A stretch of 64,000 nt of DNA, from positions 246,362-310,361 of the forward strand of contig CAVPUQ010000009.1 of the NCBI GenBank assembly GCA_963708985.1. Direction: 5' to 3'. The translations under genes were made by a program, and so were the position numbers. The stretch is from an uncultured Actinomycetes bacterium (GTDB taxonomy: Bacteria; Actinomycetota; UBA4738; HRBIN12). Positions 1-64,000 of the stretch are shown here, piece after piece. The first letter of the stretch is position 1, and every line of letters starts with the position of its first letter. The notes under the pieces are model-generated. The model saw only the letters and a program-made list of their open reading frames with translations. It ran no database searches and was not told where the DNA came from.

Positions 1-2
1 CA

Positions 3-446
3 CGGAGTGCCGACCATCTCAACCACACGTCGCCGCTCGGGGTCGCCGCGCTCGGCGACGGGGACACCGCCGCCGTGCTCCTGCCGACCTCGACGCTGTT
101 CCTCCGCGCCCCGCCTCCCAACGTCATCGCGCTGCTCGAGTCGGGCGCGACCGTCGCGATCGCGACCGACTTCAACCCGGGCACCTCGCCGGTGCTCTCG
201 ATGCCCGAGGCCATCGCGACGGCCTGCTCGCTCTACGGCTTCACGCCTGCGCAGGCGCTCGTGGCGGCGACGGCGAACCCCGCGAAGGTGCTTGGGCTGG
301 AGACGACGCACGGTAGGCTTGCGCCCGGCGCGCGAGCGGACATCGTCGTACTGGACGGCGACGACTTCCGTCAGGTGCCCTACCGCCCCGGGCACGACCC
401 GGTGGTGCGGACCATCGTGGGAGGGAAGGTGGCATGGGAGCGATGA
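3..446 (+). CDS. hutI: Imidazolonepropionase, C-terminal part (5' end outside window)
   Basis: Frame open from nt 3 (SADHLNH...AVLLP); VAIATDFNPGTSP and GRLAPGARAD motifs of HutI amidohydrolases; hutU nearby. Confidence 0.9.
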   Translation, partial: RSADHLNHTSPLGVAALGDGDTAAVLLPTSTLFLRAPPPNVIALLESGATVAIATDFNPGTSPVLSMPEAIATACSLYGFTPAQALVAATANPAKVLGLETTHGRLAPGARADIVVLDGDDFRQVPYRPGHDPVVRTIVGGKVAWER

Positions 447-1603
447 GGAAGACGACCGCCACGGTGCTCGCGGCCGTCCTGCTCGCCGCAGCCCTCGCGG
501 GGACCGCTGCGGCGCAAGAGACCCAGGCCGTCACCCTCTCGGCCGCACCGGCGACGGTCAGGTACGGCCAGGACGTCACGCTGTTCGGATCGATCACCCC
601 GGCCACCGAGGGCGAGGCGATCGAGGTGCGCGACGCCGCGGACGCCCTCGTCGCCACGGCAACCACCGACACGACCGGCGCGTTCTCGACAACGATCGTC
701 CCCGAGCGGAACCGTACCCTCCACGCCGTCTGGCAGACCGTGGTGAGCGAGCCGGTGAGCGTGCAGGTCCGTGTGGTGGTGACCGTCCGCATGTCGCCCG
801 TTCGTCTGTTCGACACGGTTCGCGTGCGCGGCACCGTCTCGCCGGCTCTCCCCGGCGAGCAGGTCCAGGTCGCGCTGCTGCGGGCGGGGCGCGTGGTCCA
901 GACCGCCGCAGCGCCCATCGGAGCCTCGGGGGGGTTCGACGCCGAGGTCCGCGTGATGACGCCCGGGAGGTACCGGGCGCGTGCGACGTTCGACGACGCG
1001 GTACACCTGCCGGACTCGGCCGTGACCGCCGCCGACGACACGCCGCTGCCGGACCTGCGGTCCGGCTCACGGGGTGTCTTCGTGCTCCTGCTCGAGGAGC
1101 GCCTCGCCGAGCTCCACTACCGCATCCAGCCGGTGGACCGTCGGTACGACTACCGCACCGGCGACACGGTCGTCGCCTTCCGCAAGGTCCAGGGCATGGA
1201 CCGCGTGTTCACGGTGAACGCCGCCGTCTGGCGGGCACTCGCGGACCCGCGCATCCCGCGGCCGCGGGTGGCCACTCGAGCGTTCCACATCGAGGTCGAC
1301 CAGTCGCGCCAGGTCCTCTATACGGTCCAGGACCGGGTGATCACGAACGTGATCCACATCTCGACCGGCGCGGGGGGCGCCACGCACGACGGATCCTTCC
1401 GCGTGTACCGCAAGCTGGCTGGGTTCAGCCCCAACCACCTCTACTACCCGAGCTACTTCGACGGCCTCCGCGCGATCCACGGCTGGACCGAGGTGCCCAC
1501 GTACGCGGCCAGCCATGGCTGCGTCCGCGTGCCGTACTGGCACGCACAGTGGGTCTTCGGGCTCGCCGACGTCGGCACCCGGATCACGATCTACCACTCG
1601 TGA
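443..1603 (+). CDS. Secreted L,D-transpeptidase (YkuD domain) with Ig-like and peptidoglycan-binding domains
   Basis: Signal peptide MRKTTATVLAAVLLAAALA; PG-binding LRSGSRG..V..L; catalytic AIHG...SHGCVR; ATGA overlap with hutI stop. Confidence 0.88.
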   Translation: MRKTTATVLAAVLLAAALAGTAAAQETQAVTLSAAPATVRYGQDVTLFGSITPATEGEAIEVRDAADALVATATTDTTGAFSTTIVPERNRTLHAVWQTVVSEPVSVQVRVVVTVRMSPVRLFDTVRVRGTVSPALPGEQVQVALLRAGRVVQTAAAPIGASGGFDAEVRVMTPGRYRARATFDDAVHLPDSAVTAADDTPLPDLRSGSRGVFVLLLEERLAELHYRIQPVDRRYDYRTGDTVVAFRKVQGMDRVFTVNAAVWRALADPRIPRPRVATRAFHIEVDQSRQVLYTVQDRVITNVIHISTGAGGATHDGSFRVYRKLAGFSPNHLYYPSYFDGLRAIHGWTEVPTYAASHGCVRVPYWHAQWVFGLADVGTRITIYHS

Positions 1604-1753
1604 GCCGCCTCACCGCAACGGCTCGCCGAGCGCTCGCTCTGCGGCCTCGACGAGCGCGCCCGAGCGCACCGCCTCCGTGACCGCCCGGATGTCGGGACCC
1701 AGCTCGCGGTCGGCCTCGAGGAACGGTCCGGCTCTGAGGCGCGGCCCCTTCTC

Positions 1754-3406
<1,653 letters not shown>

Positions 3407-3480
3407 CGCGGCCACCTCCTCCACGATGATATCCCCAGGGGCTTGCGACCCCAGGGCGCACGCCGTAGCGTCGGCGCGAC

Positions 3481-4638
3481 ATGACCGTGATCCGGGTCCT
3501 GCTCGCCGACGACGACGACATGGTCCGAGAGGCGCTGGCCGAGGTCGTCCAGGCAGATCCGGATCTTGAGCTCGTGGCGCTGGCGGAGGACGCCGACGAG
3601 GCCATCGCGCGCGCCGGGGAGCAGCATCCGGACGTCGCCATCGTCGACATCCGGATGCCAGGCGGCGGCGGCCTCCGTGTGACGCGTGAGATGCCGGGGG
3701 TCTCACCGAGCACGAGGATCCTGGCGCACTCGGCGCTGTCCGACCACGCCACGGTCGTCCAGATGCTCGAGCTCGGGGCCGTGGGCTACCTGCTCAAGGG
3801 GACCCCGCCCTCGGAGATCCGCACGGCGGTCCGACGGGCGGCGGGCGGCCACGAGGCGCTGTCGCCGGAGGTGATGACCCTCCTCGTTCGCGACCTCGCG
3901 AGCCACCTCCATGGGCGCCAGGCCGCAGCCGCTGAGGCGGAGGAGCGGACCGCTCGGATCGAGCGGGCGATCGCGGGTGAGGGGTGGCACCTCGTCTACC
4001 AGCCGATCGTCGAGCTGAGCACCCGAGCCGTGGCCGGGGTCGAGGCGCTCGCGCGCTTCACGATGCCGCCCGAGCGGAACCCGCTCGAATGGTTCACGGA
4101 AGCGGCGGAACTCGGCCTCGGGGTCGAGTTCGAGCTCGCGGCGATCGAGGTGGCCCTGCGCGCCATGCGGCGGATCCCGGCGGACGCGTACCTCTCGGTG
4201 AACATGTCACACCGGACGGCGATGTCGCCCCGGTTGCCCGCACTGCTGGGAGGACACGAGCCCGAACGGGTCGTCATCGAGGTGACGGAGCACGAGCCCG
4301 TCGACGACTACGGGGACCTGGGGGCCGCGCTGAGGCGACTTCGGGTGCTCGGGATCCGCGTGGCGATCGACGACGCGGGAGCCGGGTTCGCGAGCCTGCG
4401 GCACATCCTGGACATCGGCCCCGACTTCATCAAGCTCGACGTGGGCCTCACGCGAGGCATCGACGTCGACGCGGGTCGCCGGGCGCTCGGCGCCGCGTTG
4501 ATCTCGTTCGCCGAGCAGATGGGGATGACGATCGTCGCCGAGGGCATCGAGACGCCGGCGGAGCTCGACATGCTTCGGGCGCTGGGCGCTCGGTTCGGGC
4601 AGGGCTTCTACCTGGGCAGACCCGCACCGCTCGCGTAG
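3481..4638 (+). CDS. Response regulator with REC and EAL (c-di-GMP phosphodiesterase) domains
   Basis: NarL-like REC (LADDD, DIRMP); [35 protein letters not shown]. Confidence 0.92.
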
Positions 4639-4639
4639 G

Positions 4640-5638
4640 TCACGACGTGCGGCGGTCCACCGCCCACGATGAACCCTCGCCCGCCTTCTTGGTGAACGAC
4701 TTCATCTCGGTGGCGACGGCGACGGCCTCGGCGTAGTGGGCGAACGTCCGGCGATCGGTCGTCGCGACGCCGATCGAGACCGTGACGAGGGGGAAGCGCT
4801 GGACCTCGCCGCGCCGGTTCGTCACCTCGATCTCGCCCCGCTCGCGATCCTCCGGATCGTAGAGCCGGACCATCTCGACATCGAAGCGCTCGACCACCCG
4901 TCCGGCGATCGCGGGAGCGAGCGCGGCATCGCAGACGATCACGAAGTCGTCGCCGCCCACGTGCCCGACGAACGAGTCCTTCCCAGCCAGGTCGAGGACG
5001 ACGTCCTGCAGGATCCGGGCCGTCGCCTGGATCACCAGGTCGCCTCGCATGAAGCCGTAGTGGTCGTTGTATGCCTTGAAGTTGTCGAGGTCGGCGTACA
5101 GGACCGCGAACGACGCCTTGGCCAAGCATCGCTGCTCGATCTCGTCGGCGATGCACACGTTGCCGGGGAGACCGGTGAGCGGGGATTGCGCTCGCATCTC
5201 GCGAGAGCGTCGCAGCGCCCCGCGGATGCGCGCGAGCAGCTCGGGCGTGTCGAAGGGCTTGACGATGTAGTCGTCGGCGCCGACCGCGAAGCCCTCGAGC
5301 TTGTCGGCCGAGAGCCCCCTCGCCGTGAGCATGATCACGCTCACGGAAGCCGTTCGGCTGTCCTGACGCAGGTGCCGCGTGAGCTCGAAACCGTCCATGT
5401 TCGGCATCATGACGTCGGCCAGCACGAGCTCGGGACACCGCTCGCGTGCGAGCTCCAGCGCGCGCGCGCCGTCCCCCGCGACACGCACGTCGTACCCGGC
5501 CGCCCGCAGCTCGATCTCGAGCAGGCGGGCGATGAACGGGTCATCGTCCACGACGAGGACCGACCCGCCGACGGGCAGATCGAACAGCCCGTCGCCGTCC
5601 CGGACCCCGGAGGGCATCACGGCGGTTTCCTGCTCCAT
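4640..5638 (-). CDS. Response regulator with REC and GGDEF (GGDDF variant) domains; start uncertain (5638-5656)
   Basis: REC VVDDD/DVMMP/KPF; LTGLPGN, DLDNFKAYNDHYG, GHVGGDDF. Confidence 0.9.
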   Translation of the reverse strand: MEQETAVMPSGVRDGDGLFDLPVGGSVLVVDDDPFIARLLEIELRAAGYDVRVAGDGARALELARERCPELVLADVMMPNMDGFELTRHLRQDSRTASVSVIMLTARGLSADKLEGFAVGADDYIVKPFDTPELLARIRGALRRSREMRAQSPLTGLPGNVCIADEIEQRCLAKASFAVLYADLDNFKAYNDHYGFMRGDLVIQATARILQDVVLDLAGKDSFVGHVGGDDFVIVCDAALAPAIAGRVVERFDVEMVRLYDPEDRERGEIEVTNRRGEVQRFPLVTVSIGVATTDRRTFAHYAEAVAVATEMKSFTKKAGEGSSWAVDRRTS

Positions 5639-5823
5639 CCCGATGGGCATCGGCACGGATCGGCCCGAGGTTGACGCTCACCGCGGAGGTTCCCGTCCGG
5701 TTCGCGGGCGCACGATGCCCCGGACCGCGGCAGGTCGTGCCCCATGACGACCCGTCCCCGGGCGCCGTCGAGCGCGCCCGGCCGCGGGTTCGTGGGACGA
5801 TAGGGCGCTCCCTGAGGAGGCGC

Positions 5824-7194
5824 ATGGAGGTTCTCGACTCGTTCCTCGACGCGGTGGGCGAGACACCGCTCGTCCGGCTCCGCTCGGTCGTGCGCGGGGT
5901 CCGGCCGACCGTGCTCGCGAAGCTGGAGATGCTGAACCCCGGAGGCAGCGTGAAGGACCGGATCGGCCTGCGCATGATCGAGGCCGCCGAGCGCGAGAAC
6001 CTCCTGAAGCCGGGCGGCACGATCGTCGAGCCGACCTCGGGGAACACCGGCCACGGGCTCGCGATCGCGGCGGCGATCCGCGGCTACAAGTGCATCTTCG
6101 TCATGCCCGACAAGATGAGCCAGGAGAAGATCGCGCTGCTGCGTGCCTACGGCGCCGAGGTGATCATCACGCCGACCGCCGTCCCACCCGACTCGCCCGA
6201 GTCCTACTACCGCGTCGCAGACCGCCTCACGGAGGAGATCCCCGGCGCCTTCCAGCCGAACCAGTACTTCAACCAGGAGAACCCGGCCGCGCACTACGAG
6301 ACGACAGGCCCCGAGATCTGGCGCCAGACCGATGGCCGCATCGACGTGTTCGTGTGTGGCGTCGGTACCGGCGGCACCATCACCGGTGCGGCGCGGTACC
6401 TGAAGGAGCAGAATCCCGGCATCCTCGTCATCGGGGCCGACCCCGAGGGTTCCATCTACTCGGGCGACGTCCACCCGTACCTGACCGAGGGCATCGGCGA
6501 GGACTTCTGGCCCGAGACGTTCGACCCCTCCCTCGTCGACCGGTGGGTGCGCGTCCCCGACGGCGACGCGTTCCGGATGGCTCGCCGGATCACGCGCGAG
6601 GAAGGCATCCTGGTGGGCGGTTCCTGCGGCACCGCCGTCGTGGCCGCGCTCGAGGTGGCGGCCGAGCTCGACGAGACGAAGACCGTGCTCGTGATCCTGC
6701 CCGACACCGGACGCAACTACCTCTCGAAGGTCTACTCCGAGCCCTGGCTGCTCCAGTACGGGCTGCTCGACCGACCGGAGGTCCTGCGCGTCGAGCAGGT
6801 GCTCTCCGCCAAGCGCGGCGAGGTACCGCCGCTCGTCACGATGAACGCCCGTAGCAAGGTGCGGCAGGCGATCGACGTGCTCCAGGAGTACGGCATCTCG
6901 CAGGCCCCGGTGATGCGTGAGCCGTCGGACGACGTGACCCAGGTCGTGGGCTCGATCCAGGAGCGGGCGCTCCTCGACCGCATCTTCCGCGACCCGGACG
7001 CCCTGCAAGCCGACGTCGCCGGGGTCATGGGCCCGCCGATCCCGATGGTCGAGTCCGGCGACCCGGTCGAGGTCGCGTTCGCCGAGCTCCAGCGCGCGCC
7101 CGCGGTGCTCGTCGCAAGCGCGGGGCGGGCCCTCGGCGTGCTCACCCGCAGCGACCTCCTCGAGTTCCTGGCGCACCGGCCGAGGACCGCGTAG
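5824..7194 (+). CDS. cbs: Cystathionine beta-synthase with C-terminal CBS pair
   Basis: NPGGSVKDR PLP lysine, EPTSGNTG, GTGGT, EGIG; C-terminal CBS domains; GAGGAGG RBS. Confidence 0.93.
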   Translation: MEVLDSFLDAVGETPLVRLRSVVRGVRPTVLAKLEMLNPGGSVKDRIGLRMIEAAERENLLKPGGTIVEPTSGNTGHGLAIAAAIRGYKCIFVMPDKMSQEKIALLRAYGAEVIITPTAVPPDSPESYYRVADRLTEEIPGAFQPNQYFNQENPAAHYETTGPEIWRQTDGRIDVFVCGVGTGGTITGAARYLKEQNPGILVIGADPEGSIYSGDVHPYLTEGIGEDFWPETFDPSLVDRWVRVPDGDAFRMARRITREEGILVGGSCGTAVVAALEVAAELDETKTVLVILPDTGRNYLSKVYSEPWLLQYGLLDRPEVLRVEQVLSAKRGEVPPLVTMNARSKVRQAIDVLQEYGISQAPVMREPSDDVTQVVGSIQERALLDRIFRDPDALQADVAGVMGPPIPMVESGDPVEVAFAELQRAPAVLVASAGRALGVLTRSDLLEFLAHRPRTA

Positions 7195-7201
7195 CCCGCC
7201 C

Positions 7202-8050
7202 GTGCGCGCGCTCGGCATCGACGTCGGGGTTCGCAAGGGACTCGACCTCGTCATGCTCGGTACCGACCGGGCGATCATCGACACGCACCGGCACGCGCGA
7301 CCCGAGGACCTGCCGCGCCTCGTCGAGGACCTCGGGCCGGACGTCGTCGCGATCGACGCGCCGCCGACCTGGGCGAGCTCGGGGCGCTCGCGCCTCACGG
7401 AGCGCGAGCTGCGGTGGTTCGGCATCCAGTGCTTCAACACGCCGAGCGACGAGCGCATGGCCGAGCACCCCTTCTTCGAGTGGATGACCGTCGGCTTCGC
7501 CGTGTTCGAAGCGATCGAGGCTCGGTTCCCCCGCTATCGAGGCGGCAAGGTGAACGGCACGGCGATCGAGGTCTTCCCCCACGCCTCGGCCGTCGTCCTC
7601 GCGGGATGCCTGCCGCCGAAGGGCATGTCGCCGCACGCGTGGCGCCGTCTGGTGCTGCACGAGCGCGGCGTCGACGCGGACTCCCTGCGCTCGGCCGATC
7701 AGGTGGACGCCGCGCTCGCCTCCCTCACCGGGCTGCTCGCGCTCGAGCGCAGGTTCAGCGCACCGGGCGACCCGCGCGAGGGTCAGATCGTCCTGCCGGC
7801 GGTTGCGCTACCCGCGCACCCGTTCCGCCGCGGCGAGCTGCCGAAGACGCACGACGATCAGCCGCCGCTGCCCGGTATGGGGCGCTGCGCCTGCGGGGAT
7901 CCCGAGTGCACGTCCCTCACGGCGCGCGAGTTCGCGCCGGGGCACGACGCGAAGCGCAAGTCCGCCCTGTGGCGACGGGCTCGCGCAGGCCACGAGGCGC
8001 TCGAGGAGCTGAAGGAGCGAGGATGGGCGATCCCTCCGGAGATGCGCTGA
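7202..8050 (+). CDS. DUF429-family (RNase H-like fold, predicted nuclease) with C-terminal Cys/His cluster
   Basis: GIDVG, VAIDAP, R.TERELR, IEVFPH, DQVDAALA; tail CACGDPEC...FAPGHDAK. Confidence 0.75.
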   Translation: MRALGIDVGVRKGLDLVMLGTDRAIIDTHRHARPEDLPRLVEDLGPDVVAIDAPPTWASSGRSRLTERELRWFGIQCFNTPSDERMAEHPFFEWMTVGFAVFEAIEARFPRYRGGKVNGTAIEVFPHASAVVLAGCLPPKGMSPHAWRRLVLHERGVDADSLRSADQVDAALASLTGLLALERRFSAPGDPREGQIVLPAVALPAHPFRRGELPKTHDDQPPLPGMGRCACGDPECTSLTAREFAPGHDAKRKSALWRRARAGHEALEELKERGWAIPPEMR

Positions 8051-9171
8051 GGTTCGAGACGCGGGCGATCCACGCCGGGCAGGAGCCCGACGTGCCCTTC
8101 GGCGCGGTGAACATCCCCATCTACCAGACCTCTACCTACGCCCAGCCTGCCGTCGGGAAGCCGAAGCGGTACGACTACGCGCGCGGCGGCAACCCTACAC
8201 GCGAGGCGTTCCAGACCGCGCTCGCATCGCTCGAAGGCGCGGCGCATGGCCTCGCGTTCTCCTCGGGCCTCGGCGCCGAGACGACGCTCCTGCTCACGCT
8301 CGCGCCCGGCGACCACGTCGTGCTCTCGAACGACGTCTACGGTGGGACCTATCGCCTCCTCGCGAACGTGCTCCACGGCTGGGGCCTCGCGTACGACATC
8401 GTCGACCTGACCGACCTCGAGGCGCTCCGCGCCGCCGTCCGACCGCGGACCAAGGTCGTCTGGGTCGAGACGCCGACCAACCCGCTCCTGAAGGTGATCG
8501 ACGTCGCGGCCGTCGCGGAGATCGCCCACGCCGCCGGCGCCCGCTGCGTCGTCGACAACACGTTCGCGACGCCCTACCTCCAACGCCCGCTCGAGCTCGG
8601 CGCCGACGTCGTCGTGCACTCGGTCACGAAGTACCTCGGCGGCCACTCCGACCTCGTGATGGGAGCGATCGTGACGAGCGATGACCCACTCGCCGATCGC
8701 CTCGCCTTCCTGCAGAACGCCCTCGGAGCCGTTCCCGGCCCGATGGACTGCTACCTCGCCCTGCGCGGCCTCAAGACCCTCGCCGTCCGGATGCGCGCCC
8801 ACTGCGAGGGCGCCCGCGCGGTCGCCGCTTCCCTCACGGCACACCGGAGGGTGACGAAGGTGTTCTACCCGGGCCTCCCCGATCACCCGGGTCACGACGT
8901 CGCAGCCCGTCAGATGGCCGACTTCGGTGGCATGGTCAGCTTCGAGGTCGCCACGAGAGACGAGGCCATCCGCGTGGCCGGGTCGACGAAGCTCTTCCTC
9001 CTCGCCGAGTCGCTGGGCGGCGTCGAGTCGCTTATCGAGGTTCCTGCCCCGATGACCCATGCGAGCGTGGCAGGGTCACCGCTCGCCGTTCCCGACACGT
9101 TGGTCCGTCTCTCGGTCGGCATCGAACACCCGAACGATCTCATCGCCGACCTCGCCCAAGCGCTCGGCTGA
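8023..9171 (+). CDS. Cystathionine gamma-synthase/gamma-lyase
   Basis: RFETRAIHAGQ, YARGGNPT, ETPTNP, DNTFATP, HSVTKYLGGHSD, ESLGGVESL. Confidence 0.93.
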   Translation: MGDPSGDALRFETRAIHAGQEPDVPFGAVNIPIYQTSTYAQPAVGKPKRYDYARGGNPTREAFQTALASLEGAAHGLAFSSGLGAETTLLLTLAPGDHVVLSNDVYGGTYRLLANVLHGWGLAYDIVDLTDLEALRAAVRPRTKVVWVETPTNPLLKVIDVAAVAEIAHAAGARCVVDNTFATPYLQRPLELGADVVVHSVTKYLGGHSDLVMGAIVTSDDPLADRLAFLQNALGAVPGPMDCYLALRGLKTLAVRMRAHCEGARAVAASLTAHRRVTKVFYPGLPDHPGHDVAARQMADFGGMVSFEVATRDEAIRVAGSTKLFLLAESLGGVESLIEVPAPMTHASVAGSPLAVPDTLVRLSVGIEHPNDLIADLAQALG

Positions 9172-9325
9172 CCCGACGAGGAACGACGCTCGGCAGGGGT
9201 CTCCGAGTCCGGCACCCCGCCAGGCGATGGCTCGACCGTCGGGGAGCGTGCGGGGGCCTCGGTGATCTCGAGCATCGGCGAACGCCACCCCACCCTCCCC
9301 ACCCGGCGGGCCTAGACTCGGGGCG

Positions 9326-9554
9326 ATGATCCGGCGCTCGCTCTTCGTCATCGGCGCTGGTCGCGCTCGAGATCGTGAGCACGACATCCGCGTTCGGCAG
9401 CTCTGTCACCCCGACGCCGAGCGGAACTTCGCCAACGCCCGGCCCGGCCACCGACGGCCGACTCTCGCCGGCCACGATCGTGATCGCCCTCGTCTTGGTC
9501 GGAGGGCTGTACCTCGCGCGCAAGCGGATGGATCGGGGCGCCCGCGGGCGCTAG
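9326..9554 (+). CDS. Small exported Ser/Thr/Pro-rich protein with C-terminal TM helix and basic tail (one indel near 9355)
   Basis: MIRRSLFVI then +1 frame ALVALEIVSTTSAFG-SSVTPTPSGTSPTPGP-IVIALVLVGGLYL-ARKRMDRGARGR*; TAGACT -10 seven nt upstream. Confidence 0.55.
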
Positions 9555-9715
9555 GCCTTCGGCCGCTTCAGGTACGCGACGAGGGACTGGCCGCCCATCG
9601 GCGTCGGCTGAGTCACGATCGCCACGAGCTCCCACCCGTCCTCACCGAACGTGTTGAGGATCTCGCCCGGGTTGTGCTCTAGGACGGGTGCGACGAAGTA
9701 CTCCCACTGCTGCAT
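9551..9715 (-). CDS. Small DUF4177-like protein (54 aa, below ORF-track cutoff)
   Basis: MQQWEY...ILNTFGEDGWELVAI...AYLKRPKA*. Confidence 0.8.
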   Translation of the reverse strand: MQQWEYFVAPVLEHNPGEILNTFGEDGWELVAIVTQPTPMGGQSLVAYLKRPKA

Positions 9716-9718
9716 GGC

Positions 9719-10156
9719 TCAGGCCTCCCGTTCGAGTCGTCGGTTCGTTGTCCGGATGCAGACCCCCATGATGACGGTCAGGCCGCCGTCCTCGGCGATG
9801 CGCCTAGCGTCCTCGTTCACGATGCCGTCCTGCAGCCACAGGACCTTGGCACCCACGTGCACCGCCTGCTTGGCGACGGGGGGCGTGTCGGCCGCGCGGC
9901 GGAAGACGTCGACGACGTCGATCCGCACGTCCTTCGGCACGTCGAGGAGCGAGGGGTACGCCTTCTCGCCGAGCACCTCGGTCTCGTTCGGGTTCACCGG
10001 GACGATCCGGTAGCCCTTCGACCGGAGATACTCGGCGACCTCGAACGAGTCCCGGAACGGGTTCGAGGACAGGCCGACCACGGCGATCGTCTCCGCATCG
10101 CCGAGGATCGATCGTAGCTCGACATCGCTCGGCCCGTACGCCTCGGGGAGGCTCAT
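9719..10156 (-). CDS. CoA-binding protein (YccU-like)
   Basis: TIAVVGLS, YRIVPVNP, DVVDVFR, LWLQDGI; ATGA overlap with upstream Nudix stop. Confidence 0.92.
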   Translation of the reverse strand: MSLPEAYGPSDVELRSILGDAETIAVVGLSSNPFRDSFEVAEYLRSKGYRIVPVNPNETEVLGEKAYPSLLDVPKDVRIDVVDVFRRAADTPPVAKQAVHVGAKVLWLQDGIVNEDARRIAEDGGLTVIMGVCIRTTNRRLEREA

Positions 10157-10725
10157 GCGGTCTCCTTCCGCAGGATCTCCAGCAGCTCGTGCAGCATGTG
10201 TCCCGTGGCGCCCCAGATCGTCTTGCGCTCGAGCTGGTAGGCCCAGCCCTTCCACCGGCGACCGTCGGGACGCTCCCGCTCCACGAGGGCCTCGACCTCG
10301 AGGAGCCGCCGGACGGGGAGCGTCCACACCTCGTCGAGCTCTCCGTCGCCGAGGGTCAACGCTGGGAGCGTGTCGAGGATGCCCACGAACGGCACGACGA
10401 GGATCTCGCTCACGGTGGTGTGGACGGGCGGGAGCGCGCCGAGCACCTCGGGCAGCGCAGGGTCCAGGCCGACCTCCTCCTTCGCTTCGCGCAGGGCGGT
10501 TGCAGCCAGGTCGTCGTCGAGCTCGTGAACGATGCCGCCGGGGAACGCGATCTGGCCGGCGTGACGAGGCAGCGCGTGGGAGCGCTGTCCGAACACGAGG
10601 GCGAGCTCCGGAGCCTCGACGAGCAGCGCCAGCACGGCCGCCAGGCGATCACCGGGCTCGGGCACGGGTGCCGGCGCGGGGTCAAGGGCGGCGCGCAGGC
10701 GCGCGCGGAGGTCGGCAGGGTACAT
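10153..10725 (-). CDS. CoA pyrophosphatase, NudL-like Nudix hydrolase
   Basis: AAVLALL, HAGQIAFPGG, ALREAKEEVG, IWGATG. Confidence 0.88.
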   Translation of the reverse strand: MYPADLRARLRAALDPAPAPVPEPGDRLAAVLALLVEAPELALVFGQRSHALPRHAGQIAFPGGIVHELDDDLAATALREAKEEVGLDPALPEVLGALPPVHTTVSEILVVPFVGILDTLPALTLGDGELDEVWTLPVRRLLEVEALVERERPDGRRWKGWAYQLERKTIWGATGHMLHELLEILRKETA

Positions 10726-10735
10726 TGCTCGGCCG

Positions 10736-11926
10736 ATGGTAGACGACGCCGCGGTGGAAGCCGTCCTCGGTTCGCTCGACCCCGTCGAGGTGCTCGCGTA
10801 TGCCCGCGCGCTGCTCGCGGCGCCGAGCGAGAACCCCGGCGGGACCGAGGACGCGGCCGCCCACGTGGCGGTGGACATCCTCACGAGCCTCGGCGCCTCG
10901 CCGGAGGTCGTCCGTGGCGAGGCCGGCCGGCCGAGCGTGATCGCCTCGTTCGGCTCGGGCGCCCGACCGAAGCTCGCGTGGAACGGTCACCTCGACGTCG
11001 TGCCTGCCGGCGACCCGTCGACGTGGACGCACCCGCCGTTCGACGGGACGGTCGTCGACGGTCGGCTCGTGGGGCGCGGGACGGCCGACATGAAGGGGGC
11101 CATCGGGGCGGCGCTCGCGGCTGCGAGCGCGATCGTGCGCTCGGGCGTGCGCCTCGGCGGGACGCTCGAGCTGCACCTCGCGGCCGACGAGGAGCTCGCC
11201 GGGCTCCACGGCACCAAGGTGCTCTGGGAGGCCGGACTGCTCGACCAGGACGCCTGCATCGTCGGTGAGCCGACCGGACTCCAGCTCGCCCTCGCCGAGC
11301 GCGGGGGCGCGTGGGTCACGGCGACCGCGCTCGGGAAGGCCGCCCACGGCTCGATGCCGCACCTCGGCGTGAACGCGATCACCTCGATGGCGCGGCTCCT
11401 GCTGCGGATCGAGGAGGTGCTCCCCGACCGCGAGCACCCCCTCGTCGGCCGGCCGACGGTGAACGCCGCGCTCATCTCCGGCGGGAGCGCGCCGAACGTC
11501 GTGCCGGACCGGTGCGAGGTCGACATCGACCGCCGCCTCGTGCCCGGCGAGAGCGTGAGGGAGGAAGTGCTCGCACCCTTCGATCGCCTCGCCGCGTCCA
11601 TCGCCGCCGAGCATCCCGAGGTCGACCTGTCCTTCCGGGTGCGCGAGTGGACCGACGCCGCCGAGGCACCGCGCGACAGCCGCATCGCCGAGCTCCTCCG
11701 CGCCGCGGTGGCCGAGGAGACCGGCACCCCGCCCGCCGACGTCGGGATCACCGGCATCACCGACGCGCGCTTCTACATCAACGAGGCGCAGATCCCCACG
11801 GTCATCCTCGGACCCGGCTCGCTGACGGTGGCGCACACGGCGAACGAGTGGGTCGCCGTCGATGAGCTCGTCGCCGCCGCTCGGGTCTACGCCCGTGTCT
11901 TCGTCCGTTTCCTCGGCGGGGAATGA
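10736..11926 (+). CDS. M20 family metallopeptidase/deacylase (ArgE/DapE-like)
   Basis: NGHLDVVP, GRGTADMKG, DEE, GEPT, AHGS, AHTANE. Confidence 0.9.
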   Translation: MVDDAAVEAVLGSLDPVEVLAYARALLAAPSENPGGTEDAAAHVAVDILTSLGASPEVVRGEAGRPSVIASFGSGARPKLAWNGHLDVVPAGDPSTWTHPPFDGTVVDGRLVGRGTADMKGAIGAALAAASAIVRSGVRLGGTLELHLAADEELAGLHGTKVLWEAGLLDQDACIVGEPTGLQLALAERGGAWVTATALGKAAHGSMPHLGVNAITSMARLLLRIEEVLPDREHPLVGRPTVNAALISGGSAPNVVPDRCEVDIDRRLVPGESVREEVLAPFDRLAASIAAEHPEVDLSFRVREWTDAAEAPRDSRIAELLRAAVAEETGTPPADVGITGITDARFYINEAQIPTVILGPGSLTVAHTANEWVAVDELVAAARVYARVFVRFLGGE

Positions 11927-11953
11927 ACCCACCGGCGGAGGGTTGGTAACGGC

Positions 11954-13324
11954 GTGGAGCGCTACGACGTCTTCGTGATCGGCGGCGGTGGGACGGGCTC
12001 GGAGGTCGCGTTCCAGCTCGGCGGCCGGAGCGACCTGAAGGTCGCCATCGCCGAGCGCGACAAGCTCGGCGGCGAGTGCAACCACTACGGATGCGTCCCC
12101 ACGAAGGTCATGCTCCGCAGCGCGAAGATCGCCGCGCAGGCCCGCGACGCCGAGCGCTTCGGTGTCCGCATCGAGGGCTCGGTCGAGGTCGACCTGCAGG
12201 CCGTCTTGCGGCGGGCTCGCGACGTCGTCGACAGCCAGTCGGGCGAGGGCCCGAAGCCGTTCGAGCGCATGGGCATCCGGGTGCTCCTCGAGGAGGCCCG
12301 GCTGATCGGCGAGCACCGCGTCGAGACCGCGAGCGGCGAGCAGATCGAGGCGGATCGCGTGGTTCTCGCGACCGGGACCGAGGCCACCGTGCCCGCCGAT
12401 CCCCGGCCTGCGCGAGGGGCCCTACTGGACGAACAGAGGAAGCCATCTGGTCGCCCGAGCGGGTGCCCGGCTCGCTGATCGTGATCGGCGCCGGCGCGAT
12501 CGGCATCGAGTTCGCCCAGATCTACGCGCGGTTCGGCTCGACGGTGACCGTGCTCGAGGCGCTCCCACAGGTCTTGCCGAACGAGGACGAGGAGGCCGCC
12601 GCCTCGCTCGTCCCCGCCTTCGAGGCGGAGGACATCCGCCTGCGCGCCGGCGTGTCCATCGAGCGCGCCGAGCACGACGGCGCGGCGTGGACCCTCTCGC
12701 TCGCCGGCGGCGAGACGCTGCGCGCGGACGAGATCCTCGTCGCGACCGGGTCGCCGCCCCGTGTTCGACGTCCACGACCTCGGCGCGGCGGGTGTCGAGC
12801 TGGACGACCTCGGACGCCCGGTCCTCGGCGAGACGCTCCGCACGACGAACGCCGACGTGTGGGCCGCGGGCGACGCGACCGGCGACCTGCTCTTCACGCA
12901 CGTCGGCTCGTACGAGGCCGAGCTCGTCGTCGACGACATCCTCGGCCGGCCGCGCCCCCGCGACTACCGCGTGGTTCCGCGGGTGACGTTCTGCGACCCC
13001 GAGGTCGCTAGCGTCGGCCTCACCGAGCGTGAGGCACGCGAGGCCGGCCACGACGCGAGGACCTCGGTGCTCCGGTTCGAGGACAACGAGCGCGCGCACA
13101 TCGACGGCCGGACCGCCGGACTGGTGAAGCTCGTCGGCGACGCCCGCACGGGCGAGGTCCTCGGCGGGCACATCGTCGGCGACGAGGCCGGTGCGATGAT
13201 CCACGAGGTCGTCGCGGTGATGGCCGGGCGGACCCCTGCGACGGTGGCCGGTGAGGCGATCCACGCCTATCCGACCCTGTCCGAGTCCGTGAAGGGCGCG
13301 CTCCTCGGCCTCGCCGAACGCTGA
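11954..13324 (+). CDS. Class I pyridine nucleotide-disulfide oxidoreductase (Lpd-like); indels near 12400, 12435, 12750
   Basis: GGGGTG, GGECNHYGCVPTK, GAGAIGIE, AAGD, HAYPTLSE spread across three frames. Confidence 0.85.
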
Positions 13325-13347
13325 CCCTGGGGTAAGGTGGGAGGGCG

Positions 13348-13689
13348 ATGGACACCGACACCGCCGTGCTCGCGGTCACCGAGAAGGCCGCTCGCAAGGC
13401 TCGCGCGCTCGCCGAGAAGGAGGGGCGTCCCGACGCCGCCTTGCGACTGCGCGTGGTGGCCGGCGGGTGCTCAGGCTTCTCCTACGAGCTCTCGTTCACC
13501 GATGTCCCTGAGGCCGACGACCACGTGATCGAGATCGAGGGCTTCCGCGTGCTCGTGGACCGCAGGAGCGCGCCGATCGTCCGGGGCTCGACCCTCGACT
13601 TCAACGACGCGCTCCTCGGCGGTGGGCTCAGGGTCCACAACCCGCAGGCCGTTCACGAGTGCGCCTGCGGCGAGTCCTTCTCGATCTAA
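13348..13689 (+). CDS. Iron-sulfur cluster A-type carrier (IscA/ErpA/HesB)
   Basis: GGCSGFSY and CACGESF. Confidence 0.93.
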   Translation: MDTDTAVLAVTEKAARKARALAEKEGRPDAALRLRVVAGGCSGFSYELSFTDVPEADDHVIEIEGFRVLVDRRSAPIVRGSTLDFNDALLGGGLRVHNPQAVHECACGESFSI

Positions 13690-13793
13690 GGAGCCGGTCG
13701 CGCGCACCCTGGACGGACCGGCCACACAGCCCCGGGCCGGTTGGGTCGTTCGGCCCGACCTCGCACCGGAAGGCGGGCGATATCCTGCTGGCC

Positions 13794-14927
13794 ATGGCAC
13801 CCAAAGAGAACACCCAGTGGTTCGAGCTCTACCACGAGGTCGTCGACACGGGCCTGTGCACCGGTTGCACCGCATGCATCGTGGCCTGTCCGTTCCACGT
13901 CCTCGGCTACGAGGACTACCACCCGGTCCAGCTCCAGGAGGACGGGATCGACCGGTGCGCGCACGGCGACAAGGGCTGTTCGCTTTGCACGCTCGCGTGC
14001 CCCCGTTTCCGCGAGTGGGAGGGGGAGATCGACCAGCACCTCTTCGGCGCGACCCGCAAGCCCGAGGAGGTCATCGGCTTCTACAAGGACATCGTGCTCG
14101 CGCGTGCCGCGAACCCCGAGGTGCTCGCCCACGGCCAGGACGGCGGCGTGGTCTCCGCGCTCCTGATCTGGGGACTCGAGAAGGGTGAGCTCGACGGCGT
14201 GTGCACCTCGAAGCTGTCGGACGAGCGCGAGTGGGACTGCGAGCCCGCCGTCGTGACCGACCGCGAGGGCGTGCTCGCCGCGGCCGGCTCTCGCTACACG
14301 TACTCGCCGAACCCGCTCGCCATGCTGAAGGCGGCCGAGATGGGCCTGTCGAAGCTCGCGCTCGTCGGCATGGGGTGCCAGGCGAGCGCTCCCGGCTCGA
14401 TGGCCGCGCGCCGCGTGAACAAGTGGGCGAAGAAGATCAACTGGACGTTCGGCCTGCTCTGCTCGAAATCGTTCACCTACGACGGCCTCATGGTCGAGAT
14501 CGCGCAGAAGGAGCTCGGCCTGAACCTGGACGACATCGTCCGGATGAACATCAAGGGCAAGCTGCTCTTCTATACGAAGGACGGACAGGAGCTCACGTAC
14601 GGGCTGAAGAAGTCCCACGTGTACACGCGGCCCGGGTGCCTGCACTGCCCCGACTTCGCCGCCGAGCACGCCGACATCTCCTTCGGAGGCCTCGGGCAGG
14701 GCGAGGGGTGGTCGCTCACGATCATCCGCACGGAGAAGGGACAGGACATCTGGAACCGTGCCGTCGCGGACGGTGTCGTGGAGTGGAAGCCCGGCTCCGA
14801 GGACCAGGGCGCGATCGACCTCATGCAGAAGCTCGCCGTGAAGTCTCGCGAGCGCTGGCGCATGGACACCGAGTGGTCCTCGCCCGGGATCATCCCGGCA
14901 ACCGAGGGTGCCCCGGCGGACGCCTGA
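13794..14927 (+). CDS. Coenzyme F420 hydrogenase/dehydrogenase beta-subunit (FrhB/FdhB family) with N-terminal 2x[4Fe-4S] domain
   Basis: CTGCTACIVACP and CSLCTLACP; GQDGGVVSALL, AGSRY, VGMGCQ, GLLC, GCLHCPDF.AE.ADISFG. Confidence 0.88.
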   Translation: MAPKENTQWFELYHEVVDTGLCTGCTACIVACPFHVLGYEDYHPVQLQEDGIDRCAHGDKGCSLCTLACPRFREWEGEIDQHLFGATRKPEEVIGFYKDIVLARAANPEVLAHGQDGGVVSALLIWGLEKGELDGVCTSKLSDEREWDCEPAVVTDREGVLAAAGSRYTYSPNPLAMLKAAEMGLSKLALVGMGCQASAPGSMAARRVNKWAKKINWTFGLLCSKSFTYDGLMVEIAQKELGLNLDDIVRMNIKGKLLFYTKDGQELTYGLKKSHVYTRPGCLHCPDFAAEHADISFGGLGQGEGWSLTIIRTEKGQDIWNRAVADGVVEWKPGSEDQGAIDLMQKLAVKSRERWRMDTEWSSPGIIPATEGAPADA

Positions 14928-15057
14928 CCGAAGTCCAGCGAACCCCGCGCTCGAGGCTGTTGCCTTCGCGGCCGACGCTCCGCCCGCGGGCGCGGCCGGG
15001 TAGGCGGGCGCCCCCGGCGACGGCCGGGGGCGTCCGATGGTCCGTTGGGGTCGAGCG

Positions 15058-15387
15058 CTAGCCGACCGCGGCCCAGCCGGCCACCGTCGGGTGGTCGGCG
15101 GCGCTCGGTCCCACCTGGGCGGCGCCGCCGGGCGAGCCGACCCCGCTCACCGCGTCGCCGAAGAACTCGGCGTTGATCGCCGTGAACTGCTTCCACTCCG
15201 CCGGCACGTCGTCCTCATAGAAGATCGCCGTCACGGGACAGACCGGCTCGCAGGCACCACAGTCCACGCACTCGTCGGGCTGGATGTACAGCATCCGGCC
15301 GCCCTCGTAGATGCAGTCGACCGGGCACTCGTCGACACAGGCCTTGTCCTTCACGTCGATGCAAGGCTCAGCGATCGTGTAGGTCAT
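15058..15387 (-). CDS. fdxA: 7Fe ferredoxin, actinobacterial FdxA/FdxC type
   Basis: MTYTIAEPCIDVKDKACVDECPVDCIY...CVDCGACEPVCPV. Confidence 0.95.
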   Translation of the reverse strand: MTYTIAEPCIDVKDKACVDECPVDCIYEGGRMLYIQPDECVDCGACEPVCPVTAIFYEDDVPAEWKQFTAINAEFFGDAVSGVGSPGGAAQVGPSAADHPTVAGWAAVG

Positions 15388-15464
15388 GCCGTTTTCCCCT
15401 TTTCTACGGTGCGCACCGTGCAAACCGTAGTCTAGCCGGGGGACGGCGGTCCGCAAGCCGGGCC

Positions 15465-16427
15465 TCAGGCCCGTCGTGGCGCGAGCGCGAGGAGCGTCCC
15501 GAGGATCGACGGCGCCGGCTCCCCGATGGGGACGGGGTAGACGACGGGCAGCGCTGCGCCCGCCTGCCGGTACTCGTTCAGGCGCGCGAGCGCCTCGGTC
15601 CGCCCACCGAACAGACACACGGCGCGAACCAGACCCGCGGGCACGCCGTCCGGATCGCCGGCCCGGCGTGCGGCCGCGGCAGCGGCGGCCTCCTCGCCCA
15701 GTCCGGTCGCCGCGAACTGCCTCGCGTATCCCGCGTACGACGCGTACTCGCCCGCTGCCGAGCGCAGGGCCCGGAGAGCGGACGCCTCGTCCTGCTCGAC
15801 GCACGCGCGGACGTAGACGGCCACGGTCACGTCGGCCGGATCACGACCGGCGGTCTCCGCGCCCTCGCGCACACGGTCGCGGGCGAACGCGACCCGCTCG
15901 GGAGGGCACCAATTGAGCAGGACGCCGTCGGCAACCTCCCCCGCCAGACGCATCGCCCGAGGGCCGAGCGCCGCGATCCAGATGGGGACGCGCGCGCCCG
16001 GGTCCAGCGACAGGTGGGCCCGCTCCCCCTTCCGGTCGGTCGCCTCGCCGACGAAGAGGGCTCGGAGCGCTCGAACCTCCTCGGCCAGACGGGCGAGCGC
16101 GCCGGGCTCGGCGGGGCCGGTGCCGAGGCCGAGCACGAGGCGTCCGCTCGAGCGCTCGTGCACGGAGGCAGCACCCATCGCCGTGAGGAGGGTCGTCCGC
16201 GAGGTCATCGGCACGACGCCGGTGCCGAGGAGCAGGTCGCGGGTCTCCGCGGCCAGGCCTGCCAGCGCGACCAGCGCGTCGCGGCCGGCGATCTCGGGAA
16301 GGAACACCGCCGAGAAGCCGAGCAGCTCGCCCGAGCGCGTCACGCCGGCGAATGCGTCCCATGGGAGCGGATCCCGGAGGGCGAATCCGGTGCCCTTCGG
16401 TTGTCGAACGGTGGTCACGCCTGCCAT
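15465..16427 (-). CDS. Luciferase-like monooxygenase (LLM) family oxidoreductase, possibly F420-dependent
   Basis: LGTGVVP, SSGRLVLGLG, PIWIAALGPRAMRLAGEVADG. Confidence 0.85.
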   Translation of the reverse strand: MAGVTTVRQPKGTGFALRDPLPWDAFAGVTRSGELLGFSAVFLPEIAGRDALVALAGLAAETRDLLLGTGVVPMTSRTTLLTAMGAASVHERSSGRLVLGLGTGPAEPGALARLAEEVRALRALFVGEATDRKGERAHLSLDPGARVPIWIAALGPRAMRLAGEVADGVLLNWCPPERVAFARDRVREGAETAGRDPADVTVAVYVRACVEQDEASALRALRSAAGEYASYAGYARQFAATGLGEEAAAAAAARRAGDPDGVPAGLVRAVCLFGGRTEALARLNEYRQAGAALPVVYPVPIGEPAPSILGTLLALAPRRA

Positions 16428-16438
16428 CGTCGCACGCC

Positions 16439-17083
16439 GTGGATGCGCTGCGTTTCGCGACGGAGGACGGGGTCTCGCTCGAGGCCGAGCTACGCCTGCC
16501 GGAGCTCCCGGCGCGCGGCTCGGCCGTCATGTGTCACCCACACCCTCGGCAGGGGGGCAGCAAGGACCACCCGCTCCTGTGGGCGATCCGGGACGAGCTC
16601 GTGAAGCGCGGGTTCGCCGTCCTGTCGTTCAACTTCCGCGGGGTGCTCGGTTCGGGCGGCACGTTCGGGGGCGGGCATGCCGAGGTCCGGGATGTCGCGG
16701 CCGCCGTCGTTCGGGTCCGTGCCGGGGTCGAGGGTCCCACCGTCGTGTGCGGTTGGTCCTTCGGCGCGCTCGTCGCCTTGCACGAGGCGGTCCTGGACCG
16801 CGACGTGGCCGGGCTCGCGCTCGTGGGGCTCCCGCTCGGCGACACCGGGCTCGAGCTCCCCGACCCGCCGAGCGCGTCCGAGCTCCGTGCGTTCCGCCGG
16901 CCGGTGCTCCTGCTTTCGGGGCAGGGCGATCGGTTCTCTCAGCGCCCGGCCCTGGAGAGGATCGCGGTCCGCCTGCCGAGGGCCGAGCTCACGATCGTCC
17001 CCGGCACCGACCACTTCTTCTGGCGCCGCGAGGCCGAGGCTGCGATGGCGGTCGCCGACTTCGCGGAGCGCGTGGTGGCCTAG
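16439..17083 (+). CDS. Alpha/beta hydrolase
   Basis: CHPHPRQGG, FNFRGV, GWSFG nucleophile elbow, DHFF. Confidence 0.88.
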   Translation: MDALRFATEDGVSLEAELRLPELPARGSAVMCHPHPRQGGSKDHPLLWAIRDELVKRGFAVLSFNFRGVLGSGGTFGGGHAEVRDVAAAVVRVRAGVEGPTVVCGWSFGALVALHEAVLDRDVAGLALVGLPLGDTGLELPDPPSASELRAFRRPVLLLSGQGDRFSQRPALERIAVRLPRAELTIVPGTDHFFWRREAEAAMAVADFAERVVA

Positions 17084-17334
17084 CGGCTCCCACGCAACGA
17101 GCGCTGGCTGAGCAGCACGACGGCGAGGATGCCGCCGGCGACGACCACCAGCGACGCCCACCCCGGACCTCCGAGCAACCCCGCGATCAACGCCGCGCCG
17201 GCCCACAGCGGGATCGAGGTCCACCAGGCCCAGCGTCCCCACCGCCTGCCCCACGTGCGCTCGACGACGTGCATCGCCCGCCAGTACCCGAGCGCCGCGA
17301 GGCCGAGGAGGATGATGCCGAGCGCCTTGGCCAC
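17080..17334 (-). CDS. Small membrane protein (about 3 TM)
   Basis: Hydrophobic segments LGIILLGLAALGYW, WAGAALIAGLL, LVVVAGGILAVVLL. Confidence 0.6.
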   Translation of the reverse strand: MAKALGIILLGLAALGYWRAMHVVERTWGRRWGRWAWWTSIPLWAGAALIAGLLGGPGWASLVVVAGGILAVVLLSQRSLRGSR

Positions 17335-17338
17335 CGGG

Positions 17339-17656
17339 CTACCGATCCTCGTCGGAGGGGTTGCGGTCCCCCCAGGGGCTCGAGCCGCCAGGGCGGCCCG
17401 GACCACCCGGGCCACGGGGCCGCCGAGCCCGACGCGACCAGATCATCGGCAGGAGCAGGAACGTGAAACCGAGGAGCCGCGGCACGATCACGATCCCGAG
17501 GATCAGGAACATCGCGCCGAGCACGATCCACGGCGCCGGGACCGGCAAGGCGCGCCGGCCCCCACGCACGGGGCCGCCGCCCGTGAGGGCGAAGACCACG
17601 GCGCCGAGAGCGACGACGACGACCGTGACGCCGATGGCGATGAACGCCGGACCCAC
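17339..17656 (-). CDS. Small membrane protein
   Basis: Hydrophobic segments; TAGGCT -10 six nt upstream of GTG. Confidence 0.6.
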   Translation of the reverse strand: MGPAFIAIGVTVVVVALGAVVFALTGGGPVRGGRRALPVPAPWIVLGAMFLILGIVIVPRLLGFTFLLLPMIWSRRARRPRGPGGPGRPGGSSPWGDRNPSDEDR

Positions 17657-17681
17657 GGGACCAGCCTACCCCCGGGCGCCC

Positions 17682-18812
17682 CTACGTTCGGAGCTCGGTG
17701 TCGAACGCGACGCCTTCGGACCGCAGGTCGGCGATGAACGCCTCGGGGTCGAACGCCAGCTCGGGAGGGTGCACGCCGGGCGCGACGCGGCCCTCGGCCA
17801 TCCAGCGCGCCGTGATCGCGATGGGGATCGCCGTCCCGAACGCGCCGGCCGACAGGCGCTCGGGGCTCGGTTCGAACCGCGCGAGCGCGCGGTGCTCGGC
17901 GGGACGGCCGCCCTTGGTCCCGGCGACGCGGACGTCGAGGAACTCGACGTCGTTCGGCTCGCCCTCGGGCACGGGGAGGCGGTTCAGCACGGCGGCGAGC
18001 ACCTCACGGGGGGCGATCTCGCCCGACTCGGTCCACACGGGCTCCGTGCTCGCGAGTCCGACGCCCGTGAGGAACGCGAAGCCCTCGTGCACGGCCCGGG
18101 GGAGCGCGAGGCGCCAGCGGACAGCGCGGACGCCGGGGATGGTGCTCGGCAAGGTGGCGGGCTCGGAGTGGAGCGTGAACATCGCGGGCTGCCGGCCGAC
18201 GGGCTCGGGGAAGTCCCAGTCGACCACGCCCGAGGCGGCCGGCACCTCGCGCAGCTCGCCGTCCTCGAACACCATCGCCGGCATCGTGAACTCGTCCAGC
18301 ACCGTGTCCACGGAGTACGGCACGCTGAACGTCCCACCGTCGGCCGTCAGGTCGACCGCGCCGTCGGCCATGTCGATCGAGGTCACCTCGTCCAGCCGGT
18401 CGGCGCCGAGCTTCGCGAGCACGTTCGTCAGCCCTGGCGCCGAGCCGATCCCCAGCACCGCCGAAACGCCCGCGGTCTCGAACCGCTCGTGGAGCTCGAG
18501 CTGGGCCTTCGTCGTGTGGAACAGCCCGCCGAGGTCCGCGTAGTGGCATCCGGCCGCGAGCGCCGCTTCCATGGTCGGCAGGTTCACCCGGTACGGGATG
18601 CACGCCGCGACGGCACGCACCTCGCGCAGGATCTCAGTCAGCTCATCCGTCGTGGCGTCGAAGCCGCGCCCCTCGGCGCCAACCTGCTCGGCGACGCGAA
18701 GGGCCCTTGCTTCGTCCACGTCGAGCACGAGCAACTCGATGTCGTCGTGTCTCGCGAGGAGCACCGAGGCGGCGCTCCCCATCGCTCCCGCGCCCAGCAC
18801 GGCGATCCGCAC
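17682..18812 (-). CDS. Saccharopine dehydrogenase-like oxidoreductase (lysine 6-dehydrogenase-like)
   Basis: GAGAMG Rossmann, HYADLGG, GIGSAPGLTN, TLHSEPATL. Confidence 0.85.
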   Translation of the reverse strand: MRIAVLGAGAMGSAASVLLARHDDIELLVLDVDEARALRVAEQVGAEGRGFDATTDELTEILREVRAVAACIPYRVNLPTMEAALAAGCHYADLGGLFHTTKAQLELHERFETAGVSAVLGIGSAPGLTNVLAKLGADRLDEVTSIDMADGAVDLTADGGTFSVPYSVDTVLDEFTMPAMVFEDGELREVPAASGVVDWDFPEPVGRQPAMFTLHSEPATLPSTIPGVRAVRWRLALPRAVHEGFAFLTGVGLASTEPVWTESGEIAPREVLAAVLNRLPVPEGEPNDVEFLDVRVAGTKGGRPAEHRALARFEPSPERLSAGAFGTAIPIAITARWMAEGRVAPGVHPPELAFDPEAFIADLRSEGVAFDTELRT

Positions 18813-18905
18813 GGCCGGAAGGATACCGGCCGAACGCCGCTCAGCCCGTGTGCACCGCGACCAGCTCCGCGACCCCCTGACCTCCTGCGACCGAGCGCTC
18901 CCTGA

Positions 18906-20338
18906 CTACAGTGGGACGTGCGACAGGACCATGATCCGCGGCTCGCTCATCTCCTCCATCGCGAAGCGCAGGCCCTCGCGGCCGAAGCCCGAGTCCTTCG
19001 AGCCCCCGTACGGCATCTGGTCGGCCCGGAACGCCGAGATGTCGTTCACGATCACGCCACCGACCTCGATCTCGCGGTGCGCCTGGAACGCCCGGTTGAG
19101 GTCGTTCGTGAACACGCCGGCCTGCAGGCCGAAGCGCGAGTCGTTCACGACGGCGATCGCCTCGTCGAAGGTCTCGTACGGGCTGATCGTCACGACCGGC
19201 CCGAAGATCTCCTCGCGGCAGACCTTCATCTCGGGCTTCACCTCGGCAGATGAGCGTCGGGTGGTAGAAGGGTCCCTCGAAGCGTGCCGCCGGTGAGGAT
19301 CTCGGCGCCCTGCGAGACGGCCTCCTTCACCCACGCGTCGATCCGCTCGACCTCGCTCTTCTGGATGACCGGGCCGACGTCGACCGTCGGGTCCATGGGA
19401 TCGCCGGTCTTGAGGTTCTCGACCTCCTTGACCAGCCGAGCGGCGAAGTCCTCGTAGACCTCGCTCGACACGAGCACGCGCTGCACGCTGATGCAGCTCT
19501 GCCCCGCCTGGTAGTAGCCGCCGAACGCGATCCGCGCGGCCGCGAGATCCAGGTCGGCGTCCGAGTGCACGATGACCCCGGCGTTTCCACCGAGCTCGAG
19601 CGTGACCCGCTTCTTCGGGTCCAGGCCCTTCAGGTACCAGCCGATGTCGGGCGAGCCGGTGAACGAGATCTTCCGGAATCGCTCGTCGCGCGCCATCCGG
19701 TCCGCGACGCTCGAGCGCACCGGGAGCACCTGGTACATGCCCTTCGGCAGGTCGGTCTCCTCGAACAGCTCGGCCAGGCGCAGCGCCCCGATCGGGGTGG
19801 CGGAGGCCGGTTTCACGACGATCGGCGCGCCGACCGCGAGCGCCGGTGCGACCTTGTGGGCCACGAGGTTCAGCGGGAAGTTGAACGGCGTGATGCCGAA
19901 CACCGGCCCGAAGGGGAACCGCCGCAGCAGGCCGATCCGAGAGCCGAACGCGGCCTCGGTGTCCAGGCGCATCAGCTCGTCGTCACCGTGCCGCAGGACC
20001 TCGGACGCCCAGCGGAAGGTGCTGACGGCGCGCGCGGCCTCGACCTTCGCCCACTTGAGCGGCTTGCCGCCCTCGCGCGCGATCGAGCTCGGCGTTCTCG
20101 TCGAGGGTCTCGGCGAGGCGCTTCGAGATGTGGTCGAGCGCGGTCGAACGCGCCGCAACCGAGCAGACGCCGGGACTCCTCGAACGTGGCGGCCGCCGTC
20201 GCGATGGCCTCCTCGACGTCCGCGTCGCTCGGGACACCGATCTCGGCGACGACGCTCGTCGTCGTAGGGGCTCTTCACCTCGAAGATCCCCTCGCCGGTG
20301 CGCCACTCGCCGTTCACGAAGAACGGTCTGACTGCCAT
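18906..20338 (-). CDS. NAD(P)-dependent aldehyde dehydrogenase (indels near 19250-19290 and 20085-20260)
   Basis: ITPFNFP, FTGS, LELGGN, GQSCIS, EEIFGP, PYGGSKDSGFGREG. Confidence 0.88.
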
Positions 20339-20420
20339 GGGACGATCACCACCCTTCCGACGAAGGTGACCCGAGCCCGACGTTCGGGCCGGGCCACCCC
20401 CGGGTTCCTGGCTGGTTCGC

Positions 20421-21865
20421 TCAGTCGAGCGACCACATCACATGCTTGATCTGCGTGTAGTCCTCGAGCGAGTACATCGACATGTCCTTGCCGTACCCGC
20501 TCTCCTTGTACCCACCGTGCGGCATCTCGGCGCTGATCATGAAGTGGGTGTTCACCCACACTGCGCCGAACTGCAGCCGCCGGGCCACGCGCATCGCACG
20601 AGCCGCGTCCTTGGTCCACACGGAGGACGCGAGGCCGTACACGACGTCGTTCGCCCACTGCGACCGCCTGGTCCTCGTCCGAGAAGCGCTGGACCGAGAC
20701 GACCGGCCCGAAGACCTCCTGCTGCACGATCTCGGACTTCTGGTCGACGCCGGCCACGACGGTCGGCTTGTAGTAGAAGCCGGCGCCGTCGATCCGCTCG
20801 CCGCCCGTGAGCACCTTGCCGCCGCCCTCGGCGGCGCGCTCGACGAACCCGGCCACGCTCTCGCGCTGGCCGCTCGAGACGAGCGGGCCCATCTCCACCG
20901 ACTCGTCCATGATCGGGCCGACCTTGATCGACTCGACGGTCGGGACGAGCGCCGAGAGCAGGTCCTCGTAGATGCTGGGGCCGGCGATCACACGGCAGGA
21001 TGCGGTGCAGTCCTGGCCTGTGTTCGTGTAGCCGGCGAACTTGAGCGTCTCGACGACCTTGTCGAGATCGGCGTCGTCGAACACGACGACCGGCGCCTTG
21101 CCGCCGAGCTCGAGGTGCGCACGCTTCACGTTCGAGGCCGCGGCGTTCGCAGCGATGATCTTGCCGGTCGCGGTGTCGCCCGTGACCGACACGAGCCGCA
21201 CCTTCGTGTTCTTCACGAGCTGGTCGCCGATGACCGAGCCGCGGCCGGTGACGACGTTGAGGACGCCGGCCGGCAGGATGCCCTCGGAGAGCTCGGCCAG
21301 GCGGAGCGCGGTGCGGGGCGTGAGCTGAGCGGGCTTGATGACGGAGACGTTGCCGGCCGCGAGCGCGGGCCCGACCTTCCAGATCGCCATCATCAGCGGG
21401 TAGTTCCAGGGACAGATGCCGGCGGTCACGCCGAGGGGCTCGCGCCGGATGAGGCTCGTGAAGCCCTTCTCGTACTCCGCCGGCGGACTTGCCCTCGAGG
21501 TGCCGGGCGGCCCCGGCGAAGAACCGCAGGTTGTCGATGATGAACGGGATATCGGCCGCCGAAACGGAGATCGGCTTGCCCACGTCCTCGGCCTCGAGCT
21601 TCGCCAGCGTGTCGACGTCCGCCTCCATGGCGTCGGCCAGGGCGAACATCATGGCCGAGCGCTCCTTCGGCGGGGTGTCGAACCAGACCTCGTCGTAGGC
21701 CTTCTGCGCCGCCTCGACGGCCCTGTCCGCGTCCTCGCGGGTCCCGACCTGGATGTTGTCGGCCGTCTCCCCGTTCGAGGGGTCGATGTTCGGCTCGACC
21801 TCGCCTCCGCCGGACTCGACCCACTCGCCGCCGATGTACATACCCCACGTCTTCATGTCGGCCAT
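20421..21865 (-). CDS. Gamma-aminobutyraldehyde dehydrogenase (PatD/YdcW-like), copy 1 (indels near 20660 and 21480)
   Basis: RFFAGAARHLEGKSAG, PWNYP, LELGGKAP, GQDCTA, EMPHGGYKESGYGKDMS. Confidence 0.88.
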
Positions 21866-22130
21866 GCAGACCTCCCCTTCATGACGGGACCCGCGCAGGG
21901 TCGGATACGCCTGTCCGAGCAAGTATCGCGCCTGGGCTCGTTGCGAGGCCAATCGACGTTCCGGCCCCCGGGCCTCCGGGGGCTGTACGGAACGTCGCCG
22001 CCGGCCGCGAGGCTGTCCGCGCGGGACGCAGGGCCCAGCCCGGATGTGCCGGTCGGACCCTTGTCCGACGCCCCCGAGGCCGCCTAGCCTTCCGCCAGGA
22101 CGCGGGGCCGAGTCCTGAAAGGGGGCCGAC

Positions 22131-23636
22131 GTGCGCGAGGCATACGACCTGTACATCGACGGAGCCTGGGTGAAGGCGGGGACCGAGGATCGGATCCCAG
22201 TCATCGATCCCTCCACCGGGGATCAGGTGGCGACGACCGCCGCCGCGAGCGCCGCGGACGTGAAGAAGGCCGTGGACGCCGCGAGCGAAGCGTTCCGCGA
22301 CGGCCGCTGGAGCCGCATCCCGCCGGCCGACCGGGCCCGGGTGCTCCTGAAGGTCGCCGACCTCATCGAGGAGCGCCTCATGGAGCTCTCCAGGGTCGAG
22401 TCGATCGACGCGGGCAAGCCGATCAAGCTGACCTCGAACTTCGACGTGCCGTTCGGGGCGGACAACGTCCGCTTCTTCGGCGGCGCCGCCCGCCTGCTCG
22501 AGGGGAAGGCCGCCGGCGAGTACTCCGCCGACCACCTGAGCTACCTCCGTCGGGACCCCCTGGGCGTCATCGCGGCGATCTGCCCGTGGAACTACCCGTT
22601 CCAGATCGAGGTCTGGAAGGTCTTCCCGGCGATGGCAGCCGGCAACACGGTCGTGATGAAGCCGGCCAAGGAGACACCGCTGTCGGCGTTCGAGCTCGCG
22701 GAGCTCTGCGCGGAGGCCGGGCTGCCGCCGGGCGTGCTGAACGTCGTGACCGGGCGCGGCGCCGAGATGGGAACGCCGCTGATCCAGCACCCCGACGTGC
22801 GGATGGTGTGCCTGACCGGCGACACCGAGACCGGCAAGCTCGTCATGAAGTCCGCGGCCGAGGGGGTGAAGCGGCTGCACCTGGAGCTCGGGGGCAAGGC
22901 GCCGTTCATCGTGTTCGACGACGCCGACCTCGAGGCCGCGGTGCGCGGGGCGGTCGCCGGCGCCTACATCAACTGCGGCCAGGACTGCACGGCGGCCACG
23001 CGCGCGTACGTGCAGGAGCCCTTGTACGCGGACTTCGTGTCCGGCGTTGCGGACCTGGCGCGCGAGCTGAACGTCGGGCCGACGCTCGACCCGGCGACCG
23101 ACATGGGACCCCTCATCACGATGTCTCAGCGAGACGGGGTGCACGGCTTCGTCGAGCGCGCGCGCGGCTACGGCGCCAAGATCGTGACCGGCGGCGAGTT
23201 CTCCAGCCGCCCCGGGACCGAGAGCGGCTCCTACTACGAGCCGACCGTCATCACGGACGTCGCCCAGGACTCCGAGGTCGTGCAGCGCGAGATCTTCGGG
23301 CCCGTGCTCGTCGTCCTGCCGTTCCGGGAGGACGAGGACGCCATCACGATGTCCAACGACGTCGTGTACGGCCTGTCGAGCTCGGTCTGGACGCGCGACA
23401 TCTACCGCGCGATGGACGCCTCGCGGCGCTTGCAGTTCGGCAACACGTGGATCAACGAGCACATCCCGATCGTGTCCGAGATGCCGCATGGCGGGGTGAA
23501 GGAGTCCGGCTTCGGCAAGGACATGTCGATGTACGCGATCGAGGAGTTCACGACCGTGCGCCACGTGATGGCCGACATCACCGGCAAGGCCGACAAGTCG
23601 TGGCACGGCGCGGTGATGGGGGGCCTGCAGGAGTAG
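22131..23636 (+). CDS. Gamma-aminobutyraldehyde dehydrogenase-like, copy 2
   Basis: RFFGGAARLLEGKAAGEY, GQDCTA, EMPHGGVKESGFGKDMS. Confidence 0.9.
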   Translation: MREAYDLYIDGAWVKAGTEDRIPVIDPSTGDQVATTAAASAADVKKAVDAASEAFRDGRWSRIPPADRARVLLKVADLIEERLMELSRVESIDAGKPIKLTSNFDVPFGADNVRFFGGAARLLEGKAAGEYSADHLSYLRRDPLGVIAAICPWNYPFQIEVWKVFPAMAAGNTVVMKPAKETPLSAFELAELCAEAGLPPGVLNVVTGRGAEMGTPLIQHPDVRMVCLTGDTETGKLVMKSAAEGVKRLHLELGGKAPFIVFDDADLEAAVRGAVAGAYINCGQDCTAATRAYVQEPLYADFVSGVADLARELNVGPTLDPATDMGPLITMSQRDGVHGFVERARGYGAKIVTGGEFSSRPGTESGSYYEPTVITDVAQDSEVVQREIFGPVLVVLPFREDEDAITMSNDVVYGLSSSVWTRDIYRAMDASRRLQFGNTWINEHIPIVSEMPHGGVKESGFGKDMSMYAIEEFTTVRHVMADITGKADKSWHGAVMGGLQE

Positions 23637-23651
23637 GCGGGCCGGTCCGGC

Positions 23652-25205
23652 TCAGCCGTCGGCCTCGGTCGCGAGGAGCTCGCGTGCTCGCAGCGCGAGC
23701 CAGAACTCCATGCGGTCGAAGCTGGAGGACAGGTCTCGACCGGTGAGCTCCTCCACCTTGCGCATCCGGTAGCGCAGGGTGTGCCGGTGCACGAACAGCT
23801 CGGCCGCCGCGGTCTCCCATCGGGCGTTGTGCTGGAGGAACGCACGGAGGCTCCCCGTGAGCTCGCCCCCCTGCTCCCGGTCGTAGTCATCGAGGGGCTT
23901 CAACATCGCGTCGGCGAAGGCGCGGAGCGCGTCGGGATCGGCCATCGAGAGCAACAGACGGTACGTCCCGAGGTCCTCGAACCCCGCGGCGTCCCAGCCT
24001 TCGAGCCGGCACACCTGGAGCGCGTAGCGTGCCTCGCGCAGGCTCCGGCCGACCTGGTCTGGCTCGGCCGGGCCGCCCGAGCCGAGCCGTACGTCGCCGC
24101 CGATCCGCTCGACGACCGACGCCCGCAACCCGCCGAGCTCGGGGCTCGGCGAAGCCGGAAGGAGCACGTGGATACCCGTCTCGCTCCTCGAGATGAGGTA
24201 GGCGCCGCCGCCCCGGGAGAGCTGGTCCTCGGCGGCGTAGGCGAGATCGTCCGCCGAGCTCCCGTTCCCACCCTCGATCGTGGCCACGACGAGGGGGGCG
24301 CCTTTGTCGAAGCCGAACCGCTGGAGCCCTCGGACCACCTCCTGCGTCGGGAGCGAGCCTCCGGCGAGCGCGTCGAAGAAGTCACCCTGCAGCCGGCGCT
24401 CGGCCTCGGCGACGGCGCGGGACTTCGCGAGCTCGATCGCGAAGAGCGAGAGCGCGTGCCCGGCGACGATGCGATCCATCGGCGTGAGCGCCTCGGGCTT
24501 GCCGACCGCCAGGAACGCCTCGACCCGGCCCTGCGCACCGACCGGCTGGATCCAGATGTGGTGCCCGCGGTCCATGAGCGTGAGGCTGAAGCCCGTGCCT
24601 TCGGGACGCGAGCCGCGGAGCTCCTCCCAGACCCGGGGTGCCCGCTGCCGCGCGGCCGTCGACGTGGCCGCGATCGGCAGGCCGTGCAGGTCCAGGAGCA
24701 ACGCCCACCCGCCGGTCACCTTCGCGAGTGATGCGGCGATGCCCTGGGCGCCGCCGCCCTCCATGACCGCCCGGGTGAGCACGTGCTCGGCGTCCACGGC
24801 GCGCTGGAGCATCTCGTACTGCTCGGCCAGCAGGCGCGTCGAGACCGCCTCCGTGATCGCGATGAACGGCACGGGATACGGGACCTCGAACAGGGGGAAC
24901 CCCGCCTGCTCCGCCGCGGTGACGAGGCCCTTCGGCACCTTGTCGTTGCCGAACCCGAGTCCGAGCCCGAGCCCCGCCAGCCCGGCCTCGGCCAGGCGCT
25001 TGATGTAGGCACGCTGCTTCGCCGGGGTCTCGCCGATCCCTCGACCGGTCGTGAGCAGCAGTTCTCCGCCCTTCAGCCACGGCGTCGGATCCTCGAGCTC
25101 GCTCGCGTGCACCCAGCGCACGGGGCGGTCGACGTTCGCCTCGCCCGCGACGATGCGGAGCGCGAGGCCGGGAACGTCGAGGATGTCCCGGATGGTGAGG
25201 ACCAC
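23652..25205 (-). CDS. PucR/CdaR-family transcriptional regulator
   Basis: VRWVHASE..DPTPWLKGGELLLTTG; C-terminal HTH AAAELFVHRHTLRYR; TACAAT -10 six nt before GTG. Confidence 0.93.
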   Translation of the reverse strand: MVLTIRDILDVPGLALRIVAGEANVDRPVRWVHASELEDPTPWLKGGELLLTTGRGIGETPAKQRAYIKRLAEAGLAGLGLGLGFGNDKVPKGLVTAAEQAGFPLFEVPYPVPFIAITEAVSTRLLAEQYEMLQRAVDAEHVLTRAVMEGGGAQGIAASLAKVTGGWALLLDLHGLPIAATSTAARQRAPRVWEELRGSRPEGTGFSLTLMDRGHHIWIQPVGAQGRVEAFLAVGKPEALTPMDRIVAGHALSLFAIELAKSRAVAEAERRLQGDFFDALAGGSLPTQEVVRGLQRFGFDKGAPLVVATIEGGNGSSADDLAYAAEDQLSRGGGAYLISRSETGIHVLLPASPSPELGGLRASVVERIGGDVRLGSGGPAEPDQVGRSLREARYALQVCRLEGWDAAGFEDLGTYRLLLSMADPDALRAFADAMLKPLDDYDREQGGELTGSLRAFLQHNARWETAAAELFVHRHTLRYRMRKVEELTGRDLSSSFDRMEFWLALRARELLATEADG

Positions 25206-25212
25206 GATCGGA

Positions 25213-25281
25213 TTGTACGGGGCGTACAAACGATGGGCATCCCCCAGGCCCGCCGCGCCATACCATGGACGCGCCGTACAA
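25213..25281. promoter_or_regulatory. Two putative PucR-family operator sites
   Basis: Perfect TTGTACG-N3-CGTACAA (25213-25229) and imperfect ATGGACG-N3-CGTACAA (25265-25281) in the pucR/gabT intergenic region. Confidence 0.65.
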
Positions 25282-25394
25282 AGGGCATCGGCGGGCTTGG
25301 TCCGCCGACCCCCTGACATGGCCGCCCGACCCGGGCGAGACTCTGTGTGGCCGCGCCGCGGCCTGTCGTCGTGTGCGCAAGGAGGAGGACCACG

Positions 25395-26946
<1,552 letters not shown>

Positions 26947-26978
26947 TAGTGCGGCCCCCGTCGCCTACCGTGCCGGGT

Positions 26979-27590
26979 GTGAGACGGCGTCATCGAGCGT
27001 GGCTGGGTATTGCGGCGGTGTTGGTGTTCGTTGGAGGTGCCGCATTGACTGCGGTCATCGGGCGAGCCGACTCCGGCGAGGACTACTACGTGGTTATCCC
27101 AGAGGGGGAACCCTGCCCTCCTGAGACGCCCCCGGCGGTCCCGGTCGTGGTTTGCGCCCCCGTCCCAGACGGCTACACGATCCCGGGACCCCCAGCCGTT
27201 CCGTTTGACGAGCTGGGGGGCTACTTCGTCGTCCATCCGACGATCATCCCCGACGAAGGCGATACCTGCCCCTTGCCGCAGGACCTGGGCGAAAACGTCT
27301 TGGGAGTGCTATGTGGCCCGGCACCCAAGGACTTCTCGCTACCCAGACCTCCCTACTTCGACACTGCGCTGTGCGACGAGGCTCGGATGCAGCTGGACGC
27401 GATGAAAGCCAAGTACGCGGAGACCCACTCCGATCAGGAAGTTGCCGAACTGTTCCCCGACTATCTTCCCGAGACCTGTCAGATCATTGGCACTTCTGCG
27501 GACGGGACAGCCCACACCGTTCACTTCGACCCGATCGATCCGACGCAAGCTGTGCTCAAGGTGGTCGTCCGAGACCAGGAGGCCCAATGA
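26979..27590 (+). CDS. Hypothetical exported/membrane-anchored Pro/Cys-rich protein
   Basis: N-terminal TM WLGIAAVLVFVGGAAL; internal two-copy Cys repeat; stop overlaps next ATG. Confidence 0.65.
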   Translation: MRRRHRAWLGIAAVLVFVGGAALTAVIGRADSGEDYYVVIPEGEPCPPETPPAVPVVVCAPVPDGYTIPGPPAVPFDELGGYFVVHPTIIPDEGDTCPLPQDLGENVLGVLCGPAPKDFSLPRPPYFDTALCDEARMQLDAMKAKYAETHSDQEVAELFPDYLPETCQIIGTSADGTAHTVHFDPIDPTQAVLKVVVRDQEAQ

Positions 27591-28189
27591 GACGCGGAAT
27601 CGTCACCCCCGTCTTGCTAGGCCTCAGCCTAGTTGTTCTCCTGGGCACGGCCGGGGCCGCGGTTCCGACGACTTGCCTTGGCTCGAGCGTGACCATTTCG
27701 GGGACCGACGGCGTGGATGACCCGCTGTTCGGAACGAGCGCGTCCGACGTGATGGCAGCTGGCGCTGGTGATGACGTGATCTATCCGCTCGCGGGCAACG
27801 ACAAGGTGTGCGGCAACGGTGATGACGACACGGTGCTTGCGGAGAACGGAGCCGACGGCGCCGACGGTGGTACTGGCGCTGACTTCATCGTCGGCCAGGC
27901 GGGGAACGACAATCCACTTCGCGGAGGCAGTGGCAGCGATACGGTGGATGGTAGTGCAGGGGCGGATCGTGTTGAGGGTGGCCCCGACAATGACTTCCTC
28001 TTCGGATCCGGCGGCACCGACACTATGCTGGGAAACGAGAACGACGACGCCATCGACGATGGCTACGATCGCGACACGGTCTCGGGCAATGCCGGATTCG
28101 ATACGTGGGGACAATGCAACGACGGCATCCCCAACGAGACCAACAACGGCATCGAGCTTCCCCTCGGGCCATCTGCGAATTACTGCTAG
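27587..28189 (+). CDS. Secreted hemolysin-type (RTX-like) Ca2+-binding repeat protein
   Basis: Signal peptide; repeated GGxGxD nonapeptides (AGAGDD, GGTGAD, GGSGSD, GGPDND, GSGGTD). Confidence 0.85.
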   Translation: MRRGIVTPVLLGLSLVVLLGTAGAAVPTTCLGSSVTISGTDGVDDPLFGTSASDVMAAGAGDDVIYPLAGNDKVCGNGDDDTVLAENGADGADGGTGADFIVGQAGNDNPLRGGSGSDTVDGSAGADRVEGGPDNDFLFGSGGTDTMLGNENDDAIDDGYDRDTVSGNAGFDTWGQCNDGIPNETNNGIELPLGPSANYC

Positions 28190-28286
28190 CCAGCCGCCTG
28201 AGGGATACAGCCACCGGCGTCACGCCGCCTATCGATGGTACTCATGGACCGGGCTACCCAGCCCGTCCTGCCTCCAGACCGCGCCG

Positions 28287-28400
28287 TGAACCGCCTGGGT
28301 ATGACGGAGACTCCGAACCTTGGAAGAGGAGGATCCATGGCCCAGGAGAAGCACCCCTCATCCAGGCGGTACCCGCCTGAAGTGAAGGACCAGCGATCCG
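28287..28400 (+). mobile_element. IS3-family (IS6110-like) left end with the first codons of orfA; truncated remnant
   Basis: TGAACCGCC...GGAGACTCC...TTGGAA followed by ATG 28337 SSRRYPPE, resembling the IS6110 left end and OrfA start as recalled; no orfB or right end seen. Confidence 0.7.
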
Positions 28401-28683
28401 GCTCGTCCTGGCGACGATGCAGCAGCAGCGCGAGTGAAGCCAGTCGGCAGCAAGATCGATGGCCAGATCTCGATGATCGCGGTCGTCGAGATCCCCGATG
28501 TCCCAGACAACTGGTTCCAGCTGAACGTCCGCATCAGAGGCCCAGCTTGGACGAGACGGAGGCCGAGGTGCGTCAGATGCTGCGCACCGTGAACCTCAGC
28601 GCGAACCGATGAACCTCGCTCCTTCCTCGATGGTCTCCGCGTAGCCTCGGGCCGACGGCCGGCGGCTGCTACCGTCGGGTGCC

Positions 28684-29964
28684 GTGAGCGCACCCGAGCC
28701 GCCGAGCGCACCGCCTCGCGACTCGCTGCTGCGGCGCATCGCGGCCGACGTCACGCCGCTCCGCGTCTCGCGTGACTTCCGGGTGATCTGGAGCGGACTC
28801 CTCGTCAGCGAGCTCGGGTACCAGTTCACGCTCGTCGCGACCTACTACCAGGTGACGAAGCTGACGGGCTCGGCCGCCGCGGTCGGGATGATCGGGCTCG
28901 TCGGGTTCCTCGCGCTCGTCGTCGGGGCGCTCGTCGGCGGCTCGATCCTCGACGCGTTCGACCGGCGCACGCTGCTGATCTGGTCGCAGGTCGGGTACAT
29001 GGCCTCGGCGTCGCTGCTGCTTGCGGGGGCGATCCACGGCCACCCGCCGGTCGGGCTCGTGTACGCCGGTGTCGCGATCATCGCGATGGTCTCTGCGGTC
29101 GAGGGGCCGACGCGCTCGGCGATGACCCCCCGGCTCGTCGGCCTCGAGCTCCTGCCCTCGGCGCTCGCGCTCAACCAGGTCATCTGGAACGCCACGGGGC
29201 TCATCGGGCCGGCCTTCGCCGGGGTCGTCATCGCGAAGGCCAACCTATCGTGGGCGTACGGCATCGACCTCGCGACGTACGGCGTGATGCTCGCCGTGGC
29301 GATCTCGGTCCGTCCGATGCCACCCGAGCGCACCGAGGGCGCCTCGAGCGGATGGGCTGCCGTGAAGGAGGGGTTCGGGTACCTGCGCGAACGGCGCGTC
29401 CTGCAGTCGACGTTCGTGATCGACATCGTCGCGATGGTGTTCGGGATGCCGCGAGCGCTCTTCACGATCCTGGCGGTCATGCAGTTCCACGCCGGACCAG
29501 AGGTCGTCGGGCTGCTGTTCGCCGCGCCGGCGGTCGGCGCGCTCCTCGGCGCGCTCACGACCGGATGGGTGAAGCACGTGCGGCGACAGGGCTGGGCCGT
29601 GATCTGGGCGGTGGTCCTGTGGGGCATCGGCATCGCGGCGTTCGGGCTCGTCGGCGATCGGCTGTGGCTCGGTCTCGCGTTCCTCGCGTTCGCGGGGGCG
29701 GCCGACGTGATCTCGGCGGTGTTCCGCTCGACGATCCTGCAGCTCACGGTCCCCGACAACCTGCGCGGACGGATCTCGGGCATCCACATCCTCGTCGTGA
29801 CCGGGGGGCCGAGGCTCGGGGACCTCGAGGCCGGGCTCGTCGCGGCGGCGTTCACGCCGACCGTGTCGGTGGTCTCGGGCGGGCTGCTCTGCATCGCGGG
29901 GGCGGCGCTCGTCGCGTGGCGCGTGCCGGCGTTCCGCCGGTACCGCGCCGGCGACCCCGTCTGA
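28684..29964 (+). CDS. MFS transporter (EntS/DHA3-like)
   Basis: About 12 hydrophobic segments; DAFDRR, MVFGMPRALF, GGPRLGD. Confidence 0.9.
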   Translation: MSAPEPPSAPPRDSLLRRIAADVTPLRVSRDFRVIWSGLLVSELGYQFTLVATYYQVTKLTGSAAAVGMIGLVGFLALVVGALVGGSILDAFDRRTLLIWSQVGYMASASLLLAGAIHGHPPVGLVYAGVAIIAMVSAVEGPTRSAMTPRLVGLELLPSALALNQVIWNATGLIGPAFAGVVIAKANLSWAYGIDLATYGVMLAVAISVRPMPPERTEGASSGWAAVKEGFGYLRERRVLQSTFVIDIVAMVFGMPRALFTILAVMQFHAGPEVVGLLFAAPAVGALLGALTTGWVKHVRRQGWAVIWAVVLWGIGIAAFGLVGDRLWLGLAFLAFAGAADVISAVFRSTILQLTVPDNLRGRISGIHILVVTGGPRLGDLEAGLVAAAFTPTVSVVSGGLLCIAGAALVAWRVPAFRRYRAGDPV

Positions 29965-29977
29965 CTAGGCTTGCGCC

Positions 29978-31686
29978 ATGGCGGCGCCGGTCACGCTCGT
30001 CGAGCTCCGGGTGCTCGAGGGCCCGAACCTGTACTTCCCTCGACCCGCGATCAAGCTCACGCTCGCGGTGCCCGGGTGGCTCGCGCTCCCCGAGGAGCGG
30101 TTCGCCGCGCGAGCGGCCGCGGCCGGCGGCAACGGCGGGCGCTGTGGACGGCCCGGATCCGAGCAGCGGCGCCGAGCGGTCGCCCGGGTCGCGTCGAGCC
30201 TGACCCGGCGGCTCGCCTCGGCCGCCGATGTCCGGCTCGCGGTCCGCGCCCGCCCCGGAGCCCGCGAGGGCGAGATCGTCGTCGCGTACCCCTGGCGACG
30301 GCGTGGCTCGGCCGAGGCGCTCGGCCGCGAGGTCGCGGCCCTCCTCGAGGCGCTCCTCGACGCCCGCCGCTCGCCCGAGCGCGCGATCGCGACCGCGGCG
30401 GCAAGGCTCCGCGAGGTCGCGCCCGGCGACGAGCCGAGCGTGCCCGACCCGACGATCCCGGTGATCCAGGTGACCGGGACGAACGGGAAGACGACGACGG
30501 TTCGGCTCCTCGCGCACCTCGTGCGGAGCGCGGGCAAGCGGGTCGCGTACTCCACGACCGACGGCGTGTACCGCGACGACGGCGTGCTCGTGGAGGAGGG
30601 CGACTACTCGGGGTTCGGGGGCGCCGCGCGGGCGCTCGCGCAGGAGCCCGACGTCGCGGTGCTCGAGACGGCGCGCGGCGGCATCCTGCTCCGCGGGATC
30701 GGCGTGCTGCACAACGACGTCGCGGTCGTCACGAACGTGTCCGAGGACCACCTCGGCCTCCACGGCATCGACACGATCGACCAGCTCGCCGAGGTCAAGG
30801 CATCCGTCACGAGGATCACGCGTCCCGAGGGCTGGGTGGTGCTGAACGCCGACGACCCTCGCGTGCTCGCGATGCGCCGGGGCGCGATCGGGCGGCCGTG
30901 GCTCTGCTCGACCGACCCGGACCACCCGGCCCTCCGCCAGGTCCTCGGCGAGGGCGGCCGCGCGACGACGGTGCTCGACGGGTGGCTCACGGCGCTCGAG
31001 GGTTCGGACGCTCGGCCCCTCGTACGCACGGAGGACGTCCCGGTCACGATCGCCGGCGTCTCGACGCCGAACGTGCGGAACGCGCTCGGCGCGGCCTCGG
31101 CCGCGCTCGCGATCGGCCTGCCCGAGCGCGCGATCGTCCGAGGGCTGAAGACGTTCGTGCTCGACGAGGAGCGCAACCCCGGCCGCGCGAACCTGTACGA
31201 GCTCGAGGGCCGGATCGTCGTGATCGACTACGCCCACAACGAGGCCGGGATGGAGGGACTCGTCGAGATCTGTCACGGCTTGCGCCGCAACGATCGCGAG
31301 GTCTGGCTCGCGATCTGTGCCGCCGGCGACCGCACCGACGACGATCCTGCACGCGCTTCGCGTACCGAGCGGCGCGCGGCGCCGACCACCGTCGCGATCG
31401 CCGAGCTCCTCCCCTACCTGCGGGGGCGCGAGCGCCGCGGACGTGGTCGCACGTCTCCGCGCCGGCGCGCTCGACGGCGGGGTCGAGGAGCTCGACGTCT
31501 TCCCCGACGAGCTCGCGGCGCTGAAGCACATGCTCGGTCTCGCCCGCCGCGGCGACGTCGTCGCGGTGACGGCGCTCGGCATGCGGCCCGAGATCTTCGC
31601 GTGGCTCGAGCGCGCCGGCGCCGCCCGACTCACGCCCGCGCGGGTGAGACGCCTCGTTCGCATGGCGCGGCCCGAAGGCGTTGTAG
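29978..31686 (+). CDS. Cyanophycin-synthetase-like Mur ligase lacking the ATP-grasp domain (indels after about 31340; 3' end approximate)
   Basis: N-terminal LRVLEGPNLY like the CphA N domain, then VTGTNGKTTT, ETARGGILLRG, DHLGLHGIDT..QLAEVK, NADDP, PGR, DYAHN, GDR. Confidence 0.8.
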
Positions 31687-31688
31687 CC

Positions 31689-32019
31689 TCACCGACGCTC
31701 GGCGTCGCGCACGCACAGGACCGCCCACGGGATCGCGTCGAGGCGCTCGGGCGGCGATCGGGTCGCCGCAGACGTCGCACATGCCGTACGTGCCCTCGTC
31801 GAGCTTCTCGAGGGCGCGGCTCACGTCGCGGAGCTTCGCGTCGAGCTTCTTCGCGGCGTCGACCTGCGTGATGCGCTCGATCGCCTGGTTCGTGCCCTCG
31901 CCGACGCGCTTGCCGAACGACACCGCGCCCATCGGGTCGCGGGGCGCGGCGGTCAGCTCGGCGAGCTCGGCCTCGAGGGCGTCGCGCGTGCGTTCGAGCA
32001 GCGCGCGCCGGAGGTCCAT
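31689..32019 (-). CDS. DksA/TraR-family zinc-finger protein (indel near 31755)
   Basis: Coiled coil then ALEKLDEGTYGMCDVCGDPI..ERLDAIPWAVLCVRD; starts 6 nt after the cphA stop. Confidence 0.85.
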
Positions 32020-32025
32020 CGGCCA

Positions 32026-34883
32026 TCAGACGTCGAGGAGGTCGGGGTCGCCGCCAGCGGCCTCCACCGCGCCGTCGTCGTCGGGCGCGAGGACCGCCGG
32101 CGCCGCGAGCGAGCTGCGGGCCTCGATCTCCTTGAAGACGTCGGTCGCGTGGTCGACGCACACCACGACGAGGTCGCCGGGACGCGAGCGGTCGATCGCC
32201 TGGCGCGTGGCCTCGATCTCGTCGAGCACGATCTCGACCTGCTTGCACGCGCGCGCCCTCGCGCCATCGCCGCGCGTACGCCCTCGAGCACCAGGCGCGG
32301 CGGTCTCGCCGCGCTCGCGGCCCGCGGGGCGCAGCGGTCCTCGCGGACGATCACACGTCGAAGTACTGGGCGGCGATCCGGCCGAGCTCGCGCATGTCCT
32401 CGTCGCGCCGGTCGCCCGCGGTGGCGATGACGGCGACCCGCAGGTTCGCCGACCACGACGGCTCGCCAGGGCGGCCGAGGACCGGCGCGTCCGACGCAGC
32501 GGTCGACGAAGTCGCCGAGCATCTCCAGCCCGGGCGCGTTGTGGCAGTAGTCGACGATCACGTTGACGCCGTTGACGTCGACCTCGTTGAGCCGGCCGGG
32601 GGACAGGTAGATCGAGGTCGTGAACGTGCGCAGGCCCTGCCGGATGTCGTGCAGGGGCGCGCCGGCGACGAACGCCGCGGCGGCGGCGGCCAGCGAGTTC
32701 TGGACGTTCATCCGGGCGCGGCCCTCGAAGGTGGCCGGGCAGCGGGTGGATCCACGCGAGCTGCATCGTGCGGCGGCCGTGCTGGATCACCATCATCTCG
32801 CCGCGCTCGCTCTGCTCGAGCACGATCGCCTTGCGCCCGCGCCGGCACGCACCGGTCGATGATCGCGTTGCTGCCCGGCTCTCATCGAGAACCAGACCAC
32901 CTGCCGCGAGCAGGCCTTGCCGCATCTCGCGCACCAGCGGGTCGTCGGCGTTGAGCACGGCCGAGCCGGTCGCGCGGCACGGCCTCGACGATGACCGCCT
33001 TGACGTCCGCGAGCTGCTCGACCGTGTCGATGCCGCGCAGCCCGAGGTGGTCGCCGGTCACGTTGAGCACGACGGCGACGTCGTTGCGCTCGTAGCCGAG
33101 GCCCTCGCGCAGGATGCCGCCGCGGGCGACCTCGAAGACCGCGAAGTCGACGCGCGGGTTCTGCAGCACCATCTGCGCCGACTGCGGGCCGGACGCGTCG
33201 GCGCGGATCACCAGGCGCTCGTCGATGACGACGCCGTCGGTCGAGGTCATGCCGACCTTGCGGCCCATGCCCTTGAAGATGTGGCTGATCATCCGGATCG
33301 TGGTCGTCTTGCCGTTGGTGCCGGTCACGGCGACGATCGGGATCCGCGAGGGCGCGCCCGGCGGGAACAGCATGTCGACGACGGGCTTCGCGATGAACTG
33401 CGGCTCGCCGTCGGTCGGGTGCGTGTGCATCCGGAAGCCCGGGTGCGGCGTTGACCTCGCAGATCGCGCCGCCGGTCTCGCGCACCGGCTCGGTGATGTC
33501 GGGGCAGATGAAGTCGATGCCGGCGATGTCGAGGCCGACCATGCGGGCGGCCTCCTCGGCGATCTCGACGTTCTCCGGGTGCGCCTCGAAGGTGCGGTCG
33601 ATCGAGATGCCGCCGGTCGACATGTTGCCGGTCGCGGCGAGCTTGACCATCGCGCCCTCGGGCGGCACGTCGTCGAGCGCGTAGCCCTGTTCGACGAGCG
33701 CCTCGGCGGCCTCGTCGACCTTGATCGGGTGAGCACCTTCTCGTGGCCGACGCCGCGCCGCGGGTCGGCGTTGGTGATCGTCGACGAGCTCGCTCGACGG
33801 TGTGCTTGCCGTCGCCGGTCACGCGAGGCCGGCACGCGCTCGGCGATGGCGACCATCCGGCCGTCGATGACGAGCAGCGGTAGTCCTTGCCGGTGACGAA
33901 GGACTCGACGATGACGTCGCCGCGGCGCGGCCCTCGGCGAGCGCGCTGAAGCCGCCGCGCACGTCGCGCTCGTCCTGCAGGTCGAGGCAGACGCCGCGGC
34001 CGTGGTTGCCGTCGAGCGGCTTGATCACGACCGGGTAGCCGATGCGCTTCGCGGCCGCGACGGCCGCGTCCTCGTCGCGCACGATCTCCTGCGCGGGCAC
34101 CGGCAGCCCGGCCGCGGCGAGCAGCTGGCTGGTCAGGTCCTTGTCGCCGGCGATGTCGACGGCGAGCGCCGAGGTCTTCGAGGTCATCGTCGCGCGGATC
34201 CGCTGCTGGTACCGCCCTGGCCGAGCTGCACGAGCGAGTCCTGGTTCAGCCGGATCCAGGGGATGTCGCGGCTGACGGCCTCGTCGACGATCGCCTGCGT
34301 CGACGGACCGAACGCGCGGCGCTCGGCGCGCAGGATGAAGCGCTCGAGCTCGGCGTCGAAGTCGAAGTCCGGGTCGGCCTCGACGAGGTGGTTGACCAGG
34401 CGCACGGCGAGGCGTCCGGCCGCCAGGCCGACCTGCTCGTCCCAGTAGCCGTAGATGACGTTGTAGCGGCCGGGCTCGCCCTTGCTGCGCGGGTCTTGCC
34501 CCGGCAGACGTGCGCGCCGGACTCGCGCTGCAGCTCGAGCGCGACGTGCTCGGCGACGTGGCCGAGCCAGGTGCCCTCGTTCAGCCGCTCGAGGAAGCCG
34601 CCGCGCGTGCCGCGCGAGCACGAGTGCTCGCCGCAGGCCGGGCAGCAGCTCGAGGAGGTCGTCGGTGAAGCCGGGGATCGTGTTCGAGGGGAAGTGCTCG
34701 AGCGAGCCGAGGTCGACGACGAGGTGGATCGCCGGGTCGTAGGACCAGAAGTTCGGGCCGCGGTAGACCCGGGTCTCGACGATCGTGCAGGTCGGGCTTC
34801 GCCCTGCGGCTTGCTCGCCGCGGGCTCGCTGCTTCGCGCGCCGGCGCTCGGCCTGTAGGTCCGGGTCCGAGCTTCGCCGTCAC
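32026..34883 (-). CDS. cphA: Cyanophycin synthetase CphA1 (many indels)
   Basis: RVYRGPNFWS; HSC-x19-HVAEH; FGPST; KPLDGNHGRG; NMSTGG; EVNAAPG.RMH; VTGTNGKTTT; ARGGILREG; DYCHN; GTGA overlap with cphB. Confidence 0.92.
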
Positions 34884-35745
34884 TCCGAGGCCTCGCGCTC
34901 GCTCGAGGGCCCGCGGCTCGGCGAGCAGCGTCGCGGCCGCGCAGGTCGAACCAGTAGCCCGCCGGGAGCGAGTGCAGGACCGCGCCCGCTCACCATGATC
35001 GGACGATAGCCCTTGCCCGCGGAACGCGTCGGTCTTGACGTGGCCGCCGTCGACGATCGTCACGGCGCCCCTGCCCGATCACCTGGAGCGTGCGGTCGGG
35101 ATGCACGATCGCGCACGTGTCCTCGTCGACGCCGATGCCGAGCAGCGCCGGCGACTGCGCCACGAGCGCGAGCAGCCGCCCGACCCGGCCGCGCTGCTCG
35201 AAGTGCTGGTCGATGACGACGTTCTGGCATGACGCCGAGCCCCGCCGACAGCTGCACCATCCGGTTCTTCGGCGTCGGCGCCCGAGCTGCCCGAACGCCA
35301 CCATGTGGCTGGCCATCGCGCTCGCCCCCGCGCACGTGCCCGCGAGCACGGCCCCGCGGTCGTGCGCGAGCAGCAACCGCGTCCGCGAGCTTCGTGCCCG
35401 CCGACGACCTGGGTCAGTCGTGACTGGTTGCCGCCCGTCAGGAACACGCCGGTGGCATCGGCGAGGAGCTTCGCGACGGCCGCGTCGTTCGCCTCCGCGC
35501 GTTCCTCGGGTCGCAGGCCCGAGACCCGCCCGATCCCGAGGCCCGTCGAACAGGCCACGGTAGATCTCGATCGCCTCATCGCCGAGCGAGGATGCCGTCG
35601 AGATCACGACGACGTGGCCCTCGGGCCCGCCGGCGAACCTCGCGAACCGGCTGAGGACGGCCTTGTGCCGCAGCTTGTCCTCGGCCCCGCCGATCACCAT
35701 CACGGGGCCCGCCGCGAGCGCGACCGGACGCACGGGCTTGCTCAT
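34880..35745 (-). CDS. cphB: Cyanophycinase (several indels)
   Basis: IGGAEDK, TGGNQSRL, GT(C/S)AGA, DQHFEQRGR.GRL, GVDEDT; directly upstream of cphA. Confidence 0.9.
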
Positions 35746-35782
35746 GCCGGGCAGTGTAGCCCCAGGTCGCGGCCGGTCTGCA

Positions 35783-36064
35783 TCAGTGGGGCTTGACGCT
35801 CCGCCCGGCGTCGCCGGGCGGGCGCAAGATGAGGCGGTCGTGAGGCTCGACGACGTCGATCGTGCCCTCGAGGCCGAGCTCGACGAGGAGCTCGAACCCA
35901 TCGCCGGGGATCAGCTGGTCGGTCTCGGCGCGCTCGTCGGTGAGGACGAACTCGACGCCGCCAGGGGCTCGCTGCATGCGCACAGCAGCGTCGGGGTTGA
36001 AGCGGCGCGCGGCCAGCCACGTGCGCTGGAGGATCTCGACGGCCCAGTCGGTGAACGCGATCAC
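35783..36064 (-). CDS. Small hypothetical protein, HesB-like pattern without Cys
   Basis: IAFTDWAVEIL...AVRM...FVLTDE.AETDQLI.GDGFELLV; good codon usage. Confidence 0.6.
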   Translation of the reverse strand: MIAFTDWAVEILQRTWLAARRFNPDAAVRMQRAPGGVEFVLTDERAETDQLIPGDGFELLVELGLEGTIDVVEPHDRLILRPPGDAGRSVKPH

Positions 36065-36093
36065 GATCGCGTCATGGTACCGGTGCTCGTCCC

Positions 36094-36240
36094 TCAGTCG
36101 AACGTCCGAGGTCCACCGCCGAACGAGTGGCGATGTCTCCAGTCCCGGCCGTCGCGCGTGTCCGGCGCGGCCCACGCGGCGCCGGCCCACAGCAGGAGCC
36201 AGAAGCCGATCACGAACGCGGTGGCGAGGAGCGCGCCCAT
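36094..36240 (-). CDS. 48-aa membrane microprotein with DTRDGRDW motif (not in ORF track)
   Basis: MGALLATAFVIGFWLLLWAGAAWAAPDTRDGRDWRHRH...; TGATG coupling to upstream ORF; GGAGG RBS. Confidence 0.7.
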   Translation of the reverse strand: MGALLATAFVIGFWLLLWAGAAWAAPDTRDGRDWRHRHSFGGGPRTFD

Positions 36241-36437
36241 CACCGTGCCTCCACGCCGTCACCGAGGAACCGGTGGCCGGCGCTCACCAGGCGGAGGCCG
36301 AGCGCGAGCCGGACCGAGCCGCGCGGGCGACGGCGGAAGCGACGAGGCCGGCGGGCGCGACCGTCACGCACCGCCTCGGCACGGAACGCGGCCGTGCGCT
36401 CCCTCGCGAGCTCGTTCCTCATCCACGGCTGCTGCAT
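36240..36437 (-). CDS. 65-aa Arg-rich microprotein
   Basis: ELARERTAAFRAEA...RLALGLRLVSAGHR; AAGGGAG RBS. Confidence 0.65.
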   Translation of the reverse strand: MQQPWMRNELARERTAAFRAEAVRDGRARRPRRFRRRPRGSVRLALGLRLVSAGHRFLGDGVEAR

Positions 36438-36452
36438 CGCGGTCTCCCTTCG

Positions 36453-36500
36453 TAACCTGCATGAACTCTATATCGGTTATCGTAACTTGTCAATCGGTTT
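36453..36500. promoter_or_regulatory. Putative CGNR-regulator operator
   Basis: TAACC-N17-GGTTA (36453-36479) followed by a second TAAC...GGTT unit, in an AT-rich spacer between divergent genes. Confidence 0.55.
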
Positions 36501-36524
36501 CGCCGGTGTACACTCCGAGTCGAG

Positions 36525-37103
36525 ATGATCGACATCGCCGAGCACGACGACGCCCCTCCGGCGCCGGGCGACCTCGAGATCGTCCAGCGCTTCTTGAACC
36601 TCCACGACCACGACCCGGAGGGGCCCACGCTCGACCCGCCGCTCGAGATGATCCGGACCTTCCTCGTCGAGCGCGGTCTCCTCGCACCGAGGGAACGCTT
36701 CACCGACGCGGACCGTGAGACGTATCTCGAACTGCGTCGGGCGCTCCGCGCCTTGATCCTCACGGCCGAGGGCGAGCCGCTCTCCCCCGACGGACGTGCA
36801 GGTGATCGACCGGCTCGGCGCCGAGGCCGGGCTCCACCCGCACTTCCACGCCGATCACGCGCCGACGCTCGAGCCGAGGGGCGAAGGCGTCGACCGCGGC
36901 TTTCGGCAAGGTCGTCGCGATCGCGTTCGTTGCCGCGTTCGACGGCACGTTGGCGCACCTGAAGACGCTGCGCCTCCGAGGACTGCCGAGCGGTGTTCTA
37001 CGACCGATCGAAGAACCACTCGGGCCGCTGGTGCTCGATGGAGGTCTGCGGCAACCGCGCGAAGGTCCGCGCCTGGCGAGAGCGCCAGAGGGCCTCCCGG
37101 TGA
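36525..37103 (+). CDS. ABATE/CGNR zinc-finger regulator (indels near 36790-36970)
   Basis: FLN N-terminus; C..VFYDRSKNHSGRWCSMEVCGNRAKVRAWR. Confidence 0.88.
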
Positions 37104-38043
37104 CGACGGTCGAGTTCCCGCTCGATCGGTGCGGGCGGCGAGCCGGTGGACCTGGTCCGGACCCTCAACTCACACGGGTTCGTGGACCTGCCGCCGATGC
37201 GCCCCGCCGAGGACTACCGCTCCCTCGAGATCACGCTGCCGCGCCGGCCGAGGTCGGCCGCGGACGGTGCGGATCCACGCCGGACGCGACGGCAGCGGTG
37301 CGATCACCGTGCTCGGGCCGGCGGTCTCGGCCGCGACCGTGGATCGCCTGGCCGCGATCGTCCGGCACGTGCTCCGTCTGGACGCCGACCTGTCCCCGTT
37401 CTACGAGATGGCGGCCGAGGACCCCGACCTGTCCTGGGCGATCACCGGTGCCGGACGGATGGTGCAGAGCCCGACCGTGTTCGAGGACGTCGTGAAGACG
37501 GTCTGCACGACGAACTGCACGTGGTCGGCCACCCGCCGCATGGTGGATGCGCTCGTCGAGCATCTCGGCGAGCCCGCCCCCGGCGCCGCCGCCGTAGGCC
37601 CGTTCGGGCGGGCCTTCCCGACGCCCGAGCGCATGGCCGAGGCCGGCGAGGACTTCTACCGCGACGTCGCCCGAGCCGGGTACCGCGGCGCGTACCTCAT
37701 CGGGCTCGCGCGCTCGGTCGCCGAGGGCGAGCTCGACCTCGAGCGCATCTCGAGCGCCACCCCGGACGAGCTCTCGGACGCGGAGATGGAGCAGCAGCTC
37801 CTCGCGCTCCCCGGCGTCGGCCCGTACGCCGCGGCTCACGTGATGATGACGGTCGGCCGGTACCACCGGCTGATCCTGGACTCGTGGACCCGCCCGACCT
37901 ACGCGAAGAAGACCGGGCGCCGCGCCGTGACGGACGCGGCGATCGAACGCCGGTTCCGGCGGTACGGCCCGTTCGCGGGGCTCGCGTTCTGGCTGTTCCT
38001 CACCCGCGACTGGGTCGACGAGGTCGTCCTCGAGCAGACCTGA
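37100..38043 (+). CDS. HhH-GPD DNA glycosylase (AlkA-like) (indels near 37125-37260)
   Basis: GRMVQSPTVFEDVVKTVCTTN, FPTPE, GYRG, LLALPGVGPYAA; GTGA overlap with CGNR. Confidence 0.8.
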
Positions 38044-38146
38044 GGAACCCGCTCGCGGGGTTGCCCCGGCCGCGCCCCGAGCCGCATACTTCCTCGGGCC
38101 CCGCGGCCCGACCCCGACCAGGTGAAGGATCGATGAGCGAACCGTT

Positions 38147-39386
38147 ATGGCCCTCCGCCGCCCCGCTCGCACCCTGTGGGCCCATTGGCGCGCCGAACAG
38201 CGCACGTTCCGCCAGGGCCTGGTCGCGCTCGCCCTCAGCACGGTCGCGGGCTTCGTCGCCGGCCTGACCCTCGCCCACCTCACCGGCACCCTCGACGACC
38301 TTCCCGGCCTGCTGGTCCTGATCCCGGCCGCCGTCGGGATGAAGGGCACGATCTTCGGAGCGATCGGTGCGCGCCTCGGCACGGCCAACGCGGCCGGGGT
38401 GCTCGAGCCCACCCTCGAGCGCGGCGGTGCCCTGTACCGCAACGTCTACGTCGCCGTGGTGACGACCTTCAGCTCGGCGCTGTGGCTCGCCGTGCTGGCG
38501 AGGGTCGCGTCCATCGCGTTCGGCACGCCGTCGATCTCGATCTGGGAGCTCGTCGACGATCTCGATCGTCGGCGGGGCGCTCGGCTCGGTGTTCATCCTG
38601 CTCATCACGCTCGGACTGTCGGTGCTCTCGCACCGACGCGGGTGGGACCTCGACTCGGTGGCCACGCCGATGGTCACCGCGCTCGGCGACATGACCACGC
38701 TGCCGAGCCTGTTCCTCGCGACCTACCTCGTGCGGAACGACGCCGTGGCGACCGTCGCCGCCGGGCTCGCGGTGGTCGCCGCCCTGTACGCGGCGGTGCG
38801 TTCCTATACCGTCGCCGACCGTGTGATCCGCCGGATCGTGCTCGAGATGACCGCCACGATCTTGCTCACGCCGATCCTCGACGTGCTGGCCGGAGCGCTC
38901 CTGCGCACGCGCGAGCCGCAACTGCTGGCGGTGCCGGTCCTGCTCGCGCTCATCCCGCCGTTCGTCTCGCAGTCCGGCGCGCTCGGCGGCATCTTCGCCT
39001 CGCGCATCACGTCCAAGCTCCAGATCGGTGTCATCACGCCGCGCGGCCTGCCCGAGGGCCCGGCGGTCGTGGATGCGTCGATCGTGGCGGTGCTGAGCCT
39101 CGCCGTGTTCACGATGATCGGAGCGATCGGCTGGGCGCTCGGGACGGCGACCGGGCTCGAGGGCATGCCGGCGTTCGGGGCGCTCCTGCGCGGCACGCTG
39201 CTCGCGGGCCTCATCGTCACGCCGCTCACGCTCGTCGCGAGCTACTACCTCGCGATCGTGACCTACCGGTTCGGCCTGGATCCGGACAACCAGAGCGTGC
39301 CGATCATCACGAGCGTCTTGGACCTGGCTGGCGTCGCGTGCGTCCTGCTGGTCATGACATCATCGGGGGTGCTGCCGAATGGATGA
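38147..39386 (+). CDS. MgtE/SLC41-type divalent cation transporter, two membrane repeats, no CBS domains (indel near 38555)
   Basis: LIPAAVGMKGTI...ARLGT; DLDSVATPMVTALGD; GLDPDNQSVPIITSVLD. Confidence 0.82.
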
Positions 39387-40569
39387 CCAACCGAAGACCG
39401 TCAAGGAGCTGCTCGTCGAGGCGAAGGACGCCTCCGAGCTCATGGTGGACCTGGCCTACGCGGCCGTCTTCTTCAACGAGGAGAAGCTCGCGCGCGAGGT
39501 CGAGCGCCTCGAGGACCGCCAGCGGGGCTCGCTCCGCCGGCTGCGCACGATGGCGATGCTCGCCGCCCGCAGTCCCGAGGACGCCGAGGGCATGGCCGGC
39601 GTGCTCTGGATCGCCGACGCGATCGAGAAGATCGGCGACGCAGCGTCGGACGTCGCTCGCGTCGTCGCGGCACGACTCGGGATCCCCGACGTCCTGCGGC
39701 CCGACCTCCGGCACGCCGACGAGATGACGGCACGCGTGAAGGTCCGCGCCGAGTCCCACACGATCGGTCAGACCCTCCGCGAGCTCTCCCTGCCGACCGA
39801 GACCGGCATGTGGGTGATGGCGATCCGGAGCGGTATGGACTGGCGGTTCGACCCTGGTCCCGACGACGTGATCTCCGAGGGCGACGTGCTCCTCGTGCGC
39901 GGCCCCGAGGAAGGCGTGAATCTCGTCCGCGATCTGGCGGGTGCTCCCCAGCTCCCCGAGGTCGCCGAGGGCGACGCGCCGCCGCTGTCCGAGCTCGATC
40001 GCGCCGTGGACATCCTCGTCGAGCTGAAGGACCTCGCCGAGGCCGCGGTCGGGCTCGCCTACTCCTCGCTCCTGTTCAACAACCGCGCGCTCGCGGCCGA
40101 GGTCGCGGCGCTCGAGGCTCGTGCCGACATCTTGCAGGACGAGCTCGAGTCCTGGGTCCTGCGCGCGGCGCCCGAGGCCCGTGACGTCGACGAGCTCCGC
40201 GGTCTGCATCCGCCTCGCCGCCGCGAGCGAGTCGATCTGCGACGCCGCGCGCGACATGACGTGGTACGTCGAGCACGGCGAGCCGCTCCACCCCGTCGTG
40301 CAGATGGCGCTCGAGGAGACCGAGGAGACGAGCGCCGAGATGGTCGTCGAGCGAGGGCACGCCGCGCCGACGGACGGAGCCTGCGGGAGCTGCGGCTCGA
40401 GACCGAGACCGGGATGTTCGTGCTCGCGGTCCAGCGCGGACCGAGGTGGATCTACCGGCCTCGCGCGGGGTTCGTCCTGCGCGCAGGCGACCGGCTCATC
40501 GCGGTCGGCCCGGAGGACGGCGAGGAGGAGCTCGCGTCCCTGTGCCGGGCCGGCGTCCCCGCCGAGTGA
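39379..40569 (+). CDS. Tandem PhoU-like plus TrkA-C (RCK_C) domain protein (indels near 40205 and 40365)
   Basis: VKELLVEAKDASELMVDLAYAA, EKIGDAA, GQTLRELSLPTETGMWVMAIR; unit repeated in the C-terminal half. Confidence 0.82.
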   Translation: MDDQPKTVKELLVEAKDASELMVDLAYAAVFFNEEKLAREVERLEDRQRGSLRRLRTMAMLAARSPEDAEGMAGVLWIADAIEKIGDAASDVARVVAARLGIPDVLRPDLRHADEMTARVKVRAESHTIGQTLRELSLPTETGMWVMAIRSGMDWRFDPGPDDVISEGDVLLVRGPEEGVNLVRDLAGAPQLPEVAEGDAPPLSELDRAVDILVELKDLAEAAVGLAYSSLLFNNRALAAEVAALEARADILQDELESWVLRAAPEARDVDELRGLHPPRRRERVDLRRRARHDVVRRARRAAPPRRADGARGDRGDERRDGRRARARRADGRSLRELRLETETGMFVLAVQRGPRWIYRPRAGFVLRAGDRLIAVGPEDGEEELASLCRAGVPAE

Positions 40570-40613
40570 GCCGGGTCCTTGCACCGCCCGGCGGGCAGCC
40601 CTAGCCTGCGGGC

Positions 40614-41178
40614 GTGGACGCGTTCGTCTACCTGCGGGTTCAGCCCGGACGGGTCGAGGACGTCGTCGTCCAGCTCCAAGCCACGAAGGGGATCCGCGCC
40701 GCCGTGACGGTCATCGGCGACTGGGACGTCCTGGCCGCCGCGCACGGGCCCGACCTGCTCTCGATCGCCGGAACCCTGGTCCGGCAGGTGCACCGTATCG
40801 AGGGCATCGAGCGGACCGTCACCGCGCCGGTCGTGCCCCGGACGATGTCCTGGGTCTCGCGGGCGGCGGGCTCCGGACGCCCGTCCCGATGCAGCAGCAT
40901 GGTGACGCGTGCTTCGTGCACGTGCGCGCCGCGCCGGGCACCGCATCCGGTCTCGTCGAGGCGCTCGCCTGCGCTCGAGGACGTCTCGGCCGTGGCGCTC
41001 GTCGCGGGCGAGTACGACGTGATCGCCGAGATCCCGTACCCGTGGGAACAGGCGGCTCGGGTGATCGTGGACCAGCTGATCCCGCTCCCCGGCGTGCTCG
41101 CGACGAAGACCCTCGTGGCGGTCGCCGTACCTGGAGCCCGAGGACGAGGACCGCGACCAGTTCTCGGCCTGGACCTGA
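40614..41178 (+). CDS. Tandem Lrp/AsnC ligand-binding domain protein without HTH (indels)
   Basis: AFVYLRVQPGR...VTVIGDWDVL and second copy ..LVAGEYDVI..T.TLV. Confidence 0.75.
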
Positions 41179-41184
41179 GCGGTC

Positions 41185-42106
41185 CTAGACCCGGACGTTC
41201 GAGAAGCGCAGGCGCTCCTCGGCCTGCGTGACCTCCTCGACCTCGGTCGCCCCGTGCTCGGCCAGGAAGGCGAGCATGCGCTCGACGAGCCACTCGGGAG
41301 CCGAGGCGCCGCTCGTCAACCCCACGACCTCGGCGCCCTCGAGCCAGGCCGGGTCGACCTCCGTCTCGTCGTCCACGAGGTACGCCGGCGCGCCGAGCTC
41401 GCGGGCCACCTCGGCGAGGCGGTTCGAGTTCGACGAGTTGACCGAGCCGATCACGAGCACAACGTCCGCCCGCCGGGCGACCTCCTTCACCGCGTCCTGA
41501 CGGTTCTGCGTCGCGTAGCAGATGTCCTCACGCGGCGGGCCCTCCATCGAGGGGAAGCGCTCGCGCAGGACGCGGATGATCGCGTTCGTCTCGTCCACCG
41601 AGAGCGTGGTCTGGGTGAGGTAGGACAGGTTCGTCGGGTCGGGGATCTCGACCGTCCGGGCCTCCTCGACGTCCTGCACCAAGATCGTTCGGCTCGGGCG
41701 CCTGGCCGGTGGTGCCGACCACCTCCTCGTGACCGGCGTGGCCGATCAGGACGATCGTTCGGCCCTCGCCCGCGAAGCGTCGTGCCTCGAGATGCACCTT
41801 CGTGACGAGGGGGCAGGTGGCGTCGAGCACGGTGAGGCCGCGGGCCTCGGCGTTCGCGTAGACGTCGGGCGCCACCCCGTGCGCCGAGAGCACCACCACC
41901 GCGCCGGACGGAACCTCGGTCTCCTCCTCGACGAAGACGGCGCCCTTGGACTCGAGATCGCGGACGACGTGGAGGTTGTGGACGATCTGCTTGCGCACGT
42001 ACACGGGCGGGCCGTGCTTGGCCAAGGCCTGCTCGACGGCCTCGACGGCGCGGTCGACGCCGGCGCAGTAGCCGCGCGGGGCTGCGAGGAGGACGGTGCT
42101 CGGCAC
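41185..42106 (-). CDS. ispH: 4-hydroxy-3-methylbut-2-enyl diphosphate reductase (indel near 41690)
   Basis: [54 protein letters not shown]. Confidence 0.95.
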
Positions 42107-42446
42107 GGTCTCATCGTACGGGCGAACGATGATGACCGCGGGTCACGTTCACGTTGTCGGATGTCGGAGAGCGTTGGTAGGGTCGCGGGGACGCAAACGG
42201 ACGTTCGGTCCGATCCTCCCCCGCCCGCATCGTGCGTCTTCCCCCACGCCCAGGGCTGGACGGCGCACGTATGGGGAGGGGAGCTGGGACCCGGGCGCAC
42301 GGGTGCGTCGAGGTCGCATATCGGAACTCGACACGAGGAGGTGATCCGCCCACCCACGACCTACCGCTGGACGACCGGCGGAGCCCGCCGACCGGTCGCG
42401 CGGACCTGGCCGCCAGCCTGCGTCCACGGCGGGGGTGAACCCATCG

Positions 42447-42892
42447 ATGACCTATCTCACCAACCTGCGCCGCCGCGTCCTCATCGCGGCGGCCGTCATG
42501 TCCGTGCTCCTGACGTTCGTCCCGGGCAGCGCCCGAGCGACGTCCCGGAGCCGAGAGCCCGCACCGTCTCCGAACGCATCTGCGACCACGACTGGAGGAC
42601 CTCCAGGCGTGAGGTGAAGCGACTCATCCGGTGCGCCGCCCGACACTGGGGCAGCCCCGGGGGCGCGGACAAAGCGCTCGACGTCGCCAGGTGCGAGTCG
42701 GGATTCAAGACCGACGCCTACAACCCCTCCGGGTACGCCGGCGTCTTCCAGCAGGCCGTTCGCTACTGGCCCGACCGCGCGGACAAATGGGGGTTCCCGG
42801 ATCGATCCGTCTACAACGGCCGCGCGAACATCATCGTCTCGATACGGATGGCGAACTCCGCCGACGGGTGGAGCATCTGGGGCTGCGGCTGA
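42447..42892 (+). CDS. Secreted lysozyme-like/lytic transglycosylase (SLT/Rpf-like) protein (indel near 42545)
   Basis: Signal peptide RRRVLIAAAVMSVLLTF; VARCESG...YAGVFQ...W...NI...GWSIWGC. Confidence 0.7.
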
Positions 42893-43051
42893 GCAGCGCT
42901 CGGAGCTAGCGAACGAGCCCGCCCGGGCGGGGTAGCCGGTCCACGGCGCCCCGGACCCCCTCGAGGGAGGTCGCGACCACGGTTGCCCCGGGCGGGTCTT
43001 CGTCGACGACGATCCGCGAGACGCAGCGCATCTCCAGCGCTCGACACAGGC

Positions 43052-44035
43052 CTAGAGCCAGTCCCTGCGCTTGAAGACCCAGTACAGGGCGCCCGCGGCG
43101 AGGGTCATCATCCCGAGGGCGAGCGGATACCCGATCTGCCACGAGAGCTCCGGCATGTGCCGGAAGTTCATCCCGTAGATACCGGCGATGAGCGTCGGGA
43201 TGAGGATGATCGCGGCCCACGAGGTCACCTTCTTCATCACGACGTTGAGCCGCATGGACTCGAGCGCGAGCTGCACCTCTCGCGCCGAGGTCAGGATGTC
43301 GCGCACGTTGTCGATCAGCTCGATCGTCCGGATCACGTGGTCCTCGACGTCGCGGTAGTACGGACCGAGCGCGGGCGTCACGAGCCCGGGCGATTCCTGG
43401 AGCTGGTCGACGACCTCGCGCATCGGGACGACCAGCCGTCGGAGCCGGGCCACCGTACGCCGTACCCGGAAGATGTCCGAGACGAGCGGGCGCTCGGGAT
43501 GCTCCTCGAACTCCCCATCCGCGCGGTCGACCCGCTCCTGGATCCGATCGGTCGTGTCCTCGAGCCGCTCGACCACGTCGAGGTAGCCGTCCACGACCTC
43601 GTCGACCAGCACGTACAGGTGGTAGCCGACGCCCTCGCGCTCGAGGTCGTCGCGCCGGGCGAGGCGCTCGAAGCTGGTGTGGAAGTCGAACAACGGCGTC
43701 CGGCGGATCGACACGACGAACGAGCGGCCGACGTACAGGTGCACCTCGCGGTCCTCGAGGTCGTCGCCGGCCCCGAGGGACAGGCCGTGGACGACGATGA
43801 AGTCGTGGTCGCGGAATCGCTCGATCTTGGCCCGCTGCCCCCAGTTCCGGCTGTCCTCGATCGACAGCTCGTGCAGGTCGAAGCTCCGCTGGAGCCTCTG
43901 GAGCTCCTCAACGGTCGGATCTACGGCGTCGACCCACACGCGCGTCGCCACGTCGCGGGCGTGGGCGACGGACGCGGCGTCGAACGGGCCCTCCTCGACG
44001 AGGCCGCCGTCCCGATATGCGCGGACCGTCAGCAC
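43052..44035 (-). CDS. corA: CorA family Mg2+/Co2+ transporter
   Basis: LHELSIED, AGIYGMNF.HMPEL, two C-terminal TM helices. Confidence 0.93.
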   Translation of the reverse strand: MLTVRAYRDGGLVEEGPFDAASVAHARDVATRVWVDAVDPTVEELQRLQRSFDLHELSIEDSRNWGQRAKIERFRDHDFIVVHGLSLGAGDDLEDREVHLYVGRSFVVSIRRTPLFDFHTSFERLARRDDLEREGVGYHLYVLVDEVVDGYLDVVERLEDTTDRIQERVDRADGEFEEHPERPLVSDIFRVRRTVARLRRLVVPMREVVDQLQESPGLVTPALGPYYRDVEDHVIRTIELIDNVRDILTSAREVQLALESMRLNVVMKKVTSWAAIILIPTLIAGIYGMNFRHMPELSWQIGYPLALGMMTLAAGALYWVFKRRDWL

Positions 44036-44081
44036 GATGTCGCGAGCCTACCGCGCTCGGGCTCTCGCTAGACTCCGCCCG

Positions 44082-44891
44082 ATGCCGGACCTCGAGCCGT
44101 TCCTGCGGTTCTGGCGGGCGCTCGACGGCCTGTTCGAGGCCGAGGAGCGCACCGCGTGGGGCGCGGTCGTGGCCGACGCTCGGTACCCGGCCGTCCAGGA
44201 GGCGAACTACGCCCGGGTCGAGAGCAAGAGGCCGGTCGACCTCGAGCAGATCGAGATCCCGCTCTTGCCGGCACTCGCTCGCTCGGGCAGCCGGCGCGAG
44301 CACGTGGTCGTGTTCTCCCCCGAGGACCAGACGGGTCTGCTCGTCGAGGCGAGCACCCGCGGCGACCGGATCGTGTGGGACCTGGTCATGGCCCACGATG
44401 GCGCGCTCGAGCCCGGGTCGAGATCGGAGGCCGGCGGTCCCGTGGAGGAGATATCCGACGCCGACCCCGCTTTCTGGGCTGCGCTTCGGTCCTCGACCCT
44501 GCTGTTCGACGTCACGGACGAGACGATGCTCGACCAGTTGGCTGCGATCGAGCACGACGTCCTGCTCCCGGCCGGCCGGCGGTGGTTCGTCGTCCCCGGC
44601 GTGGGCGGTGCACCCGCGGCGTTCGCGGCGCTCCTCGTGCTCGAGGGCATCGGCTACCTCGACCACGTGGTCACGCTGCCCGAGGCTCGGCGGCGCGGGC
44701 ACGCGACCGCGCTCACCGCTCGCGCGCTCGACGAGGCGACGGCAGCCGGCGCCGAGCGCACCTACCTGCTCGCGGAGCCCCGCGGCCGTGCCGCAACCCT
44801 GTACCGACGTCTAGGCTTCGAGCCCGTGACCCAGATCGCGAGTTGGATCGCTCCCCTGGAGCGGGTGCTGGGCCAGACCGTCGCCGGGTAG
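44082..44891 (+). CDS. GNAT family acetyltransferase
   Basis: VVTLPEARRRGHA, LYRRLGF. Confidence 0.85.
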   Translation: MPDLEPFLRFWRALDGLFEAEERTAWGAVVADARYPAVQEANYARVESKRPVDLEQIEIPLLPALARSGSRREHVVVFSPEDQTGLLVEASTRGDRIVWDLVMAHDGALEPGSRSEAGGPVEEISDADPAFWAALRSSTLLFDVTDETMLDQLAAIEHDVLLPAGRRWFVVPGVGGAPAAFAALLVLEGIGYLDHVVTLPEARRRGHATALTARALDEATAAGAERTYLLAEPRGRAATLYRRLGFEPVTQIASWIAPLERVLGQTVAG

Positions 44892-44900
44892 CCCAGCCTG

Positions 44901-45797
44901 CTATCGGTCGGCCGGCGGCGGCAGGTAGCGCGCCCGCACGACCCGACCGTCGCGGCGCTCGAGTACCCACACGGACGCCTTCTTCCAGTCGCGCTCGCCC
45001 TCCAGCTCGGCCCCCCGCTCGGCGAGGTGGAGCACGACGGCCGGCACCACGTCGCCGTGGGTGCAGAACAACGTCGGCGTACGCCCCGCCTCCTCGAGCA
45101 GGGCGAGCGCCTGCTCCGGCGGCGCGCCCTCGACGAGCGCCTCCGTGGTCTCGACCGGCAATCCCCGATCGAGCGCGAGCGGCCGAACGGTCTGCACGCA
45201 CCGGATGTACGGGCTCGAGACCACCCGCTCGACGTCCCGGCCTCGGAAGGCGGTGACGAGCGCGTCGGCCTGCCGGCGTCCGGCCTTCGAGAGCGGGCGG
45301 AGCCGGTCATCCTCGGTCCAACCCGAGCGCGAGCCCGACTTCCCGTGGCGAACGAGGAACGAGGGCGCCTCGCCCGCCGTCCGCAGGTAGGTCTCGAGCA
45401 GCGCCCGATCGTGGTCGTAGGTGAGCACGGGAGCGACCTCGTCGAGCGCGAGCCACCGGAGCTCGTCGACCTCGTCGCCCGGAACGAAGGCCCCGTCCCC
45501 GGGCTCCATGACCCAGTACCGCACGACCTTCGGGTGCCCCTCGCCGTCGCGGTAGTGGACCGAGCCGAGGTCCAGCCCGAGCGCGCACCGCAAGCCCGTC
45601 TCCTCTTCGACCTCGCGGATCGCCGTCTGCTCGTCGGACTCGCCCGGCTGGAGCTTGCCCTTGGGGAAGGTCCAGTCGTCGTACTTCGGCCGGTGCACGA
45701 CCGCGACGGTCCGTCGGTCCTCGGGGTCGCGCCGGACGACGAGACCGCCGGCCGCTCGGACGACCGGACCGTCCGCGGTCACGGGGGTCTCGGTCAC
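44901..45797 (-). CDS. Nudix hydrolase plus histidine phosphatase (MutT1-like)
   Basis: VHRPKYDDWTFPKGK, REVEEETG; LVRHG, RPLS, SSPYIRC, CTHG. Confidence 0.9.
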   Translation of the reverse strand: MTETPVTADGPVVRAAGGLVVRRDPEDRRTVAVVHRPKYDDWTFPKGKLQPGESDEQTAIREVEEETGLRCALGLDLGSVHYRDGEGHPKVVRYWVMEPGDGAFVPGDEVDELRWLALDEVAPVLTYDHDRALLETYLRTAGEAPSFLVRHGKSGSRSGWTEDDRLRPLSKAGRRQADALVTAFRGRDVERVVSSPYIRCVQTVRPLALDRGLPVETTEALVEGAPPEQALALLEEAGRTPTLFCTHGDVVPAVVLHLAERGAELEGERDWKKASVWVLERRDGRVVRARYLPPPADR

Positions 45798-47295
45798 GGC
45801 CAGAACCGAACGCGCTTGCGCGCGAGACGCTTCCACACACCCCGCCAGCGCCCACGAGCCGCCGCGGCAGCCTGCCGTTCGAGCATCGCGAGCTCGCCGG
45901 CGACGAACGCTCGCCGACCGCCGCCGGCCGCCGACCCACGGAGCCACGCCTGCGCGACGACGGCGTCCTGGTGCTCGCCGAGCACCTCCTGGAGCGCCGC
46001 GGCCTCCCGCGCGAAATCCCGGGCCCGCTTGCCGAACACGGGCTCGACGGCCTCGGCCGCGTACCGAGCCCGCTTGGTGCGGATCCGCGCGACGTGCAGG
46101 TCGGCGTCCGGCGCGTCCTCGCCGAGCCCTTCGAGCGAGCCCCGCAGGTGCTTCCACGGCCGCTCCATCGCCGCGGCGAGCGCCATGACCCCCGGAGCGT
46201 TCGCCGCTTCGGGCACCACGGCCGGCTCGCGAGCGGCCGCGACCAGCCGGTCGAGCAGCGCGAGGTAGCGTTGCGAGCGCATCGCCTCGAGCAGGTGGTC
46301 GCGGGCGGCCGCCCGCCGGCCGGCGAGGCCCGCCACGAGCCGCTCGCCGACGGGGCGATCCTCCTCGGGCAGGACGGCGACCCGGCCGCGGAGCCGCTCG
46401 AGCTGCACGTCGAGGTCCCGCACCGTCCCGAGCTCGCCGCCGAGCCAACCCAGCTCCTCGCGGAGCGCGGCGTCCCAGTCCGGGTCGAGCACGTCCCGGA
46501 ACGTCCGCAGATCCGAGCGGAGCCGCCGGGTGGCCACCCTCGCCTGATGCACGTCCTCGATGTCTTCGCCGAGCCGCACGCCGGCGTCGTGCCGCAGGAG
46601 CCGTACCACCGAGGCGGCGAACGCCCCCCGCACGACCTCTCCCACCGACGCCTCCGGTCCCAGCTCGGGGACGACCACCTCGGGAGGGGCCGATGCCCGG
46701 GCGCCGAGGGCCCGCCGGTACTTCGGCGTCCCGTCGGTCGGGCTCGCGCCGGCCTCGCGCAGGCGGGCGACGATCGCGTCGACGAGCGTCCGCTCGACGT
46801 CCTCCCGCATCTCGAGCTCCACCTCGCGGAAGCGCGCGGCGACCCGCGCCCCGTCCATCACCGAGACCTCGTCGTCGACGACCTCGGCGAGGGGCACACC
46901 ATGCGCGTCGGTCAGCTCGACACTTCGCCGGAGGGTCCGGAGGCGGACGACCGGCCGCAGCTCCTCGGCTCGCGAGTACGCGCGACCAGTTCCGCGGCCT
47001 CGGACGGGACGCGGCGAGCCTCGCCCTCGAAGGCGATCTCGTCGCGGACGACCACGATGCCCTCGGAGGTCGGCGGCAGCTTCAGTGTCCAGCCCTCGCC
47101 CTCGCGGTGCCGCAGGCTGCAGTTCCACCGCGCCAGCCGCAGATCGTCCGTGTCCACGTAGACGGTCCGGTAGCGACGCGGCTCGGACGACGTCGTGGCC
47201 AAGCCCTCGATGTCCGCGAGGTCCGCGGGCGCGAACGCGGCCGGGACCGAGAGCTTGATCTCGCGCTCCAGACTCATCTCACGCTCCCGGCTCAT
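45794..47295 (-). CDS. CYTH plus CHAD domain (polyphosphate-binding) protein (indel near 46985)
   Basis: EREIK, YVDTDDLRL, EVELE; VHQARVATRRLRS, RDLDV, LHVARIRTKRARY, LGEHQD. Confidence 0.88.
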
Positions 47296-49370
47296 CTCGC
47301 TCGCCCGGCACGCTCCAGCGCGAGCTCCTGGAGCCGATCCTGCGCGTTGGAGCCCTTCCGCTCGCGCACCTTCGTCCACCGGCCATCGGCGCGCAGGCGC
47401 CAGGCGAGGACGTCGTCGCGCAGGAGCACCCGCAGGATCTGGTCGAGCCGCCGCTTCAACGCGGGGTCGAGTACCGGCGTCGTCGCCTCGACCCGGCGGT
47501 CGAGGTTCCGGGGCATGAGGTCCGCCGAGCCGATGTAGTGGTCGTATCCACTCGCGCGCCGCCCGAACCGGAAGATCCGCGAGTGCTCGAGGTACCGGCC
47601 GACGACCGAGCGCACGCGGACCCTGTCGGAGAGGTCGGGGACGCCCGGGCGCAGACAGCAGATCCCCCGGACCGACCAGGTCGATGTCGGCTCCGGACTG
47701 GGAGGCCGCGTAGAGGGCATCGATCATCTCGGCGTCGACGAGGCTGTTCATCTTCATCACGATCTTGCCGCCGGGGCGAGACTCGCGCTCGATCAGCTCG
47801 AGGAGCTTGGGGCGCAGGTCGTACGGGGCGACGAGGAGCCGGCGGTAGCTCGCGCTGCCGACTGTAGCCGGTGAGGACGTTGAACAGGTCCGTGAGGTCC
47901 GCGCCGATCTCCGGGTCGGCCGTGAGCAGTCCGAGGTCCTCGTACAGCTTGGCCGTCGTCGGGTTGTAGTTGCCGGTCCCGACGTGCGCATAGCGGCGGA
48001 CGCCGCCGTCCTCGCGCCGGACGACGAGCGACGTCTTCGTGTGGGTCTTCAGTCCGACCACGCCGTACGCGACGTGGACGCCCGCCTCCTCGAGCGCCCT
48101 GCGCGTACGTGATGTTCGCCTGTTCGTCGAACCTGGCCTTGAGCTCGACGAGCGCTACCACCTGCTTGCCGGCCTCGGCCGCTCGGACGAGCGCCCTGAT
48201 GATCGGGCTTTCCTGGGCGGACGTGCGGTAGAGGGTCTGCTTGATCGCGAGGACGTCGGGGTCCCGTCGCGGCCTGGTCGAGGAAGGCCTCGACCGAGGC
48301 GGCGAACGAGTCGTACGGGTGGTGCACGAGCACGTCGCCCTCCCGCAGCGACGGCGAACAGGTCGGGCTCCCCTTCCTCGGCCCGCAGCGCGAGGCTGCG
48401 TCACCGGGGTCCATGGTTCGTCCTTGAGGTCCGGGCGGTCGAGCGTCGTGAGCACCATCATGCCGGCGAGGTCGAGCAGCCCGCGTCGAGACGTACACGT
48501 CCGCCGGTTCCAGGTCGAGCTCGCGAACGAGGAGCTCGAGCACCTCGGGCGTCATCGTGTGGTCGACCTCGAGTCGCACCGGGCTCGCGGCCCTGCGGCG
48601 GCGCCACAGGACGCTCTCGATCGCCGCGAGCAGGTCCTCGGCTTCGTCCTCTTCGACCTCGACGTCGGCATCGCGCGTCACGCGGAACACGTGCCGGGAC
48701 ACGATCTCCATGCCGGGGAACAGGGCGTCCAGGTGCACCGCGATCACGTCTTCGATCGGCACGAACCGCTCGCCGTCGGACAGCGCGAGGAACCGCGGGA
48801 AGGAGCGGAGGCACCTTGACGCGCGCGAAGCGGTTCACCCGGGTCACCGGGTCCCGCACGATCGCGGCGAGGTTGAGCGACAGGTTCGAGATGTACGGGA
48901 ACGGGATGCGCCGGATCGACGGACAGCGGCGTGAGCACCGGGAAGATGCGCTCGTGGAAGGCCTCGGAGACGGTCGCGAGGTCCTCCTCGCTCATCCCTT
49001 CGAGACCGACGACCCGGATCTCGGCCTTGTCGAGCTCGGGCAGCAGCGGCCTCCATCGCGGCGTCGGCTCGGGCGAGGAGCTCGGCCGACCGCTCCCGGA
49101 TCTCGTCGAGCTGCTCCGCCGGGCTCAGCCCGTCCGGCGTCTTCGAGGTCGACGACGCCGGCGGCCACCTGCTCCCGCAGGCCCGAGACGCGGACCTGGA
49201 AGAACTCGTCGAGGTTGCTCGAGAAGATCGCCAGGAACTTCACCCGCTCGAGCAACGGGCAGGCCGGGATCCTCCGCCAGCGCGAGGACGCGCGCGTTGA
49301 ACTCGAGCCAGGAGAGCTCGCGGTTGAGGAAGCGCGACTCGGGGAGCTCGGGAAGGATGGAGGCGTTCAT
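47292..49370 (-). CDS. ppk1: Polyphosphate kinase 1 (several indels)
   Basis: [71 protein letters not shown]. Confidence 0.93.
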
Positions 49371-49447
49371 CGGGAAGGCAACAGATGGTATCGGCGGGCA
49401 GCGATCCGAGACAAGGGCCGAACGCCGGCGATCCACCCGGCGGTCGC

Positions 49448-50444
49448 TCAGAAGACGGTGGTGAGCCCCTTGTCGAGCACGTAGCCGAGCACCATGCAGG
49501 ACGGCCACGTGAGGATCCAGGCCGCCACCACCTGCCCTGGCGACCCCCCACCGGACCGCCGAGAACCGCTTCGTCGCCCCGACGCCCATGATGGACGAGC
49601 CGATCGCGTGCGTGGTCGAGACCGGGATGCCGAGCCGCGCGGCCCCCGTGATGACCAACGCCGCACCGGTCTCGGCGGCGAACCCCTGGACGGGCTCGAG
49701 CTTCGTCATGCGTAGACCGAGGGTGCGGACGACCCGCCAGCCGCCCACCATCGTGCCGACGCCGATCACGAGCCCGCACGACAAGATGATCCACAGCTCG
49801 ATCGTGAGGTTCGGCGCCGCACTGGGGGTGCCGGCCTTGTTCAGGAAGAGCGCCAGCGCGATGATGCCCATCGTCTTCTGCGCGTCGTTCGTGCCGTGAC
49901 TGAAGGCCATGAACGCAGCGGATGCGATCTGCGCCTTGCCGAAGACCCGGCTCACCGTCGACTTGCGGACCTTCGCGAACAGCCGGTAGATCAGACGATC
50001 ATGAGGATCAGCCCGATGAAGAAGCCCCCGAGCGGCGACGTCACGAGACCGATGAGCGCCTTCTTGGCGCCCGATGACGCGAGCGCTGCCAGACCGCCGG
50101 ACGGCGAACCCTGCTCCCAGCAGCGCCGCGATGATCGCGTGGGACTCGCTCGACGGAAGCCCGAAATACTGTGCGCCCAGCGCCCAGATCGTTGCCGCGA
50201 GGACCGCCGCGCCGATCGTCGTGAGGGTCACGAACTCGGGGTCGACGATCCCCTCGGCGATCGTCTTCGCGACCGCGGTGCCGGTGAGCGCGCCGACGAG
50301 GTTCAGCGCGCCCGCCATCAGGACCGCGTGATGCGGCCGCAGGACCCGGGTCGACACGACGGTCGCGATCGAGTTCGGGGCGTCGGTCCACCCGTTGGCG
50401 AACTCGAAGACGTAGGCCAGGACCAGGACGAGCCAAAGGGGCAT
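49448..50444 (-). CDS. pit: Inorganic phosphate transporter, PiT family (indels)
   Basis: NGWTDAPNSIAT, PSSESH, HGTNDAQK, PVSTTH. Confidence 0.92.
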
Positions 50445-51073
50445 CAGGCGTGCTTCAGCGCGATCGCCTCGAGCGACGTCGGAAACGTCCTCCAGGCGGT
50501 CGATGGCCGCCTCCAGCTCGTCGATGATGTCCTTCCACTTCAAGACGTCGAGCGCCCGGTGGTCGCCGCCGAACATGTCGGCGACCGCCCGCCGGTAGAC
50601 ACGGTCGCCGTCGTTCTCGAGCCGGTTGACCTCGATCCAGTACGGCGAGAGCTGCGCGTAGCTGCGGCAGGGTCTCGAACGCCTGCCGGATCGCTCGCGT
50701 CGCCAGGACGAGCACGTCTGCCTGCGCCTTCATCTCGGGCAGCGGGGCGTCGATCTTGTGGAGCACGAACAGGTCGGCCGCCGCCTCCATGTGGTCGAGG
50801 ACGTCGTCGAGCGTGCTGGTGATCTTGTGGATGTCCTCGTGGTCCAGCGGGGTGACGAACACGGTGTTCGAGGCGGCGCATCACCTCATGGGTCATCTCA
50901 TCACCCTCGTGCTCGAGATCGCGCAAGTGGCTGGCCTTGGCCTCGACGTCCCGGTAGTCGGAGATGAGGTCGAGGAGCGCGTCGGCGGCGACCTCGATGT
51001 TGCGCGCCTGCTTCACGAACAGCTCGAAGAAGCTCTCGTCCCGTGGCACGAGCCGCAGCCGCCAGCGTGGCAC
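50444..51073 (-). CDS. DUF47 PhoU-like PiT accessory protein (indels)
   Basis: FFELF, LEHEGD, FVTPLDHEDI, LDDVLD, LENDGD, KWKDI. Confidence 0.88.
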
Positions 51074-51152
51074 CGTCACCGCCCCTTTCGCCGTATCCGG
51101 CCGGAGTCTTTCACCCGACGGGGCGCGCGACAAACGCACGGGATGGGGTTCG

Positions 51153-51854
51153 TCAGTCGACGAACTTGTAGCCGAGACCCTCGCACCGTCACGAGGTGAA
51201 CCGGACGATGCGGGTCGTCTTCGACCTTGCGGCGCAGCCGCTTCATGTGCACGTCGAGGGTCCGGGTGTCGCCGAAGTAGTCGGTTCCCCAGACCTCCTC
51301 GATGAGCAGCTCCCGGGTGAGCAGCCGCCCCGGGCGACGCAGGAGCGCCTCGAGGAGCTCGAACTCCTTGGGTGGGAGCGACACGGCCTCGCCCCGGACG
51401 GTGACCTCGTGCCGGGCCACGTCCAGCCGCACCGGCCCCCCCGTGAGCACCTCCTCCGGGACGGCCGCAGCCGGTCCCCGGCTCCGGCGGAGGTTGGCAC
51501 GGACGCGGGAAACGAGCTCGCGGACGCTGAAGGGCTTCGTGACGTAGTCATCGGCGCCGAGCTCGAGCCCGGCGACCTTGTCGGCCTCGGAGTCCTTCGC
51601 CGTCACCATGATGATCGGGACGTCGGACTCGGCCCGGATCAGCCGGCAGACGTCCAGGCCCGAGAGCTCGGGCAGCATCAGGTCGAGGATCACGAGGCTC
51701 GGGCGGCTCCGCGTGGAACCGGTCGATCGCCCGTCGGCCGTCGCGTCGCCACCGTGACCGCATACCCCTCGCGCTCGAGGTTGTAGCGCACCGAGTCGGC
51801 TAACGGATCCTCGTCCTCGACGACGAGGATCCGGATCGGCGCGTCAGTCCTCAT
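51153..51854 (-). CDS. regX3: OmpR/PhoB-family response regulator, RegX3/PhoP-like (indels)
   Basis: LVVEDE, LDLMLP, DKVAGLELGADDYVTKPFS, WGTDYFGDTRTLDVH.KRLR. Confidence 0.85.
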
Positions 51855-52534
51855 CGGCGACGACACCCGTGTGCGAGGCGTCGGTGAACTCCCGGTACTC
51901 CCCGGTGAGCAGGAACCCGACCTGCTCACCGATGTCGACCGCAGTTGTCGCCCACCCGCTCGAGCGCCCGCGCGACCATGTTCATGTGCATGCCCCAGTC
52001 GAGCGCGCGCGGGTCGTCGGCGAGCTTGGCCACCTCCAGGTGCATGTGGCGGTTGAGGCGGTCGAGCGGGTCGTCCATCTCCGGAAGGCGCTCGCACATC
52101 TTCACGTCGCGCCGTCGGAGCGCTTCCATCGCGGACCTGATCATCTCGACCGAGACATCGCCCATCTCGCCGAGCATCTGCAGGATCGACCGGCTCGTCG
52201 GCAGGGACTCGGTGACCTCGTAGAGCTTCGCGATGTTCACGGCCTGATCGGCGATCCGCTCGAGGTGGCCGCTCGAGTGCATCAGGACGGACATCAGACG
52301 CAGGTCGCCCGCCACCGGTGCCTGGAGCGCGAGGAGGGAGAACACCCCCTGGTCGATCTCGATGAACAGGGCATCGATCTCGTCGTCGCCGTCGATGACC
52401 GAGCGCGCCTTCGCGTCGTCGTGCTCCATCAACGCGTCGACGGACCCTCGCACCGCGGCCGCCGCGAGCTCACCCATCGTGAAGAGCTGGAGCTCGAGCC
52501 GGTCGAGCTCGTCGTGGAAGTGACCCCTGGGCAT
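51851..52534 (-). CDS. phoU: Phosphate signalling protein PhoU (indel near 51945)
   Basis: [37 protein letters not shown]. Confidence 0.92.
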
Positions 52535-53398
52535 CAGCCGAACCTTCCTGTGACGTAGGCCTCGGTCCGTTCGTCGGACGGGTTCGTGAAGATCGTCTCG
52601 GTCCGGTCGTACTCGACCACCGTACCGGTCCGCTGGCCCGTCGGCTCGTCGATCTCCACCGTGAAGAAGGCCGTCCGATCGCTGCACCCGAGCCGCCTGC
52701 TGCATGTTGTGCGTGACGATGACGATCGAGTAGTCGCTCACGAGCTCCTGCATCAGGTCCTCGATCCGCTGGGTGGCGATCGGGTCGAGCGCCGAGCACG
52801 GCTCGTCCATCAGGATGACGTCGGGCGTCGTCGCGATCGCGCGCGCGATGCACAGCCGCTGCTGCTGCCCGCCCGACAGCGCCATGCCCGAGCTCTTCAC
52901 CTTGTCCTTCACCTCGTCCCACAGGGCCGCCCGTCGAAGCGACTCCTCGACCAGGTCGTCCATGTTCCCCTTGTAGCCGGCGATCTTCGGGCCGAACGCG
53001 ACGTTGTCGTAGATCGACTTCGGGAAGGGATTCGGCTTCTGGAACACCATCCCGATGTGCCGGCGCACCTCCACCGGGTCGACCTCGGGCGCGTAGAGGT
53101 CGACGCCGTGGTACCTGACCGAGCCCTCGATCCTCGCTCCCTCGATGAGGTCGTTCATCCGGTTCAAACAGCGCAGGAACGTCGTCTTCCCACACCCCGA
53201 GGGCCCGATCAACGCGGTGATCTGGTTGCGGTAGATCGGCAGGCTCACGTCGCGTACCGCGCGGAACTCGCCGTAGAAGGCCGAGACATCTCGGAGGTCG
53301 AAGACGGTCTCGAGCGCCTCAGCGTCCACGGCCGGTCTCTCCATCCCCACGGCCAGACGCGCCCCACGCCCGCCGACCGGGACGGTCACCTCGTCCAT
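52534..53398 (-). CDS. pstB: Phosphate ABC transporter ATPase (indels near 3' end)
   Basis: [45 protein letters not shown]. Confidence 0.95.
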
Positions 53399-53402
53399 CG
53401 GA

Positions 53403-54347
53403 TCACCACTTCCGCTCATACCGGTTCCTCAACAAGATGGCCAGCAGGTTCACGATCAGGATCGCCGCCAGCAGCACGACGATCGCGGCCGCCGTGTTCT
53501 GCCGCCAATCCTGCCCGGGGAGCCTCGCCCACGCGAAGATCTGCGTCGGGCAGGGCCGTGTACTTGCCCTGCAGCATCTCGACGAAGCCTCGCCCGGTCC
53601 CGGCCGAGAAGTAGCCCGTCACGGCGCCCACGAGCAACAGGGGCGCCGTCTCGCCGAAGGCGCGCGCGAGCGACAGGATGGCCCCCGTGAAGATGCCAGG
53701 TGCGGCGTACGGGAGCACGTGGCTCCGGATGACCTCCCAGCGGGTCGCCCCGACGCCGTACGCGGCCTCGCGGATGCTCGCGGGAACCGCACGGAGCGCC
53801 TCCATCGTGACGAGGATCACGATCGGCATCACCAACACCGACAGCGTGAGACCACCGGAGATGAACGAGCGACCGTACGTGTCCGGACCGGTGATGCTCC
53901 GGAGCGCCTGCACGAAGACGACGAGACCGAGGATGCCGTAGACGATAGACGGCACCCCGGCGAGGTTCCGGACGTTCGCGATGAGCGCTCGGTTCAGCCG
54001 CGTGTCCCGCGCGTACTCCTGCAGGTAGACGGCGGCCGCGACGCCGATCGGGATCGCGATGACCGCGACGAACGCTACGAGGACGAGCGAGCCCGTCAGC
54101 CCCTGCCAGACCCCGGCTCGGCTCTCGATGCTCGAGACGCTGCTGCGGACGAAGTCCCAGCCTCGCGTGCTCAGCACCGGCCACGCCGTGACCGCCGTGG
54201 TGACGAGCAGCGTGACGAGGATCGCGACCGACGCGAGGAGCGCCAGGACGAGCGTCGACCCGAAGATACGCCCGCGCACGTCGGCCCGCGGCCCCGGAGA
54301 GCGGCCTCCACCGTCGAGCGGGTGGCCGAGGGCACGACGACCGCCAT
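53403..54347 (-). CDS. pstA: Phosphate ABC transporter permease PstA (indels)
   Basis: [36 protein letters not shown]. Confidence 0.92.
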
Positions 54348-55274
54348 CAGTACATCCTCCGGACCCGGCGGACGAACCGCTCGCTCGCGACGTTGAGGAT
54401 GAAGGTGATGACGAAGAGCAGGAGCCCGACGAAGTACAGGGCCTGGAAAGCGTTGCCCGAGCCTCGAACCTGGTCAGACCCGATCGCGAGCGAGGAGATC
54501 GCGCCCGTCATCGTCTGACCTCCGTGGAGCGGATCGAACGTCCGCAGGGCCGAGCCCGTCGCGCCTGCGGCGATCGCGACCACCATCGTCTCCCCGACCG
54601 CGCGCGCGAAGCCAAGGATCAGCGACGCCACGATCCCGGATATCGCCGAGGGGAACACCACCTTGGTCGTCACCGTCCGCCGGCGAGCGCCGATGCCGTA
54701 GGCAGCCTCGCGGAGAGCGGCCGGGACCGAGTGCATCGCGTCCTCGCTGATGGTCGCGACGAGCGGGATCGTGAGGATGCCGACCGCGATCCCCGCCGAC
54801 AGGTAGTTGAAGGTCCCGGCGCTCGCGAAGAGCCTCTGGACCAGGGACGGGTTGATCACCGTGAGCGCGAAGTAGCCGAGCACGACGCTCGGGATGCCCG
54901 CGAGCGTCTCGATCACGGGCTTGAGGATCCGACGCATCCTCGGGCTCGCGTACTCGGACAGGTACATCGCCGCGCCAAGCCCGAGCGGTGTGGCGACCGC
55001 CATCGCGATCACCGCGATCATCATCGTGCCCGAGAAGAGCGTGAGCAGGTCGAACTCGTCCGAGCGAGGCAACCACCCCTCGGACCACAGCGAGCCGGAG
55101 ATCGATGCGCGTGAGCCACCGGAACGCCTCGCCGGCGAGCGCCGCCACGATCGCGAGGCTGATGATGAGCCCGAGCGCGGCCGCCGCTCCGAACACGCCC
55201 TTCACGACGTGCTCCTTGCGACGCCGCTTCGCGCTGCCGCGCATCAGCTCGAGAGAGACCGGGAGATGGCTCAT
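54347..55274 (-). CDS. pstC: Phosphate ABC transporter permease PstC (indel near 55090)
   Basis: YLSEYA, LAGIPSVVLG, SEDA, ARAVGETM. Confidence 0.92.
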
Positions 55275-55365
55275 GATGGCTCGCGTACCTTAGCCAACGC
55301 GCGCGGACCGTGAGAAGGGCCGGGCGCCTCGACGGCAATCCGACCCCTTCTCCCGCGGTCGGCGC

Positions 55366-56403
55366 CTACGCGGCAGCGCCGCTCCCAGGCAGAGCGTGTC
55401 GCCTCGACCCGATCGGCGGGGAGCTGGACGTAGCCGGCCTCACCGACGCCGGTCACCAGACCGTTGTCGCTGAGGTAGTAGTCGACGAAGGCCTTCACGG
55501 CGGGGTTCTCGGCGATCTTCGCCGTGTTCACGTAGATGTAGAGCGACCGCGAGAGCGGGTAGCTGGCCGTCGGCGATCGGTCTCGGCGCTCGGCGCCACG
55601 CAGCCGCTTCCGCCGTCGACCTGGATCTCCTTGATCTGGTCTCCGGCGTTCTGCGCGTACGCGAACCCGACGAAGCCCAGGGCCGAGGGCGACCCCTCCA
55701 TCGCCGAGATGATGACGTTGTCGTCCGGCGAGGGCTGGTAGTCCTTCCGAAGCGCGCCGGCCTGGTTCTCGGGGACGCCGCGGCCGAGCGCGGTGTCCTC
55801 GATGCCGGCCAGCTCGATGAAGGCGTCGTACGTCCCGGACTCCTCGCCCGGCGCCGTGATCTCGAGCGGGGCGTTCGGGAAGTCGCCGGTGCCGCCGAGC
55901 TCGGTGGCGAGCTGGTTCGCGTCGCTCCACGAGCCGAAGCCCTGGGACTCGGGCCCGAACAGCGCGTACAGGTCGCCGAGCTTCAGACACTCGACGCTGT
56001 TCGCCGGGTTGGTCATCACGGTGATGCCGTCGAAGGCGATCTCGAGCTCGACGTAGTCGACCCCCGCCTGCGCGCAGGCGTCCATCTCCGCCTGCTCGAT
56101 CGGGCGAGAAGCGTCCTGGATGTCGGTCTCGCCCTTGCAGAACAGGACGAAGCCGTCGCCCGTGCCGGGACCGTCGACGCTGATCGAGACGCCCGGAGCC
56201 ACGTCTTGGTTGAAGAGCTCGGCCACGAGGTTCGAGATGGGCTGGACCGTGGACGAGCCCGAGATCGTGATCGTGCCGCTCAGGTCGCCACTCCCGGTGC
56301 CCCCGGTGTCACCACCACCATCCCCGCCACCGCACGCGGCGGCGACCACCGAGAGCGACAGCGCGGCCCCGACGACCGCCAGCCTCATCCTGCGCTTCCC
56401 CAT
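55366..56403 (-). CDS. pstS: Phosphate-binding lipoprotein PstS (indels near 3' end)
   Basis: Lipobox VAAAC; SGSSTV, GTGDGF, DASR, SGTYDAF, YPLSRSLYIY. Confidence 0.92.
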
Positions 56404-56472
56404 GTCTCCTCCTTGGTCGAGCATCGAACGCCCCTGCGGGCCGTTCTCCGCTCGGGATGCTAGGAGGCGCTC

Positions 56473-56511
56473 GTGACCGCCCCGGGGCCCGTTCGTGAAC
56501 GGAACGTGAAC
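56473..56511 (-). promoter_or_regulatory. PHO box: 11-bp-spaced G(T/G)TCAC direct repeats upstream of pstS and divergent senX3
   Basis: Plus strand GTGACC 56473, GTGAAC 56495, GTGAAC 56506 (spacing 22 and 11); matches the Streptomyces PhoP GTTCA repeat unit; TAGCAT -10 at 56462-56457. Confidence 0.75.
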
Positions 56512-56564
56512 GAACCCGGGCAGGTGACCCGCCGCCGGATCCGCCCATATCTACACTTGCGCCG

Positions 56565-57705
56565 GTGGAGACGCTCCTCGTGGTGCTCGGGCTCGCGATC
56601 GCGGCGGTCTCGGTGGTGCTCCTCGTCCGGGACCGCGCCGCGAGCCGGACGAAGATCGAAGTCGCCGAGCGTGAGGCTCGGGACGCTCGCGGGTACCTCC
56701 GTGAGGTCGAGGAGGAGCGCCGGTCGATGGCGCTCGTGCTGTCCTCGATGCGTGAAGGGGTCCTGCTCGTCGAGCTCGACGGCCGTGTCGTGTTCGCGAA
56801 CCTCGCGCTCGGGGAGCTCCTCGGCGGGATGCCCGCGTCGCTCGACTCGCTGCTCCCCCTCGGCCTGCGGGAGGTCGTCCGCGCGGCGACGTCGGAGGAC
56901 ACCCCACGCAGCGTCGAGCTCGAGACCGGCGCCCCGAGCCGGTGGCTGCGCGGCGACGCGATCCCCGTGGGCGGCGTCGCGGTGCTCCTCGTCGTCCGCG
57001 ACGTGACCGATGCCCGCCGGCTCGAGGCGGTGCGGCGCGACTTCGTCTCGAACGCCTCGCACGAGCTGAAGACCCCGGCCGCCTCGATCCAGGCGGCGGC
57101 CGAGACGATCGGGACGGCGGCGCTCGAGGACCCGGCGGTGGTCCCCCGGTTCGCGGCGCAGCTGGAGCGCGAGGCGGCCCGGCTGTCGCGGATCGTCTCT
57201 GACCTGCTCGACCTGTCTCGCCTCGAGACCGGCAGCGCCCTGGAGGAGCCGGTCGCGCTCGACGCGGTCGCTCCGGGACGAGGCCGAACGGTTCGAGGGC
57301 ACCGCCGCCGAGGCCGGCGTCGCGCTCGACGGTGCGACGCGCGAGCCCGTCCTCCGGTGCGCGGCTCGACCCGCGAGCTCGCGCTCATGGTCCGCAACCT
57401 CGTGGACAACGCGATCCGCTACACGCGACCGGGAGGGCGCGTCGACGTGCGGCTGGCGCCCGACGGTGGCGAGGTCGTGCTCACGGTCGCCGACACCGGC
57501 ATCGGCATCCCCGGCCGGGATCTCGGCCGGGTCTTCGAGCGCTTCTACCGCGTCGATCGCGCCCGATCGCGAGAGACCGGCGGGACGGGCCTCGGCCTGT
57601 CGATCGTGCGCCACGTCGTCGAGAATCACGGCGGGCACGGTCAGCGTGCGGAGCGAGCTCGGCGTGGGCTCCACGTTCGAGGTCCGCCTGCCCGTGCCGC
57701 GGTGA
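56565..57705 (+). CDS. senX3: Sensor histidine kinase, SenX3/PhoR-like (indels near 57275-57330 and 57635)
   Basis: TM, PAS-like, [46 protein letters not shown]. Confidence 0.87.
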
Positions 57706-57743
57706 ACCTCCGCCGCACCCCGAAGCCGCGTAGGCTACCCGTC

Positions 57744-58403
57744 ATGACGCTCCTGCTCCTCGTCCGCCAGCGGACACGCCGATCGCCGGCAAGGTCCTCA
57801 CCGGCTGGTCACGCGGGGTCCACCTCACGCGCGCGGGCGCGCGCAGGCCGAGGCACTCGCGGCACGCCTCGAGGCGATCCCGGTGGAGGCGATCTACTCG
57901 AGCCCGCTCGAGCGCTGCCGCGAGACCGCGGCGCCCCTCGCTCGACGCGCGGGGCGAGGTGCACCTGCGGCGCGCCCTCCTGGAGATGGCTACGGGGAGT
58001 GGACCGGTCGCTCGATCCGGCAGCTCGCCCGGACGAAGCAGTGGCGCTCGGTGCAGCGCACCCCGTCGAGCTTCCGCTTCCCCGGAGGCGAGAGCCTCCG
58101 CGACGTGCAGGCCAGGGCGGTGGACGCCGTCCGGGCGATCGCCGAGGACGCACCCCGACGGCTCGGTGGTGGTCGTTACCCACGCCGACGTGGTCCGGCT
58201 CGTGCTCGCCGACCTGGCCGGGATCCACCTCGACCTGTTCAGCGCTTCGCGGTCGAGCCCGCCTCGGTGTCGGCGGTCGCGCTCGACGAGGGCCACGCCG
58301 CGATCCTGAAGGTCAACGACACCGGCGATCTGGGCTCGCTGGCCCCGTCGACCGCCTCGACCGAAGCGCCGCGGGTCGGCGGCTGCGGAAGGTGGCAGGA
58401 TAG
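57744..58403 (+). CDS. Histidine phosphatase family protein, MSMEG_4193/SCO1666-like (indels)
   Basis: LLLVR.., [36 protein letters not shown]. Confidence 0.8.
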
Positions 58404-58408
58404 GCGAC

Positions 58409-58943
58409 GTGGAGATCGGACCCGTCGATCGCATCACGACCGATCGCGTCGGCGAGCCCGGCGGTCGCACGTTCTACCTGCAGGTCCGGGCGGGGCAGCG
58501 AGCTCGTGACGGTCACGTCGAGAAGCAGCAGGTCGAGCTGCTCGCGGCCTCGATCCTCGACATCCTGGCGCGCGTCGGCCAGGAGACGCGGGAGGCCCGG
58601 GAGGCGGAGCTGGACCTCGAGGAACCGCTCGAGCCCAGGTGGCGGGTGGCAAGCTCGCCATCGGGTACGCGACGGAGCGCGACCTCATCCTGCTGGAGCT
58701 CGAGGAGCTCGTCCCCGACGCCGAGGAGGAGGCCGAGGAGGAGGTCCTCGCCGAGATCGACGGACCCGAGCCCGGCTCGATCCGTCTGTGGGCGACGCGC
58801 GACCAGATGCTGGCCCTCTCCCGGCACGGGGCGGCGGTCGCGGCGCGGGGACGTCCCGCGTGCCGGTTCTGCGGCAACCCGATCGATCCCGAGGGTCACA
58901 CGTGCCCGGCGATGAACGGTCACGGAGGGCCGGCCGCGGGTGA
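58409..58943 (+). CDS. DUF3090 family protein (indels)
   Basis: VGEPGGRTFYLQ, EKQQV, GRPACRFCGNPIDPEGHTCPAMNGH. Confidence 0.85.
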
Positions 58944-59660
58944 ACGAGGTCGGCGCCGAGGTCCTCCGCGGCTCCTGCGCGAGGGCGAGCTCGAGCTGCT
59001 CGGCCTGCTCCCGCGGTCCTCGAACTACACCGTTCCTCGTCCGCCTGCGGGGGGGCGCCGATCCGGTGCTCGCGGTCTACAAGCCGCGGGCCGGCGAGGC
59101 ACCCCTGTGGGACTTCCCCGAGGGCACGCTCTGTCGCCGCGAGGTCGCCGCGCACGTCGCGGCCGAGGCCCTCGGCTGGCCCTGGTGCCGCCGACCGTCC
59201 TGCGCGACGGCCCCACGGCGAGGGCTCGGTGCAGCTCTTCGTGGAGTTCGAGCCCGCGCTCGTCACTACCTGACGATGCGCGACGAACGGCCCGACGACT
59301 TCCGTCGGATCGCGCTCTTCGACGTCGTCGCGAACAACGGCGACCGCAAGTCCGGGCACTGCCTGCTCTCGACGGATAGACGGCTCTTCGTGATCGACCA
59401 TGGCGTGTGCTTCCACGACGAGCCGAAGCTGCGCACGGTGATCTGGGATTTCGTCGGCGAGGAGGTCCCGGCCGACATGCGCGCGGACCTCGAGCGCGTC
59501 GGCGAGCGAGGTCGAGCGTGGCCGCTTCGCGAGCGCCGGCTCGAGGACCTCCTCAGCCCGGTCGAGATCCGGGCCGACGCGCCGGCTCGCCGACCTGCTC
59601 GAGGGAGCACGGTTCCCGGAGCCCGGCCCGGGACGACCCTACCCATGGCCGATCGTCTGA
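58940..59660 (+). CDS. SCO1664-family PI3/PI4-kinase-like protein (indels)
   Basis: SSNYT, VYKP..GEAPLWDFPEGTL..REVAA, FDVVANNGDRKSGH, IDHGVCF, RPYPWPIV. Confidence 0.85.
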
Positions 59661-59706
59661 GCGCCGCCGTCTCACGTCGCGGATCGCCCCGGGCCGTTCT
59701 TCCGGC

Positions 59707-60191
59707 GTGAGTGGCGTGCCACCGTTCGCGACCTTCCTCGAGGAGCACCGGGCCGACGTGTACCGGTTCCTGCTCGCGGCCGTCGGGCCACACGACGCCG
59801 ACGACTGCTTCCAGGAGACCTTCCTGTCGGCGCTGCGGGCCTACCCGCGCTGCGGGACGGCCGAGAACCTGCGCGGGTGGGTGCTCACGATCGCGACCCG
59901 CAAGGCGCACGACCTCTGGCGGGGGCGCGCGCGGCGACCGCTCCCGGTCGAGCATCTACCCGAGCGCGTCGCGCCCGAGCGCCGGCGAGACCGACCCGGA
60001 GCTCTGGGGGGCGGTCGACGGGCTACCGCCGATGCAACGCGCGGCCGTGATCCATCGCTACGTGCTCGACCTGCCGTACGCCGAGGTGGCGAGGGCGTTG
60101 GGATGCTCCGAGGAGGCGGCGCGAGGTCGAGCGCCTCCGAGGGCCGGAAGAAGCTGCGGGCGTCGCGCTCGCGGGGAGGGTTCCGAGATGA
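59707..60191 (+). CDS. ECF RNA polymerase sigma factor (indels)
   Basis: DADDCFQETFLSA, WVLTIATRK; region 4 LPPMQRAAV...LPYAEVARALG. Confidence 0.85.
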
Positions 60192-60802
60192 GCGACGACG
60201 TGCTCCGCCGGCGCCTGCGCCGCGGATGTCGAGGCCGCCTCGCGTCGGGCCGCCGGAGAACCTCGCGGGTGCGGCGCGACGCCGAGGGCTCGTCGACGTC
60301 GCCGTCGGCACCGTGGACTCGCCGCTCGGCCGGGTGACGGTGTTCGTCACGAAGGCCGGGCTCGTGCGGGTCGCGTACCCGGACGAACGCCTCGACCGGG
60401 TCTTCGAGGAGGTCGCTGAGGTCGTGTCGCCCCGTCTGCTCGAGGACGCCGAAGGGCTCCGACCGCGTTCGGCGCGAGCTCGACGCATACTTCGCGGGTC
60501 ACCTGCGGCGCTTCCGGGTGCCGATCGACTGGGCGTTCGTGCCGCAGGGGTTCTTCCGCAGGGTGCTCGAGGCGACCGCGGGTATCCCCTTCGGCTCCGT
60601 GTCCACCTACGGCGTCGTCGCCCGACGCGCGGGGAGCCCTCGGGCCGCCCGTGCAGCCGGCAACGCCCTGCACGACAACCCGGTCCCCATCGTCGTCCCA
60701 TGCCACCGCGTCGTGCCGGCGAGCGGCGGCATCGGCAAGTACGGGGGCGACGAGTGGCGCAAGGCATGGCTCTTGCGCCTGGAGGGCGCGATCCCGAACT
60801 GA
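60188..60802 (+). CDS. ogt: Methylated-DNA--protein-cysteine methyltransferase (indels)
   Basis: VDSPLG, ELDAYFAG, IPFG...TYG, ARAAG.A...NPVPIVVPCHRV; ATGA overlap with the sigma gene. Confidence 0.9.
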
Positions 60803-60834
60803 CGCCTCGGCCTTCGCGCGGGAAGATGGTTGCC

Positions 60835-61257
60835 ATGCGTATCCGGTCCCTCGTCGCGACGATCGTCCTCGCGCTGCTCGCCGGCGCATGCGCGGGATCC
60901 GCCGAGAGCTCCCCGAGCGCCTCCGCGAGCGCGACCGTCGCGCCCGAAGCTCGCGCCTACGTCTCCCTGTGCACGGTCGCCGCCGACGTTGCGGCCGGCG
61001 ACGTCGCCGGGGCCGAAGCGACCTTCGAGGACGACGTCCACGAGACGCTCCACGAGCTGGCCGACCGGCTGGAGTCCACCGACCGCGCGGCCTCGGCCGC
61101 CCTGCTCGAGGCGAAGTCGAAGGTCGAGGCCGACCTGTTGGAGTCGGCCCCGGACACGGCGCGCCTCGGCGCCCACGTGGACGGGCTCCTCGCGGCGCTG
61201 GCCGGAGCGATGGCGGCCGCGGACCTCCAGGCTCCGACATGCCCGGAGCCGTCGTGA
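60835..61257 (+). CDS. Hypothetical helical lipoprotein
   Basis: Lipobox LAGAC; HETLHEL segment; two further Cys. Confidence 0.7.
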   Translation: MRIRSLVATIVLALLAGACAGSAESSPSASASATVAPEARAYVSLCTVAADVAAGDVAGAEATFEDDVHETLHELADRLESTDRAASAALLEAKSKVEADLLESAPDTARLGAHVDGLLAALAGAMAAADLQAPTCPEPS

Positions 61258-62234
61258 GTCCGCTCCGCCGGGGGCGAGACCTGGCTGCCGCGCTCGCGTT
61301 CGGCGTGCTCGCGGTGGCGTGCTCTTCGGAGGGGTCCGGGGCACCGAGCCCGACCCCGTCCACGCCATCGCGCGCCCAGATCGTCGCGATCGTTGCGAGC
61401 GTGGATCTGTACGCGAGCGCACCGCAGCGCGTGTCGGTCGGGCTCGTCACGAACGACAACGAGCTCGTGAGCTACGGCACGGTGGACTTCGCCTTCTCCT
61501 ACATCGGGACCGCCGCGGCGCCCGTCGCGCCCGAGCCCGGCCCGATGGCGACCGCGAGCTTCGTCCCGGTCTTCGGGAGCACCGGCTCGGGCGACGCGCC
61601 GAGGATCACCCTGCCGTCCGAGGGCCGCGGCGTGTACGAGGCGAGCGACGTGACGTTCGACCGTGCCGGGTTCTGGCAGGTCTCCGTCACGGCCGACGTG
61701 CAGGACGTGGGTACGGAGCAGGCGCTCGCGACGTTCGCGGTCGGCGAGCAGCCGGCCCTGCCGGCGCCCGGCGACCCCGCGCTGCCGACCGAGAACCTCA
61801 CCCTCGACTCGAAGGGCGTCCCGCAGGCGGCGATCGACTCCCGGGCCGCGACCGAGGGGGAGGTCCCCGACCCCGAGCTCCACGGGTGGACGATCGCACG
61901 CGCGATCCGAGAAGGGCGTCCGGCGCTCGTCGTGTTCGCGACGCCCGTCTACTGCGTGAGCCAGTTCTGCGGGCCGGTGACGGACATGGTGCAGGATCTC
62001 TCCATGCGGTACGCGGATCGCGCCGCGTTCATCCACGTCGAGATCTGGAAGGACTTCGAGAACCAGGTGCTGAACGAGGCCGCGACCGATTGGCTCCAGA
62101 TGCCCTCGGGCGACCTCACCGAGCCCTGGCTGTTCCTCATCGGGGCCGACGGCACGATCCTCGACCGCTGGAGCTCGCTCTGGAGCGAGGGAGAGGTCGC
62201 GGAAGCCCTCGAGGCGCTTCCGGCGAGCGCCTGA
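61254..62234 (+). CDS. Lipoprotein with Ig-like N-domain and thioredoxin-like C-domain
   Basis: Lipobox LAVAC; VVFATPVYCVSQFCGP, FIHVEIW, TEPWLFLIGADG; GTGA overlap with upstream gene. Confidence 0.75.
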   Translation: MSPLRRGRDLAAALAFGVLAVACSSEGSGAPSPTPSTPSRAQIVAIVASVDLYASAPQRVSVGLVTNDNELVSYGTVDFAFSYIGTAAAPVAPEPGPMATASFVPVFGSTGSGDAPRITLPSEGRGVYEASDVTFDRAGFWQVSVTADVQDVGTEQALATFAVGEQPALPAPGDPALPTENLTLDSKGVPQAAIDSRAATEGEVPDPELHGWTIARAIREGRPALVVFATPVYCVSQFCGPVTDMVQDLSMRYADRAAFIHVEIWKDFENQVLNEAATDWLQMPSGDLTEPWLFLIGADGTILDRWSSLWSEGEVAEALEALPASA

Positions 62235-62276
62235 GCTCGGCCGCCGTTGCCGAGGGCAGCCCGTAGGATGTGCGCC

Positions 62277-63224
62277 ATGGGTCGCCCCGGGGATCCTCGG
62301 ATCCCCCCACCGCCCGCGCCGACCGTCGAGTACTGCTACCGGCACCCGACCGAGCCGACCCGTGTGCACTGCGCACGCTGCGGCCGACCGATCTGCCCGG
62401 AGTGCATGACTCCGGCCCCGGTCGGCCACCAGTGCCCCGAGTGCATCCAGCAGGCACGCCGGGAGTTCCGCCAGGGGCCCGGCAAACGCATCGCCGTGCG
62501 CAGCGTGACCGCCACGAAGGTGTTCCTCGTCGCGATCATCGGGGTCTTCGTGCTCGAGATGGTCTCGGCCGGCGCCGGCTCGCTGAACCGCGGCGCCAGC
62601 AGCGACCGACTGCTCGGCCTCGGCGCCCTCCAGCCCTTCCTGATCGCCGACGGAGACTTCTGGCGCCTGTTCACGGCGATGTTCCTCCACGCGAACCTGT
62701 TCCACATCCTGTTCAACGCGTGGGCGCTCTGGGTGTTCGGCACGATGATCGAGCGCGACTTCGGCACCCCCCGGTTCGTGCTGCTGTTCTTCCTGACCGG
62801 CTTCCTCGCGAGCGCGACCTCGTACGCGTTCGGCCCCGGCACCGCGGTGGGCGTCGGGGCGTCCGGCGCGATCTTCGGGATCTTCGGCGCCTTCGTCGCG
62901 TACAACTACCGGCGGCGACACCTCGCGCTGGCCGCGGCGAACCTGCGCTGGGCGACGACCCTCCTGCTCATCAACGTGCTGTTCGCCTTCTCGTTCGGCT
63001 CGATCGACTGGCGCGCGCACCTGGGCGGGTTCGTGGCGGGCGTGCTCGCCGGCTTCGTCGCCGAGGGCTGGGGCGACCGCCGGCAGCGGACGCTCATCAC
63101 CACGCTCGGCTTCCTCGGACTCGCCGTCGCGGGGGCAGCGCTCGTCGTGTGGCGCACCTCACAGCTCCAGGCGCTGCCCGAGTTCGACCGCGCGGTGCAG
63201 TTCTTCCGGCTGCTGGCGGGCTGA
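62277..63224 (+). CDS. Rhomboid intramembrane serine protease with N-terminal B-box zinc finger
   Basis: CYRHP...CARCGRPICPEC; WRLFTAMFLH, GASGAIFG, AHLGG. Confidence 0.93.
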   Translation: MGRPGDPRIPPPPAPTVEYCYRHPTEPTRVHCARCGRPICPECMTPAPVGHQCPECIQQARREFRQGPGKRIAVRSVTATKVFLVAIIGVFVLEMVSAGAGSLNRGASSDRLLGLGALQPFLIADGDFWRLFTAMFLHANLFHILFNAWALWVFGTMIERDFGTPRFVLLFFLTGFLASATSYAFGPGTAVGVGASGAIFGIFGAFVAYNYRRRHLALAAANLRWATTLLLINVLFAFSFGSIDWRAHLGGFVAGVLAGFVAEGWGDRRQRTLITTLGFLGLAVAGAALVVWRTSQLQALPEFDRAVQFFRLLAG

Positions 63225-63234
63225 ACTAGCCCGC
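63216..63234 (-). promoter_or_regulatory. Candidate bacterial SECIS hairpin
   Basis: GCGGGCU-AGUUC-AGCCCGC perfect 7-bp stem beginning 12 nt after the in-frame UGA. Confidence 0.5.
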
Positions 63235-63699
63235 GTTGCGAGACCCTCAGCCGGGCTTGAAGCTCGGCAGCCCGTCCGAGGGCTCGGACACGGTGACCGC
63301 CTCCACGCCGAGCCCCACCGCGATGCGCTCGGACGCGCGGTTGAATCCCTCGCGGTCCCACGCGCCCACGGACTCGATCACCGTTCCATCGTCTCCGACG
63401 ACGATCAGCGTCGGCACCGAGTCGATCCCGTACGCGTTCGAGACGTCGTACGGCGGACGGTCCTCGAGCGAGCGGATCCCCATGCCGTGCTGCACGCCGA
63501 ACGCATCGAGCAGGTCCTGCGGGTCCTGCCCGATGCCCGCGACCCGACCGGGGTAGGCGCGCTCGAACGCCGACATCGTCGGCGCGGCGAGCTGGCAGGT
63601 CGGGCACGTGACCTTGTAGAAGAACAGCCCGACCGGGCCCTCCCCGAACGTGACTCCGGGGATCGGCGGAGCGGGCTCGCCGACGCCGAGCGGTGGCAT
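63226..63699 (-). CDS. Thioredoxin-like (TlpA/AhpC-TSA) protein; ends at TGA 63247 or reads through as Sec to TAG 63226
   Basis: FYKVTCPTC, YGIDSVPT cis-Pro loop, C-terminal FKPG-TGA-GSRNAG-TAG. Confidence 0.8.
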
Positions 63700-63735
63700 C
63701 GGGCAAGCCTATCGCGGACGTCGCCGGGAGCCGCG

Positions 63736-64000
63736 TCAGGAGCGCTCGCGGCCGATCGCGTACACACCGCCGCCGCGCGTGCCGACGTAGATCATCCCGT
63801 CCCATACGGACGGGGTGGACTCGATGCACCCGCCGAGCTGCAGCGACCACATCTCGCGAGGCTCCTTGTGCAGGTTGCCCGAGATGTCGTACGCGTGGAG
63901 CGTTCCGCCGCAGTCCCCTTCGAGCAGCACGTCGTCGATCGGCACCGGCGAGGACCAGGTCGGGCCGACGAGGTGGATACGCCAGTACTCCTCACCGGTC
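63736..64000 (-). CDS. PQQ-like beta-propeller protein, C-terminal part (5' end outside window)
   Basis: WSSPVPIDDVLL.G, GCIESTPSVWDGMIYVGTRGGGVYAI. Confidence 0.8.
   Translation of the reverse strand, partial: TGEEYWRIHLVGPTWSSPVPIDDVLLEGDCGGTLHAYDISGNLHKEPREMWSLQLGGCIESTPSVWDGMIYVGTRGGGVYAIGRERS

Follow-up and report, generated by a model that had tools for sequence, protein, structure and literature searches.

Cyanophycin is a nitrogen-storage polymer whose synthesis is currently explained by two enzymes: CphA1, a single protein that catalyses both reactions, and CphA2, a dipeptide polymerase. In the stretch of DNA analysed here (the window; 64,000 nucleotides from an uncultured Actinomycetes bacterium), a gene for a second, shorter CphA paralogue lies next to a full cphA gene. 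This arrangement raises the question of what part of a cyanophycin synthetase does beside a complete one. The first-pass annotation of the window had described a protein with N-like and Mur-ligase domains but no ATP-grasp domain, facing the cyanophycin operon. In this study, we find that the window's protein has an N-like domain and a complete CphA-type Mur-ligase (M) domain, lacks the ATP-grasp (G) domain and is encoded near cphA. These are the features that define a family which we call N-M. Judging from sequence comparisons, we hold with moderate confidence that the protein is a stand-alone ATP-dependent ligase of the cyanophycin-synthetase family, which would act in trans on cyanophycin and join an amino acid to its Asp side chains.

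The gene and its interrupted reading frame

The gene is real. Its ORF opens at the ATG at position 29978 of the plus strand with MAAPVTLVELRVLEGPNLYF and reaches VTGTNGKTTT at residue 164. The motifs quoted in the original description (ETARGGILLRG, DVAVVTNVSEDHLGLHGIDTIDQLAEVK, NADDP, DYAHN and GDR) indeed occur both in this ORF and in the minus-strand pieces of cphA. On the other hand, positions 29978-31686 had been taken for a single frame of about 570 aa, and this did not hold, as the span of 1709 nt is not one reading frame. Alignment to two orthologues (G007, which is 90% identical and served as the frame reference, and G001) revealed four insertions in the last quarter of the gene (Table 1), and the literal ORF therefore continues as Arg-rich junk to position 32566 (862 aa). 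The 3' end is messy. The true stop lies somewhere near 31,690-31,760, and the position of the tail and the stop is uncertain because of further indels there. Tail length also varies among the N-M orthologues, which measure 560-590 aa; for the family as a whole we allow about 540-600 aa. The junction between the N-like and M domains is open in frame, as the annotation had stated, and an identical architecture is found in every orthologue examined, including those of the complete Kribbella and Terrabacter chromosomes. These orthologues rule out that the N-M architecture arose by assembly collapse of a full-length cphA.

Table 1. Features of the N-M locus, in positions of the window
Feature	Position	Strand	Evidence
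MFS_3 transporter gene, directly upstream of the N-M gene	28684..29964	+	Pfam MFS_3, 125 bits
TAGGCT, -10-like TANNNT hexamer, 5 nt upstream of the ATG	29967..29972	+	Sequence read
N-like domain (~150 aa)	29978..30430	+	N-M family N HMM, 171 bits; hhalign against CphA1 N; fold superposition
M domain, in-frame part	30452..31338	+	GTNGKTT P-loop, ETARGGIL, DHLG, AEVK, NADDP, NPGR, DYAHN, GDR
Four frame-breaking single-base insertions (31340, 31356, 31391, 31435)	31340..31435	+	Alignment to G007 and G001
Remaining M-domain lid, in another frame, ADVVARLRAGALDGG...VTALGMRPEIFAWLERAGAARL	31425..31631	+	N-M family M HMM positions 324-392; three-frame translation
C-terminal tail and stop codon, position uncertain	31632..31760	+	Indels 31608-31752 against G007 and G001
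Full cphA (N, ATP-grasp G and M), convergent with the N-M gene, at least 10 frame pieces	32116..34786	-	cphA_N/G/M HMMs in order; Pfam ATP-grasp, Mur_ligase_M, Cyanophycin_syn
cphB (cyanophycinase, Peptidase_S51), upstream of cphA, frame-broken	35068..35739	-	cphB HMM pieces

The frame-breaking insertions most likely stem from errors in the assembly consensus. They open an insertion-rich stretch of about 6 kb (31340 to ~37240), in which cphA and cphB are shredded too, and the bases inserted in the N-M gene are missing from relatives' contigs in three public runs. Alternatively, the N-M copy, cphA and cphB could be true pseudogenes of the source genome. The four breaks in the N-M gene and the dozens in cphA and cphB could be read in this way, and a search for public runs with reads of the source strain found none (at most 0.15 of the sampled words in any run). 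However, nearly all of the indels are single-base insertions packed into this stretch, whereas 28700-31340 is clean at an equal identity of 85-89%. Moreover, dN/dS is 0.14 for the intact part of the N-M gene compared with G007, and the source genome reaches just 73.7% marker completeness on 10 contigs, as expected where consensus errors break genes. Hence, we regard true pseudogenes as very unlikely.

A CphA-type protein without the ATP-grasp domain

Profile scores, hhalign, Foldseek and superposition agree that the gene encodes a second CphA paralogue with an N-like domain and a CphA-type M domain and without a G domain. Neither Pfam nor a CphA G-domain HMM detects an ATP-grasp domain in the N-M protein, and the latter HMM (cphA_G) gave zero matches in any N-M-type ORF of the window and of the loci examined. 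Aligned by hhalign with the N domains of CphA1, the N domain gives a probability of 98.6-99% over 146-147 columns. At a threshold of E <= 0.01, the Pfam N-terminus family PF18921 matched neither the window's protein nor 54 of the 61 homologues scanned; it is the profile-profile comparison and the fold superposition that settle the homology of this domain. In CphA1, the Cx19HxxEH motif of the N domain is the primer-generating site, and its presence in 83% of CphA1s makes it typical rather than defining. The site is absent here, in line with the original description, the aligned positions of the N-M family consensus being other than C/H/E/H.

An AlphaFold2 model of the G007 orthologue (pLDDT 94, pTM 0.92) superposes on TeCphA1 (7wae_A) with a Z score of 54.1 and an rmsd of 3.3 A over 520 aligned residues. 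Residues 5-545 of the model align with chain residues 1-877, the match starting at chain residue 1 and skipping the G domain, and the N and M domains are predicted to pack against each other as they do in CphA1. The top structural match outside CphA is MurC (Z 33, 347 residues), and the Foldseek TMq of the model is 0.81 to 7lgj as against 0.55 to MurE.

The M domain scores 316.3 bits against positions 477-780 of TIGR02068 (E 4e-94), compared with a best score of 90.6 bits for MurE. The first value lies below the whole-protein TIGR02068 cut-off of 850 bits and the second below the MurE cut-off of 373 bits, and the N-terminal domain is of the CphA type instead of the MurE type. The PgsB/CapB model TIGR04012 gives 20.5 bits, far from its cut-off of 222.7. 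In the window's protein, Mur_ligase_M (PF08245) scores 69 bits (cut-off 24) and Mur_ligase_C (PF02875) 20.6 bits, which is below the cut-off of 28.4 because of the frame breaks; intact orthologues exceed the gathering scores of both families (55-91 bits for M, 34-62 bits for C). Phylogeny, a check proposed with the original description, places the M domain with CphA on a long stem (support 100) away from the MurE-like rows, as a deep sister clade with 39-45% identity to the CphA1 M domain. Since N-M is a deep and separate clade, the trees exclude a recent deletion of the G domain from the neighbouring cphA. CphA1s accompanied by a short partner fall into a single clade (SH-aLRT 98).

Conservation within the family also covers the catalytic residues. 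Across 29 orthologues, K170, T171, E229, D256, H257, K273, N289, R402, H419, D450 and R451 show little or no variation. Among these, K170, T171, E229, R402 and H419 correspond to K499, T500, E558, R731 and H748 of TeCphA1, named as ATP/Mg residues in PMC9427784. About 58 conserved M positions are common to the N-M family and CphA1, and the shared positions that are unlike the MurE rows include R175, D208, ARGG 231-234, G359 and N420. With a dN/dS of 0.14-0.34, the N-M gene is under purifying selection. In MurE, the DNPR loop binds the amino acid, and we carry this role over to the CphA-type loop by analogy. The matching loop is consistently different between the N-M family and CphA1: before LRGR, the N-M proteins have Tyr478 and one extra residue, where CphA1 has E-D..xRGR. 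On this analogy, the difference would suggest that the amino acid joined by the N-M ligase may not be arginine.

Linkage with cphA

The convergent arrangement described for the window is borne out by the HMM pieces and by the loci of relatives, which carry intact Peptidase_S51 genes at the position of cphB. In 14 of the 15 long loci, the N-M gene and a full cphA converge at a spacing of 25 nt to 7.4 kb. These convergent loci span Kribbella and Terrabacter (Actinomycetota) as well as Chloroflexota, the second phylum in which the N-M family is found, and the other flank changes between them. A phylum sample comprising 401 genomes of Actinomycetota contains 34 N-M carriers, each of which also has cphA. 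The same holds for 23 of the 24 relatives with a full N-M copy, while 13 relatives have neither gene. These counts overstate the evidence because related genomes are not independent. Conversely, every cphA-bearing genome in the phylum sample carries the N-M gene, except for G412 (a contig-edge fragment). In G021 (96% complete) the N-M gene is present and cphA was not detected, and L028, a distant homologue, has no cphA within the 8 kb covered.

The MFS gene is also found upstream in 10 of 11 short loci (L002-L012, not L011) and in L013-L015 and L017, not in L016. This neighbour is confined to Thermoleophilia-like relatives, with none in Kribbella, Terrabacter or Chloroflexota; in its place, other lineages have fabG/inhA, an M20 peptidase gene or parB. 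In the Thermoleophilia-like genomes, such an exporter-type gene before the N-M gene might hint that the product is small and exported. The annotation had also assigned the N-M gene its own TAGGCT -10 element. The hexamer is present, and TANNNT lies 5-6 nt from the chosen start codon in 8 of the 14 loci inspected; a consensus scan of 28400-32300 for sigma-70 promoters and for terminators returned zero sites of both types. In view of known actinobacterial promoters, TAGGCT is a possible promoter of a leaderless mRNA.

Relation to known ligases and possible function

The N-M protein shares with CphA1 (TIGR02068; 7lg5, 7lgj, 7wae) the N fold, the M domain, the ATP/Mg residues and, in the model, the N-M packing. 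It differs in lacking both the G domain (~325 aa) and Cx19HxxEH, and in having the Tyr and the extra residue instead of E-D before LRGR. CphA2, as portrayed in PMC10273328, is likewise a reduced CphA1 paralogue that keeps the N domain and has a single active site. However, CphA2 retains G and has a truncated, inactive M, whereas the N-M protein has no G and a full-length M with its lid and catalytic residues; moreover, CphA2 is described as cyanobacterial. More distant ligases (MurE and MurC-F, FolC, PgsB/CapB, MurT) share Mur_ligase_M and Mur_ligase_C, the P-loop, the Mg-binding Glu, the conserved Lys and the DNPR-equivalent Arg. Unlike MurE, the N-M protein is without the UDP-MurNAc-binding N-terminal domain. 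A cphA gene with a partial paralogue is also seen in Nitrosomonas, Azonexus and Acidovorax loci, where the tandem second cphA of beta-proteobacteria, known as CphA1', keeps N and G and has a weak, partly matching M. This reduction is opposite to that of the N-M protein.

A second clade of short N-M proteins, which we call short2, occurs in Luteimonas and other Lysobacterales, Steroidobacteraceae and Rubrivivax (Proteobacteria) and in Plesiocystis (Myxococcota). It shares with the N-M family the architecture, the Tyr before LRGR, the extra residue, G214 and N399, and is likewise uncharacterised. However, short2 forms its own clade (SH-aLRT 91), its gene sits co-directionally right after cphA, and its N domain has fewer residues and has diverged further (hhalign 97% to the N-M family N, 94% to the CphA1 N). 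DUF4938 (PF16292) matches a few short2 proteins; the paper that names this domain deals with an unrelated Pseudomonas question.

Altogether, the N-M enzyme probably helps to build or decorate cyanophycin. For its substrate, its product and its action in trans, we infer the following scheme. A polymer-binding N-type domain would be rigidly packed on a catalytically complete M domain, the backbone-extending ATP-grasp domain being missing. The groove between N and M would hold cyanophycin or Asp-ended precursors, ATP would activate the Asp beta-carboxylate as an acyl phosphate, and the alpha-amino group of the amino acid would then be joined to the activated Asp. The enzyme would do so alongside the adjacent gene's CphA1, itself fully competent. 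In CphA1 itself, the polymer at the M site sits between N and Mcore, according to PMC9427784. Against a helper role, the neighbouring CphA1 retains a complete M domain and the primer-making N site, and therefore has no missing function that needs a helper. Two specific partnerships were rejected. The N-M gene does not supply primers to an N-site-deficient CphA1, as C/H/E/H is kept in 17 of 17 partner CphA1s, and an enzyme split between the two proteins, in which the partner's M domain would be dead, is at odds with the retention of all conserved M positions. The partner M domains show a single change, in 11 of 12: the G preceding the invariant Asp of GDxxGP is replaced by A/S/V.

A catalytic set equal to that of the M domain would also suit a ligase for small substrates. 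Instead of working on the polymer, such an enzyme would use free Asp or Asp oligomers to produce beta-Asp-X dipeptides or short primers. CphA1 requires primers, as stated in PMC9262961, and in one lineage the N-M gene is immediately preceded by the MFS gene. However, the partner CphA1s keep their own primer-generating site without exception, the N domain, which holds the polymer in CphA1, is retained and predicted to pack as it does there, and the MFS neighbour is lineage-specific. We therefore consider this reading unlikely. It is less probable still that the protein is mainly a structural or regulatory subunit joining CphA1 oligomers, with catalysis secondary. The strict co-occurrence and adjacency with cphA and the single clade of short-partnered CphA1s would fit such a subunit, but the ATP/Mg and ligase residues are all invariant across phyla, which argues for catalysis, and the two genes are convergent and not co-translated. 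Just as improbable is a Mur-type ligase with a target other than cyanophycin (a cell-wall peptide, another poly-amino acid or an exported metabolite), whose adjacency to cphA would be historical. The sources name the protein merely 'Mur ligase family protein', an MFS_3 gene lies upstream, and G021 and L028 are without a nearby cphA. Nevertheless, profile score and stem support both assign the M domain clearly to the CphA type, the N domain is known from CphA enzymes alone, and the linkage with cphA outlasts the change of every other neighbour in two phyla.

The annotation had known of no characterised protein with this architecture; likewise, we found no description of one in the full-text literature, and the ESM Atlas held nothing beyond 'Mur ligase family protein' clusters. 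A catalytically intact side-chain half that accompanies cphA in all but one of the cphA-bearing genomes of the phylum sample suggests an unrecognised step in cyanophycin metabolism, such as the addition of a second side chain, the filling of gaps, re-loading or priming. The N-M family is open to testing, as cultured carriers exist (Kribbella, Terrabacter) and CphA1 assays and primers are established, and a trans-acting side-chain ligase, if real, would be a useful tool toward tailored cyanophycins. More speculatively, and with clear doubt on our part, the stand-alone ligases of the N-M clade and short2 might join CphA1 and CphA2 as a third class of cyanophycin enzymes, and a widespread one, adding a non-arginine side chain to poly-Asp or re-charging bare Asp in trans. 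If this were true, the 'cyanophycin' of Actinomycetota, Chloroflexota and some Proteobacteria would be a chemically different or dynamically re-loadable polymer.

Architecture and integrity of the N-M gene

The first-pass annotation described the gene at 29978, here called the N-M gene, as a cyanophycin synthetase paralogue with N-like and CphA-type Mur-ligase domains and no ATP-grasp domain. This architecture is borne out by Pfam, NCBIfam, hhalign and an AlphaFold2 model. In the window's protein, Pfam recognised Mur_ligase_M at 69 bits and, weakly, Mur_ligase_C, with no ATP-grasp and nothing in the first 160 residues. Residues 158-463 correspond to positions 477-780 of the 862-position NCBIfam cyanophycin synthetase model (316 bits, E 4e-94); among rival models, the best MurE reached 90.6 bits and PgsB 20.5. 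For the N-terminal region, we used an alignment (A1) of 29 full-length N-M homologues, 33-81% identical to P0003, the orthologue from genome G007 of the same genus. Its first 152 residues matched the N domains of 14 full cyanophycin synthetases (CphA1) by hhalign (probability 98.6-99%, E 1e-15 to 3e-17, 146-147 columns), with the C...HxxEH positions of CphA1 aligning to non-conserved residues of the N-M family. In a whole-profile comparison, the M domains of the N-M family and CphA1 were 39% identical across 393 columns.

The AlphaFold2 model (pLDDT 94, pTM 0.92) was built from A1 with P0003 as first row, not the window's own broken protein. Its top Foldseek matches were CphA1 structures (7lgj_A, E 9e-37, TMq 0.81; MurE 0.55). 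VIA-align placed model residues 5-545 on residues 1-877 of TeCphA1, the CphA1 of structure 7wae (Z 54.1, rmsd 3.3 A, 520 residues aligned), the best non-CphA chain giving Z 33 over 347 residues. Given these superpositions, N is predicted to pack against M as in CphA1, with the ATP-grasp (G) domain simply absent. At the CphA1 M site, as reported in PMC9427784, the polymer sits between N and Mcore.

While the annotation's observation stood in substance, with every quoted motif present in the N-M reading frame down to AAGDR near residue 450, its single open frame did not. Aligned with its G007 orthologue, a clean 563-aa reading frame at 90% protein identity, the gene has four inserted single bases (31340, 31356, 31391 and 31435) as well as a disordered 3' end. 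Beyond AAGDR, the frame reads as Arg/Ala/Ser-rich junk that stays open until 32566 (862 aa). Bases 31340, 31356 and 31391 are missing from related organisms' contigs in three public sequencing runs (X1, X3, X4), and base 31440 from two of the three. Against genomes G001 and G007, positions 28700-31340 are clean, and between 31340 and about 37240 there are dozens of indels, almost every one an insertion of 1 nt. The window (C9:246362-310361) belongs to a genome of 10 contigs, 2.96 Mb, 72% G+C and 73.7% marker completeness, whose nearest named relatives bear the labels Solirubrobacterales, Gaiellaceae or Actinomycetota. Taken together, the bias towards insertions, the abrupt boundary and a marker completeness so low for an assembly of 10 contigs make consensus error more probable than decay; no sequencing run containing this strain was found. 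Within 31340-37240, cphA, cphB and the genes beyond have the appearance of pseudogenes, for which local consensus error is the probable cause.

Coordinates of the N-M gene, its cyanophycin neighbours and the short2 genes
Feature	Locus	Coordinates	Strand	Remark
N-M reading frame	window	ATG 29978	+	opens MAAPVTLVELRVLEGPNLYFPRPAIKL; VTGTNGKTTT at residue 164
Rest of M-domain lid	window	31425-31631	+	legible in a different frame
cphA	window	34786-32116	-	at least 10 frame pieces, inside insertion-rich stretch
cphB	window	35739-35068	-	four frame pieces, inside insertion-rich stretch
short2	L033	9312-11288
short2	L085	9324-11054
short2	L063	9344-11206
short2	L075	9157-11127
short2	L036			second M match
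short2	L086	62-1750

An MFS gene upstream ends at 29962-29964, 13 nt from the N-M ATG. No Shine-Dalgarno sequence precedes this ATG, and a consensus sigma-70 scan of 28400-32300 found no site. The TAGGCT -10-like hexamer is present at 29967-29972, 5 nt before the ATG, and 8 of 14 loci (L001, L002, L003, L005, L008, L009, L012, L017) have a TANNNT 5-6 nt before the script-picked start codon. This geometry fits actinobacterial leaderless transcripts and suggests that the N-M transcript may be leaderless, even with an MFS gene that ends 13 nt ahead of the start. Further upstream, a conserved block at 19238-26800 encodes a PucR-type regulator, a class-III aminotransferase and several aldehyde dehydrogenases. 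It resembles a catabolic cluster of the amine/GABA type, with several of the genes again frame-broken.

Phylogeny of the M domain and other reduced forms

M-domain segments were delimited by HMM envelopes in all loci and in the proteins of a 50%-identity search. We removed rows that spanned less than 365 of some 390 HMM positions, rows that kept part of a G domain, and exact duplicates. The outgroup comprised only two MurE-like rows (G022, G001), and the root is weakly placed. With this outgroup, the N-M M domain groups with CphA rather than with the MurE-like rows in both trees. The stem leading to the CphA-type M domains as a whole measured 2.19 substitutions per site in FastTree (199 rows, support 100) and 3.15 in an IQ-TREE quick search under LG+C20 PMSF (85 rows, 21 chosen plus a random draw; SH-aLRT 100). 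FastTree resolved CphA1 as one clade (99 rows, SH-like 99), the N-M family as another (58 rows, 99), with the window's subclade inside it (39 rows, 100), and other short proteins as a third, named short2 (40 rows, 51). In IQ-TREE, support was 80 for CphA1, 76 for the N-M family and 91 for short2, and the union of the two short clades received none in those 85 rows. Because it belongs to a separate clade, the N-M gene is an old paralogue, and we rejected a recent deletion derivative of the neighbouring cphA. The CphA1s that have a short partner, seven beside the N-M family and five beside short2, form a cluster (SH-aLRT 98). Two divergent sequences annotated as MurE/MurF are also reported to group with CphA (PMC11915815).

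The short2 proteins are uncharacterised N-M proteins of about 560-660 aa, whose shortened N-terminal domain is N-like (hhalign 97% to the N domain of the N-M family and 94% to that of CphA1). They occur in Luteimonas, another Lysobacterales MAG, Steroidobacteraceae, Rubrivivax and Plesiocystis. Unlike the N-M family, which is mostly convergent with cphA, short2 follows cphA directly and in the same direction, giving the gene order cphB-cphA-short2. Eight other short proteins carry a CphA1-type N domain and fall singly or in pairs, mostly within the CphA1 clade. Among such proteins are P0217, P0248, P0272, P0199 and P0210 (560-636 aa), which combine a strong PF18921 N domain with a Mur M domain and lack ATP-grasp. 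These short proteins may represent independent G losses or broken gene calls. Seven beta-proteobacterial loci (L051, L058, L080, L081, L084, L088, L090) have two tandem cphA genes, the first of which encodes N and G with a weak, partial M, the opposite reduction to that of the N-M gene. Some N-M family members bear a C-terminal TPR_5 extension, namely P0125 (745 aa) and 12% of one 50-member ESM Atlas cluster.

Distribution and linkage to cphBA

The N-M protein belongs to a large family. A word-indexed search (8000 scored) returned at least 7941 proteins at E <= 1e-10; the best 120 of these were all 479-592 aa, named 'Mur ligase family protein' or 'cyanophycin synthetase' by their sources. Run exhaustively against 50%-identity representatives, a second search yielded 1161 matches at E <= 1e-30, a mixture of the N-M clade, other short forms and CphA1. 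As the annotation had anticipated, N-M homologues co-occur with cphA, although these counts are descriptive, related genomes not being independent. Among 40 relatives, 24 have a full N-M copy, and 23 of these have a cphA-type M match (21 of 22 without the unpublished G029 and G037); the exception, G021, is 96% complete. Of the remainder, two hold fragments, one a cphA fragment only and 13 neither. In an even draw of 401 Actinomycetota genomes, including the window's, all 34 carriers have cphA (31 of 31 without the unpublished G029, G037 and G422), three N-M copies being split or cut by contig ends. In G303 and G335 of this sample, the gene after cphA on its strand encodes a short M protein of another kind; G412 has a contig-edge fragment only, and all other genomes have neither gene.

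The N-M gene was also said to face the cyanophycin operon. This holds in 14 of 15 loci, each from a different genome and with flanks of 5 kb or more (L013-L017, L019, L020, L022-L028, L030), where a full cphA (N, G and M by Pfam or our own HMMs) is convergent to it across 25 nt (L026) to 7.4 kb (L016, L020). In the remaining locus, L028 (Sphaerobacteraceae), no cphA was found within the DNA examined. Eleven of the 14 have cphB ahead of cphA, and the remaining three are truncated by the locus end. Carriers include two Kribbella and two Terrabacter genomes, a Chloroflexota MAG and a Thermomicrobiales MAG; in L050, a Limnocylindrales contig, a convergent N-M fragment adjoins cphA. In one genome (G262:C63:202-3115), the N-M gene follows cphA in tandem on the same strand. 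The opposite flank varies with lineage: Thermoleophilia-like genomes have MFS_3 there, Actinomycetales fabG and inhA-like reductases, L026 an M20 peptidase and L030 parB. Among the neighbours, the cphBA link alone is conserved.

Catalytic residues and putative role

Invariant columns of A1 include G166, T167, N168, K170, E229, R232, D256, H257, K273, N289, D292, R402, D416, H419, N420, D450 and R451. Among the invariant residues are matches to TeCphA1 K499, T500, E558, R731 and H748, given in PMC9427784 as P-loop Lys and Thr, Mg-binding Glu, and lid Arg and His. Across the 199-row alignment, about 58 conserved M positions are identical in the N-M clade and CphA1, of which R175, D208, A231-R232-G233-G234, G359 and N420 differ from the two MurE-like rows. 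The dN/dS ratio was 0.14-0.34 between the intact part of the window's gene and three orthologues.

The N-M gene might have replaced a function lost from its partner. However, the N-domain C/H/E/H is kept in 17 of 17 partner CphA1s, as are all conserved M positions except one site in GDxxGP, where the Gly before the invariant Asp is Ala, Ser or Val in 11 of 12 (L013, L014, L015, L016, L017, L019, L022-L026, L030). The partners are complete, and the N-M gene is therefore no replacement. Consistent differences between the N-M family and CphA1 are few: G214 (Ser in CphA1), T280 (Val in CphA1), N399 and the loop before LRGR, which has a conserved Tyr and one extra residue in the N-M family and short2, CphA1 reading r-E-D..xRGR. 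In our alignment, the LRGR Arg aligns with the DNPR Arg of the MurE rows, and the MurE DNPR motif contacts the incoming amino acid. This loop difference is the sole basis for suggesting that the amine of the N-M enzyme may differ from that of CphA1.

In the open-access literature covered, full-text searching found no description of an N-M protein. PMC9262961 deals with the CphA1 N-domain site and PMC10273328 with CphA2, and the co-occurrence survey in PMC10206079 is limited to cphA1, cyanophycinases and isoaspartyl dipeptidases. The N-M protein is a real, ancient, selected and, by its residues, catalytically intact paralogue of cyanophycin synthetase, and its gene is linked to cphBA in two phyla. 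The first-pass interpretation seems reasonable, and the role towards which we lean as the likeliest is that of a ligase that would act in trans on the Asp side chains of cyanophycin.
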